Source: Eledone cirrhosa
Taxonomy: Eukaryota
Reading direction: 5' to 3'
Assembly: GCA_964016885.1 (NCBI GenBank)
Contig: OZ024765.1
Span: forward strand, 18,290,001 to 18,354,000
Length of the DNA stretch: 64,000 bases
Shown: piece after piece, positions 1 to 64,000 of the stretch
How the letters are laid out: each line of letters opens with the position of its first letter
How positions within the stretch are numbered: position 1 is the first letter of the stretch
Program-made: the position numbers and the translations under genes
The notes under the pieces: generated by a model
What the model saw: only the letters and a program-made list of their open reading frames with translations
Database searches by the model: none
What the model was told of the DNA's origin: nothing

Positions 1-80
1 AAGATGTTTACTTAGTTATGGTGTTCGGGTGGTCGATTCCAGACAGTTCCTAGGTAAGCAGTTCCTTGAGTATTAATAAT

Positions 81-289
81 AAAGGAGTGAAGAATAAGAT
101 AGGTCAGCTATACAGTAGGGTTTATTCCAAGTAATTACAAGTGTTTCATTAGTTGGTGTAAACGGTACTTAAAATAAATTGTCACGACACGCTGCAGATA
201 GCGGTTTTTAGTTACATTGGACCAATGAAACATTTGTTAATACTGGGAATAAACCCTACTGCATAGCTTATACGTGTTATTCTTCACCT

Positions 290-293
<4 letters not shown>
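81..293. mobile_element. Fold-back Penelope-type terminal fragment next to (TA)n
   Basis: Imperfect inverted arms AAAGGAGTGAAGAATAA...TGTTTCATT / AATGAAACA...TTATTCTTCACCTCTTT. The right arm carries an HHR 3' half (GAAAC ATTT GTT). Confidence 0.5.
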
Positions 294-378
<85 letters not shown>

Positions 379-551
379 AGTAATATATATATATATATCG
401 TTATAGGTAATCCAGTTAGAGGTTGTGAATACTTCGTATTATGGATAGTTTTTAGCGTACGGCGTTGTTTGACTCAACAAGGGGTTTATGTAGATGACGA
501 GTTTGTGAGTTTATGAGTTCTCTTGCATTCCTATGTAAGTTTATCTTGGAG

Positions 552-753
552 TAATAATAATGAAAGCGTGAAGAATAACATGGTAAACAGTACAAAAAGA
601 AGGTTTTATTTACGTATTTAAAATTGAGTGGCACAGCTTCAAGTGTTCAGCAATTTTTAGACAACTTACTCAGTGAAACAATTGTCAGACTGTAAATAAA
701 ACCCTTTTTTTGTACTGTTGACCATGTTATTCTTCACTCTTTCATTATTATTA
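552..753. mobile_element. Second fold-back fragment with a related terminus
   Basis: Inverted arms TAATAATGAAAGCGTGAAGAATAACATGGT... / ...ACCATGTTATTCTTCACTCTTTCATTATTA. Confidence 0.45.
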
Positions 754-791
754 TTATATATATATAATTTTATATTCTCCGAGTGAGAAGA

Positions 792-875
792 ACCCTCTGA
801 CGAAAGTCTCCTTCTCAATGGTGTTCCGCATGGATTATCCATTTATTTTGAGACTTGAAACCGCGCGGTAAGGGT
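792..875 (+). ncRNA. Type I hammerhead ribozyme (Penelope-type)
   Basis: ACCCT-CTGACGA-AAGTCTC..GAGACTT-GAAA-CCGCGCGG-TA-AGGGT: three stems, intact core, palindromic stem III, GUA site. Confidence 0.85.
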
Positions 876-946
876 AAATATAGCAAGTACAGTAAACTTT
901 TTAAAATTTATTTTAAAACATTTTCTCTATTTGCTAAACCTTGATT

Positions 947-1013
<67 letters not shown>

Positions 1014-1014
<1 letters not shown>

Positions 1015-1229
1015 AGTGGAACCTCGGTTCACGTACGCCTCTTAACATGAACAAATCGAAAAGATTTTCTTAACACAAAACGTCTCGAGTAACGAATACG
1101 CACAGCTGGCAACAAACGGTTGACAACAAGCTTGGCGTATTGGCGGGAAAGTGTCACTTGCTGTGTTGTTCGTTTCTATGGTGTCTTTCACACACAGTCT
1201 CCCTCTCTCTATATATATATCTCTCTCTA

Positions 1230-1290
<61 letters not shown>

Positions 1291-1390
1291 CAACATTTCG
1301 CATGGGAAAAATAGTTTCGGTTTACCATCGTTTTGAGTGATGAACGGCCTTCAGGAAATATTTAAGGTTGTGAACCGAGAGATTCCACTG
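1014..1390. mobile_element. Non-autonomous Tc1/mariner-pogo (Tigger-like) MITE with internal (CT)n
   Basis: TIRs CAGTGGAACCTCGGTTCAC / GTGAACCGAGAGATTCCACTG. Confidence 0.7.
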
Positions 1391-1394
1391 AGTG

Positions 1395-1445
<51 letters not shown>

Positions 1446-1448
<3 letters not shown>

Positions 1449-1624
1449 AACGAGTAGGATCCTGACGGCTGAGCTCAAGCCGTTTCTCTATTTGCTCAAG
1501 CCGTTTCGAAGGCTAATTCTGGACTAAAATGGTCCTACTCGTTCCTATTACCCACTCTACTACCCTAAGTATTGATTACTTTGGTGCGTTATGGTCCACC
1601 TGGTTCCTTACCACATTTCTTCCG

Positions 1625-1627
<3 letters not shown>
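1446..1627 (+). mobile_element. Short TA-embedded Penelope-type element, family P1 (GAGCTC stem III), with inverted 5' end
   Basis: Shared 3' end ...TACCCACTCTACTACCCTAAGTATTGA..GGTGCGTTATGGTCCACCTGGTTCCTTACCACATTT followed by (TA)n. More than 12 related copies occur in the window. Confidence 0.7.
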
Positions 1628-1675
<48 letters not shown>

Positions 1676-1732
1676 CAAAGATATATATATTAATGAATAT
1701 ATAATTATATACATATATATTTACATAGTCAG

Positions 1733-1772
<40 letters not shown>

Positions 1773-1831
1773 GACTGACTATGTAAATATATATGTATAT
1801 AATTATATATTCATTAATATATATATCTTTG

Positions 1832-1865
<34 letters not shown>

Positions 1866-1868
<3 letters not shown>

Positions 1869-2032
1869 TTAATATAGATGAGATTCTACAGGACTAGAAC
1901 TGTTTCATTCTTTAGAAATCATCATTTTCTAAAGAATGAAACAGTTCTAGTCCTGTAGAATCTCATCTATATTAAAACTTTTATACTCTGCTATGTATTG
2001 AGTACCTTACCTCCGATTCAACCCGGAATAAC

Positions 2033-2035
<3 letters not shown>
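1866..2035 (+). mobile_element. Penelope-type end with a perfect ~53-bp-arm fold-back centred on an HHR core
   Basis: Palindrome 1866-1978. The minus arm reads TGATGA TTTCTAAAGAAT GAAAC AGTTCTA GTC. A relative lies at 31664-31722. Confidence 0.65.
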
Positions 2036-2073
<38 letters not shown>

Positions 2074-2077
<4 letters not shown>

Positions 2078-2720
2078 AAATATAAGAATCAAAGAACTGT
2101 TCAAAACATTATTGTGCTTACAGCTGTTTCCTCCAAAGAATTTGCCACCAGATCAACCAACCTAACACTCTTGTTTACCTACCTAAGTGCCTCTACCACA
2201 CATATCTCTCTGCCACACTATATAAACAAGACGCACGTGCTTGCCACACATATAACATTTGCACTATATAACCGCTTATCTTCATGTACTTTAACCTGTA
2301 TTTTTGATTTTTGATTGTACCTTTTAATATGAATGTAATCTCGAAGTGTGTACTGCCACTCTAAATTCTGTAATGAATGTTGACCCACAATATTTGCATA
2401 TGTATCGGTATGTCTCTTGGCTGAAAAGGAGGTCATATAACTGTCCATTCATTAATGAATTGCTCCGAAGAATCCAAACCTCGGTTTGGAGGAAACAGCT
2501 GTAAGCACAATAATGTTTTGAACAGTTCTTTGATTCTTATATTTCATATAACTGCTCTGTAAATCATCTGATGTTTTTACATTGAGCTACTTAACTTGCT
2601 GGTAATAAGGTAGTAATACATTACTGCCTACCACTATTTTGGGTTTGTATATAAAAAATACATATAACTGCATAAGGTTTTTGTATTTACATAACCATAA
2701 ATAGTATAATTAATACTATA
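2074..2720 (+). mobile_element. Penelope-type fragment with a ~64-bp inverted 5' copy
   Basis: 2074-2137 is the reverse complement of 2484-2548. The 3' tail 2578-2720 resembles 56085-56220. Flanked by (TA)n. Confidence 0.6.
2461..2506 (+). ncRNA. Type I hammerhead ribozyme, U4C core variant
   Basis: TGCT-CCGAAGA-(A)TCCAAACC TC GGTTTGGA(G)-GAAA-C AGCT G-TA-AGCA. Confidence 0.65.
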
Positions 2721-2726
2721 TATATG

Positions 2727-2761
<35 letters not shown>

Positions 2762-2773
2762 GTGTATATAATA

Positions 2774-2866
<93 letters not shown>

Positions 2867-2977
2867 ATTTATATATATATATTTATATATATATATATTT
2901 ATATTTATATATATATATATATATATTTATATATTTATATATATTTATATATTTATATATTTATATATATATATATT

Positions 2978-3010
<33 letters not shown>

Positions 3011-3019
3011 ACATATATT

Positions 3020-3050
<31 letters not shown>

Positions 3051-3107
3051 TTATATATATATATACATATATATACATATATATTTATATATATATACAT
3101 ATATATT

Positions 3108-3139
<32 letters not shown>

Positions 3140-3145
3140 CATATT

Positions 3146-3193
<48 letters not shown>

Positions 3194-3199
3194 CATATA

Positions 3200-3240
<41 letters not shown>

Positions 3241-3241
3241 T

Positions 3242-3288
<47 letters not shown>
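2718..3288. repeat. Degenerate (TA)n microsatellite, representative of dozens in the window
   Basis: TA runs punctuated by TT/CA. Other long tracts include 11460-11776, 28415-28768, 29852-30640, 32045-32700, 48941-49095 and 52815-53620. Confidence 0.95.
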
Positions 3289-3691
3289 GCGTAATATAAA
3301 CTATTAAATAACAATAACAAATAAAAGTGTACTATGTTATCTTAAACTCTACGTTATTGTTGTTATTGTTGCTGCTTTTTTACTCTCGTTTTCAACGTAT
3401 TTTAACGACGAGACTCTCCTTAAAATATTTACTGCGTTACAATATTATATATTTCAACAATTCTGTATATATCAACATTCCTGAGTTTAGTGTCGACAGA
3501 TTGACAACGGGTTTACAAAGAGTCACTGAAAACAAAATACTGAGAACTCGTGTTCATTGCTGTCTTTCATAAACCAGGACAAGGTTGTTGGGTTAGGGTG
3601 TTAGCATATTTTACTGGGCCCCATAATGTTAGCATATTTTACTGGACTATCATAATAGTGTGGGTTCTATTCCTTGTGTGTTGTTTTCTTA

Positions 3692-4250
3692 AACAAAACA
3701 CTTCGTTTCACGTTGCTCCAGTGGTAAAGATGTTGGACTTACGATCAAAACACCGTGAGTTCGATTCCTGGACTGGGTTGTGTGTTGGGCTCTAGAACAA
3801 AACACTTCATTTCACGTTGCTCCAGTGGTAAAGATGTTGGACTTACGATCAAAACACCGTGAGTTCGATTCCTGGACTGGGTTGTGTGTTGGGCTCTTGA
3901 ACAAAACACTTCATTTCACGTTGCTCCAGTGGTAAAGATGTTGGACTTACGATCAAAACACCGTGAGTTCGATTCCTGGACTGGGTTGTGTGTTGGGCTC
4001 TTGAACAAAACACTTCATTTCACGTTGCTCCAGTGGTAAAGATGTTGGACTTACGATCAAAACACTGTGAGTTCGATTCCTGGACTGGGTTGTGTGTTGG
4101 GCTCTTGAACAAAACACTTCATTTCACGTTGCTCCAGTGGTAAAGATGTTGGACTTACGATCAAAACACCGTGAGTTCGATTCCTGGACTGGGTTGTGTG
4201 TTGGGCTCTTGAACAAAACACTTCATTTCACGTCGTTCCAGTAGTAAGGG
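3692..4250 (+). repeat. 104-bp tandem array (~5.3 copies) of a CORE-SINE head
   Basis: Unit starts at 3692, 3796, 3900... Each unit has AGTGGTAA, a B-box GAGTTCGATTCC and the CORE-like CTTGAACAAAACACTTCATTTCACGTTGCTCCAG. Confidence 0.9.
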
Positions 4251-5095
4251 TGTTGGACTTGTGGACTTATAAATCTTATGTTGTGGGTTCGATGCCTTTG
4301 TAATTTAGTACCAGCAATAGCTAGGGGTGGGTTAAAGCTGCGATGGACAGGCGTCCTGTCCAGGGGTGGATGTGTATTGTACAAAGGTGTTTGCATATTT
4401 CACTGGCCCAAAAGTCGGAAGCAATTTGGGAGGTCTTATTGGACCTGGAACCACGTGGTTTAGTGGTAAGGGTGTTGGATTTACGATCACATTTTCGTGG
4501 GTTGAAGACTTTGGAGGAGCGTGGCCTAGTGGTAAGGGCGTTGGACTTGCAATCATAATGTAATGAGTTCGATTCTTTGTGCGTTGTGTTCTTGAACAAA
4601 ACACCTCGTTTCAGGTTGCTCCAGTATATTCAACTGAAATTGAATACCAGCAATATCTGGGGGTTTAACCAGCGATAGACAGGTGTCCTGTCGAAAGAGG
4701 GGGTCTTGTACAAGGTTGGATGTTTACATATTTCACTGGGCCAAAGTCAAAAGGAATTTGGAAGGTCTCAGTTGACTGTGAAACCGCGGGCCTTAATGGT
4801 GAGGGTGTTGGACTCAGGATCATAATGTCGTGGGTTCACCACTGTAGAGATGTGTGCCCTAGTGGTGAGGGTGTTGGACTCAGGATCATAACGTCGTGGG
4901 TTTAACACCAAGTTTGCTGTGTCCCTAAACAAGCCACTTTATTTCACATTGCCCCAGCATACTCAACTCAAAATGAGTACCAGCAATAGCTGGGGCTTTA
5001 GCCCCTACCCTACGACGAACTGGTATATCGCTCCAGGCCACGGAATCCGAGATACGCCGATGCCTGATGAGCCTCTGGTCTCGAGAGAGACTTTA
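4250..5095 (+). mobile_element. Cluster of degenerate tRNA-derived CORE-SINE copies (family B)
   Basis: Repeated TGGCCTAGTGGTAAGGG A-box heads, B-boxes and CORE-like bodies ending AAATGAGTACCAGCAAT. Confidence 0.75.
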
Positions 5096-5733
5096 GACAG
5101 TTGAAATAACACGTCACAGATATTTTTACCAGCAAGAGACCTTTATTTTGTGGGGTGGTGCACTAAAAAAGCGGGTGGTAATGATGGTGGAGATTGTTTT
5201 CTCCTGGGAGGCGAAATACCTTAAGAGTTACTTCAACCCCTGAAGAGACCTGGACTCCCGCATTAGGGAACGGAGTATAGCAGCACCCTAATCACAGATG
5301 TGTGTGTCTAACAAATACATACACATACATATACATACATACACAGCCACACACATACATTTGTATATATATAAATATACAAATATATATATTTATATAT
5401 ATACGCCCATATATATGTATACATATACGTATATATATATATATATTTGTGTGTGTATATATATATAAGTATATGTATACATATATATGTGTGTTAATAA
5501 ATATATATATATATATTATATATATATTATATACAGATATATATATATATTATATAATATATATTATATAATATATATTATATAATATATATATATTATA
5601 TATTATATATATTATATATATATTATATATATATATATTATATATATATATATATTATATATTTCGTTTCTGAATTTGTTTAGCAAGATTCTTGCTAAAT
5701 AAAACAAAAAAAAAACAAAGAAAAGAATCCCCA

Positions 5734-5776
5734 GTCACTGAAGAGGTCACAGAATGTGTGACGAAAGAACTTTGAC
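5734..5776 (+). ncRNA. Minimal type I hammerhead ribozyme (family P2)
   Basis: GTCA-CTGAAGA-(G)GTCACA GAATG TGTGAC-GAAA-GAAC-TT-TGAC. The element runs to ACCCTCCCAAAGTATAACAA(TA)n near 5932. Confidence 0.7.
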
Positions 5777-5930
5777 AATATATAAACAACCATCTGGTTG
5801 TGGAACCAACCAACCAACCAACCGGAAATTTATAAATTCCTAAATTTATAAATTTATTATAATAAATTGAAGTGAAAGCAACTGGTGCGTGTGTTTCTTA
5901 TTGGCAACATAACCCTCCCAAAGTATAACA

Positions 5931-5973
<43 letters not shown>

Positions 5974-6042
5974 TATATAATATATATATATATAATATAT
6001 ATATATATAATATATATATATATAATATATATATATATATTA

Positions 6043-6118
<76 letters not shown>

Positions 6119-6257
6119 GAGCAAAACAAGATTCAATGAGTATATCAAAGAATGAGTTTTACAGTAGATTGGAAGCACTCTACGAATAATTAATTTTCAG
6201 ACTACCTTGATTAAATCTTAACCATTTAACATCTCAGGGTATGTCATGTATCATTAG

Positions 6258-6310
6258 ATTTTGTCTGATGAGGACGTACTGTTGTACATCCGAAATATGT
6301 ATAATAAAAT
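6258..6310 (+). ncRNA. Minimal type I hammerhead ribozyme (family P3)
   Basis: ATTTTGT-CTGATGA-GGACGTAC TGTT GTACATCC-GAAA-TATG-TA-TA-ATAAAAT. Confidence 0.65.
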
Positions 6311-6350
6311 GTAATTGATCAAAAGAACGTCTATTTTATTAATATTTGTA

Positions 6351-6382
<32 letters not shown>

Positions 6383-6387
<5 letters not shown>

Positions 6388-6971
6388 AAATGGGGAGAAG
6401 AATACTGCAGGTTGCACATGGATAACATGTAATAAAATAAGTCCCTCATCAGTGATTTGCCGACGATCATAGATATTTCATTGCATTAAAAATCATATAC
6501 CTCACGTCGGTGCAATAATAACTAAATTAAGTTATTAGGACAATTAAAACGCGTAAAGCGAGTGAGACAAGATAACAACAAAGAGGAGAGCTAACCGTAG
6601 AAGGAAGGGAACAAGCTTCATAGTTATTCTATTAGCATAAGCTAGGTGAATATATGAGCGCTTAGAAAAAAGACCTTTCGGGAACGAATTCAAATGTGAG
6701 AAAGAGAGAAAATGTTTTCGTCGCGAACGGGGTGAAGTGAGAGGAGGAGAAACAGTGAGTCAGTGAGTGGAAGTGTGAGGAAGAGTTAACTGACATGACA
6801 GAGGGGGCGAAAGAAAGTAGGAGAAACAGAGAGAACGAGGGAGCAGTAAGAGAGAGAGAGAGAGAGAAAAAAACAGAATCGCAGTTTAGGTAAATATATG
6901 TGAAAAAATGGGGAGAAGAATACTGCAGGTTGCACATGGATAACATGTAATAAAATAAGTCCCTCATCAGT
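6383..6971 (-). mobile_element. 518-bp-unit non-coding element with a 71-bp terminal direct repeat, inserted in (TA)n (family X, copy 1)
   Basis: 6383-6453 is identical to 6901-6971. Colinear with the diverged copy at 10255-10829. Confidence 0.8.
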
Positions 6972-6989
6972 ATATATATATATATATAT

Positions 6990-7210
6990 TAAAATAACAG
7001 ATAAAAGTTTAAGCAAAGAATCGCTGCTTTCACCCTAACGGGGTCTTCTGAAACTCAGAAGATCCCGTTCAGGGTGAAAGCAACGATTCTTTGCTTAAAC
7101 TTTAATCTGTTATTTTATAAATATTTGCTCTACGGTTCTTATATATTTGATATATATTTATCCTTATCGAGCCCTCTTTGGATTTTTGTCTTCACAATTT
7201 ATTATTATTA

Positions 7211-7212
<2 letters not shown>
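6990..7212 (+). mobile_element. TA-embedded fold-back element (family P4)
   Basis: Palindrome 6990-7097 centred on CTTCTGAAACTCAGAAG. Relatives at 27172-27395, 30887-31065, 33030-33070 and 35327-35977. Confidence 0.7.
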
Positions 7213-7266
<54 letters not shown>

Positions 7267-7360
7267 CCCTCTTCCTGCTATATCAAGCGTTAACCTAATA
7301 TATACCTTCCATATACTGTACCGATTGTGTTGTTATTTCTGTTTACCTTTTACATACATT

Positions 7361-7403
<43 letters not shown>

Positions 7404-7681
7404 GTGTGGATGTGTTAATATATAAATGCGTATGCCTGTGCCCCTAATTGTACACTTATGTGTGTATGTTGACCATTATGTGTGTATATGTGTATGTGAT
7501 AAGTATGTTTATGTGTCACCCTATAGATTAAGTTTATCATATTATCACAAGATTGTTTGTGCACCTAGCAACTAGAAGTTCAATTAACACAAACAAGTCT
7601 ACCGCCACGTATTCGTTTGACACGCTAGAAAGAACAGTTAAATCCCATATGCGCGTCTCCCTTGCCGTCCTCCGGGGCTGA

Positions 7682-7900
7682 CAGAATGGGTCGTAACTCT
7701 ATGCTGGAAAGCATGGCGTCCGACCCTCTACCGATACTGCCAATCCACCAGGTTTAATAATGCCCCAGGAACATAATATTTCAATATGATTGACTCCCGT
7801 CGAGGTTAACTTTGCCTTTCATCCTTACGGGGCCGATAAAATAAAGTACCAGTAATGTACTGGGGTATTTGCTGGCCTTGTGTCGAAAGTAGAAACAATT
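7682..7900. mobile_element. Rearranged SINE family A (5' part on minus, 3' part on plus)
   Basis: CCCTCTACCGATACTGCCAATCCACC (head, minus) and CGAGGTTAACTTTGCCTTTCATCC...AGTAGAAACAATT (body, plus). Confidence 0.7.
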
Positions 7901-8010
7901 ATTGTATATGTTCCTTATCGAGCTTTATCGAACAATGGTATGCAAAGTAAACACCAACAAGTCAAATAGACTAAAACGACTTCAACAAAATATTTATTAC
8001 GTTGTTACAT

Positions 8011-8713
8011 ATTGTTGTTATTGGTGGTGTTGGTGGTGGTGTTGGTGGTGTTGGTGTTGTTGGTGGTGGTGTTGGTGATGGTGGTGGTGGTGTTGGTGAT
8101 GGTGGTGGTGGTGGTGTTGGTGTTGGTGTTGTTGGTGGTGGTGGTGTTGGTGGTGTTGGTGGTGGTGGTGTTGGTGGTGTTGGTGATGGTGGTGGTGGTG
8201 GTGTTGGTGGTGTTGGTGATGGTGGTGGTGGTGTTGGTGTTGGTGTTGTTGTTGGTGTTGGTGGTGTTGGTGTTGGTGTTGGTCGTGGTGTTGGTCGTGG
8301 TGATGGTGGTGGTGTTGGTGTTGTTGTTGTTGTTGGTGGTGTTGGTGTTGTTGTTGTTGGTGGTGGTGGTGTTGGTGTTGGTGTTGGTGGTGGTGTTGAT
8401 GGTGGTGTTGATGGTGGTCGTGGTGATTGTGGTGTTGGTGTTGGTGGTGGTGTTGATGGTGGTGTTGTTGGTGGTGGTGGTGTTGGTGTTGGTGTTGATG
8501 GTGGTGTTGATGGTGGTCGTGGTGATTGTGGTGTTATTGGTGGTGGTGTTGGTGTTGTTGTTGGTGGTGTTGTTAGTGGTGGTGTTGGTGTTGGTGGTGG
8601 TGTTGGTGGTGGTGTTGGTGGTGTTGTTGGTGGTGATTGTGGTGGTGTTGGTGGTGTTGTTGTTGTTGGTGGTGGTGGTGGTGGTGTTGTTGTTGTTGTT
8701 GTTGTTGTTGTTG
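8011..8713. repeat. Degenerate (GGT/GTT)n trinucleotide tract
   Basis: Read directly from the sequence. Confidence 0.95.
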
Positions 8714-8812
8714 TGTGGCTTTCATTGTGTTAGACATTAATTGGTGTCACTGTGGAACGCATATCTACACAGTTATCAGTCACGTGACAGTCAGGGCCGT
8801 CACTGATAAGGT

Positions 8813-9396
8813 ATGGTGATGATGGTGATGACGATGATGATGGTGGCGGTGTTCGTGTTGATGATGAGGATGATGGTAATAATGATGATGATGATGATGA
8901 TGCTGATGCCGACGGTAATGATGGTGACAATGATGATGATGATGATGATGATGGTGATGCCGATGGTAATGATTGTGATGATGATGGTGATGATGGTGAT
9001 GATGGTGGTGGCGTTGTTCGTGTTGATGATGAGGATGATGGTAATAATTATTTCTACTTTTGGCACAAGGCCAGCAGCAACCCCAGTGTATTACTGGTAC
9101 TTTATTTTATCGACCTCCGTAAGGATGAAAGGGGCAAAGTTAACCTCGGCGGGATTTGAACTCAAACCGTAAAGGGACGTAACTCTATGCTGGATGGTAA
9201 TAATGATTATGATTATGATGATGATGAAAGTGATGAAGGCGGTGACGATGGTGGTGATGGTGATGATAATGATGATGGTGATGATGATGATGATGGTGGC
9301 GGTGATGCCGATGGTAACGATGGTGGTGGTGATGATGTTGATGGTGATGATGGTGAAGATGGTGGTGGGGATGGTGATGATAGTGAGGGCGATGCC

Positions 9397-9443
<47 letters not shown>
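8813..9443. repeat. Degenerate (GAT/GGT)n tract interrupted by a SINE-A (9045-9192, minus)
   Basis: Read directly. The SINE has the standard family A body. Confidence 0.9.
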
Positions 9444-9754
9444 CGTGGCCAGGTAATTGGGCCATCCTTTCCAATCCACCGGGGTCTGGAAATGTTTGAT
9501 TTAGGAACCCACCAACATGTAGTTCCCGATGTGGTGGTGCAGCATCTTGCTGGAAAATGATTCTTGGTTGAAGGTCATCTAGTTGTGGCCCCACATATTC
9601 AGTCAAAAGGTCAAGGTAAACATTTGCAGCAATTGATGTCTCGTTGAAGTAAAATGGACCAATGATTCGATTGCACATAATCCCACACCACATGGGGAAT
9701 CCCTTCAATACGTACTTCTGCTTCGCTGTATCCGATATTGTTTCAATACACCAT

Positions 9755-9755
<1 letters not shown>
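9444..9755 (-). mobile_element. Tc1/mariner transposase remnant
   Basis: MWCGIMCNRIIGPFYFNE...YLDLL...IIFQQDAAPPH...FLNQTFP matches the catalytic-domain motifs VWCG..IIGPFFF and FQQDGAPPH. A TIR-like CATGGTGTATTGAAA lies at the 9755 end. Confidence 0.85.
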
Positions 9756-9787
<32 letters not shown>

Positions 9788-9813
9788 ATATATATATAAC
9801 AGGAGGAGTAGTT

Positions 9814-9858
9814 GGCTTTGATAAGCATCAATAAATGCGAAACAAGGCCTAGTCAGCT
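9814..9858 (+). ncRNA. Type I hammerhead ribozyme with U3-A8 core (family P5)
   Basis: GGCT-TTGATAA-GCAT CAATAA ATGC-GAAA-C AAGGCCTA G-TC-AGCT. Confidence 0.75.
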
Positions 9859-10045
9859 TTATCTCCCCCTGTTTGCTGAAATTAAAGTAAGTGAGTCTGT
9901 CACTACTCTAAAACAATAGCATAAGGTCTTCGAAATGCTTTTAATTAAGCATACAGTGTATTGCAAAATACACTATATATACATTCATATATATATATAT
10001 ATAGCTATTTCAGAGCACCAATTCTAATATATTCCAGGATTTTTT

Positions 10046-10099
10046 CATTCTTATGATTGAAAGCAAAATTTTTTGCTTTTAAGAAACCACTGGTAAATG
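10046..10099 (+). ncRNA. Hammerhead motif with a G5 mutation (family P6), probably inactive
   Basis: CATT-CTTATGA-TTGAAAGCAAA..TTTGCTTTTAA-GAAA-CCA C TGG-TA-AATG. The intact relative is at 59130. Confidence 0.6.
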
Positions 10100-10192
10100 G
10101 AATAATTGCCTTATGTTGTTTATTACATAAATATTTAGCTCTGTTACCTACATAGAGCACTTTTTTTTCCTGGACTTTTCCGACGGAATTAC

Positions 10193-10254
<62 letters not shown>

Positions 10255-10829
10255 CATGAGAAGAATGAATACTGCGTGGTTGCACATGGGTTACATATGA
10301 TAAAAATAGTCCTTCATCAGTGATTTTCCAACCTTCATTGGTATTTCATCGCTTTAAAAATCATATACCTTCAGTTGGTGCGAGCAATAGCTAAGTAAAG
10401 CTATTGGGACAAGTAAATCGCGTAAAGCGAGTGAGACAAGTAAACAAACATAGAAGGATAGCAACGCAAAGATAGGAAGAAACAAGCAACATGGGAGTCC
10501 GATCAGCTTAAGCTGTGTGGATTTCATGAGCGAGAGACAGCAGACCGTCCGACGCGAGTGAGGTGTGAGCAAGAAAGGGCCCCACCTCAGGCCAAACGGG
10601 AGGAGGTGAGAAGGGGAGAAGCAGAGAGTGAGTGAGTGGAAGTGCGAGGAAGAGGCCAGTCGAGAGAAAGTGTAACTGACAGAGGGGGCGAAAGAAGGTG
10701 AGACAAATAGAGAGACAAGCAGTAAGAGAGAAACAGACAAACGCAGCTGGGGAAAATATATATAAAAAACATGAGAAGAATGAATACTGCGTGGTTGCAC
10801 ATGGGTTACATATGATAAAAATAGTCCTT
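10255..10829 (-). mobile_element. 515-bp-unit element with a 60-bp terminal direct repeat in (TA)n (family X, copy 2)
   Basis: 10255-10314 is identical to 10770-10829. Confidence 0.8.
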
Positions 10830-11351
10830 ATATATATATATAACGAAGGAAATGTGGTAAGGAACCAGATGGACCATAACGCACCAATAACTGTAATGAT
10901 GGCCTCATAAAATTCTTTCACTACAATCTCGTATTTAGTATTCCGTGCTACCTATTAAACTTTTCTGTAGCTTAGCAGTACCAGTGAGAGATTTGATGAT
11001 TGTGGAAGGGGACTAGTAACCAGAAATTGTTTTTTATATTTTTTATATATTTCCTCATTTTTATAATGACTTTTTTGTTTACTCCCTTTAGATTTACTTA
11101 TTGTTTCAACTCTCCCCCCCCCCCCCCTTCTCTAGTATACCTTTTTCGACCTTCTATACACTTACCTTAGAATCTGCTGTATTTTTCACTTTCAACGCTT
11201 GACTGGGTTTCCTCCACTCCCTCTCCCTCTTTCTTCTACTGGCAGGTTCAGCTACCCCTACTTTCCACAAAATGCCATGATAGAATCATATGTCTTAACA
11301 ACAAACTTTTGACCAATCCTTGTGACAATCACTTTTACCATATATGGAATT

Positions 11352-11447
11352 ACACCCTGAGAAGTTCGGCTATTCGTTTACCAAGGTAAACATTTTTATT
11401 TAGTCCACAATTAGCCGTCGAAACGGCTTGAGCTCAGCCGTCGGGGT
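11352..11447 (+). ncRNA. Near-complete hammerhead of family P1
   Basis: ACACC-CTGAGAA-GTTCGGCTA...TAGCCGTC-GAAA-CGGCT TGAGCTC AGCCG-TC-GGGGT. One core mismatch. This is the only P1 copy retaining the 5' half. Confidence 0.55.
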
Positions 11448-11456
11448 CCTACTTGT

Positions 11457-11617
<161 letters not shown>

Positions 11618-11624
11618 CATATAC

Positions 11625-11733
<109 letters not shown>

Positions 11734-11778
11734 CACACATACATATATATATACATATACATATATATATATATATTT

Positions 11779-11996
11779 GTGAAGGCGTGTGGCTGAGCGG
11801 TTAGAGAATTGGGTTCGCAATCGTAAGGTTGTGAGTTCGATTCCTGGACCAGGCGATGCGTTATGTCCTTGAGCAAGACACTTTATTTCACGTTGCTCCT
11901 TCTACCTGGAGTGGCGACCGATAGATAGTATTAGCAATTGGAAAGACCAACGGAAACATTGTTCCCTCGGTCCGATTTGACGAAAGTCGATCGTTC

Positions 11997-11997
<1 letters not shown>
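11779..11997 (+). mobile_element. Chimeric SINE: tRNA head + CORE fused to a 97-bp structured tail, in (TA)n
   Basis: A-box TGGCTGAGCGG, B-box GAGTTCGATTCC, CORE to TTGCTCC, then TTCTACCTGGAG...GACGAAAGTCGATCGTTCC. Confidence 0.85.
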
Positions 11998-12026
<29 letters not shown>

Positions 12027-12027
<1 letters not shown>

Positions 12028-12219
12028 ACGAAGGAAATGTGGTAAGGAACCAGGTGGACCATAACGCACCATAACGTACTCAATACTTAGGGTAGTAGAG
12101 TGGGTAATAGGAACAAGTAAGACCCCAAACGGCTGAGCTCAAGCCGTTTCGACGGCTAATTCTGGAATTAGCCGTCGAAACGGCTTGAGCTCAGCCGTTT
12201 GGGGTCTTACTTGTTCCTA
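12027..12219 (-). mobile_element. Family P1 element with fold-back
   Basis: Palindrome about 12108-12219 centred on CTAATTCTGGAATTAG. Confidence 0.75.
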
Positions 12220-12467
12220 TATATATATATATATATATATATAGTGTGTCACTCAAAACAGGAGTGTGTAGAAGTCGATAAGGTCGGTGGTCGGTTGGAA
12301 GTGGTGTTCGGGGGACATGACAAACAGAAATATATTAATAAGAAAAGCAATCACACCATTACGAAACATAATTAACAAATACCCCCAAACCCAACCCCAA
12401 GCCCTCACACTATTCACGAAAATCGGTAGATTAAAATTAACTGAATTATCAGCTAATACTGGTTTGT

Positions 12468-13220
12468 AGGCACAAGGCCAACAATTTTAACGTCGGTGAA
12501 AGTTGATTAAATCGACGCCAATGTATTACTGGTACTATATTGAGGCTAATACTGCCGATTATAATGGCTGTTTTTATTTAGGCACAAGGTCAATAATTTG
12601 AAGGGAAGAGCAAAGCCGATTAAATCGAACCCCAGTGTATTACTGGTACTTTATTGTGGCCCGACGCTCTACCAGTACTGTCAATAAGAATGGCTGTTTT
12701 TATTTAGGCACAAGACCAATAATTTGAAGGGAAGAGCAAAGCCGATTAAATCGACCCCCAGTGTATTACTGGTACTTTATTGTGGCCCGACGCTCTACCA
12801 GTACTGTCAATCAGAATGGCTGTTTTTATTTAGGCACAAGGTCAATAATTTGAAGGAAAGAGGAAAGCCGATTAAATCGACCCCCAGTGTATTACTGGTA
12901 CTTTATTTTATCGACTTCCGTAAGGAAGAAAGGCAAAGCTAAACTCGGCGGAATTTGAACTCAGACCGTAAAAGGACGTTACTCTATGCTACAGAGCATG
13001 GCGTCCCTCTGCCGATACTGCCAATCACCCACCCTCTATACAAATAATTGTTTCTACATTTGGCACAAGGCCAGCAATCATTCCAGTGTATTAGTGGTAC
13101 TTTATTCTATCGACCCCGTAAGGATGAAAGGTAAAGATAACCTCGGTGGGATTTGAACCCTGAACATAAAGGGCCATAACTCTATGCTGCAAAGAATGAC
13201 GTCAGGCCCTCTACCGATAC
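12468..13220 (-). mobile_element. SINE-A cluster with ~122-bp tandem duplications of the 3' end
   Basis: Repeated TAGGCACAAGG..GATTAAATCGACCCCCAGTGTATTACTGGTACTT. Full copies at about 12830-13026 and 13044-13220. Confidence 0.8.
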
Positions 13221-14605
13221 TCGTACTCTCTTATACCGACCATAGTACGTTACTGGTACTTTCTTATATTTACCACAGTACTTTACTGATACTTTCTTAT
13301 ATCAACCACAATATATTACTGGTACTCTCTTATACCGACCATAGTATGTTACTGGTACTTTCTTATATCTACACAGTACTTTACTGGTGCTTTCTTATAT
13401 CAACCACAATATATTACTGGTACTCTCTTATACCGACCATAGTATGTTACTGGTACTTTCTTATATCTACACAGTACTTTACTGGTGCTTTCTTATATCA
13501 ACCACAATATATTACTGGTACTCTCTTATACCGACCATAGTATGTTACTGGTACTTTCTTATATCTACACAGTACTTTACTGGTGCTTTCTTATATCAAC
13601 CACAATATATTACTGGTACTCTCTTATACCGACCATAGTATGTTACTGGTACTTTCTTATATCTACACAGTACTTTACTGGTGCTTTCTTATATCAACCA
13701 CAATATATTACTGGTACTCTCTTATACCGACCATAGTATGTTACTGGTACTTTCTTATATCTACCACAGTACTTTACTGGTACTTTCTTATATCTACCAC
13801 AATATATTACTGGTACTCTCTTATACCGACCATAGTATGTTACTGGTACTTTCTTATATCTACCACAGTACTTTACTGGTGCTTTCTTATATCAACCACA
13901 ATATATTACTGGTACTCTCTTATACCGACCATAGTATGTTACTGTTACTTTCTTATATCTACCACAGTACTTTACTGGTACTTTCTTATATCAACCACAA
14001 TATATTACTGGTACTCTCTTATACCGACCATAGTACGTTACTGGTACTTTCTTATATCTACCACAGTACTTTACTGGTGCTTTCTTATATCAACCACAAT
14101 ATATTACTGGTACTCTCTTATACCGACCATAGTATGTTACTGGTACTTTCTTATATCTACACAGTACTTTACTGGTGCTTTCTTATATCAACCACAATAT
14201 ATTACTGGTACTCTCTTATACCGACCATAGTACGTTACTGGTACTTTCTTATATCTACCACAGTACTTTACTGGTACTTTCTTATATCTACCACAATATA
14301 TTACTGGTACTCTCTTATACCGACCATAGTATGTTACTGGTACTTTCTTATATCTACCACAATATATTACTAGTACTCTCTTATACCAACCATAGTACGT
14401 TACTGGTACTTTCTTATATCTACCACAGTACTTTACTGGTACTTTCTTATATCTACCACAATATATTACTGGTACTCTCTTATACCGACCATAGTATGTT
14501 ACTGGTACTTTCTTATATCTACCACAGTACTTTACTGGTACTTTACTGGTGCTTTCTTATATCAACCACAGTATATTACTGGTACTTTCTTATATCAACC
14601 ACAGA
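13215..14605. repeat. 33-bp minisatellite with a 98/99-bp three-monomer higher-order repeat, SINE-derived
   Basis: Monomers TACTCTCTTATACCGACCATAGTATGTTACTGG / TACTTTCTTATATCTACCACAGTACTTTACTGG / TGCTTTCTTATATCAACCACAATATATTACTGG resemble SINE-A CAGTGTATTACTGGTACTTTATTTTATCGACC. Confidence 0.9.
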
Positions 14606-14782
14606 ACATCGACCTCACATCCCACAACCCACGCCCACCTCCACCGCCACCCCTACCTAAAATGTATAAAGTCTGTCTCGTGCCCGGAGGCCTCATCACG
14701 CCGGTGTTTAACCCGGTTTCCGTGGTGTTAAGTGACTGAGAGTACAATACTCCCACTCCCCTGGACAGGTCGCCAGGCCATT

Positions 14783-16335
14783 GCAGCTATTGCTGTTGCT
14801 TATCCTGGTTTAATGGCGTGAAGCGACTGAGAGTACTAGACTTCCTCCTGGACACACACCACTCCATTGCAGGGTTAAACTCCCAGCTATTGCTGTTGCT
14901 TATCCTGGTTTCATGGCGTGAAGCGACTGAGAGTACTAGACTTCCTCCTGGACACACACCACTCCATTGCAGGGTTAAACTCCCAGCTATTGCTGTTGCT
15001 TATCCTGGTTTCATGGCGTGAAGCGACTGAGAGTACTAGACTTCCTCCTGGACACACACCACTCCATTGCAGGGTTAAACTCCCAGCTATTGCTGTTGCT
15101 TATCCTGGTTTCATGGCGTGAAGCGACTGAGAGTACTAGACTTCCTCCTGGACACACACCACTCCATTGCAGGGTTAAACTCCCAGCTATTGCTGTTGCT
15201 TATCCTGGTTTCATGGCCTGAAGCGACTGAGAGTACTAGACTTCCTCCTGGACACACACCACTCCATTGCAGGGTTAAACTCCCAACTATTGCTGTTGCT
15301 TATCCTGGTTTCATGGCGTGAAGTGACTGAGAGTACTAGACTTCCTCCTGGGGACACACCACTCCATTGCAGGGTTAAACTCCCAACTATTGCTGTTGCT
15401 TATCCTAGTTTCATGGCGTGAAGCGACTGAGAGTACTAGACTTCCTCCTGGACACACACCACTCCATTGCAGGGTTAAACTCCCAGCTATTGCTGTTGCT
15501 TATCCTGGTTTCATGGCGTGAAGCGACTGAGAGTACTAGACTTCCTCCTGGACACACACCACTCCATTGCAGGGTTAAACTCCCAGCTATTGCTGTTGCT
15601 TATCCTGGTTTCATGGCGTGAAGCGACTGAGAGTACTAGACTTCCTCCTGGACACACACCACTCCATTGCAGGGTTAAACTCCCAGCTATTGCTGTTGCT
15701 TATCCTGGTTTCATGGCGTGAAGCGACTGAGAGTACTAGACTTCCTCCTGGACACACACCACTCCATTGCAGGGTTAAACTCCCAGCTATTGCTGTTGCT
15801 TATCCTGGTTTCATGGCGTGAAGTGACTGAGAGTACTAGACTTCCTCCTGGACACACACCACTTCATTGCAGGGTTAAACTCCCAGCTATTGCTGTTGCT
15901 TATCCTGGTTTCATGGCCTGAAGCGACTGAGAGTACTAGACTTCCTCCTGGACACACACCACTCCATTGCAGGGTTAAACTCCCAGCTATTGCTGTTGCT
16001 TATCCTGGTTTCATGGCGTGAAGCGACTGAGAGTACTAGACTTCCTCCTGGACACACACCACTCCATTGAAGGGTTAAACTCCCAGCTATTGCTGTTGCT
16101 TATCCTGGTTTCATGGCGTGAAGTGACTGAGAGTACTAGACTTCCTCCTGGACACACACCACTCCATTGCAGGGTTAAACTCCCAGCTATTGCTGTTGCT
16201 TATCCCGGTTTCATGGTGTGAAGTGACTGAGAGTACTAGACTTCCTCCTGGACACACACCACTCCATTGCAGGGTTAAACTCCCAGCTATTGCTGTTGCT
16301 TATCCCGGTTTCATGGTGTGAAGTGACTGAGAGTA
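14783..16335. repeat. 100-bp tandem array (~15.5 copies) within the 3' tail of a minus-strand CORE-SINE
   Basis: Exact 100-bp period. The SINE tail precedes it (14670-14785) and the CORE body follows (16340-16480). A single-copy relative lies at 22300-22480. Confidence 0.92.
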
Positions 16336-16667
16336 CAATACGGGACAGGTCGCCAGTCCATCACAGGGTTAACTCCTCAGCCATTGTTGGTACTCATTTT
16401 CAGATGAGTATACTGGACTTACGTGAAATGAAGTGTTCTACTCAAGAACACAACACACAACCCAGTCTAACACATTTACCACTAGGGTATTCCAGCCCGG
16501 CTCCTATTATTCATAATTGTTTCTATTTTTGTTTTTTAATATTGGCAGAGGAGATCAGTGTTAGATCGATGTTAGATACATATACATTGATGTTACATAC
16601 ACATATACACATACATACATACATACATACATACATACATACATACATACATACATACATACATACA

Positions 16668-17056
16668 TGGTGGCTGCCAACTCGTTTTCGAGTACGGCCA
16701 CTACTTTATATCCATGTAGGAGAACCCCTACCGATGCGCTGAACAAGTGTGACTTTTTAGTCCAGCCAGCGACTTGAAAACTCTGGTACAAACACTACAC
16801 TTGTGACAATTATTGACACATAGTGCTGGGCCCATGGTACCATGTGACGACAAGGGCAGAGAGATCTCCAGATATAAAGCAATGCCTGTGCCGTGAAGCT
16901 TTTATAGTGAGCAAAGGCACTGCACAAAGCCAGTCCCACTCTCTTAACCAAGATGATATTTACCAAAAAGAAGAACAAGACAACATCATTGGATACCATC
17001 AGGGTTGCAGGTGTTATATCAGAGTTTTCCTTCTCCTAGAATTCTGCCTTGACAAA
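16668..17056 (-). mobile_element. Non-autonomous bipartite RTE-type element (family N), 5'-truncated, in (CATA)n
   Basis: Near-identical to 25001-25608, with fixed 3' end CGAGTTGGCAGCCACC(ATGT)n. Confidence 0.8.
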
Positions 17057-17130
17057 TACATACATACATACATACATACATACATACATACATACATACA
17101 TACATACATACATACATACATACATACATA

Positions 17131-17798
17131 AATGTAGGCTATGTAAAACAAAGATCGAGGATGTAAGCCACATTGTTGCCAGCTGCTAAAGAATGTCATC
17201 TCGCTACTACCTCCCCATGAGAAACGATGGGATAGCTAGAACCATCTGGAACGCACTTCGGAAAACAAAATTAACAACAAACGAGGAAGAATATATTGAG
17301 ACAGATGGCACTAAGGAATACTGGTGGAACCTGAAAATAAAAACTGCCACCAAATTAAGGCACAACCGGCCTGATATTGTTGTTTGGGACCACACATTGA
17401 AAACGTGTTCTGTTGTGGAGATCAGCTGCCCACTTGATGTAAACGTTGTAAGAAAAATACAGGAGAAGGAGGACATCTATGGACCATTGATGAGGAGTTT
17501 ACAAATCCAGTATCCAAGATACACCTTTAGCTTCATACCCATCATTATTGGAGCTACGGGTTATATACCAACTACGGGTTATATACCAACCCGCTTGGAC
17601 CAAAGTATGACTGAACTTGGCGAACAAAAAGCGCAGCTCCCTAATTCATAGTCTACAAATGGCTGCGATAGCTGGCACCTTCAAAATTTGCAAAACATTC
17701 TTGCGATTCAAGGGATGACAATTTCTTTTCTTTTACAACCTTGCCACCGGGAAGGTGGCCGGTCAAAAGAATATACTCGAAATTAAGAGAAAGAGATA
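17131..17798 (+). mobile_element. R4/Dong-type non-LTR 3' fragment (CCHC knuckle + restriction-like endonuclease), in (CATA)n
   Basis: CRLCKTKIEDVSHIVASC..RYYLPMR..YWWN..RHNRPDIVVWD..VEISCPLDVN..EKEDIY..IPIIIGATG. Confidence 0.85.
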
Positions 17799-17817
17799 AC
17801 ATACATACATACATACG

Positions 17818-18040
17818 AAATACCTGATTCACAAAAGAGGTAGGGATGCAGGCAAAACACCTAGATGTGATAACAAGTGCAGACGCTGCAGAAATAACAT
17901 CGAGGATATCACCCATGTCATCAGCAGCTGTCCAAAGATGTCATCGCGGTACTATCTACCTATGAGGCATGATGTAGTGGCCAAAACACTGTACAATGCA
18001 GTTCGTAAAAAAGATAGCCCATTTGCGTCCATAACTTCGT
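17818..18040 (+). mobile_element. Second R4/Dong-type fragment (different subfamily)
   Basis: DNKCRRCRNNIEDITHVISSCPKMSSRYYLPMRHDVVAKTLYN, starting directly after (CATA)n. Confidence 0.8.
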
Positions 18041-18745
18041 AGATGACTTTGTAGAGCAGCTGTAGATCTACATGGTGCACAACACAGATGACAGAAGAAA
18101 GTTGTGCTCTCCAAAGGACTGGTGGGGTCACCCTGTGGGACACAATCTTTATGTACCACCATGTGTTTTTTTTAGTCCGGAACTAGTTCTACACACTTTG
18201 TTGCATGTCACGCATGTTGTTTCACCAGGTCTTTGTTGAGTGGTGTTGTGGGTGGTTATCCTTTCATGTGACTTCAGGTAATTAACATAACCAGCCATTG
18301 AGAGACGCTGACAGAACTTACATGTCCAACTACTGATGACATCATCAAGACTGTGAGCACAGCCCATCCGGAGCTGACGCTTCAGTTGTTTATGTTCTAG
18401 ACGACATTCCTCAAAAGTTTTGCAACTGCCCTTTATGTGCTTACTCCACTCAGCCCCTATTTAGAGCTATCTCCTCCCAGTTGTCTATATCAAATACCAA
18501 CTCTTTGAGGTTGTTCTTGATGCTGTCCCTGAACCTCCTTTTTGGTTTGTGTTGAGGCGTGTTTCTAAGATGGAGTTCACCGTAAAACAGTTGCTTCTGG
18601 ATCCTGCTTTCTTTCATGCTCACAATATGTCCTGTCCAAAGCATTTGAGATGTTACTTGGGACTCAATGCTTGGACATTCTGTTTTGATAAGGACATAGA
18701 TGTCAGGAGTTCTGTCTTGCCATTTGATGTTGAAGATGCGCCTTA
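18040..18745 (-). mobile_element. RTE (BovB-like) LINE 3' fragment with C-terminal C2H2-type fingers
   Basis: RRIFNIKWQD...WTGHIVSM..RIQKQLFYGEL..KPKRRFRDSIK..WEEIALNR, then CKFC..H and CVTCNKVCRTSSGL. Confidence 0.85.
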
Positions 18746-18869
18746 TACATACATATATACATATATACATAAATACATAAATACATACATAGATACATAC
18801 ATACATACATACATACATACATACATACATACATACATACATACATACATACATACATACATACATACA

Positions 18870-19421
18870 TGGTGGCTGCCAACTCGTTTTCGAGTACGGC
18901 CACTACTTTATATCCATGTAGGAGAACCCCTACCGATGCGCTGAACGAGTGTGACTTTTTAGTCCAGCCAGCGACTTGAAAACTCTGGTACAAACACTAC
19001 ACTTGTGACAATTATTGACACATAGTGCTGGGCCCATGGTACCATGTGACGACAAGTGCAGAGAGATCTCCAGATACAAAGCAATGCCTGTGCCGTGAAG
19101 CTTTTATAGTGAGCAAAGGCACTGCACAAAGCCAGTCCCACTCTCTTAACCAAGATGATATTTACCAAAAAGAAGAACAAGTCAACATCATTGGATACCA
19201 TCAGGGTTGCAGGTGTTATATCAGAGTTTTCCTTCTCCTAGAATTCTGCCTTGACAAAGGCTAAGGGGTCATCTCTCCCAGTGATTTTGGATGGCCATTG
19301 ACTCTTAAGAGCTCCTTTGCCCTTTGACAGGTTTTGTTTTTAGTCCTGCAGGATGTCCAAAGTCACCCTCCTCACCAAGAAACCTTAGTGGGGTTGCCAG
19401 TTTAGTCGCCAACGACCCGAC
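18870..19421 (-). mobile_element. Family N non-autonomous RTE-type element in (CATA)n
   Basis: Near-identical to 25001-25608. Confidence 0.8.
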
Positions 19422-19484
19422 CATACATACATACATACATACATACATACATACATACATACATACATACATACATACATACAT

Positions 19485-19652
19485 ACGACATGGGCACAAC
19501 GCCAGAAATTAGGGGGGGGGGGCAAGCGGTAAGTAAATCATATCAACCCCCAGCATTTGACTGTGACTAGTACTTTACTCTATCGACCTCACATGGATGA
19601 AAGTCAGAACTGACTTCGGCAGTATTTGAACTAGCAACGTAAAGAGCCAGAA
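19485..19652 (-). mobile_element. Degenerate SINE-A variant
   Basis: TACTTTACTCTATCGACCTC..GGATGAAAG..CTTCGGCAGTATTTGAACT. Confidence 0.6.
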
Positions 19653-19877
19653 TTTATCTTTCACAACCGCTCAGCATTGTTTGTATTCTCTCCTTGACGA
19701 ATCCGTCAGGCTGGAACACATCAACTGCTTCTTCCGTTAACATAGTTGCTTTTCCTGTCTGCCTGTCTCTCTTTCTCCCTCTCCCTGTCTGTTTGTCTGT
19801 CTATTGACGCTTCTGTTACAATATTTCGAATGAAATACATTGTCTTCGTGTTTCAGTTAATTTTGAAAATAATAAAA

Positions 19878-20145
19878 TGAACTATGGGCATGTGATTAGA
19901 ATGTCTCGGCAAAGAATCGCTGGACAAATTTTACGGACAAAACCAACTTGCAGGAGACCCAGGGTAGGCCCCGAGCAAGATGATAGGATAACATTCATGG
20001 CCTTGGCTGGTCTCGCGTGGAGATCTAGACGGATTATTTGGAGACGGTTACTTCTGACAGGACACGTTGGGCGGGGTGTTTGAGGACTCCCCCCCCCCCT
20101 CCCCCAACCCTCTCAGGAACAAGTAGGCGAAGGGGAAGAAAAGAA
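19878..20145 (+). mobile_element. RTE LINE 3' fragment
   Basis: YGHVIRMSRQRIAGQILRTKPTCRRPR. Same family as 20338-22110 and 42845-44340. Confidence 0.75.
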
Positions 20146-20337
20146 GAGAGTGTGATGAACTATTTAACTTCTTATGTTGCTTTCGTTATTGACGACAATA
20201 ACCCATATCCATGTGTCAGTAATCAACAGAAACTATAGGGTTTCTCTTATTCAAACCATATCAAAACACAAACTTCCCAGTTTGTGTTATTGCTTATATA
20301 GCCAGTAATCCCGGCATATATAATATACCAATCCTTC

Positions 20338-22110
20338 TTCTCTTTTTTGCCCACTTATTCCTGAGAGGGTCGTGGGTGATGAGTCCTCAAAAACTCCTTC
20401 TTGTGGACCCTGTCAGAATCAACTGTCTCCAAATGATCTCGATAGATCCCCAAGCGAGACCAGTCAGACTCATGGATGTTATCCAACCATATTGCTCAGG
20501 GTCTACTCCTGGGTCTCCTGTCTGTTGGTTTTGCCCGTAAAATCTGTCCAGTAATTCTTTCCTGAGATATTCTAGCCACATGTCCATAGTATCAGAGCTG
20601 TGATCTCTCAATTCAGAACAGTAGCAGCTCTACCTGGAGTGACTCTCTGATCTCTGAGCTACAAATCTGTCCAGCGATTCTTTTCTGAGACATTCTAACC
20701 ACATGTCCATAGTATCAGAGCTGTGATCTCTCAATTTGGAGAAGTAGCAGCTCTACGTGGAGTGACTCTCTGATCTCTGATCTCTGAGCTACAAATCTGT
20801 CCAGCTATTCTTTCCTGAGACATTCTAACCACATGTCCATAGTATCAGATCTGTGATCTCTCAATTTGGAGAAGTACCAGCTCTACCTGGAGTGACTCTC
20901 TGATCTCCGAGCTACAAATCTGTCCAGCGATTCTTTTCTGAGACATTCTAACCACATGTCCATAGTATCAGAGCTGTGATCTCTCAATTTGGAGAAGTAG
21001 CAGCTCTACCTGGAATGACTCTCTGATCTCTGAGCTACAAATCTGTCCAGCGATTCTTTTCTGAGACATTCTAACCACATGTCCATAGTATCAGAGCTGT
21101 GATCTCTCAATTCAGAACAGTAGCAGCTCTACCTGGAGTGACTCTCTGATCTCTGAGCTACAAATCTGTCCAGCGATTCTTTTCTGAGACATTCTAACCA
21201 CATGTCCATAGTATCAGAGCTGTGATCTCTCAATTTGGAGAAGTAGCAGCTCTACGTGGAGTGACTCTCTGATCTCTGATCTCTGAGCTACAAATCTGTC
21301 CAGCTATTCTTTCCTGAGACATTCTAACCACATGTCCATAGTATCAGATCTGTGATCTCTCAATTTGGAGAAGTACCAGCTCTACCTGGAGTGACTCTCT
21401 GATCTCCGAGCTACAAATCTGTCCAGCAATTCTTTTCTGAGACATTCTAACCACATGTCCATAGTATCAGAGCTGTGATCTCTCAATTTGGAGAAGTAGC
21501 AGCTCTACCTGGAATGACTCTCTGATCTCTGAGCTACAATTCTGTCCAGCGATTCTTTTCTGAGACATTCTAACCACATGTCCATAGTATTAAAGCTGTG
21601 GTCTCTCAATACAGAGAAGTAGCAGCTCTACCTGGAGTGACTCTTTGATCTCCGAGCTACAAATATCTCCAGCAATTCTTTCCTGAGACATTCTAACCAC
21701 ATGTCCATAGTATCAGTGCTGTGATCTCTCAATTCGGAGAAGTAGTGGCTCTACCTGGAGTGACTCTCTGACAACCAAGCTACAAATCTGTCCAGCGATT
21801 CTTTCCTGAGACATTCTAATCACATGTCCATAGTATCAGAGCTGTGATCTCTCAAATTCGGAGAAGTGACAGCTCTACCTGGAGTGACTCTCTGATCTCC
21901 GAGCTACAGATATCTCCAGCAATTCTTTCCTGAGACATTCTAACCACATGTCCATAGTATCGGTTCTGTGCTCTCTCAATTCGGAGAAGTAGTGGCTCTA
22001 CCTGGAGTGACTCTCTGATCTCCGAGTTACGCACTTTATCGAGTAACGTTACTCCAAAGACCTTTCGGAGGAATCCCATTTCGGCCACTTCTATTCGCGA
22101 TCATATTCTT
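20338..22110 (-). mobile_element. 5'-truncated RTE LINE containing an internal 123-bp tandem array (12 units, ~20550-22030)
   Basis: AEMGFLRKVFGVTLLDKVRNSEIRESLQVEPLLLRIER..YYGHVVRM. Unit spacings 123,130,123,123,123,130,123,123... give a 499-bp higher-order duplication. Confidence 0.9.
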
Positions 22111-22299
22111 TGATTCCGAAAATTAAATATGTACAACTCTATTGTCTTCATTTTATTTTGCCAAAAAACAGAAACTATAGGGTTTCTTTTAGGTAAGCCA
22201 TAATTTATCAAAACATAAATCTCTCAGTTTGTATGATTGCTCGTATATCCAGTAATTCTGGAATATACGGCATACCAATCCTTGATTCGGAAAATTAAA

Positions 22300-22480
22300 C
22301 GACTGAGAGTACAAGACTCTCCACCCTGATCAGGATGCTAGTCCATCGCAGGGTTAAATCCCCAGTTACTGTCGGTACTCATTTTTAGCTGTGTATACTG
22401 GAGCAACGTGAAATGAAGTGTTTTGCTCAATAACATAAGAGACAACCCAATCCAGGAATCGAACCCACGACATTAAGATC
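22300..22480 (-). mobile_element. CORE-SINE (family B)
   Basis: GGTACTCATTTTTAGCTG..CTGGAGCAACGTGAAATGAAGTGTTTTGCTCAA..GGAATCGAACCC. Confidence 0.8.
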
Positions 22481-22935
22481 AACTTGCTTGCTGGTAAAGT
22501 AACTGTCTGTAATATAAAGGGAAATTGTCTCTATGTGTGTCCAGGCTGTACTCAGAAATTAGAGAATAAACACCCACAAAAATCATATATTAACTTTCTT
22601 TATCACACCGAACATGTAATGGTAGTATTTATTTTGATTTGTAAAACAATAATTTATATTAAATTAAATTCTGTCTATTTTCCTGTATTTATATAAGAGC
22701 AATCGGGTCCTTTTGTTTTGGAATTGCCTCTCTTTCTCCATTTTGTAGAGAAGGACAGAGAAGATGAGGGAGTGGCAGAGAGAGGGAGATAGAAAGAGTG
22801 TGTGTGTGTGTGTAAAAAAAGGAAAGGTAATAAACATCAAAATATATTGTTACTTCATTATAAGCCCCCCAGGGATTGTCCGGGTAACTCTGCAAACAAG
22901 AATATAAGATTAAAAACCGAACACATTCAACTCAC

Positions 22936-23320
22936 CATTCTTAAGAATATGTTTGTAGCCCGTGTCAAGTTTTTCGGCTTCGCTCGGCGTTTTCCACCAT
23001 GCGAAGCGTCTCGTTCGGGACACGGTGTAAACGTCGATGGAATTCCAAGCCAAAGTCATAGCGGAAAACCTCGTCCGGAAGCTATCCTCCAAGACATTGT
23101 ACGTTGCAGTATCCCCTGTGATTGACGGGCTTGGGCGGTTGCTGACAGTGGTGGTAGTAGTGGTGCTGGTGGTGGTGGTGATGATGTCGGCAGCAACGTT
23201 GTTGTTGTTGTTGTTGTTGTTGGTGGTGTTGTTGTTGGTGGTGGTGTTGTTGTTGGTGGTGGTTCCATTTCTGGGAACCGTATCATCCGAGCTGTATGCC
23301 CTGTTTACCTCCCCTTCCAT
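22936..23320 (-). CDS. white: First coding exon of a white-like ABCG half-transporter (128 codons + 1 nt)
   Basis: ATG at 23320 gives MEGEVNRAYSSDD-(T/N-rich)-...MTLAWNSIDVYTVSRTRRFAWWKTPSEAEKLDTGYKHILKN. This resembles the white N-terminal signature (LTYAWHNMDIF...KHLLKNV) preceding the Walker A. The exon ends AAGAATG|GTGAGT, a consensus phase-1 donor. Later exons were not found, so white versus scarlet or another ABCG is not certain. Confidence 0.68.
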
Positions 23321-23399
23321 GCTGTATTTGTTGGGTGTTGTTCTTCTTTTTGTTGTTTCAAACCACAAACAGCCGCACTAGTAACATTTAATACGAACT

Positions 23400-23418
23400 G
23401 ATTAGAGCGGCCCTAATC
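23400..23418. promoter_or_regulatory. Inverted pair of TAATC homeodomain-type sites 80-100 bp upstream of the white-like ATG
   Basis: GATTAGAGCGGCCCTAATC is a near-perfect palindrome in the short unique segment between the exon and a (GGT)n tract. Confidence 0.3.
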
Positions 23419-23479
23419 GAAATAAAGTCGTCGATGTTGGCTGGATGGTGGGTTATCTGGTGTGCAGTGGTTGGATGGT

Positions 23480-24200
23480 GGGGGTGGCGGTGGTGGTGGT
23501 GGTGGTGGTGATGGCGGCGGTGGTAGTGGTAGTATTGGTGGTGGTGGTGGTAGTGGTGTTGGTGATGGCGGCGGTGGTAGTGTTGGTGGTGGTGGTGGTG
23601 GTGGTGGTAGTGGTGTTGGTGATGGCGGCGGCGGCGGTGGTAGTGTTGGTGGTGGTGGTATTGGTGATGGCGGCGGCGGCGGTGGTGGTGGTGGTGGTGC
23701 TGCTGGTGGTGGTAGTGGTGGTGGTGGTGGTATTGATGGTGGTGGCGGCGGTGGTGGTAGGGGTGATGGCGGTGGTGGTGGTAGTGGTGATGGCGGCGGC
23801 GGTGGTAGTGTTGGTGGTGGTGCTGTTGGTGCTGGTGGTGGTGTTGCTGGTGGTGGTGGTGGTGGCGGCGGTGGTGGTAGTGGTGATGGCGGCGGCAGTG
23901 GTAGTGGTAGTGTCGGTGGTGGTGGTGGTGGTGGTGGTGTTGGTGATGGCGGCGGCAGCGGCAGTGGTAGTGGTGGCGGTGTCGGTGGTGGTGGCTGTTA
24001 ATATGTTATGAAGCTACGTGATTGCTTATTTATTTATGAAAAGAGGGACAAGTGTAACGGAAGTAGAGGTGACAGCAACCGCAATGTGGTGGTGGTGGTG
24101 GTGGTGCTGGTGGTGGTGGTGGTGGTGGTGGTGGTGGTGTTGGTGGGAGGGTACAGCTGATAGCAATGGTTACTATTGGTGATGGTGGTGTTGGTGGTGC
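23480..24200. repeat. (GGT/GGC)n tracts immediately upstream of the white-like exon
   Basis: Read directly from the sequence. Confidence 0.9.
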
Positions 24201-24515
24201 TTTTGTTAGTATTGCTGATATGAAGGTGCGTACATACATACATACATACATACATACATACATACATACATACATACATACATACATACATACACATATA
24301 CATTATATACATATATATGAGTGTGTGTGCGTGTGTGTGTGTGTGTATCGGTAATAACAAACGTGTTTAGGTTAACTTTGCCTTTCATCCTTACGGGGTC
24401 GATAAAATAAAGTACCAGTAATACACTGGGTAATTGCTGGCCTTGTGCCAAAAGTAGAAACATTTATTAATATTTAAGTCTATACATCATATGTATGTGT
24501 GCATCTATCTATGTA

Positions 24516-24550
<35 letters not shown>

Positions 24551-24713
24551 GTTTGTGTATGTGTGAGTATACATATATATATATATGTATGTACGTGTGT
24601 GTGTGTATATATATATGTATATATATGTATGTATGTATGTATGTATATATATATATATATGTATATATATGTATGTATGTATGTATATATATATATATGT
24701 TGTTTTTTTTTCA

Positions 24714-24933
24714 ACGATCGACTTTCGTCAAATCGGACCGAGGAAACAATGTTTCCGTTGGTCTTTCCAATTGCTAATACTATCTATCGGTCGCAACTCC
24801 AGGTAGAAGGAGCAACGTGAAATAAATAAAGTGTCTTGCTCAAGGACATAACGCATCGCCTGGTCCAGGAATCGAACTCACAACCTTACAATTGCGAATC
24901 CAATTCTCTAAACACTCAGCCACACGCCTTCAC
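24714..24933 (-). mobile_element. Second copy of the chimeric CORE-SINE + structured tail
   Basis: Reverse complement of 11779-11997 with the same junction (TTGCTCC|TTCTACC). Confidence 0.85.
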
Positions 24934-24964
<31 letters not shown>

Positions 24965-25000
24965 TATATATGTATGTATGTATGTATGTACATACATATG

Positions 25001-25608
25001 TCAGGTCACCAGTTAGTGCTACTGGTAACATGTATCCCAGTACAACCTGTCTCATTGTCGGGTCGTTGGCGACTAAACTGGCAACTCCACCAAGGTTTCT
25101 TGGTGTGGAGGGTGACTTTGGACATCCTGCAGGACTAAAAACAAAACCTGTCAAAGGGCAAAGGAGCTCTTAAGAGTCAATGGCCATCCAAAATCACCGG
25201 GAGAGATGACCCCTTAGCCTTTGTCAAGGCAGAATTCTAGGAGAAGGAAAACTCTGATATAACACCTGCAACCCTGATGGTATCCAATGATGTTGACTTG
25301 TTCTTCTTTTTGGTAAATATCATCTTGGTTAAGAGAGTGGGACTGGCTTTGTGCAGTGCCTTTGCTCACTATAAAAGCTTCACGGCACAGGCATTGCTTT
25401 ATATCTGGAGATCTCTCTGCACTTGTCGTCACATGGTACCATGGGCCCAGCACTATGTGTCAATAATTGTCACAGGTGTAGTGTTTGTACCAGAGTTTTC
25501 AAGTCGCTGGCTGGACTAAAAAGTCACACTCTTTCAGCGCATCGGTAGGGGTTCTCCTACATGGATATAAAGTAGTGGCCGTACTCGAAAACGAGTTGGC
25601 AGCCACCA
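25001..25608 (+). mobile_element. Probable full-length (~610 bp) non-autonomous bipartite RTE-type element (family N)
   Basis: Carries the RTE 5'UTR-like motif CTAGGAGAAGGAAAACTCTGA and an RTE-like 3' end TACTCGAAAACGAGTTGGCAGCCACCATG. No RT ORF. The same 5' start GTCAGGTCACC recurs at 26663. Confidence 0.75.
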
Positions 25609-26074
25609 TGTACATATATATATATATATATACATATATATAGGTGTGTGTGTGTGTGATATATATATATATATATGTGTGTGTGTATGTATGTATATAT
25701 GTATGTCTGTATGTCTGTATGTCTGAGCGGTAACGATAACAAACCTGGCCTGGAAACGAATATTCAGTCAGGCGGAATGGAGGATATATGACGTTAAAGT
25801 GCAACACGATCTAATTGTTCAGTGAAGGGAACATCATTGTCAACATATTTAGGAGTAAATCTCCCCGCATTCCACAGCCACTTGAACCGTTGACGTAAAT
25901 CTCAGGGAGATTCACTGAACACGTGACATTGAGTATGACGTAAGTGGTCACTTTCAATTCCAGATAGAGTTCACCTTGTGTTATGATTGAACATTTCATA
26001 GAGACACCTGTATGTATGTATGTATGTATGTATGTATGTATGTATGTATGTATGTATGTATGTATGTATGTATG

Positions 26075-26575
26075 TTTTCTCTTTCTCCTAATTTCGAGTA
26101 TATTTTTTTGACCGGCCACCTTCCTGGTGGCAAGGTTGTAAAAGAAAAGAAATTGTCATCCCTTGAATCGCAAGAATGTTTTGCATATTTTGAAGGTGCC
26201 AGCTATCGCAGCCATTTGTAGACTATGAATTAGGGAGCTGCGCTTTTTGTCCGCAAATCCAAGTTCGGTCATACTTTGGTCCAAGCGGGTTGGTATATAA
26301 CCCGTAGCACCAATAATGATGGGTATGAAGCTAAAGGTGTATCTTGGATACTGGATTTGTAAGCTCCTCATCAATGGTCCGTAGATGTCCTCCTTCTCCT
26401 GTATTTTTCTGACAACGTTTACATCAAGTGGGCAGCTGATCTCCACAACAGAACACGTTTTCAATGTGTGGTCCCAAACTACAATATCAGGCCGGTTGTG
26501 CTTTAATTTGGTGGCAGTTTTTATTTTCAGGTTCCACCAGTATTCCTTAGTGCCATCTGTCTCAATATATTCTTA
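26075..26575 (-). mobile_element. R4/Dong-type RLE 3' fragment flanked on both sides by (TATG)n
   Basis: Near-identical to 17285-17798. Ends ...FKICKTFLRFKG* plus 3'UTR. Confidence 0.85.
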
Positions 26576-26629
26576 TGTATGTATGTATGTATGTATGTAT
26601 GTATGTATGTATGTATGTATGTATGTATG

Positions 26630-26660
<31 letters not shown>

Positions 26661-26957
26661 TTGTCAGGTCACCAGTTGGTGCTACTGGTAACATGTATCC
26701 CAGTACAACCTGTCTCATAGTCGGGTCGTTGGCGACTAAATTGGCACCCCACCAAGGTTTCTTGGTGAGGAGGGTGACTTTGGACATCCTGCAACAGAAA
26801 AAAGGTTTTCCAGAGTTATTAATATTAATTCAAAATATTAACAAAATAGATATTCTTGTGATCAATTATATTTTATTATACATATTTCAGAGGTACCGAG
26901 TTAAGTTCAACAGTACGTCCTCATCATATATATATATATATATATATATATTTTCTA

Positions 26958-27155
26958 TTCTAAGGCGGGTAAAATTCCCGAGATCCATGGACGAGTTCTC
27001 TCCAGCGGTCTCTGTCCCTCATTATCGCTGCCATGTCCTGCGTCTCCAATAGACCAGTGTCTGTCCTTAGGGCATCAACATACGTTAACCTTGGTCTTCT
27101 TCTTCTAGTGTGTCCATGTAGGGGCTCCCAAAGGAGCACTGAGTGCAATGTCAAC
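26958..27155 (-). mobile_element. RTE 3' end, inverted relative of 28216-28412
   Basis: [36 protein letters not shown]. Confidence 0.85.
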
Positions 27156-27389
27156 TATATATATATATATATAGTAATAATAATAAATTTGAAGACTAAA
27201 ATCCAAAGGGGGCTCGATAAGGATAAATATATATCAAATATATAAGAACCGGAGAGCAAATATTTATTAAAATAACAGATTAAAGTTTAAGCAAAGAATC
27301 GCTGCTTTCACCTTTAACGGGATCTTCTGAAACAGTTTCAGAAGATACCGTTAAGCGACTCTTTGCTTAAATTTTAATCTGTTATTTTA

Positions 27390-27441
<52 letters not shown>

Positions 27442-27520
27442 TGGTTTATATATATATATACTGGTTTATATATATATATACTGGTTTATATATATATATA
27501 TATATATATAAATATCGAGG

Positions 27521-27576
<56 letters not shown>

Positions 27577-27596
27577 GAGAGAAAGAGAGAGAGATA

Positions 27597-27640
<44 letters not shown>

Positions 27641-27680
27641 AAAATGTTCAAGACCCCGACAGCAGAGCTCAAGTATTTTC

Positions 27681-27783
<103 letters not shown>

Positions 27784-27812
27784 GTATATATATATATATA
27801 TATATATATAAT

Positions 27813-28412
27813 GTAGGCGGGAAGCCGCTGGAATTGGTTGAGGACTTCCTGTATTTGGGAGCAAAGATTGGGAATACGGAAGATGATGTGGTTGGGAGGA
27901 AGAGCAAGGCCTGGGCGGCGTGTCACAGCTTGAGATCGGTGTGGAAGTCGGACCTTCGTAGAGACCTGAAAATCCGCCTCTTCATTGCTGTAGTGGAGTC
28001 TGTGCTGCTGTATGGGTCTGAGACTTGGACACTGACCAAGAGACTCACTCAGATGGTGGATGGGTGCTACACGAGAATGCTGAGGATGGCTCTGAACATT
28101 AATCAGTATACACTGAGGATGAAAAACTCAGAGCTGTATGGGAGCATCCCAAAATTCAGCTCAAAAGTGACACAGAGGAGACTGAGGTTGGCTGGACATG
28201 CTCACCGACATCCAGAGTTGACATTGCACTCAGTGCTCCTTTGGGAGCCCCTACATGGACACACTAGAAGAGGAAGACCAAGGTTAACATATGTTGATGC
28301 CCTAAGGACAGACACTGGTCTGTTGGAGATGCAGGATATGGCAGCGATAATGAGGGACAGAGACCGCTGGAGAGAACTCGTCCATGGATCTCGGGAATTT
28401 TACCCGCCTTAG
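27813..28412 (+). mobile_element. 5'-truncated RTE LINE with an open ORF2 C-terminus, in (TA)n
   Basis: VEDFLYLG...[15 protein letters not shown]...[11 protein letters not shown]...[12 protein letters not shown]...[10 protein letters not shown]. Confidence 0.9.
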
Positions 28413-28454
28413 ATAGATATATATAAAGGTATATATATATATATATATAAAGAT

Positions 28455-28552
<98 letters not shown>

Positions 28553-28562
28553 GTATATATAT

Positions 28563-28626
<64 letters not shown>

Positions 28627-28640
28627 GTATATATATATAT

Positions 28641-28710
<70 letters not shown>

Positions 28711-28726
28711 GTATATATATATATAT

Positions 28727-28772
<46 letters not shown>

Positions 28773-28941
28773 AATGAATAATAAAACAGGTAGACATCAT
28801 AAAAGGGTAAATTATTCCGAGTGCTTACAAATGTTACAACAGTAGTTTCACAGCCTCGTCATACTATGTGCAACTCTATCTAGTGTAGTAATTCAACATT
28901 ACTGCATTCAGAATAGTCCTAAGCATTTCCTGCATAACCTA

Positions 28942-29007
<66 letters not shown>

Positions 29008-29021
29008 TATATATACTAAGA

Positions 29022-29211
29022 ATAATTGTTTCTACTTTTGGCACAAGGCCAGCAATTACCCAGTGCGTTACTGGTACTTTATTTTATCGACCCCGTAAGG
29101 ATGAAAGGCAAAGTCAACCTCGGCGGGATTTGAACTCAGATCGTAAAGGGACGTAACTATGCTGGAAAGCATGGCGTCCGACCCTCTACCGATACTGCCA
29201 ATCCACTGCCC
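29022..29211 (-). mobile_element. Full-length tRNA-derived SINE family A
   Basis: A-box TGGCAGTATCGG, B-box GAGTTCAAATCC, conserved body GCCTTTCATCCTTACGGGGTCGATAAAATAAAGTACCAG, tail GTAGAAACAATT. Confidence 0.9.
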
Positions 29212-29690
29212 TGGATTGGTCCCACCCGCGACAATAGTCGTTCTACATAGCCCCACAGGTCAGTGACGCCCGGGCAGTGTATGAATGCGTGCGCGACGGT
29301 TTCTTCGTCTCGCACGCACCTCGGACAGATCTTTTTTGCAGGGTCCCTGCCCGGGCGCCAGGGTCCCTGCCCGTGTGATAGCTATGGCGAAAGAATAATG
29401 AGTTCTAAACTCGTGTGATAGCTATGGCGAAAGAATAATGAGTTCTAAACTCAAGCAGTCCTTTACAATGAAATAGCTCAAAGAAAGAAGTATTTCTGAG
29501 CCGTGTAATACAAGTTTTGCCAATATCGTTTGTTTTTATTGATTTATTATTTTAAATCGAGACAGACAAACTGTATTATTATAATTAGTATTTTTCAATC
29601 TAGCTAACTTAGTCTTTTACAATACAAACACTTATATGTTGGTATTTGTGTTTCATCATATATATTAATTTATATTAACTTGTATATATA

Positions 29691-29732
<42 letters not shown>

Positions 29733-29754
29733 ACAAACCGTCCATCTCAATTCT

Positions 29755-29792
29755 ACATTTGAAAAGCACAAGAACTGCGAAACCGGTAAAGG
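29755..29792 (+). ncRNA. Degenerate minimal hammerhead with a U3-A8-type core
   Basis: TTGAAAA-GCA CAAGAAC TGC-GAAA-CCGG-TA. Stem I pairs poorly. Confidence 0.4.
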
Positions 29793-29848
29793 AACCAAAT
29801 GAATATTTTTAAAAAGACTCCAGTTGCATTTTCGATTTCATGTTTTTT

Positions 29849-29934
<86 letters not shown>

Positions 29935-29967
29935 ATATATATGTATATATATATGTATATATAGATG

Positions 29968-29998
<31 letters not shown>

Positions 29999-30149
29999 GT
30001 ATGTATATATATATATGTATATATATATGTATATATATATGTATATATATATATATATGTATATGTATATGTATATGTATATATATATGTATATAGATAT
30101 GTATATATATATGTATATATATATGTATATATATATGTATATATATATG

Positions 30150-30232
<83 letters not shown>

Positions 30233-30263
30233 GTATATGTATATGTATATATATATGTATATA

Positions 30264-30386
<123 letters not shown>

Positions 30387-30583
30387 GTATATGTATATAT
30401 ATATGTATATGTATATATATATGTATATATATATGTATATATATATGTATATACATATGTATATATATATGTATATATATATGTATATATATATGTATAT
30501 ATAGATGTATATATATATATATGTATATATATATGTATATATATATGTATATATATATGTATATATATATGTATATATAGATG

Positions 30584-30614
<31 letters not shown>

Positions 30615-30644
30615 GTATATATATATGTATATATATATATACAT

Positions 30645-30822
30645 ACAACAGTTAGTTCACCATACCGAGAACAATTGTTTCACCTTAGCGGATCCTCAGC
30701 TCCGCTAAGGTGAAACAATTGTTCTCGGTATGGTGAACTAACTGTTGTGTAACCACTTCTACCTAATTCGCCCCATGGACTGAGTGCTCTACCACTACGG
30801 ATATTACCTTCCAGTGTTCTAC

Positions 30823-30827
<5 letters not shown>
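30645..30827 (+). mobile_element. Penelope-type end with a perfect fold-back centred on an HHR core
   Basis: Palindrome 30645-30748. The minus arm reads CTGAGGA TCCGCTAAGGT GAAA C AATT G TT. A related tail (ATGGACTGAGTGCTCT) lies at 58800. Confidence 0.7.
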
Positions 30828-30894
<67 letters not shown>

Positions 30895-31149
30895 TAATAA
30901 AATTGAAGACTAAAATCCAAAGAGGGCTCGATAAGGAAAATATATATCAAATATATAAGAACCGTAGAGCAAATATTTATTAAAATAACAGATTAAAGTT
31001 TAAGCAAAGAATCGCTGCTTTCACCCTTAACGAGATCTTCTGAAACTAAGAAAGTCAATCTGTATATACATATAACGGCGATGAATTATTTTTGCGAGGT
31101 TTTTTATATGAAATCGTGTGTCGAAACAAATATTGTTATACTAAGTAAA

Positions 31150-31445
31150 CAGACTAAATAAAGATGGCGTAGGCATACAATAGAACAGGAGGAAACATAA
31201 TAGCACCACTGACGATGTTGCAGATGTGCAACGAAAGAACTTCGTTAGACTATGTATATGTGTTTGTGTCTATATTATATCTGTATTTTTGACCGTTGGT
31301 CAGTCAATGGTAAACATTGAGAACCGAATAAATTAAATTAACCGATATAAAAGATACAGAAGTGAAAACCAACCAAACAGTGAGTGTGTTCTGTTATTAA
31401 TTCTGGCAATATCATTACAATATGACCCTCCCCAAGTATAACAAT
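31150..31445 (+). mobile_element. Family P2 element with hammerhead (31205-31246)
   Basis: CTGACGA-TGTTGCA GATG TGCAAC-GAAA-GAAC-TT. Relatives at 40700-40965 and 51385-51562 (minus). Confidence 0.7.
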
Positions 31446-31457
31446 ATATATATATAT

Positions 31458-31634
31458 AACGAAGGAAATGTGGTAAGGAACCAGGTGGACCATAACGCAC
31501 CAAAGTACTCAATACTTAGGGTAGTAGAGTGGGTAATAGGAACCAGTAAGACCCCGACGACTGAGCTCAAGCCGTTTCGACAGAATTAGCCGTCGAAACG
31601 GCTTGAGCTCAGCCGTCGGGGTCTTACTGGTTCC

Positions 31635-31636
<2 letters not shown>
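31458..31636 (-). mobile_element. Family P1 element with fold-back
   Basis: Inverted arms around TTCGACAGAATTAGCCGTCGAA. Confidence 0.75.
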
Positions 31637-31666
<30 letters not shown>

Positions 31667-32038
31667 ATGATTTCTCCTGAATGAAACAGTTCTAGTCCTG
31701 TAGAAGCCTTTTCTATATTAAATATATATTTATATACAAGCAAATTATAAACGTAAATATGTAAGTATGTTTTTGATATCTATTTATATTTATATATCTA
31801 TATATGTGTGTGTCAGCTGTTTTTCTATGTCCTTAGTTTCTGTATCATTGTCTATTCCTTGCTCTTTGTCCCTACCTGTCGGCTGTTCTAACAATCGCTG
31901 CCTCTCCTCCTTCTCCACCTCATTCTGGCTCTTCTAACCACAACACCTCCCCTCTATCTTTCTATCACTTATCTTTGATTCTCTTTGTATTGTGACTTCA
32001 TCCCAGAGTAAATCTAGTACACCTTTCATCACACACTG

Positions 32039-32084
<46 letters not shown>

Positions 32085-32258
32085 GTATGTATGAATGTGT
32101 GTATATATAAATATATATATGTATGTATATATACACACACATATATATGTATTTATATATATATACACATACATATACGCACACATATATATATATGTAT
32201 ATATATACACATATATATATGTATGTATTTACATATATATACACATACACACACGCAC

Positions 32259-32290
<32 letters not shown>

Positions 32291-32541
32291 GTATGTATTT
32301 ATATATATATATACACATACACACACGCATATATATATATACATATATATATATGTATTTATATATATATATATACATATACACGCACGCACAAACACAC
32401 ACACACATATATATATATATACACACATATATACATACACGCACACACACACATATATACACATATATATATATGTATTTATATATATATATACACATAC
32501 ACACATGCACACATATATATATATATATATACACACATATG

Positions 32542-32577
<36 letters not shown>

Positions 32578-32590
32578 CACACACGCACAA

Positions 32591-32660
<70 letters not shown>

Positions 32661-32702
32661 GCACACACACACACATTTATATATATATATATATATATAT
32701 AT

Positions 32703-32798
32703 TTCTACCTGAAGTTGCGACCGATAGATAGTATTAGCAATTGGAAAGACCAACGGAAACATTGTTCCCTCGGTCCGATTTGACGAAAGTCGATCGTT

Positions 32799-32800
<2 letters not shown>
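32703..32800 (+). mobile_element. Stand-alone structured tail module in (TA)n
   Basis: Matches 11900-11997 and begins at the same TTCTACCT junction. Confidence 0.75.
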
Positions 32801-32853
<53 letters not shown>

Positions 32854-32989
32854 TACTGGTAATAAGGTGGTAATGAGTTGGTCAGGGTGGCCGTGGTCTT
32901 TTGTGTGGTTTTCGCCACGATTAACCCTCGGAGGTTTCCCCCCTATTGGGGAAATTTTTCATTGTTTCCCATTTTCATTTTTATTGTTT

Positions 32990-34260
32990 ACTAGCAGAAT
33001 GGCCCGGCGTTACTCGGGATTTGCTCTAGGGTTCTTATATATTTGATATATATTTATCCTTATTGAGCCTCGTGAAATAAATATGTTTATTTATATTTTG
33101 TTATTGTGTATGCAAAAATATCTGTACACGAATATATAATTATATATATATCTATATATCTAAAACAGAGAATGTCTGTCTGTCTGTCTGTCAGCTCACT
33201 AAAACTTGAGAACCACCCAACCGATTGTTTTCAAACTTTACACATATAATACTTATGGTCCTGTGAGTGTTTTGAGCAAACAATATTTCAAATGTCCAAT
33301 GCCCTAGGGACCGCATTAGGCGATTTAGCGATCTCTTTCTATAATTCTTAGTCTTTCTTTTTAGATAGATACATAGATACAACGTTGCGCCCTTATAATA
33401 TCTGTCTGTATGTCTGACTGTCTACATTACGTCATTATGACGCGATCAGTGTGTGTGCGTATGCAGACAGCAAGACATATAGCTTTCCTTCCCCTCTTCC
33501 AGCGTCTCTCTCTCTCCCGCTATCCCCCTCTTTTAGTATGTCTGTTTCTTTCACTCTCACTCTTTCTCTTTATAACTCACTCACATTAATACTAAAGGGT
33601 TAAGGTATTGTTCTCAAAATAAATAATATTAAATCTATGAGATTTTTATATGATGTGAGATAAAGCCTTTACCATGAAAATAATATAGTATATATAGAGT
33701 AATGTAAATGCTAAAGGGTTAATTCCATCAGACCATGTGAGAGAGTTTATAATCACTCACGCACACATACACACTCACGCATGCAAACGCACACAAACTC
33801 ACACACACACGCAATAGTTATTCCACTGTCATGTATCTTTGACGCATACAACTCACAAAAGACGACGTCTGTCACTCTCTCTCTCTCTCCCAATATCCCC
33901 CTCTTTTAGTATGTCTGTTTCTTTCACTCTCATTCTTTCTCTCTGTAACTCGTTCACATTTCTCCCCTCTATCGAAAAACGCTGTGACGAATGGGGAGAA
34001 GGAGGAGGAGGAGTAGAGAGCCACTTCTTCACTTCGCCTCTCCGTTTCTTTCTCTTCCCTCTCACTCCCTCATTATGTACAGACATTGGCCACTTCACTA
34101 ATTCAATCCCTAGGTCAGAATAATTTGAAAGTGTTGCTCAAAACACTTCCAGGGCCCTACGGGTTACATGTGTAGAGTTTGAAAAAAAAACGGTTGGGTA
34201 CTTCTCGAGTTTTAGGGAAACAGACACACTGACAGACATCCTCTGTTTTATATATATATA
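32990..34260 (-). mobile_element. Non-autonomous Helitron-like element with a nested, oppositely oriented 5' fragment at 33150-33330
   Basis: 3' CTAGT end with subterminal hairpin (ACTAGCAGAATGGCCCGGCGTTACTCGGG on +). 5' ends TATATATAAAACAGAG.ATGTCTGTC at 34260(-) and 33150(+). Confidence 0.6.
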
Positions 34261-34421
34261 TGTTTTTATGTCTTTTTTTCTTTTCTTATATAAATAATAA
34301 AAATCTTTACACGCACAAAACCCACATCGTACCGTCCTGTACCGTCCAGTGCCGTCTGTAATGTTTTTCTTGATGTCAGCCCTTGTGGCCAATAAAGCAA
34401 TCATTATTATTATTATTGTAT

Positions 34422-34620
34422 TGGCGGTGGATTGGCAGTATCAGTAGAGGGTCGGACGCCATGCTTTCCAGCATAGTTACGTCCCTTTACGATCTGAGTT
34501 CAAATCCCGCCGAGGTTGACTTTGCCTTTCATCCTTACGGGGTCGATAAAATAAAGTACCAGTAATGCACTGGGTAATTGCTGGCCTTGTGCCTAAAGTA
34601 GAAACAATTATTATTATTAT
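34422..34620 (+). mobile_element. Full-length SINE family A
   Basis: Same consensus as 29022-29211, flanked by (TAT)n. Confidence 0.9.
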
Positions 34621-35110
34621 TGTCGCGTGTGGAACAAATCCGGCTATCGGCAGAGTCCATAGTGAAGATCGAGCCGCCACCTTCCTTAGGTCAGGAAGAG
34701 CAGGCAATTTTCCTCTGTCTGGTGGCCGTTGCGAAAGAGGTTATATGGTGGACCAGATGAAAAGGACTGGAGACAGACACTTTTCTCTTCGGCCAACCCC
34801 TCATCAACTTCTTCAAGTTTCACCTGGAAAGGAAGGTGAGGGTGGAGAGGGAAGTGCTGCCCTGGCCCCAAGTACATTTGCTAAAAGGTGGATGAATGTG
34901 GCGAAAATGGCCCGTGTGAATGGGCCTACTCTGACCATGCGCCTATAGGCTAGCTAACTTGAGGAGAGGGGTGCTCTCCCTGGGTGCCCTAGAAGCGCAG
35001 GGTCGTTCAGGATTGGTGGGATACCTGAGTCACCCCAGGGTCGTCCACCCCCTATCGGGGAATTTATTTTGTTATATTTATGCATAGTTTATTTTATATT
35101 TTTTATATCT
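34620..35110 (+). mobile_element. Tx1/L1-clade LINE 3' fragment
   Basis: LSRVEQIRLSAESIVKIEPPP..FLCLVAVAKEVIWWTR*..FFKFHLERKVRVERE..FAKRW, followed by a 3'UTR shared with 51565-51850 and 52089-52465. Confidence 0.7.
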
Positions 35111-35222
35111 ACATTTATATACATATATATATCTGTAGATAGATAGATAAATATATAGAGTAGATAGAGAGAGAGGGGAAATGAGAAAAGGATATAGAGG
35201 AAGAATCGACCCCAGTACTAGA

Positions 35223-35273
<51 letters not shown>

Positions 35274-35326
35274 TCGTTGTTAACCCAATAATTTAAATAT
35301 AACTTTCCATATATATATATATATAT

Positions 35327-35972
35327 AGTAATAATAATAAAATTGAAGACTAAAATCCAAAGAGGGGTCGATAAGGAAAATATATATCAAATATATAAGA
35401 ACCGTAGAGCAAATATTTATTAAAATAACAGATTAAAGTTTAAGCAAAGAATCGCTGCTTTCACCCTTAACGGGATCTTCTGAAACTAACAAAGTCAATC
35501 TGTAAACGCAGAACTGGATATTTCAAAAAACGTTGCAACCGGAGGAAGACAGGAAGACGATACTTTGGTTCGTGGTAACGTTCGCTGGCAAAGAACGGGA
35601 AAAAACGAATAATACGTCATTAATAGGAGCGGTTAACTTTGGCCGAGGTTAACTTTGCCTTTCATCCTTACGGGGTCGATAAAATAAAGTACCAGTAATG
35701 CACTGGGTAATTGCTGGCCTTGTGCCAAAAGTAGAAACAATTAATAGGAGCGGTGAAAAACAATTACGCGCAAAGACAAAATCACGTTTAGGTATAAAAG
35801 AGGTCGTAGACTAATGTTCTCTAAGTGGTGCATAGAGACGTTCTCTGGCAATGAACGAAAAAACGAAGATAATAAGTCATATGTGGAGCGTGGTGAACAA
35901 TAGCACGCAAAGACAAAACCACGTAAATGGTATAGCAGCGATTCTTTGCTTAAACTTTAATCTGTTATTTTA

Positions 35973-35977
<5 letters not shown>
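35327..35977 (-). mobile_element. Longest family P4 element, with inverted end and a nested SINE-A (35634-35745)
   Basis: The terminal 35935-35977 is inverse to 35413-35458. The SINE is flanked by a 15-bp TSD ATTAATAGGAGCGGT. Confidence 0.75.
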
Positions 35978-36029
<52 letters not shown>

Positions 36030-36033
<4 letters not shown>

Positions 36034-36221
36034 AAAAAGTATGACTCCGACGGCAGCGCTCCAGCCGTTTCGACGGCTATTTCTGGTCCAGAAATACCCG
36101 TCGAAACGGCTTGATCTTTGCCGTCGGGGTCATACTTTTTCCTATTACCCACTCTACTACCCTAAGTATTGAGTACTCTGGTGTGTTATGGTCCATGTGG
36201 TTCCTTACCACAATTCCTTCG

Positions 36222-36223
<2 letters not shown>
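36030..36223 (+). mobile_element. Family P1 element with fold-back
   Basis: GAAAAAGTATGACTCCGACGGC...GCCGTCGGGGTCATACTTTTTC followed by the P1 3' end. Confidence 0.75.
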
Positions 36224-36257
<34 letters not shown>

Positions 36258-36299
36258 AGAGATAGAGTGAGGGAGAGGAAATGAGAAAGAGATATAGAG

Positions 36300-37130
36300 G
36301 AAGAATCGACCCCAGTAGTTGACTGGTACTTTTTTTATCAACCTCGAAAGGATGAAAGGCAAAGTTGTCCTCGTCGGGATTTGAACTCAGAGAGTTGAGA
36401 GCCGGAACTAATACCACAAGGCACCTCTATCCGACGTTCTAATGACTCTTATCAATTCCCTGCCTACTCTAACATTGATATAGGGATATAAATTTAGGGG
36501 AAACACAAGTCGATTATATAGCCCCTCCCCCCAATATTTAACTGGTATTTTATTTTATCGACTTGTTTCATCCTCACAAATAGCTAGACATGTGCTTAAA
36601 TTTGAAATCATTCGTAGATTGGCAGAATCAGTAAAGCGTCGGACAACAAGATTTGCCTTTCTTCTTTGCGGGGTCGATAAATAAAGTACCAGTAATACAC
36701 TGGGTCGATTTAATCGACCCCTCCCCAATTTTTTTTCAGATTGCTGGCCTTGTGTCTAAAGTAGAAACAATTATTGTTATTATTATTATGACATATAGTT
36801 GAGTTCAAATCCCGCCGAGGTTAACTTTGCCTTTCATCTTTACGGGGTCGATAAAATAAAGTACCAGTAATGTACTGGGGTAGATTTAATCGACTTTCCA
36901 CTCGCTCAAAATTGTTGGCCTTGTGCCTATATAAGTTATGACCCTCTACGTTCTGAGTTCAAATTCCGCCTAGGTTAGCTTTGCCTTTCTGTCGATAGAA
37001 TAGAGTACCAGTAATGCACTGGGGTCAATTTAATCATGTTTCCGCTCCCCTAAAAGTGTTGGCCGTGTGCCTAAATTAGAAATCATTATTGTTAGTAGTA
37101 TAAGGGCGGTGGTTTGAGAGAATCTGTAGA
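36300..37130. mobile_element. Cluster of SINE-A variants (minus 36300-36565, plus 36615-37130)
   Basis: Repeated B-box and GTCGATAAAATAAAGTACCAG bodies. Confidence 0.75.
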
Positions 37131-38960
37131 GACTTCTGGCGTCCTTGGCCCCAGGGCTACCTCCCTACTTACCACCATAGGCACTGAGCTTGCTACTACT
37201 AGCAGTGGAGACTTCTGGCGTCCTTGGCCCCAGGGCTACCTCCCTACTTACCACCATAGGCACTGAGCTTGCTACTACTAGCAGTGGAGACTTCTGGCGT
37301 CCTTGGCCCCAGGGCTACCTCCCTACTTACCACCATAGGCACTGAGCTTGCTACTACTAGCAGTGGAGACTTCTGGCGTCCTTGGCCCCAGGGCTACCTC
37401 CCTATTTACCACCATAGGCACTGAGCTGGCTACCTCTAGCAGTGGAGACTTCTGGCGTCCTTGGCCCTAGGGCTACCTCCCTATTTACCACCATAGGCAC
37501 TGAGCTGGCTACTACTAGCAGTGGAGACTTCTGGCGTCCTTGGCCCTAGGGCTACCTCCCTACTTACCACCATAGGCACTGAGCTGGCTACCTCTAGCAG
37601 TGGAGACTTCTGGCGTCCTTGGCCCCAGGGCTACCTCCCTACTTACCACCACAGGCACTGAGCTTGCTACTACTAGCAGTGGAGACTTCTGGCGTCTTGG
37701 CCCTAGGGCTACCTCCCTACTTACCACCATAGGCGCTGAGCTGGCTACTCCTAGCAGTGGAGACTTCTGGCGTCCTTGGCCCTAGGGCTACCTCCCTATT
37801 TACTACCATAGGCAGTGAGCTGGCTACCCCTAGTAGTGGAAACTTCTGGCGTCCTTGGCCCTAGGGCTACCTCTCTATTTACCACCATAGGCACTGAGCT
37901 GGCTACCTCTAGCAGTGGAGACTTCTGGCGTCCTTGGCCCTAGGGCTACCTCTCTACTTACCACCATAGGCACTGAGCTTGCTACTCCTAGCAGTGGAGA
38001 CTTCTGGCGTCCTTGTCCCTAGGGCTACCTCCCTACTTACCACCATAGGCACTGAGCTTGCTACTACTAGCAGTGGAGACTTCTGGCGTCCTTGTCCCTA
38101 GGGCTACCTCCCTACTTACCACCATAGGCACTGAGCTGACTACTCCTAGCAGTGGAGACTTCTGGCGTCCTTGTCCCTAGGGCTACCTCCCTACTTACCA
38201 CCATAGGCACTGAGCTGACTACTCCTAGTAGTGGAGACTTCTGGCGTCCTTGGCCCCAGGGCTACCTCCCTATTTACTACCACAGGCACTGAGCTTGCTA
38301 CTACTAGCAGTGGAGACTTCTGGCGTCCTTGGCCCCAGGGCTACCTCCCTACTTACCACCATAGGCACTGAGCTGGCTACTCCTAGCAGTGGAGACTCCT
38401 GGTGTCCTTGGACCTAGGGCTACCTCCCTACTTACCACCATAGGCACTGAGCTGGCTACTCCTAGCAGTGGAGACTCCTGGTGTCCTTGGACCTAGGGCT
38501 ACCTCCCTACTTACCACCATAGGCACTGAGCTGGCTACTCCTAGCAGTGGAGACTCCTGGTGTCCTTGGACCTAGGGCTACCTCCCTACTTACCACCATA
38601 GGCACTGAGCTGGCTACTCCTAGCAGTAGAGACTTCTGGTGTCCTTGGCCCTAGGGCTACCTCCCTACTTACCACCACAGGTACTGAGCTGGCTACTCCT
38701 AGCAGTGGAGACTTCTGGCGTCCTTGGCCCTAGGGCTACCTCTCTATTTACCACCATAGGCACTGAGCTTGCTACTACTAGCAGTGGAGACTTCTGGTGC
38801 CCTTGGCCCTAGGGCTACCGCCCTATTTACCACCATAGGCCCTGGGCTGGCCAGCCCCAGGTGTGAGCCCCGCGAGAGGGAATGTCACTTCCAGCGCATC
38901 TCCCTTACCATCCTCCAGGGAAACGCCTTCTCCATTCTGTCCGCCGGGGCTGTGCGGCGG
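37128..38960 (+). repeat. 79-bp tandem array (~21 copies) derived from a CRE-type RLE C-terminus, ending in the non-repeated LINE end
   Basis: The unit encodes AVETSGVLGPRATSLLTTIG. The last unit continues ...EPRERECHFQRISLTILQGNAFSIL, matching the P.A.ET.G..G...QR.S...Q.GNA motif of CRE-clade RLEs. Confidence 0.88.
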
Positions 38961-39164
38961 CCAGCAAGTGGGACCCCATTTGCTCATAATACTGAGAGAT
39001 GGGGAGGGCGAGAGAGAGGGAGGTTCGGCTATTCCGTGTCCGGACACACCGCACCCGTCATGTGCATCTTTTCAGAGCACTTTTTTCAAGGATCGCTTAG
39101 CCTAAAATCTGTACCAGTAATGTACTGGGATCGATCTAATCGACTTGCCCCTATCCCCAAAATT

Positions 39165-39316
39165 TCGACAGCTATTTCTGTCCAGAAATAGCTGTCGAAG
39201 TGGCTCGAGCTCTGCCGTCGGGGTTCTGACTCTTTTCATATTATCCACTCTACTACCCAAAGCTTCGAGTACTCTGGTGCGTTATGGTCCACCTGGTTCC
39301 TTACCACACTTCCTTC

Positions 39317-39320
<4 letters not shown>
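39165..39320 (+). mobile_element. Family P1 element
   Basis: TTCGACAGCTATTTCTG TCCAGAAATAGCTGTCGAA hairpin followed by the P1 3' end. Confidence 0.7.
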
Positions 39321-39389
<69 letters not shown>

Positions 39390-39427
39390 TTTACGTATCG
39401 AGAAAGAGAAAAAAAAGGGGGGATAGG

Positions 39428-39484
<57 letters not shown>

Positions 39485-39568
39485 AAAGGTAAACAGAAAT
39501 AACAGCACAATCGGTACAGTATATGAAAGGTATATATTAGGTTAACGCTTGATATAGCAGGAAGAGGG

Positions 39569-39603
39569 TCTTAACGTTTCAGACACTAGTCCTTCATCAG
39601 AAT
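39569..39603 (-). ncRNA. Minimal hammerhead in a Penelope-type end (39482-40080)
   Basis: CTGATGA-AGGAC TAGT GTCT-GAAA-CG-T-TA-AGA. The tail is shared with 7266-7353. Confidence 0.55.
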
Positions 39604-40096
39604 AAAGAAGGAGAAATAAGATAGATTGAAGGGACGGGCGGGTTGGAATTGGAAAAAATGTCTTTAGATAAAAATAACAGGTCCATTCATGTTGACATCT
39701 CTTGCAAAACTGTTGGTGCTGGCGTTTTGTGTATGATTTATTTTTTAGAAAAGTGGATGATGGAGCGCGTCTACCTGAAATAGAAATGTATATATGCACG
39801 TATATATGCATCTTCTTATGGTTATGGGCATATCACCCTCCCGCAGAGAGCAGGTTATATAAAGCAACGTTAAGAGGGCTTGAATAAACTTGACCTTGTT
39901 ATTAACGCAGTGACAATAGCCCTTACTTATCTCTGTACATCAGAGCGGAGATCTAAGTGTAAACGCTATCATTTAAAATTACATTGCATAATTAAACTGG
40001 TTAAGATTGTGATTACATAATCTAAATTAGGATATAAGGTGTCGTTCGACATACTAGTAATTTTAGCCTGATTTCCCTCAATTATATATATATATA

Positions 40097-40285
40097 AGGG
40101 CGGTGAATTGGCAGTATCGGTAGAGGGTTGGACGCCATGCTTTCTAGCATAGTTACGTCCATTTACAGTCTGAGTTCAAACCCGCCGAGGTTAACTTTGC
40201 CTTTCATCCTTACGGGGTCGATAAAATAAAGTACCAGTAATGTACTGGGTAATTGCTGGCCTTGTGCCTAAAGTAGAAACAATTA
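40097..40285 (+). mobile_element. Full-length SINE-A
   Basis: Consensus match, flanked by the direct repeat AATTATATATATATATAA. Confidence 0.9.
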
Positions 40286-40612
40286 TATATATATATAAAT
40301 GGAAAAAATGAAACGAAATTTCATTTCTCACTCTTAGTACGGCTGTTACTTAAATATAAGTATGTATACGTACATACATATATGTATACAGACGTACAGT
40401 AGTATGTATATATATATATAGTATGTATATATATACATACATGCACACACATATATATATGTACGTATGGATTCACCGAACATTTATTATAATGGTCGGT
40501 GTGTTTGTAAACAAACATCCCGAATTAAGCCGTAGTGTCTAGCAACCATCGTATGATTCCTTGAAGATTAATAATGCATCACTCTGATGTCTGTACCCTT
40601 AGTGGAGCTTAA

Positions 40613-40684
<72 letters not shown>

Positions 40685-40744
40685 GATAAATAAAAAGAAT
40701 TAAAATGGCGTGGACATTACAATACAACCGGAGGAAACATAATA

Positions 40745-40790
40745 TTACCACTGATGATGTCACAGTTGTGTGACGAAAGAACTTTGATAG
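40745..40790 (+). ncRNA. Minimal hammerhead (family P2)
   Basis: TTACCA-CTGATGA-TGTCACA GTTG TGTGAC-GAAA-GAAC-TT-TGATAG. Confidence 0.65.
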
Positions 40791-40980
40791 ACTATATATA
40801 TATATTTATATCTGTATTTTAACAGTTAGTCAATCAATGATAAACATTGATTGCCAAATAAATTAACTATGGAGATATAAAAGATACAGAAGCGAAAACC
40901 AACCCAAACCAAACAGTGTGTGTGTTCTGTTATTATTTCTGGCAATATTATAACGATAACAAGATATATACACACACACA

Positions 40981-41047
<67 letters not shown>

Positions 41048-41711
41048 CTATACACTGTTTCAAAAAGCTCAAGATATTTTTACCAAAGAAATTATAATCA
41101 TGTCTGAGGTATTATATAATTCGTATTACATAACCAAGATTTATTTGGAAACTGGATAACTTTACAGCTTAATTAGTCTACCATAACAATTACCTTAAAT
41201 CTAGATTAGTTAGAATCAACACCAAATAAAACACACGTGTGTATATAAATAATAACATTGACTATAATATATTTCTTCAGCAAAGTTTTTCTTGCTTATG
41301 TAGCTGGAACTTTAAGGATTTATTAAATTGTTTTATATTTTATCTGCTTACAGAACTATAGGAGACGATAATATAAATAAGGTTTTGCCACACTTAAAAA
41401 AATATGATTCTTTTATATAACGGAAAAGTTTCCTTTAAATGTTTCCATACATGAATTAAGATTCAAATTTACTTGTTAACATAGCATACATCATTTCCTG
41501 ATCTGTATTCAGTCATATACGCATTCATTATTTTTTCATGAATTTTCATATTTGACTTTTGAGACGTATCTCATGTTATATTATATTTTATGGTTGTATG
41601 GAAGCACGTAACGCGCAGCATTTATTATTTTTTTTTAAACTGTTTAATACTTTAACCCTGTCGTAATCTGTTTTCACAAGCTCCTTTGACATAATTTAGG
41701 TATCTATTATA

Positions 41712-41900
41712 ATTGTTTCTACTTTTGGCACAAGGCCAGCAATTACCCGGTGCATTACTGGTACTTTATTTTATCGACCCCGTAAGGATGAAAGGCAAAG
41801 TTAACCTCGACGGGATTTGAACTGAGAATGGCAAGGGCCGTAACTCTATGCGTCAAAGCATGGCGTCCGACCGAACCTCAACCGATACTGCCAATCCACC
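41712..41900 (-). mobile_element. SINE-A with a 17-bp TSD
   Basis: TAGGTATCTATTATAAT at 41697-41713 and 41926-41942. Confidence 0.9.
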
Positions 41901-42285
41901 TCATATATAATATGTTATATTATAATAGGTATCTATTATAATATAACATTTAGTAATTTAATTAATGCACAAAAGTACTGAATTTTTATTATACTGCTAC
42001 TAAATGTACTTTTGATTACATCTTGTGTGGCTTTTAAATGTAATAACACCTGGCATGCTGTATTTTATACAATATGAGTCTGATCTCTATTATGATGTCA
42101 CTTTTTGCATGTTTATATCTTGATACTTGTAACAACATGTATACTCCGAAAGATATGTAGACTACCAGACTAATACCCAGCATATATTGAGGTGGGGTGG
42201 GCTGATGTACATTGAAACGTACGTAGAGTAAAACCTAAACTGGTTATTCGTTCTTAATTTAATTTACACACACACACACATACAT

Positions 42286-42646
42286 GGTGGTTGCCAACTC
42301 GTTTTCAAGTACGGCCACTACTTTATATCCATGTAGGAGAACCCCTACCGATGCGCTGAACGAGTGTGACTTTTTAGTCCAGCCAGCGACTTGAAAACTC
42401 TGGTACAAACACTACACTTGTGACAATTATTGACACATAGTGCTGGGCCCATGGTACCATGTGACGACAAGTGCAGACTGATCTCCAGATATAAAGCAAT
42501 GCCTGTGCCGTGAAGCTTTTATAGTGAGCAAAGGCACTGCACAAAGCCAGTCTCACTCTCTTAACCAAGATGATATTTACCAAAAAGAAGAACAAGTCAA
42601 CATCATTGGATACCATCAGAGTTGCAGGTGTTATATCAGAGTTTTC
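42286..42646 (-). mobile_element. Family N element, 5'-truncated, in (CATA)n
   Basis: Near-identical to 16668-17056. Confidence 0.8.
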
Positions 42647-42685
42647 ACATACATACATACATACATACATACATACATACATACA

Positions 42686-42825
<140 letters not shown>

Positions 42826-42844
42826 TTTGTTCGTCTTCTGTGTC

Positions 42845-44340
42845 CACTTAATTCTGAGAGGCTCGTGGAGACAGATTCCTCAAACACTCCTTCCAGTGGG
42901 TCCTACTAGAAGAAACCGTCTCCAACTGATCCAGCTGGATCTCCAAGCGAGACCAGCCAAGCTCATGGACGTTATCCAACTATCGGGTTCTACCCCTGGG
43001 TCTCCTGCCAGTTGGTTTTGTCCCGTAAAATACATGTCAAGCAATTCTTTCCTGAAATATTCTAACCAATGCCCATAATATTGGAGCTGTGATCTCTCAA
43101 TCCGTAGACGTAGTGGCTCTACCTGGAGTGAAAATCTCATCTCCGAGTTACGCCTCTATCGAGTAACGTTACTCCAAAGACCCTTAAGAGGAATCCCATG
43201 TCGGCCGCTTGTATTCGTGATCGTATTCTTTCGGTCATTACTCAAGATTCTTAACCATGGGTAAGGGTTGGCACGAATACCGAATTGAAGATAGCGCGTT
43301 TGGCTTTAACAACTACCTAGCTTTTTCTGAATATCGAATGCTGAACCTGGTACATTACTGCACCAGCTCCTGCGATTCTTGCACTTAATTCAGCCTCCTG
43401 CCTTCCATCACTGGTGAACCCCGAGATACTTGAACTTCTCTACCTGCTTAAGTAAAACTCCATTCACATGTAGAGTGCACTATACAGGTTTCCTTGAGAA
43501 GACGAGTCTCTCAGTCTTCGCAGCATTGATTTTCATTCCAGGCATGCAACAATCGGCATCAAACTTATCAAGTCCAAGTCGGAGATCACCCCCTGTCGAG
43601 TTAAATAACACCATGTCGTCTGCAAATACCAGCCGACTGAATTAACACTCGCCAGTTGTGATGCTACTTCCAACCTAAACTTTGCATATCAATCCTGTTC
43701 ATGAAAATAATGAACAGGAGAGGTGACAGTACGCATCCTTGGCGGACACCGACTCCCACATTGAATGATTTCGATTTAGCACCATTTATCTAAACACAAA
43801 TACTCGTTTATTCGTATAGAGACATCATGGCAGCAAGGAGATGACCATCGATCCCAAACTCCTGTACAACCTTCCAGAACAGCTCCCGAAGAACGCGGTC
43901 CTATGCCTTTTCGAGGTCGGCTGTGCTGCATCTGGGCCGAAAAGCTCACTGTTCATCAGTTAACTTGGACTCGACAGCATCTGTTTGCCAGACATTTAGA
44001 ATAGACTTTACCGAGGAGGCTTAACAAGGAGATCCCTCTGTAAATGGAACAATCTCTCTTGTCTCACTTTTTAAAAATTGGGATTGTCACTCCCGATTGC
44101 CATTGCTTAGATTCCTTTCCAGAGATCCAGGCCACCCGGCACACATGAGTCAGCCAGAGAATACCTTCTCTATTTAAGGCTTTTATCATCTCGGAATGGA
44201 TTTCATCTTCCCTAGCGGCCTTGTCACATTTGAGCTCTTTAACTGCTCTTCAGACCTCGGCCTCTGATAGATGAGTCACCTTTCCCAGATGCACCACGTC
44301 TATATCACACGATACTCTTGTGATCGGCTTTAGGGGATCA
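42845..44340 (-). mobile_element. Degenerate RTE LINE ORF2 (RT domain to 3' end)
   Basis: Minus-strand remnants of DLEKA.DRV, GVRQGCVLSPLLFIIFM, FADD, VEKFKYLG and LQVEPLRLRIERSQLQYYGH, with stops and frameshifts. Confidence 0.85.
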
Positions 44341-44504
44341 GCAAAGCTTTCCCTCTACCTCTCTCTCTCTCCTGCGCACGTGTGTTTACTGTTTTACTCT
44401 TTTACCTGTTCTAAATATTCGGTTGCGGCCATGCTGGGGCACCGCACTTGAAAAATCAGCAGAAATATTTGAGTAACTCTTACACCTGCATACACACACA
44501 CACT

Positions 44505-45066
<562 letters not shown>

Positions 45067-45180
45067 TTTAGAATACCTTGTTTATAGCTGTTTCAATTCC
45101 ATAGCCACTTGTATTAAAACCTCTCAGCTCAGCTCAACTGTCAAAGGGAGATCACTCTCATTGTCTTATTATGTATGATA

Positions 45181-45372
45181 AGGCGGTTGATTGGTAGTAT
45201 CGGTAGAGAATCAGCCAACATGCTTTGCAGCACAGAGTTATGGCCCTTTGCGTACTGAGTTCAAATCCCGCCGAGGTTAACTTTGCCTTTCATCCTTACG
45301 GGGTCGATAAAATAAAGTATCAGTAATGCACTGGGTAATTGCTGGCCTTGTGCCAAAAGTAGAAACAATTAT
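45181..45372 (+). mobile_element. Full-length SINE-A
   Basis: Consensus match, with imperfect TSD ATTAT(G/T)TATGAT. Confidence 0.85.
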
Positions 45373-45890
45373 TTATGATGGAATCTACATACATTGTCTG
45401 TTATAACTACAGTTTATTTTGTTCAACTCAGGGAGATTCTTTTTTATCATAACTTACTTAAAATATTGATAGTCTCGGTAAACTAAGCTAGATCCGTGAT
45501 CCGTCTCACTCTCTTCCACAACCTATCTTTGCATAATGTCTTATTTTCATTGTTCAACAAACACACACACACGTCTACACTCACACACACACGTCTACAC
45601 ACACACACACACACGGACACGTCTACACACACACACACACACACACATATAATCATATATACACATACACATACACATATATGTATACACATACACACAC
45701 TGACTCACAGACACACACACACGTCTACACACACACACATACACAGATACGTCTACACACACACACACATATATATACATATATACACATACACATATAT
45801 ATATACACATACACACACTGACTCACAGACACACACACACATACATACACACATATATATATTCACACATACACATACTGACTCATGCAC

Positions 45891-46016
<126 letters not shown>

Positions 46017-46219
46017 ATAATTATTTAAAATATCTTGTTACTCTTTAGCTAATTTTCCGCTGTTTCCATTGAACAACCAACCAAGATATTAAACCAACTC
46101 GGCTCAACAGTCCAAGGGAGATCACTCTCATTGTCTTTTATTGTCAGTTTAATTATTTCAACTGAAACTGGTTGTTTCATAACATTTGAAGATATTTAGC
46201 TTGACTGTATGTTGTGTGA

Positions 46220-46533
46220 TGTAGTAGTGGTGGTAGTGGTGGTGGTGGTGGTGGTAGTGGTGGTGGTGGTGGTAGTGGTGGTGGTGTTAGTGGTAGTGGT
46301 GGTGGTGGTGGTGGTGGTGGTAGTGGTGGTGGTGGTGGTGGTGGTGGTAGTGGTGGTGGTAGTGGTGTTAGTGGTAGTGGTGGTGGTGGTAATAGTAGTG
46401 TTAGTGGTGGTGGTGGTAGTAGTGGTAGTGGTAGTGGTGGTGGTCGTAGTGGTGGTAGTAGTAATGGTGGTAGTAATGGTGGTGGTATAGGGGTAGTAGT
46501 AGTGGTGATGATAATAGTAGCAGTAGTAGTAGC

Positions 46534-46565
<32 letters not shown>

Positions 46566-46665
46566 CAGTAGTAGTAGTAGTAGTAGTAGTTGTTGCTGTT
46601 GAAGTGGCAATTGTGGTGTATTTGTTGTGGTGGTGGTGATAATGATAGTGATGATGATGATGATA
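46220..46665. repeat. (GGT)n/(AGT)n tract
   Basis: Read directly from the sequence. Confidence 0.9.
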
Positions 46666-46809
46666 AACAATTTCTTACAAGGACTGGGACACAACTTCTC
46701 TGTGAAGGAAATGGTGTATTATTGTATTAAACCTGCCTCTAAACCTGAGTACATAACTGGTATATTTCTCTATTCACCTCCAGGCGGCTGAAACGTAAAT
46801 GTGAATGCG

Positions 46810-46898
<89 letters not shown>

Positions 46899-46901
<3 letters not shown>

Positions 46902-47341
46902 TGGAGCTCTGAAATAGCAATATATATATGGATGTATATATAATGTATTTTGCAATACACTTTATGCTTAATTAAAAGCATTTTGAAGACCGTAAGCTAT
47001 TGTTTTAAAGTAGTGACAAATTCACTCACTCTGATCTCAGCAAACAGGGGAGATAAGCCGACATGACATGTTTCGCTTTGGTTGAAGCTTATCAAGGCCA
47101 ACTACCCACCTGTCTACTGAGATCAATGATGTTATATTCTTATAGAAATCTAGTAAATAATCAGGAGCTGATTATGCAGAGCGGTTGTTGGTCAGGCAGA
47201 AATTAAAAATTAGAATTGGAGCTCTGAAATAGCAATATATATATGGATGTATATATAATGTATTTTGCAATACACTTTATGCTTAATTAAAAGCATTTTG
47301 AAGACCGTAAGCTATTGTTTTAAAGTAGTGACAAATTCACT
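46899..47341 (-). mobile_element. Family P5 element: 315-bp unit with a ~128-bp terminal direct repeat, in (TA)n
   Basis: 46899-47026 is repeated at 47214-47341. Homologous to 9800-10030. Confidence 0.8.
47056..47099 (-). ncRNA. Type I hammerhead ribozyme with U3-A8 core (family P5)
   Basis: GGCC-TTGATAA-GCTT CAACCA AAGC-GAAA-CATG T CATG-TC-GGCT. Confidence 0.75.
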
Positions 47342-47347
47342 ATACAT

Positions 47348-47415
<68 letters not shown>

Positions 47416-47601
47416 AGGTAAATATCTGTCTGAGTACTAAGTACCCATAGAGATATATAGGGTGTCTATAATATAATTGTTGTTCTATGGTACTAATTCG
47501 AGATACCAGAACTATAAAAATTGAGAGGAGCAGAACCAACAAACATTAAACAATCCTTTAAATAAATTAAAAACTGATTTAAATATCTACCTGTTCGTAA
47601 T

Positions 47602-47681
47602 GCTATTACCAGCGGTTTCCATTTACAAAAGATTGGAAATTCAGAGAATTTCTAACGGAAAAGTAAACTTCATCAGATAGC
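47602..47681 (-). ncRNA. Type I hammerhead ribozyme
   Basis: GCTAT-CTGATGA-AGTTTAC..GTAAATG-GAAA-CCG C TGG-TA-ATAGC. Confidence 0.7.
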
Positions 47682-48129
47682 TATTTCCATCCTATAGGAC
47701 TAAGTCCCACGGTCTGCAAATATAATTGTTTCTACTTTAGGCACAAGGCCAGCAATTACCCAGTGCATTACTGGTACTTTGTTTTATCGACCCCGTAAGG
47801 ATGAAAGGCAAAGTCAACCTCGGCGGGATTTGAACTCAGATCGTAAAGGGACGTAACTATGCTGGAAAGCATGGCGCCCGACCCTCTACTGATACTGCCA
47901 ATCCACGCCCCGGTCTGCAAATATAATGCCAACTACCAGCTCGTATGAGTTATGGCCCTTAAAGTGACCCACACGTGAACTGGCCGCTAGTGAAAGCGGC
48001 AATATTACAGACGTGTTGATGGCTTTGTTGCTAACGCGTGTGGGTCACTTTAACGGCCATAACTCATACGAGCTGGTAGTTGGCATTATATTTGCAGACC
48101 GTGGGACTTAGTCCTATAGGATGGAAATA

Positions 48130-48209
48130 GCTATCTGATGAAGTTTACTTTTCCGTTAGAAATTCTCTGAATTTCTAAACTTTTGTAAATCGAAACCGCC
48201 GGTAATAGC
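48130..48209 (+). ncRNA. Type I hammerhead ribozyme
   Basis: GCTAT-CTGATGA-AGTTTAC..AGAAATTC TCT GAATTTCT..GTAAATC-GAAA-CCG C CGG-TA-ATAGC. Confidence 0.78.
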
Positions 48210-48289
48210 ATTACGAACAGGTAGATATTTAAATCCTTTTTTAATTTATTTAAAGGATTGTTTAATGTTTGTTTGTTCTGCTCCTCTCA

Positions 48290-48339
<50 letters not shown>

Positions 48340-48600
48340 AGAAGTTCTATTTAAATTGTTGGGATACAACAAGCAAATATTTTTATTTAGTTACATTTCT
48401 CTCTCTTATTCCTCTCTCTCTCTTTCTTTCTCGGTAACCCACGGCTTATTTAAATCTTCTCTAATTTAAAAATATCCAATACTAATTTACATAATAGTAT
48501 AAATAAATTTATAACCCCACTATCCGGGAGCTTCCAACAGTAATGGTTGCATTCTTTAAGGGTATGTCAATATTTATTTATAAAACTGCTCTATATTATA

Positions 48601-48662
48601 TTTTATCTGATGAAAGCACATCATAATTTAACTTGGTGTCCTTGAAATATGTATAATGAAAT
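48601..48662 (+). ncRNA. Minimal hammerhead (family P3)
   Basis: TTTTAT-CTGATGA-AAGCAC..GTGTCCTT-GAAA-TATG-TA-TA-ATGAAA. Confidence 0.55.
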
Positions 48663-48703
48663 AAATATGGTTTTATAAATATAGTTTCCATTTGTTAATA
48701 TAT

Positions 48704-49760
<1,057 letters not shown>

Positions 49761-49902
49761 TAATATATATACATTTAAACATACATATATATATATATAT
49801 TTGTGGTATTTAATAAGAGGTATTTAATTTGTTGAAAGTCCGACAAACATAAATGTTTATAACTGATTTAGAGCACTCAACAGTAAACTGGAGTAATTAA
49901 TC

Positions 49903-50216
49903 AATGATATTAAATAAATGGAAACTATATTTATAAAACCATATTTATTTTATTATATATATTTCAAGAGTACCAAGACAACATTGGTACGCTTTCATCA
50001 GATAAAATACAAAGTTTGTTATCGGCTGGAAATTCACTGGATAGTGAATTTTCCAACCGATAAGCTATGATTTTCATGGGTATGTCTCTATTTATAAAAC
50101 AAACTTTGTATTTTATCTGATGAAAGCGAACCAATGTTGTCTTGGTTACCTTTGAAATATATATAATAAAATAAATATGGTTTTATAAATATAGTTTCCA
50201 TTTATTTAATATCATT
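49903..50216. mobile_element. Inverted family P3 element with two divergent hammerheads (49947-50008 minus; 50111-50172 plus)
   Basis: Arms of ~117 bp. Each reads ATTTTAT-CTGATGA-AAGCG.ACCAA..TTGGT..TT-GAAA-TATA-TA-TA-ATAAAAT. Confidence 0.75.
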
Positions 50217-50231
50217 GTATATATATATATC

Positions 50232-50322
<91 letters not shown>

Positions 50323-50344
50323 CATATACACACATATATACATA

Positions 50345-51218
50345 AAAAATTGTTAATCATCTTGCCAGCAACAACCCTGAGTACCTTTTTGATTTCCATG
50401 TGTCTAACACACGTGGGCATGCCCACAAAATAAGAAAACAGCTCAGTTCCCATGACTTTTGGAAACATTTTTTCTCGCTCAGAGTTGCTGAAGCATGGAA
50501 CAAACTACCTGCATCAGTTGCTAGCTGTCGAGACACTGCATCCTTTAAAACCTCCATGGAACAAACTACCTGCATCAGTTGTTAGCTGTCGAGACACTGC
50601 ATCCTTTAAAACCTCCATGGAACAAACTCCCTGCATCAGTTGTTAGCTGTCGAGACTCTGCATCCTTTAAAACCTCCATGGAACAAACTACCTGCATCAG
50701 TTATTAGCTGTCGAGACACTGCATCCTTTAAAACCTCCATAGAACAAACTAGCTGCATCAGTTGTTAGCTGTTGAGACACTGCATCCTTTAAAACCTTCA
50801 TGGAACAAGCTCCCTGCATCAGTTGTTAGCTGTCGAGACACTGCATCCTTTAAAACCTCCATGGAACAAACTACCTGCATCAGTTGTTAGCTGTCGAGAC
50901 ACTGCATCCTTTAAAACCTCCATGGAACAAACTCCCTGCATCAGTTGTTAGCTGTCGAGACACTGCATCCTTTAAAACCTTCATGGAACAAACTACCTGC
51001 ATCAGTTGTTAGCTGTCGAGACACTGCATCCTTTAAAACCTCCATGCTTCCCGAGATTCGCCAACACTACACCTAATATTCCCCCTCCATACACATACAC
51101 ACATGTATTTCATGACTCATACACTATTCACTTCCCTGACATTTGTATATTATTCTATGTACTATACATACACCTTTGACGAGTTGTAGTGCACCTGAGC
51201 ACTTTACACAATAATTTC

Positions 51219-51244
<26 letters not shown>
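50345..51244 (+). mobile_element. CR1-group LINE 3' end with an internal 61-bp x9 tandem array (50494-51046) and (ATT)n tail
   Basis: SNTRGHAHKIRK..KHFFSLRVAEAWNKLPASVV...SFK. The unit is bounded by CATG microhomology. Confidence 0.9.
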
Positions 51245-51278
<34 letters not shown>

Positions 51279-51330
51279 GAAAGGTATAGAAAACATTGTA
51301 GCGTAAAGCCAACAGTATTCCATAATATAT

Positions 51331-51388
<58 letters not shown>

Positions 51389-51564
51389 CACACTCACTGT
51401 TTGGTTGGTTTTCACTTCTGTCTCTTTTATATCAGTTAATTCATTCGGTCCTCAATGTTTACCATTGACTGACCAACGGTCAAAAATACAGATATAATAT
51501 AGATATAAACACATATATATAGTTTAACAAAGGATGGCGTAAATATACAATACAACAGGAGGAC

Positions 51565-52465
51565 CTATAGGCTAACAAACTTGAAGAGAGGGGTGTTCTC
51601 CCTGGGTGCCCTAGAAGCGCAGGGTGGTTCAGGATTAGTGGGGTACCCGAGTCACCCTAGGGTGGTCTACCCCTATCGGGGAATTTATTTTGTTATATTT
51701 ATGCATAGTTTATTTTATATTTTGTATATCTTCATTGTTAAATTAGTCTTGCCATTGTGCACTTTTACTCGACCTTATTGTAAACCCCCCACTGTCCCTG
51801 TCTTTGTATTGTCCCCTACATGTCGGCCCTTGTGGCTAATAAATGAAATCATTGGTGGATTGGCAGTATTGGTAGAGGGTCGGACGCTATGCTTTGGCGT
51901 ATAGAATTACGGTCCTTGCCATTCTCAGTTCAAATTCCCGCCGAGGTTAACTTTGCCTTTCATCCTTACGGGGTCGATAAAATAAAGTATCAGTAATACA
52001 CTGGGATAATTGCTGGCCTTGTCCCTAAAGTAGAAACAATTATTATTATCATTATTGTTGTTATTGTTGTTGTTTTTATTATTATTGAAGTGCTGCCCTG
52101 CCCCCAGTACATTTACTAAAAGGTGGATGAATGTGGCGAGAATGGCCCGTGTGAGTGGGCCTACTCTGACCATGCGCCTATAGGCTAGCTAATTTGAGGA
52201 GAGGGGTGCTCTCCCTGGGTGCCCTAGAAGCGCAGGGTTGTTCAGGATTGGTGGGGTACCCGAGTCACCCCAGGGTCGTCCAGCCCCTATCGGGGAATTT
52301 ATTTTGTTATATTTATGCATAGTTTATTTTATATTTTTTATATTTTCATTGTTAAATTAGTCTTGCCATTGAGCACTTTTACTGGACCTTATTGTAAACC
52401 CCCCACCGTCGCTGTCTTTGTACTGTCCCCTACATGTCGGCCCTTGTGGCTAATAAATGAAATCA
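51565..52465 (+). mobile_element. Tx1 3'UTR (51565-51850) + SINE-A (51853-52045) + (TAT)n + second Tx1 3' fragment (52089-52465)
   Basis: Homology to 34850-35110. Both LINE ends finish CCCTTGTGGCTAATAAATGAAATCATT. Confidence 0.75.
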
Positions 52466-53081
52466 TTATTATTATTATTGTTGTTATTGTTAGTGTTGTT
52501 ATTGTTATTGTTGTTATTGTTATTATTGTTGTTATTATTTTGAGAATCACATGAATACCTCACATGACCATTTATAGAAAATCCATTCCTATACGCCTCC
52601 GTAAATATCAATTCCACTTGATCAGCTGGTCTTCTATACACATATATCCATATATACATGTATATATGTGTATATATGTATATATAAGTGATGGCTGAAT
52701 TCTCTCCCTTGGATTGTGGAAAATGTTTCCTTTGTTAATTTTTGGTTTTGTTTTTGTTTGGTTTTATAGAAACTTTTTTTTTATTACATAACTATATTAC
52801 ATAATACACACATGAATGTATGTATGTATGTAAATAGATATGTATGTATGTATGTAAATATATATGTATGTATGTAAATATATATGTATGTAAATATATA
52901 TGTATGTATGCAAGTATGTATATATGTATATATGCATATATATGTTTATATATGCATATGTATGTGTATGTATATAAATATGTATGTGCATATATAAATA
53001 TGTATGTGTGTATATATATATATATATTTATATATAAATATGCATGTTTATATATGTATATATATATATATATATATGCAC

Positions 53082-53118
<37 letters not shown>

Positions 53119-53135
53119 AGTGTGTATGTATGTAC

Positions 53136-53172
<37 letters not shown>

Positions 53173-53420
53173 AATAAATAGATAATATACATACATATAC
53201 ATATATATATAAAGAGAGATATATATTGATACATACATATATATATGTGTGTGTGTGTGTGCAGTATCATATAAATTACCCCAGTATATAACTGGGTAAA
53301 CATTTCAAGAAACTTTGTTGGAGATACAACAATCACCCCAATATGTAAAAAAAAGAAAATCCAAAAGTGTAACATATATATATATATTTATGTATATATA
53401 TATATATATATATATACATA

Positions 53421-53460
<40 letters not shown>

Positions 53461-53563
53461 TATATATATACATATGTGCATACATATATATATATATATG
53501 CACATATGTATATATATATACATATGTGCATACATATATATATATATATATATATGTGCATAC

Positions 53564-53624
<61 letters not shown>

Positions 53625-54104
53625 TATTTATACAGAGATATAAATGAATGCATTTATTCTCCAACACTTTTTTTTTTTTACATTTTTTTAATCCAGTGAA
53701 TTTTCAACATTAAATGCATATATCCAGACATGTATGTATATATATATATATATATATAATATATATTGAAGCATGTATATATAAGTTATATCCAGGGTAA
53801 TATATTTTCCATGAAAGTGTTAAAATCTAATCCATATATCATTCCTGGGTGTACCAATGGCTGGCTAAATCCGAGTGTTCCTTTAGTTTTTTGCTGTAGA
53901 AAACTTAGCGTTGTTTCTCGTGATCTCTAGATGTGTGAGTATGTGTGTATGTGTGTGTGTGTGTTTTATGCTGTGTTGGATTGAATATGAGGATGTGTGT
54001 GCGTGTGTGTCTATGTGTGTGTGTGTGTGTAAGTGCGCGTGTTTGCGCACGTGTGACTTTGTGTGTGTGTGTCCCCGTGTGCATGTGTTTCCGTGTGTAT
54101 GTAT

Positions 54105-54986
54105 ATGTGTGTTTGGTTCAATTTGTGAGTGTGTGTGTGTGTGTGTGCGTGTGTGTGTTTGGGTCCCCGTGTGTGTGTATATGTGTGTTTTGTTCAATTT
54201 GTGAGTGTGTGTGTGTGTGCGTGTGTGTGTTTGGGTCCCCGTGTGTGTGTATATATGTTTTGTTCAATTTGTGAGTGTGTGTGTGTGTGTGCGTGTGTGT
54301 ATTTGGGTCCCCGTGTGTGTGTATATATGTGTTTTGTTCAATTTGTGAGTGTGTGTGTGTGTGCATGTGTGTGTTTGGGTCCCCGTGTGTGTGTATATGT
54401 GTGTTTTGTTCAATTTGTGAGTGTGTGTGTGTGTGCGTGTGTGTGTTTGGGTCCCCGTGTGTGTGTATATATGTGTTTTGTTCAATTTGTGAGTGTGTGT
54501 GTGTGTGTTTGGGTCCCTGTGTGTGTGTATATATGTGTTTTGTTCAATTTGTGAGTGTGTGCGTGTGTGTGTTTGGGTCCCCGTGTGTGTGTATATATGT
54601 GTTTTGTTCAATTTGTGAGTGTGTATGTGTGGGGGGAGGGTGGGTCCTTGTGTGTATGTATATATGTGTTTGATTCAATTTGTGAGTGAGTGTGTGTGGG
54701 GGGGGTCCTTGTGTGTATGTATATATGTGTTTGATTCAATTTGTGAGTGTGTGTGTGTGCGTGTCCTTGTGTGTATGTATATATGTGTTTGATTCAATTT
54801 GTGAGTGTGTGTGTGTGGGGGGGTCCTTGTGTGTGTGTATATATGTGTTTGATTCAATTTGTGAGTGTGTGTGTGTGCGTGTCCTTGTGTGTATGTATAT
54901 ATGTGTTTGATTCAATTTGTGAGTGTGTATGTGGGGGGGGGGTCCTTGTGTGTGTGTATATATGTGTTTGATTCAATTTGTGAGTG
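54105..54986. repeat. ~55-66-bp tandem array built on (GT)n with the anchor TTCAATTTGTGAG
   Basis: About 14 anchors. The unit shifts from GGGTCCCCG to GTCCTTG variants along the array. Confidence 0.85.
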
Positions 54987-55077
54987 ACCATATGTATATA
55001 TGCTTTTGAGTGTGTATATATACTCACTATATATGTATGTGTCTGTGTGTGTATGTACGGATATATATACGTAACTA

Positions 55078-55109
<32 letters not shown>

Positions 55110-55409
55110 TGTATATATATATGTATATATATATATACATAGATATATATATATATACATACATATATGTATGTATATATATATATGCGTATATATATAT
55201 ACATATATGTATGTATATATATATGCGTATATATATATATGTATATATATGTGTCTGTGTGTGCATGTGTATATATATATATGTGTCTTTGTGTATATAT
55301 ATATGTGTTTGTGTGTATATATGTCTGTGTCTGTGCGTATATATATGTATATTTATGTATATATATATGTGTGTGTGTGTGTGTCTGTGTGTGTATGTGT
55401 GTATATATG

Positions 55410-55443
<34 letters not shown>

Positions 55444-55760
55444 ATTAAGATGCAGTTGGATTGGTTTATTTTTTAATTATTTTTATCATTATGAGATCGA
55501 AGAGATTATATTACAACGCAATTGGATCTAGCTCATACACACACACACACACACACACATACATACACATACATACTTACACATACATATGCATACACAT
55601 ATACACACGCACATACATACATACACATATACACACACATACACCCATACACATACATACACACACGCACACATATATATACACATGCACATACACACGC
55701 ATAAACACACAAACACACAGACACACGCACATATATATATATATCAATATCTATCTATAC

Positions 55761-55801
<41 letters not shown>

Positions 55802-55808
55802 CGTGTGT

Positions 55809-55851
<43 letters not shown>

Positions 55852-55872
55852 GATATAGATAGATAGATATTG

Positions 55873-55908
<36 letters not shown>

Positions 55909-55917
55909 ACACACACA

Positions 55918-56075
55918 GCTAGATCATCCGAACAGTTCGGATCTTGCTGACGAAACGGCCGGAGCTCAGCCGTCGGGGTCCTGACTCTTTTCCTGTTATC
56001 CACTCTACTACCCTAAGTATCGAGCACCCTGGTGTGTTATGGTCCACCTGGTTCCTTACCACACTTTCTTTGTTA
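55918..56075 (+). mobile_element. Family P1 element
   Basis: GACGAAACGGCCGGAGCTCAGCCGTCGGGGTCC plus the P1 3' end. Confidence 0.7.
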
Positions 56076-56362
56076 TATATATTACATTGAGCTATTTATC
56101 TTACTGGTAATAGGATAGTAATTAAAGACTATCTCTCACTATTTAGGGTTTGTGTATATATAATATATTACCATCAAAGGTTTTATTGCATACATAACCA
56201 TAAATAGTACCCTTAATACTATATATATATATATAACGAAGAAACTGTATATATATATATATATATATATATAGTGAAAAATGGAACGGGAACAAAACAG
56301 AGACGCAGTACGAACAAAGGTTTATTAGGTACACGCTCTTGAGATGGTTGAGATGGGGGAGG

Positions 56363-56416
<54 letters not shown>

Positions 56417-56644
56417 TAGAGAAAGAGAGAGAATGCGTGTGTGTCTATCAAAAACTAGAGAGTGCGTGTGTATATGTGTAATGATATCACGTGACATGAG
56501 AATTATCTCCCCTTCTATGTTATCCTCACGTGACAGCCTTCAGGCCGGCAGTCCGTAAACAAAACAAACTCAAACGTATTTATACATTATTTTATAGTTT
56601 TATGACGTTTCATATTTATCTGGGGTTTATTATCACGTTACAAT

Positions 56645-56700
<56 letters not shown>

Positions 56701-56876
56701 GAGTATATATTTATATATATACATACGTGTGTGTATATACTTATTTACATAAATACTTGTCTTATAATATTCGTGTATTTATATATTTATATATAGCAGT
56801 AATTAATTGTATTTATTACATGTTTATATTTTCATTCTGTCAGCATTATATTATTTATTATATTCGTAGAAAAGTA

Positions 56877-57068
56877 ATAATTGTTTCTACTTTTGGCACA
56901 AGGCTAGCAATTACACAGTGTATTACTGGTACTTTATTTTATCGACCCCGTAAGGATGAAAGGCAAAATTAACCTCGGCTGGATTTGAACTCAGAATGGA
57001 AAGGGCCGTAACTCTATGCGTCAAAGCATGGCGTCAGACCCTCTACCGATACTGCCAATCCACCGCCT
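56877..57068 (-). mobile_element. Full-length SINE-A
   Basis: Consensus match. Confidence 0.9.
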
Positions 57069-57302
57069 AATGATGATATTTTTGGGGTCATTACAATTAA
57101 TGTATATATATATGTGATGTTTATATATATATATATATATAAACAAGGTTCGGACCTCGCTGTCGACACGGCCAGAGCTCAGCCGTTGGGGTCCTGAATC
57201 TTTTCATATATATATATATTATATATATATATACATATATATATATATAATTGGTTGCAATATATCGTTATCTTTTCTTCTGGCAGCAGTTCGTTCGACC
57301 AT

Positions 57303-58520
57303 CTGTATTACCTGCTTGTGTGTTGTATGTGGTCCTAGATGTGTTTATTACCTGCTTGTGTGTTATATATGGTCCTAGATGTGTGTATTACCTGCTTGTG
57401 TGTTGTATGTGGTCCTAGATGTGTGTATCATTTGCTTGTGTGTTATATATGGTCCAAGATGTGTGTATTACCTGCTTGTGTGTTGTATGTGGTCCTAGAT
57501 GTGTGTATTACCTGCTTGTGTGTTGTATGTGGTCCTAGATGTGTGTATCATCTGTTTGTGTGTTATATATGGTCCTAGATGTGTGTATCATCTGCTTGTG
57601 TGTTATATGTGATCCTAGATGTGTGTATCATCTGTTTGTGTGTTATATATGGTCCGAGATGTGTGTATTACCTGCTTGTGTGTTGTATATAGTCCTAGAT
57701 GTGTGTATTACCTGCTTGTGTGTTGTATATAGTCCTAGATGTGTGTATTACCTGCTTGTGTGTTATATATGGTCCTAGATGTGTGTATTACCTGCTTGTG
57801 TGTTATATATGGTCCTAGATGTGTGTATTACCTGCTTGTGTGTTATATATGGTCCTAGATGTATGTATTACCTGCTTGTGTGTTGTATGTGGTCCTAGAT
57901 GTGTGTATTACCTGCTTGTGTGTTGTATGTGGTCCTAGATGAGTGTATTACCTGCTTGTGTGTTGTATGTGGTCCTAGATGTGTGTATTACCTGCTTGTG
58001 TGTTGTATGTGGTCCTAGATGTGTGTATTACCTGCTTGTGTGTTATATATGGTCCTAGATGTGTGTATTACCTGCTTGTGTGTTATATATGGTCCTGGAT
58101 GTGTGTATTACCTGCTTATGTGTTGTATGTGGTCCTAGATGTGTGTATTACCTGCTTGTGTGTTGTATGTGGTCCTAGATGAGTGTATTACCTGCTTGTG
58201 TGTTGTATGTGGTCCTAGATGTGTGTATTACCTGCTTGTGTGTTGTATGTGGTCCTAGATGAGTGTATTACCTGCTTGTGTGTTGTATGTGGTCCTAGAT
58301 GTGTGTATTACCTGCTTGTGTGTTGTATGTGGTCCTAAATGTGTGTATTACCTGCTTGTGTGTTATATATGGTCCGAGATGTGTATTACCTGTTGTGTGT
58401 TGTATATAGTCCTAGATGTGTGTATTACCTACTTGTGTGGTGTATATGGTCCTAGATGTGTGTATTACCAGCTTGTGTGTTGTATATGGTCCTAGATGTG
58501 TGTATTACCAGCTTGTGTGT
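57303..58520. repeat. 40-bp minisatellite (~30 copies)
   Basis: Unit GTGTGTATTACCTGCTTGTGTGTTGTATGTGGTCCTAGAT. Confidence 0.95.
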
Positions 58521-58848
58521 GTTTACATTTGTAATATGAGGACGGCTATGTTGACAAATATTGTTACAACAGTGAGAGACATGTACATGTACTTAAGTTT
58601 TGTTAGGTTATACACCCCAACTTATTCAGCCCGTTATATTATATTTCCACCCATTTCTCTCCTTTGGCTAAGACCTTGTGCATCGGACTCTCTCTTCTGT
58701 ATATAACAGGCTAAGGTGTATGACCCAACGAAACTTAGGCACCTGTCTAAATGAGAGAAGGTGTTCTGTGGTAACACGGTAACTAATTATACTCGTCCTA
58801 TGGACTGAGTGCTCTTAGCTTCGGATATTTCTACTAAACTTATACAAC

Positions 58849-58896
<48 letters not shown>

Positions 58897-58901
<5 letters not shown>

Positions 58902-59077
58902 AAGTATGACCCCGACGGCAGAGCTCAAGCCGTTTCGACGGCTATTTCTGGACCAGAAATAGCTGTCGAAACAGCCTTCAGGGTCATACTTTTTCCTATT
59001 TCCCACTCTACTACCCTAAGTATTGAGTACTCTGGTGCGTTATGGTCCATCTGGTTCCTTATCACATTTCCTTTGTT
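58897..59077 (+). mobile_element. Family P1 element with fold-back
   Basis: GAAAAAGTATGACCCCGACGGC...GGGTCATACTTTTTC plus the P1 3' end. Confidence 0.75.
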
Positions 59078-59080
59078 ATA

Positions 59081-59116
<36 letters not shown>

Positions 59117-59129
59117 TGTATTAAATTTT

Positions 59130-59196
59130 CATTCTGATGAGTGATTTCAGACGTCTCTGTTGAGCTCGTCTGTCTTCGTGAAACCTTTGGTAAATG
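59130..59196 (+). ncRNA. Type I hammerhead ribozyme (family P6)
   Basis: CATT-CTGATGA-GTGA..CAGACG..CGTCTG..TCGT-GAAA-CC TTT GG-TA-AATG. Confidence 0.72.
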
Positions 59197-59600
59197 GAAT
59201 AATTGTCTTATGTTGTTTATTACATAAGTAAATATATATATTTGTGTGTGTGTGTAGATATATTGTTTATATAAATTCTTTTAACATCCATTGTTGGTTG
59301 TTTGAAAGTAATATATATAATGAATTGTCACTCTTTATTTTTCGAGGTTTACCCGACAACTGGTAAATATATACTATATATGATAAGTATATATATCATA
59401 GTAATTTCTTTATTGGTCACAATAATAATAATAATAATAATAAACAAAGATCAAAATACAGAGAGGACTCCATAAAAGTATATATAATAATGTTTTCTTT
59501 ATTAACCAGGAGGGTTGACATAAAGTATAACATTAAGGGCAATACAGGACGGTACAAATGGGCATTTCTGCGTGTAAAGAAAAAAAACAAAACAGAAAAT

Positions 59601-60870
59601 TTTACGTCCACTTTTACGTCCACTTTTCCCTGCTTGCAAGGGTGGGACGGGTCTTATTCAGCACAGCATCTCTCCACTTGTCACGGTCCTTTGTCATCTT
59701 CACCGTGAGCTTCAGCGATCTGAGGTCTGTTCTCACCACCTCCGCCCATGTTTTTCGTGGTCTACCTCTCCCACATCTTCCTTCAACTGGCATTTCCTGG
59801 CACTTCTTCACCCATCGGTCATCCTCCATGCGCATCACATGTCCATACCACCTCAGTCTCCTCTCCCGTACACTACATTCTATCCCTCTCAGACACAGTT
59901 TCTCTCTCAACACATTCATGCTGGGTCATTCACGCACATTGATATTGCACATCCAACGGAGCATGCTTGCCTCATTTCTCTCCAGCCGTCGCATATCCTC
60001 TGCAATTGCTGCCCATGTCTCACTACCATGCAGCATCGCGCTCCTCACACAGGCATCATATAACTGGCCTTTCGTATGGAGGGAGAAACCTAGGTACCGG
60101 AAGCTATCCACCACTTCTATAGCACCCGCCTGCATTTGAAAAATGTGTCTATCAATGCGACTTACTGTCTAATTTCCCTGTACATCTACTGCATACATAT
60201 TTCTCCCTACCTGTTAGTTTGCTTGCTATCCCGCTACATCTCTTATGTACCCAGGATCTGCATTGTGTGCATTTTATAGAATTCATGCCAGTTCCTTTTC
60301 TGCATATCGAACATGGCCATTTCCCTGATGGAATCAGAGTTTTGTCCTCTTTTCTACTCATCAACACTTTTGTCTTAGCTAGGTTCACTCTCAGTCCTCT
60401 TGCTTCCAACTGCTGTTTCCATAGCCAGAATTTATTCTCTAGCTCCTCTACTGATTCTGCTATAAGAACCAGATCATCAGCATAGAGAAGTTCCCATGGA
60501 AAGCCAGTCTTAAACTCCTCTGTTATGGCTTGGAGGACTATAATGAACAAGAGCAGGCTGAGGACCGAACCTTGATGTACTCCTATCTGTATCTGGAATT
60601 CCTCACTAAACTTCATTCCTACCATGACTTTACTGACAGCACTCCTGTACATAGCTTGCACTGTCCTCACAAGGCATTCCTCAACACCTAGTTTCCTTAG
60701 GGACCACCAGATGACAGATCGGGGTACCCTATCAAAGGCCTTCTCTAGATCAACAAAGGTTAAGTATAGTGGCTTATTTTTCTCTAAGATCCTCTTTTGC
60801 AATTGTCTCACCAAGAAGAGGGCATCTGTTGTACTCTTCCCAGGCACAAAACCAAACTGCATCTCATCTC
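59601..60870 (-). mobile_element. RTE LINE ORF2 fragment (RT domain with YADD, PHD-like finger, internally deleted C-terminus)
   Basis: QFGFVPGKSTTDA..FVDLEKAFDRVPR..GVHQGSVLS..LLYADDLV..CSIC..CTQC..WVHKRC..CSRC..DSFRYLG..LHGSETW..RRLRWYGHV..GRPRKTW. Confidence 0.92.
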
Positions 60871-60891
60871 ATCTCACCCAATAATAATAAT

Positions 60892-61325
60892 AATTGTTTT
60901 TACTTTTGGCACAAGGCCAGCAATTATCCCAGTGTATTACTGGTACTTTATTTTCTCGACCCCGTAAGGATGAAAGGCAAAGTTAACCTCGGCGGGATTT
61001 GAACTCAGATCATAAAGGGACGTAACTCTATGCGTCAAAGCATGGTGTCCGGCTCTCTACCGATACTGCCAATCCACCGCCTTAACCTCGGCGGGATTTG
61101 AACTCAGATCATAAAGGGACGTAACTCTATGCGTCAAAGCATGGTGTCCGGCTCTCTACCGATACTGCCAATCCACCGCCTTAACCTCGGCGAGATTTGA
61201 ACTCAGATCATAAAGGGACGTAACTCTATGCTTCAAAGCATGGTGTCCGGCTCTCTACCGATACTGCCAATCCACCACCTTAACCTCGGCGGGATTTGAA
61301 CTCCGAATGCCAAGGGCCGTAACTC
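60892..61325 (-). mobile_element. SINE-A with a 99-bp tandem triplication of its tRNA head
   Basis: Unit starts at 60983, 61082, 61181 and 61280. Confidence 0.9.
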
Positions 61326-61330
61326 AAAAG

Positions 61331-61555
61331 GATGATTTGTTATGTCTTCATTATGTTTATTGATTGGTGACACGCGTTTCACTATTGATCAGCTCAAAGT
61401 TCGATCTGTATTGATCTGGCCTGACTCTGGAATCAAAAGCTCGTCGGACCTCTGCTGTTGTAATGACAGAATCGATACAGATCAAACCTTGAGCTGATCA
61501 ATAGCGAAACGCGCGTCACCAATCAGTAAACGTAATGAAGACATAACAAATCGTC
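61331..61555. mobile_element. Fold-back Penelope-type fragment with HHR 3' halves
   Basis: Arms of ~85 bp. The right arm reads ATAGC-GAAA-C GCGC G-TC-ACCAA. Confidence 0.65.
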
Positions 61556-61756
61556 TGGCAGTATTGGTAGAGGATCAGATGCTTTGATGCACAGAGTTAC
61601 AGCCCTTGCCGTAACTCTATGCCGTAACTCCTTGCTGAGTTCAAATCCTGCCGAGGTTAACTTTGCCTTTCATCCTTACGGGAGGTCGATAAAATAAAGT
61701 AGCAGTAATACACTGGGATAATTGCTGGCCTTGTGCCAAAAGTAGAAACAATTATT
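61555..61756 (+). mobile_element. SINE-A
   Basis: Consensus match. Confidence 0.85.
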
Positions 61757-61859
61757 ATATTTACACTGTTTAGCTCTACATCTCGTTACAGACGTGAATC
61801 TAAACATCGAGTGCTCACCTCTGAACCTCCAGTAACTGCACATTACTCTCACTATATAT

Positions 61860-62180
61860 AGTGGTTAGAGCATTGGCCTTGCAATCGAAAGGTTGTGAGT
61901 TCAATTCTCAGACCGGGTGATGTGTTGTTTCCTTGAGCAAGACACTTTATTTCACATTGCTCCAGTTTACTCAGCTGTAGAAATGAGATGATAGGGACTG
62001 GGGTCCCTATCATTCCACTGCAAAGTGGTCGTGGAGGTGCCACGGCAAAAAAGCACCCAGCACTCACTGTAAATGAGGTTGGTGTTAGGAAGGGCATCCA
62101 GCTGTAGAAATCAAGCCAGAATCAGTTCCCGTCCCACCCTTGCAGGCAGGGAAAAGCAGACGTAAAATGATGCTGATGAT
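61860..62180 (+). mobile_element. CORE-SINE with an RTE-derived 3' tail
   Basis: tRNA head, CORE CCTTGAGCAAGACACTTTATTTCAC.., tail CCCGTCCCACCCTTGCAGGCAGGGAAAAGCAGACGTAAAA matching the LINE end at 59601-59652. Confidence 0.85.
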
Positions 62181-62416
62181 ATATGTGTGTGTGTGTCTAT
62201 ATATATATGTAGTTCTCCTTTTCGTGTAGTGTTTTTGATGCTTCAGATAGTGGGATTGGTTGAGTGCAAGGCCCTTTCCCACTTAAAAAAACCCCTCAAA
62301 GCACAGGCATTGCTTGTTCAGGATCTGTTACAGGTTTGTGTGGCTGGCCGTAGCCTAAAAGTGCACCAGACACTGTAATCAGACAAGCGATTGCAGTACT
62401 CTTAGCAGAGTATGCA

Positions 62417-62465
<49 letters not shown>

Positions 62466-62618
62466 CATACATACACACATGTATATATACAAATATATAT
62501 ATACATGAAAATATGCATGTGTGTATATATATATATATATATATATGTAGATATATATATAGTCCAGAATTAGCCGTCGAAACGGCTTGAGCTCAGCCGT
62601 CGGGGTCCTACTCGTTCC

Positions 62619-62659
<41 letters not shown>

Positions 62660-63124
62660 ATTTATGATGTGTCTGTGTGTGTGTGTATATTTATGATGTA
62701 TATGTGTGTGTGTGTATATATATTTATGATGTATATATATATGTGTGTGTATGTGTGTGTGTGTATATTTATGATGTATGTATGTGTGTTTGTGTATATA
62801 TATTTATGACATGATTATATATATTTATTATCATTGTCTTGTATTATTTTAACCAATTAATGAATTTAATATAAACACTATACAACATCCACGGTAACCT
62901 GATAGTGAGATATGGGAATTAGTACAAAATCTAGGGAATAAATGTTCCTTAGTTTTAAATAATTGATATAACTTTCAATTATTAAGACCCCATTGAACTA
63001 AATATTGACATATAATATATTTATTTTAAAGGTTTGTTATTTTGAATAGATTAAGAAGATATTTCAACCCTATAATAAAGTTTTATTCACAGTTGTATAA
63101 ATAATATTACAAATAAAAAATCCT

Positions 63125-64000
63125 AAAATACCCTGATCTGTCTGGCCAACTATATTTTCCAACCTGTGGCGTTCAAAACGTTTGGGGGACTCGGGCTACT
63201 GACTGCGAGATTCCTATCTTCACTGGCGGCTTGCCTCACAGAGGTAACTGGTGAAGATCGTGAGGGTGCTTGGCTGTTCCAGCACCTCAGTGTCGCCGTC
63301 ACCCGAGGTAACTGGTGAAGCGCGTGAGGGTGCTTGGCTGTTCCAGCACCTCAGTGTCGCCGTCACCCGAGGTAACTGGTGAAGCGCGTGAGGGTGCTTG
63401 GCTGTTCCAGCACCTCAGTGTCGCCGTCACCCGAGGTAACTGGTGAAGCTCGTGAGGGTGCTTGGCTGTTCCAGCACCTCAGTGTCGCCGTCACCCGAGG
63501 TAACTGGTGAAGCTCGTGAGGGCGCTTGGCTGTTCCAGCACCTCAGTGTCGCTGTCACCCGGGGTAACTGGTGAAGCGCGTGAGGGTGCTTGGCTGTTCC
63601 AGCACCTCAGTGTCGCAGTCACCCGAGGTAACTGGTGAAGCTCGTGAGGGTGCTTGGCTGTTCCAGCACCTCAGTGTCGCCGTCACCCGAGGTAACTGGT
63701 GAAGCTCGTGAGGGTGCTTGGCTGTTCCAGCACCTCAGTGTCGCCGTCACCCGAGGTAACTGGTGAAGCTCGTGAGGGTGCTTGGCTGTTCCAGCACCTC
63801 AGTGTCGCCGTCACCCGAGGTAACTGGTGAAGCTCGTGAGGGTGCTTGGCTGTTCCAGCACCTCAGTGTCGCCGTCACCCGAGGTAACTGGTGAAGATCG
63901 TGAGGGTGCTTGGCTGTTCCAGCACCTCAGTGTCGCCGTCACCCGAGGTAACTGGTGAAGCGCGTGAGGGTGCTTGGCTGTTCCAGCACCTCAGTGTCGC
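63125..64000 (+). repeat. CRE-type RLE fragment running into a 64-bp tandem array (>=11.8 copies from 63241, beyond the window end)
   Basis: KY..YIFQPVAFKTFGGLG..ARFLSSLA..EVTGEDREGAWLFQHLSVAVTRGN. The unit is bounded by GAGGTAAC microhomology. Confidence 0.9.

Follow-up and report, generated by a model that had tools for sequence, protein, structure and literature searches.

A predicted type SGC hammerhead ribozyme with a putative kink-turn in a high-copy non-coding repeat of Eledone cirrhosa

Twice on its minus strand, a 64,000-nucleotide stretch of the Eledone cirrhosa genome (the whole of which we call the window) carries a motif of about 100 nucleotides whose words are those of the hammerhead ribozyme. 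The question this locus raises is whether such words, in an unusual order, still make a ribozyme, and in what kind of element it resides. An earlier note, made from the letters alone, saw a hammerhead-like core with a split stem II outside types I-III, and proposed an undescribed topology or a conformational switch. We consider it probable that the motif is a self-cleaving hammerhead in S-G-C order, carried by a high-copy non-coding retrozyme that is probably mobilised by Penelope-like elements (PLEs). This reading is built from sequence: the block order, seven compatible pairings, a kink-turn consensus, tandem units, (TA)n targets, and fixed 3' with ragged 5' ends.

Strand order and hammerhead class

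The strings given earlier for both copies are present letter for letter on the minus strand (6541-6441 and 10410-10309), and all six pairings named with them occur in each copy. A seventh can be added, 10.1-11.1, which is G-U in copy 1 and A-U in copy 2. Read 5' to 3', copy 1 runs A5, hairpin B, IIc5, D5, UGA, III, H17, I, UAA, IIc3, U11.1, GAAA, III, a 3-nt bulge, GAU, D3, one base, I, CUGAUGA, 10.1 and A3 (Table 1). Short-read contigs of four out of four public runs (kind unrecorded) span the motif stretch, which is therefore not an assembly artefact.

Table 1. Features of the two motif copies and their host elements (window positions)
Feature	Positions	Strand	Parts and remarks
SGC-order hammerhead ribozyme motif, copy 1 (predicted)	6441-6541	minus	From sequence and block-order scan
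Copy 1, block S	6496-6501	minus	Stem III strand 16.x 6497-6501; H17 (A) 6496
Copy 1, predicted cleavage site	between 6496 and 6495	minus	After AUA; by analogy with the hammerhead core
Copy 1, stem I strand 1.x	6489-6495	minus	Partner 6453-6458
Copy 1, 3-nt linker after stem I strand 1.x	6486-6488	minus	
Copy 1, block G	6472-6485	minus	Helix IIc strand 6481-6485; U11.1 6480; GAAA 6476-6479; stem III strand 15.x 6472-6475
Copy 1, block C	6441-6458	minus	Stem I strand 2.x 6453-6458; CUGAUGA 6446-6452; 10.1 6445; helix A 3' strand 6441-6444
Copy 1, 5' module (predicted four-way junction in stem II)	6511-6541	minus	Helix A 5' strand 6538-6541; hairpin B 6516-6537; helix IIc partner 6511-6515
Copy 1, bridging helix D and predicted kink-turn to stem III	6460-6510	minus	Helix D 6505-6510 with 6460-6465
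Copy 1, kink-turn parts (predicted)	6466-6471, 6502-6504	minus	3n, 2n, 1n 6502-6504; 3-nt bulge 6469-6471; 1b, 2b, 3b 6466-6468
SGC-order hammerhead motif, copy 2 (predicted)	10309-10410	minus	Predicted cleavage after 10364
Host element, copy 1	6373-6971	minus	518-bp unit plus 81-bp terminal direct repeat; non-coding, pyrimidine-rich on the ribozyme strand
Copy 1, terminal direct repeat	6373-6453 / 6891-6971		97.5% identical; (TA)n on both sides of the element
Host element, copy 2	10240-10829	minus	Unit of ~515 bp plus 75-bp terminal direct repeat; 72% identical to copy 1
Copy 2, terminal direct repeat	10240-10314 / 10756-10829		(TA)n on both sides of the element

A hammerhead can be described as three blocks, C, G and S, with types I-III being the circularly related orders CGS, GSC and SCG, and SGC a non-circular permutation known as type SGC (Eckert et al. 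2023, PMC10085705). Scanning both strands of the window for all six orders returned two matches, the two copies, both SGC; the same scan on 60 block-wise dinucleotide shuffles gave five in total (0.08 per shuffled window), one of them SGC. The order is thus none of CGS, GSC or SCG, and the hammerhead likeness, the exclusion of types I-III and the split stem II all stand as the earlier note had them. Its strand order is not undescribed, since S-G-C was already published (PMC10085705); the periphery and the genomic setting we did not find described in the literature searched. At the Rfam gathering threshold there are no matches in the window. Among 35 weak matches at E<=10 over 5500-11000, one overlaps a copy (snR66 on copy 2, 26.6 bits, cut-off 65), and no hammerhead model matches either copy at that level over the same range.

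The motif shares with HRIMA-1 and its variants (PMC10085705) the S-G-C order, the conserved core, a 3-nt linker between stems I and II, and an extra helix that ties the far sides of these two stems; of the published alignment of SGC variants, this comparison took in two rows. The linker is UAA here, each position being kept in 120 of 121 aligned rows (described below), and helix D joins the other sides of stems I and II; its partner strand precedes block S on the 5' side instead of following block C. In the published ribozymes the bridging strand comes after block C, the sequence 5' of stem III has no partner, and stem II is a simple helix of 5-6 bp with C11.1; the RNAs come from metatranscriptomes only, none from genomes of known organisms, as far as the available text goes (PMC10085705). 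Here we find U11.1, a stem II of one base pair with a predicted four-way junction, a predicted kink-turn, and a chromosomal repeat. The published SGC descriptor requires CGAAA and a contiguous stem II (PMC10085705, in the part available to us) and fails on the motif, which has UGAAA and two stem II strands that pair with a separate 5' module.

The single base pair of stem II is formed by the base after CUGAUGA (G or A) and the U before GAAA (R10.1-U11.1). Beyond it both strands would pair with the 5' module, so that four arms meet: 10.1-11.1, helix A, hairpin B and helix IIc. One-pair stem II and non-G-C 10.1-11.1 pairs are both found in active natural hammerheads (PMC3088659), AUA is a natural hammerhead triplet (PMC1636495), and SGC ribozymes cleave themselves in vitro (PMC10085705). 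The core words, stems I and III in register and the 10.1-11.1 pair are those of a hammerhead, and self-cleavage is predicted; by analogy with the core we place the cut after AUA, as did the earlier note.

Pairing support comes from an alignment anchored on the core words. The anchor gave 293 matches and 135 distinct sequences, of which 15 were dropped as 5'-truncated, deleted or rearranged, leaving 121 rows with the window copies included. Standard pairs fill 92.2% of the 4,350 pair cells, against 28-47% in slid registers, and 304 cells are changed on both sides against 108 in column shuffles, which related sequences can beat without any structure. Double changes fall in 14 of 36 pairs, spread over hairpin B, IIc, D, III and I; stems I and III are paired in 92% and 97% of cells, with double changes, and helix D in 94.5%, with double changes in four of its six pairs. 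The 10.1-11.1 pair is A-U in 82 rows and G-U in 39, 10.1 being restricted to R by the anchor. Helix A shows no covariation in the 121 rows, and two of five whole-structure measures were no better than shuffles (pairs with a double change, 169/500; further pair types, 499/500).

Descent was controlled with a tree from the upstream spacer only, for 105 of the 121 rows (the 16 without 160 nt of clean upstream spacer were left out). On this tree pairing is kept or gained in 26 lineage-level changes and broken in nine, the corresponding numbers among private changes being 71 and 92 (p=0.0013). Minus one pair biased by the search design, the counts are 24/7 and 64/85 (p=0.0006), stable at three clade-size thresholds. 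The independent events are few, the copies being a handful of subfamilies, with eight simultaneous double changes at lineage level; it is in stem I, stem III, hairpin B, IIc and D that one subfamily departs from another. Almost no lineage-level change is seen in the U-rich loop of hairpin B (6524-6529, minus) or in the UAA linker (6486-6488, minus), which hints at a tertiary contact outside the present model.

Core conservation was read from 71 copies chosen by the tail alone and not by the core, among which overlapping loci may leave a few duplicates. Each invariant position of CUGANGA, GAAA and UH with A15.1-U16.1 is kept in 67-71 of the 71. Variation by subfamily is confined to N7 (U or C), H17 (A in 56, C in 15, never G) and 10.1 (G in 35, A in 35, hence R in 70 of 71). 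Both purines at 10.1 can pair with U11.1, itself kept in 67 of 71. Between subfamily representatives, conservation of the ribozyme exceeds that of aligned spacer columns by little (82% against 79%; 63% counting gaps), a weak point in its favour.

Kink-turn and folding

The loop that would join helix D end to end with stem III has the make-up of a standard kink-turn as defined in PMC4316175 and PMC4382518: a bulge of 3 nt, G.A and A.G pairs, and C-G as the closing pair. In common with simple kink-turns such as Kt-7, SAM-I, U4 and box C/D it has G1b.A1n, A2b.G2n, the C(-1b)-G(-1n) pair, a variable 3b.3n and a Watson-Crick 4b-4n (PMC4316175, PMC4382518); unlike them, stem III itself serves as the C helix. 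Both GA steps are present in 113 of 121 rows, copy 2 being the one row with a private G2n-to-A change. The kink-turn purines are nearly fixed in the 71 tail-selected copies (G2n, A1n and A2b 71/71, G1b 68/71), and these four positions have no lineage-level change, against eight, five, four, two and two (21 in total) at the neighbours 3n, 3b, L1, L2 and L3. At 3b.3n the 121 rows have U.U in 39, the commonest, C.U in 26, U.G in 19 and A.G in eight. Box C/D-type kink-turns do not fold in ions alone, while G at 3n or C at 3b permits ion-only folding (PMC4382518). Membership of the box C/D snoRNAs is not indicated, with U.U at 3b.3n in only 39 of 121 rows and no Rfam match near its cut-off.

Eckert et al. 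remarked that in the crystal structure a long distance separates the bridging helix from the stem III tip (PMC10085705). A kink-turn holds its helices at about 50 degrees (PMC4316175), and a kink of that order between stem III and helix D would, in our model, close the gap. A crude bead model, which ignores threading and base detail, served as a plausibility check only. It takes A-form parameters and the distance from A9 to the scissile phosphate as inputs, and accommodates all helices together with a best worst-violation of 0.6 A. All 12 solutions obtained without restraint placed III and D at 7-86 degrees to each other, and attempts at 130 or 180 degrees did not succeed; on this model, closing all helices at once needs a bend below about 90 degrees. 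The helices need not be mutually exclusive, as the earlier note had feared: each nucleotide is used once in the pairings, and all helices coexist in the bead model.

We picture the fold as a nested scaffold of hairpin B and helices A, D and III, on which stem I and helix IIc would close as pseudoknots. The kink-turn would turn helix D around at the tip of stem III and let it tie the far ends of stem I and of the stem II branch, the role played in other hammerheads by loop-loop or pseudoknot contacts.

The folding programs used leave out pseudoknots and kink-turns. Isolated copies give the nested scaffold A, B, D and III (z -1.6 and -2.7; plus strand similar), and isolated motifs overall have modest scores against shuffles (z -0.3 to -2.7). 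RNAalifold on the alignment recovers stem I and no other helix, and the scaffold is absent when both window copies are folded with 100-nt flanks. In eight natural monomers folded as circles hairpin B alone is stable, with a probability above 0.5 for III in two, D in one and A in none. In the minimum-energy folds of one further locus (L130) and of flanked copy 1, D3 pairs with CUGAUGA (6446-6466, minus), an alternative hairpin that would silence the core.

The host element and its genomic family

Each copy sits in a terminally repeated element (Table 1) whose units are ~67% pyrimidine on the ribozyme strand. Only short low-complexity frames occur in the unit, with no reverse transcriptase (RT) or GIY-YIG frame, so it is not an autonomous PLE. 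ARAGORN reports no tRNA in the window, and therefore there is no full tRNA head of a SINE. The family extends well beyond the two copies first noticed, with thousands of members in the 3.0 Gb genome. One 19-mer has 6,050 exact matches (control 0), the pattern GAAA-N14-28-CTGANGARGBAC has 18,201 against 205 in the control, a count of the core pattern rather than of whole motifs, and a tail pattern has 10,289. Units are non-coding, mostly 460-800 bp, tandem or terminally repeated and set in (TA)n, with ~410 to 800 bp between successive ribozymes. Tandem arrays are frequent and reach at least 19 units (L157), and inverted 5' pieces of the element occur at two loci (L008, L094). At another locus (L150, 4656-5020, plus strand) there are diverged, 5'-truncated relatives that differ in D3, the stem I strand and the tail and may represent an older subfamily.

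A flush end in (TA)n is seen in 82 of 85 insertions, and a start in (TA)n in 56. On the 3' side the ends gather at two CAUAU-like points, 65-66 or 103-125 nt past the predicted cut, and 5' ends are ragged; from fixed 3' and ragged 5' ends we infer that the ribozyme strand is the RNA that was reverse-transcribed. Two 3'-truncated insertions were left out of the 5'-end counts. An excess of 5' ends just after the predicted cut (27/82) was considered as a trace of cleavage and set aside, being matched by a similar excess of TA/AT dinucleotides at that place (microhomology). The excess in later passes (15/27 against 12/83, p=5e-5) points to unit-length templates, with which cleaved linear RNA, circles and short source copies are all compatible.

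These features place the element close to the non-LTR retrozymes of animals. Those too are built of tandem non-coding units, each bearing a single hammerhead; they range from monomers up to long arrays and reach thousands of copies in PLE-rich genomes (PMC7229834; bioRxiv 10.64898/2026.07.22.740005). Short, non-coding, high-copy tandem units with a hammerhead are all present here, but the hammerhead is SGC and the units mostly 460-800 bp, whereas the published elements have type I hammerheads and units of mostly 150-450 bp (same sources). The type I descriptors of published retrozyme surveys would miss the SGC motif.

Partial tandems and inverted 5' pieces are also traits of PLEs (bioRxiv 10.1101/2021.04.23.441226). 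The element shares both with PLEs including the Naiad clade, along with a short tail after the ribozyme and insertion into (TA)n (same source), and thus has the insertion signature of PLEs, microsatellite targets included; unlike them it is without RT or endonuclease frame, and we found no sequence link to a particular PLE. Autonomous PLE frames are abundant in the genome. One locus (L061) has RVT_1 and GIY-YIG and two other frames have no Pfam match; twelve additional PLE stretches were read for four long frames only. Among 80 PLE-centred loci scanned for every permutation (50 GIY-YIG, of which 30 were the top-ranked and 20 were longer stretches, and 30 of a second family), none has a PLE whose own UTR bears the SGC motif: the SGC matches, two in the 50 GIY-YIG loci and those beside L026 and L191 (the seed locus), are ordinary repeat copies. 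PLE families with a hammerhead in the 3' UTR carry type I forms, and none of the PLE loci looked at was identified as having an N-terminal endonuclease (Naiad).

At 5730-5780 (plus) the window has a piece of 3' UTR that includes a minimal type I hammerhead and belongs to a young, very abundant PLE family (loci L191-L232), whose frames run up to 1,257 aa (RT, then CxxC, then GIY-YIG) and whose insertions end in (TA)n. The help of a PLE we infer, and this family is a candidate helper for the SGC element. Tandem read-through transcripts would be cut after AUA or AUC into units of 460-800 nt, and with both unit ends held by four helices re-ligation into circles may be favoured. A Penelope-like RT/GIY-YIG protein acting in trans could then prime at the internal CAUAU-like tail on nicked (TA)n, after which the RNA would be copied back into the genome.

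Five further motifs like canonical type I hammerheads lie in the window, at 6253-6315, 48595-48667, 50105-50177 and 59122-59204 (plus) and 49942-50013 (minus). Four have a short TA-rich stem III and an AUA triplet, several have A10.1-U11.1, and the pair near 50,000 is inverted. Additional type I hammerhead-like 3' ends of PLE-like repeats are found at 31200-31260 and 40745-40805 (both plus). Resident type I hammerheads share with the SGC motif the words CUGAUGA-GGAC, GAAAUA and AUA, and are a possible source of the rearrangement.

Alternative explanations and wider meaning

Among the alternatives, one keeps the hammerhead chemistry and adds a gate, and we hold it possible, if well short of our preferred reading. 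The resting fold would be inactive, its purine-rich ribozyme strands pairing with pyrimidine-rich spacer or D3 with CUGAUGA, and activity would come co-transcriptionally or through a protein of the L7Ae family (15.5K/Snu13, L30e) bound to the kink-turn. Full-context folding favours such alternatives, although with a program that does not score pseudoknots. U.U as the commonest 3b.3n pair (39/121) points the same way, box C/D-type kink-turns needing more than ions to fold (PMC4382518), and Eckert et al. raised a helper protein for slow SGC ribozymes (PMC10085705); yet 3b.3n is varied (A.G in 8, C.U in 26, U.G in 19), and G at 3n or C at 3b allows folding in ions alone (PMC4382518). A conformational switch, as the earlier note suggested, may be a secondary property. 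Rather unlikely, in our judgement, is a catalytic unit assembled in trans or between tandem units, with helices I and IIc pairing across two monomers in the manner of the minimal type I hammerheads of PLEs and salamander retrozymes. Tandem arrays are frequent and dimeric action is common in animal retrozymes (PMC7229834), but stem III is a full, non-palindromic helix of 5 bp, every pairing fits within 101 nt and closes sterically in the bead model, and SGC constructs cleave as single molecules (PMC10085705).

We give still less credence to a structured but non-catalytic RNA, a protein site for loading the RT or a box C/D-like module, that keeps hammerhead words from an ancestral PLE ribozyme. 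The kink-turn is a protein-binding motif, there is the one weak snoRNA match on copy 2, and the resident type I hammerheads have words in common with the motif; against this, the unpaired catalytic positions are fixed across subfamilies with only the tolerant N7, H17 and 10.1 varying, and 3n and 3b vary, as they may not in box C/D. Chance pairing within an AT-rich repeat, multiplied by descent, seems to us highly improbable. It could draw on the modest folding z-scores and on the ease with which related sequences beat column shuffles, but the comparison of shared with private changes controls for descent and disfavours it, as do the rarity of descriptor matches in shuffled windows (0.08 each) and the spread of double changes over five separate helices.

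Returning to the self-cleaving SGC hammerhead as our preferred reading, we lean somewhat towards regarding it as a double first, a non-circularly permuted ribozyme that an animal genome encodes at high copy and a naturally occurring hammerhead with a closed-cage architecture, maybe switched by a host protein and maybe driving a retrozyme family that is invisible to current screens. In such a cage the kink-turn at the stem III tip and the four-way junction in stem II would replace the loop-loop contact. The S-G-C order was already known; the new parts are the 1-bp stem II with its predicted four-way junction, the putative kink-turn linking stem III to the bridging helix, and the high-copy genomic retroelement setting, of which the earlier note had neither the kink-turn nor the host element. 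A literature search, with subscription journals largely outside it, brought up neither an SGC ribozyme in a genome nor a hammerhead with a natural kink-turn. In the available part of PMC10162972 no such SGC, kink-turn or junction variant appears, and in that of PMC13725137 there is only a citation of the 2023 paper and a mention of 'additional helices'. The architecture pattern matched 10 metagenome and four viral loci, none with stems (best, a 3-bp stem I), in collections that hold few animal genomes.

Type SGC ribozymes have otherwise come from unassigned metatranscriptome contigs, so that host, role and the origin of the non-circular permutation were questions (PMC10085705, as far as its available text goes). 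A genomic family of ~18,000 matches with several subfamilies and canonical type I hammerheads nearby makes those questions testable in one organism. Through a natural kink-turn in a hammerhead, host proteins would have a concrete means of controlling self-cleavage, and engineered switches would gain a ready-made scaffold. Neither Rfam nor type I retrozyme screens nor the published SGC descriptor picks up the motif, so that counts of ribozymes in animal genomes may be too low; if our reading is right, other animal repeats, and PLE clades reported without hammerheads, may hide permuted ones.

The neighbourhood of the two copies is itself rich in repeats. Immediately past the (TA)n that borders copy 1 on its 5' side is a 143-bp palindrome (6982-7124) formed by two inverted pieces of another repeat, and at 9801-9876 (plus) a weak Hammerhead_HH9 match (18 bits, cut-off 52) with a degenerate core falls in a repeat common to ~46,900-47,100. 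Minisatellite arrays occupy 13077-14526 (33-bp units), 14684-16483 (100 bp), 36968-39004 (79 bp) and 57184-58523 (40 bp).
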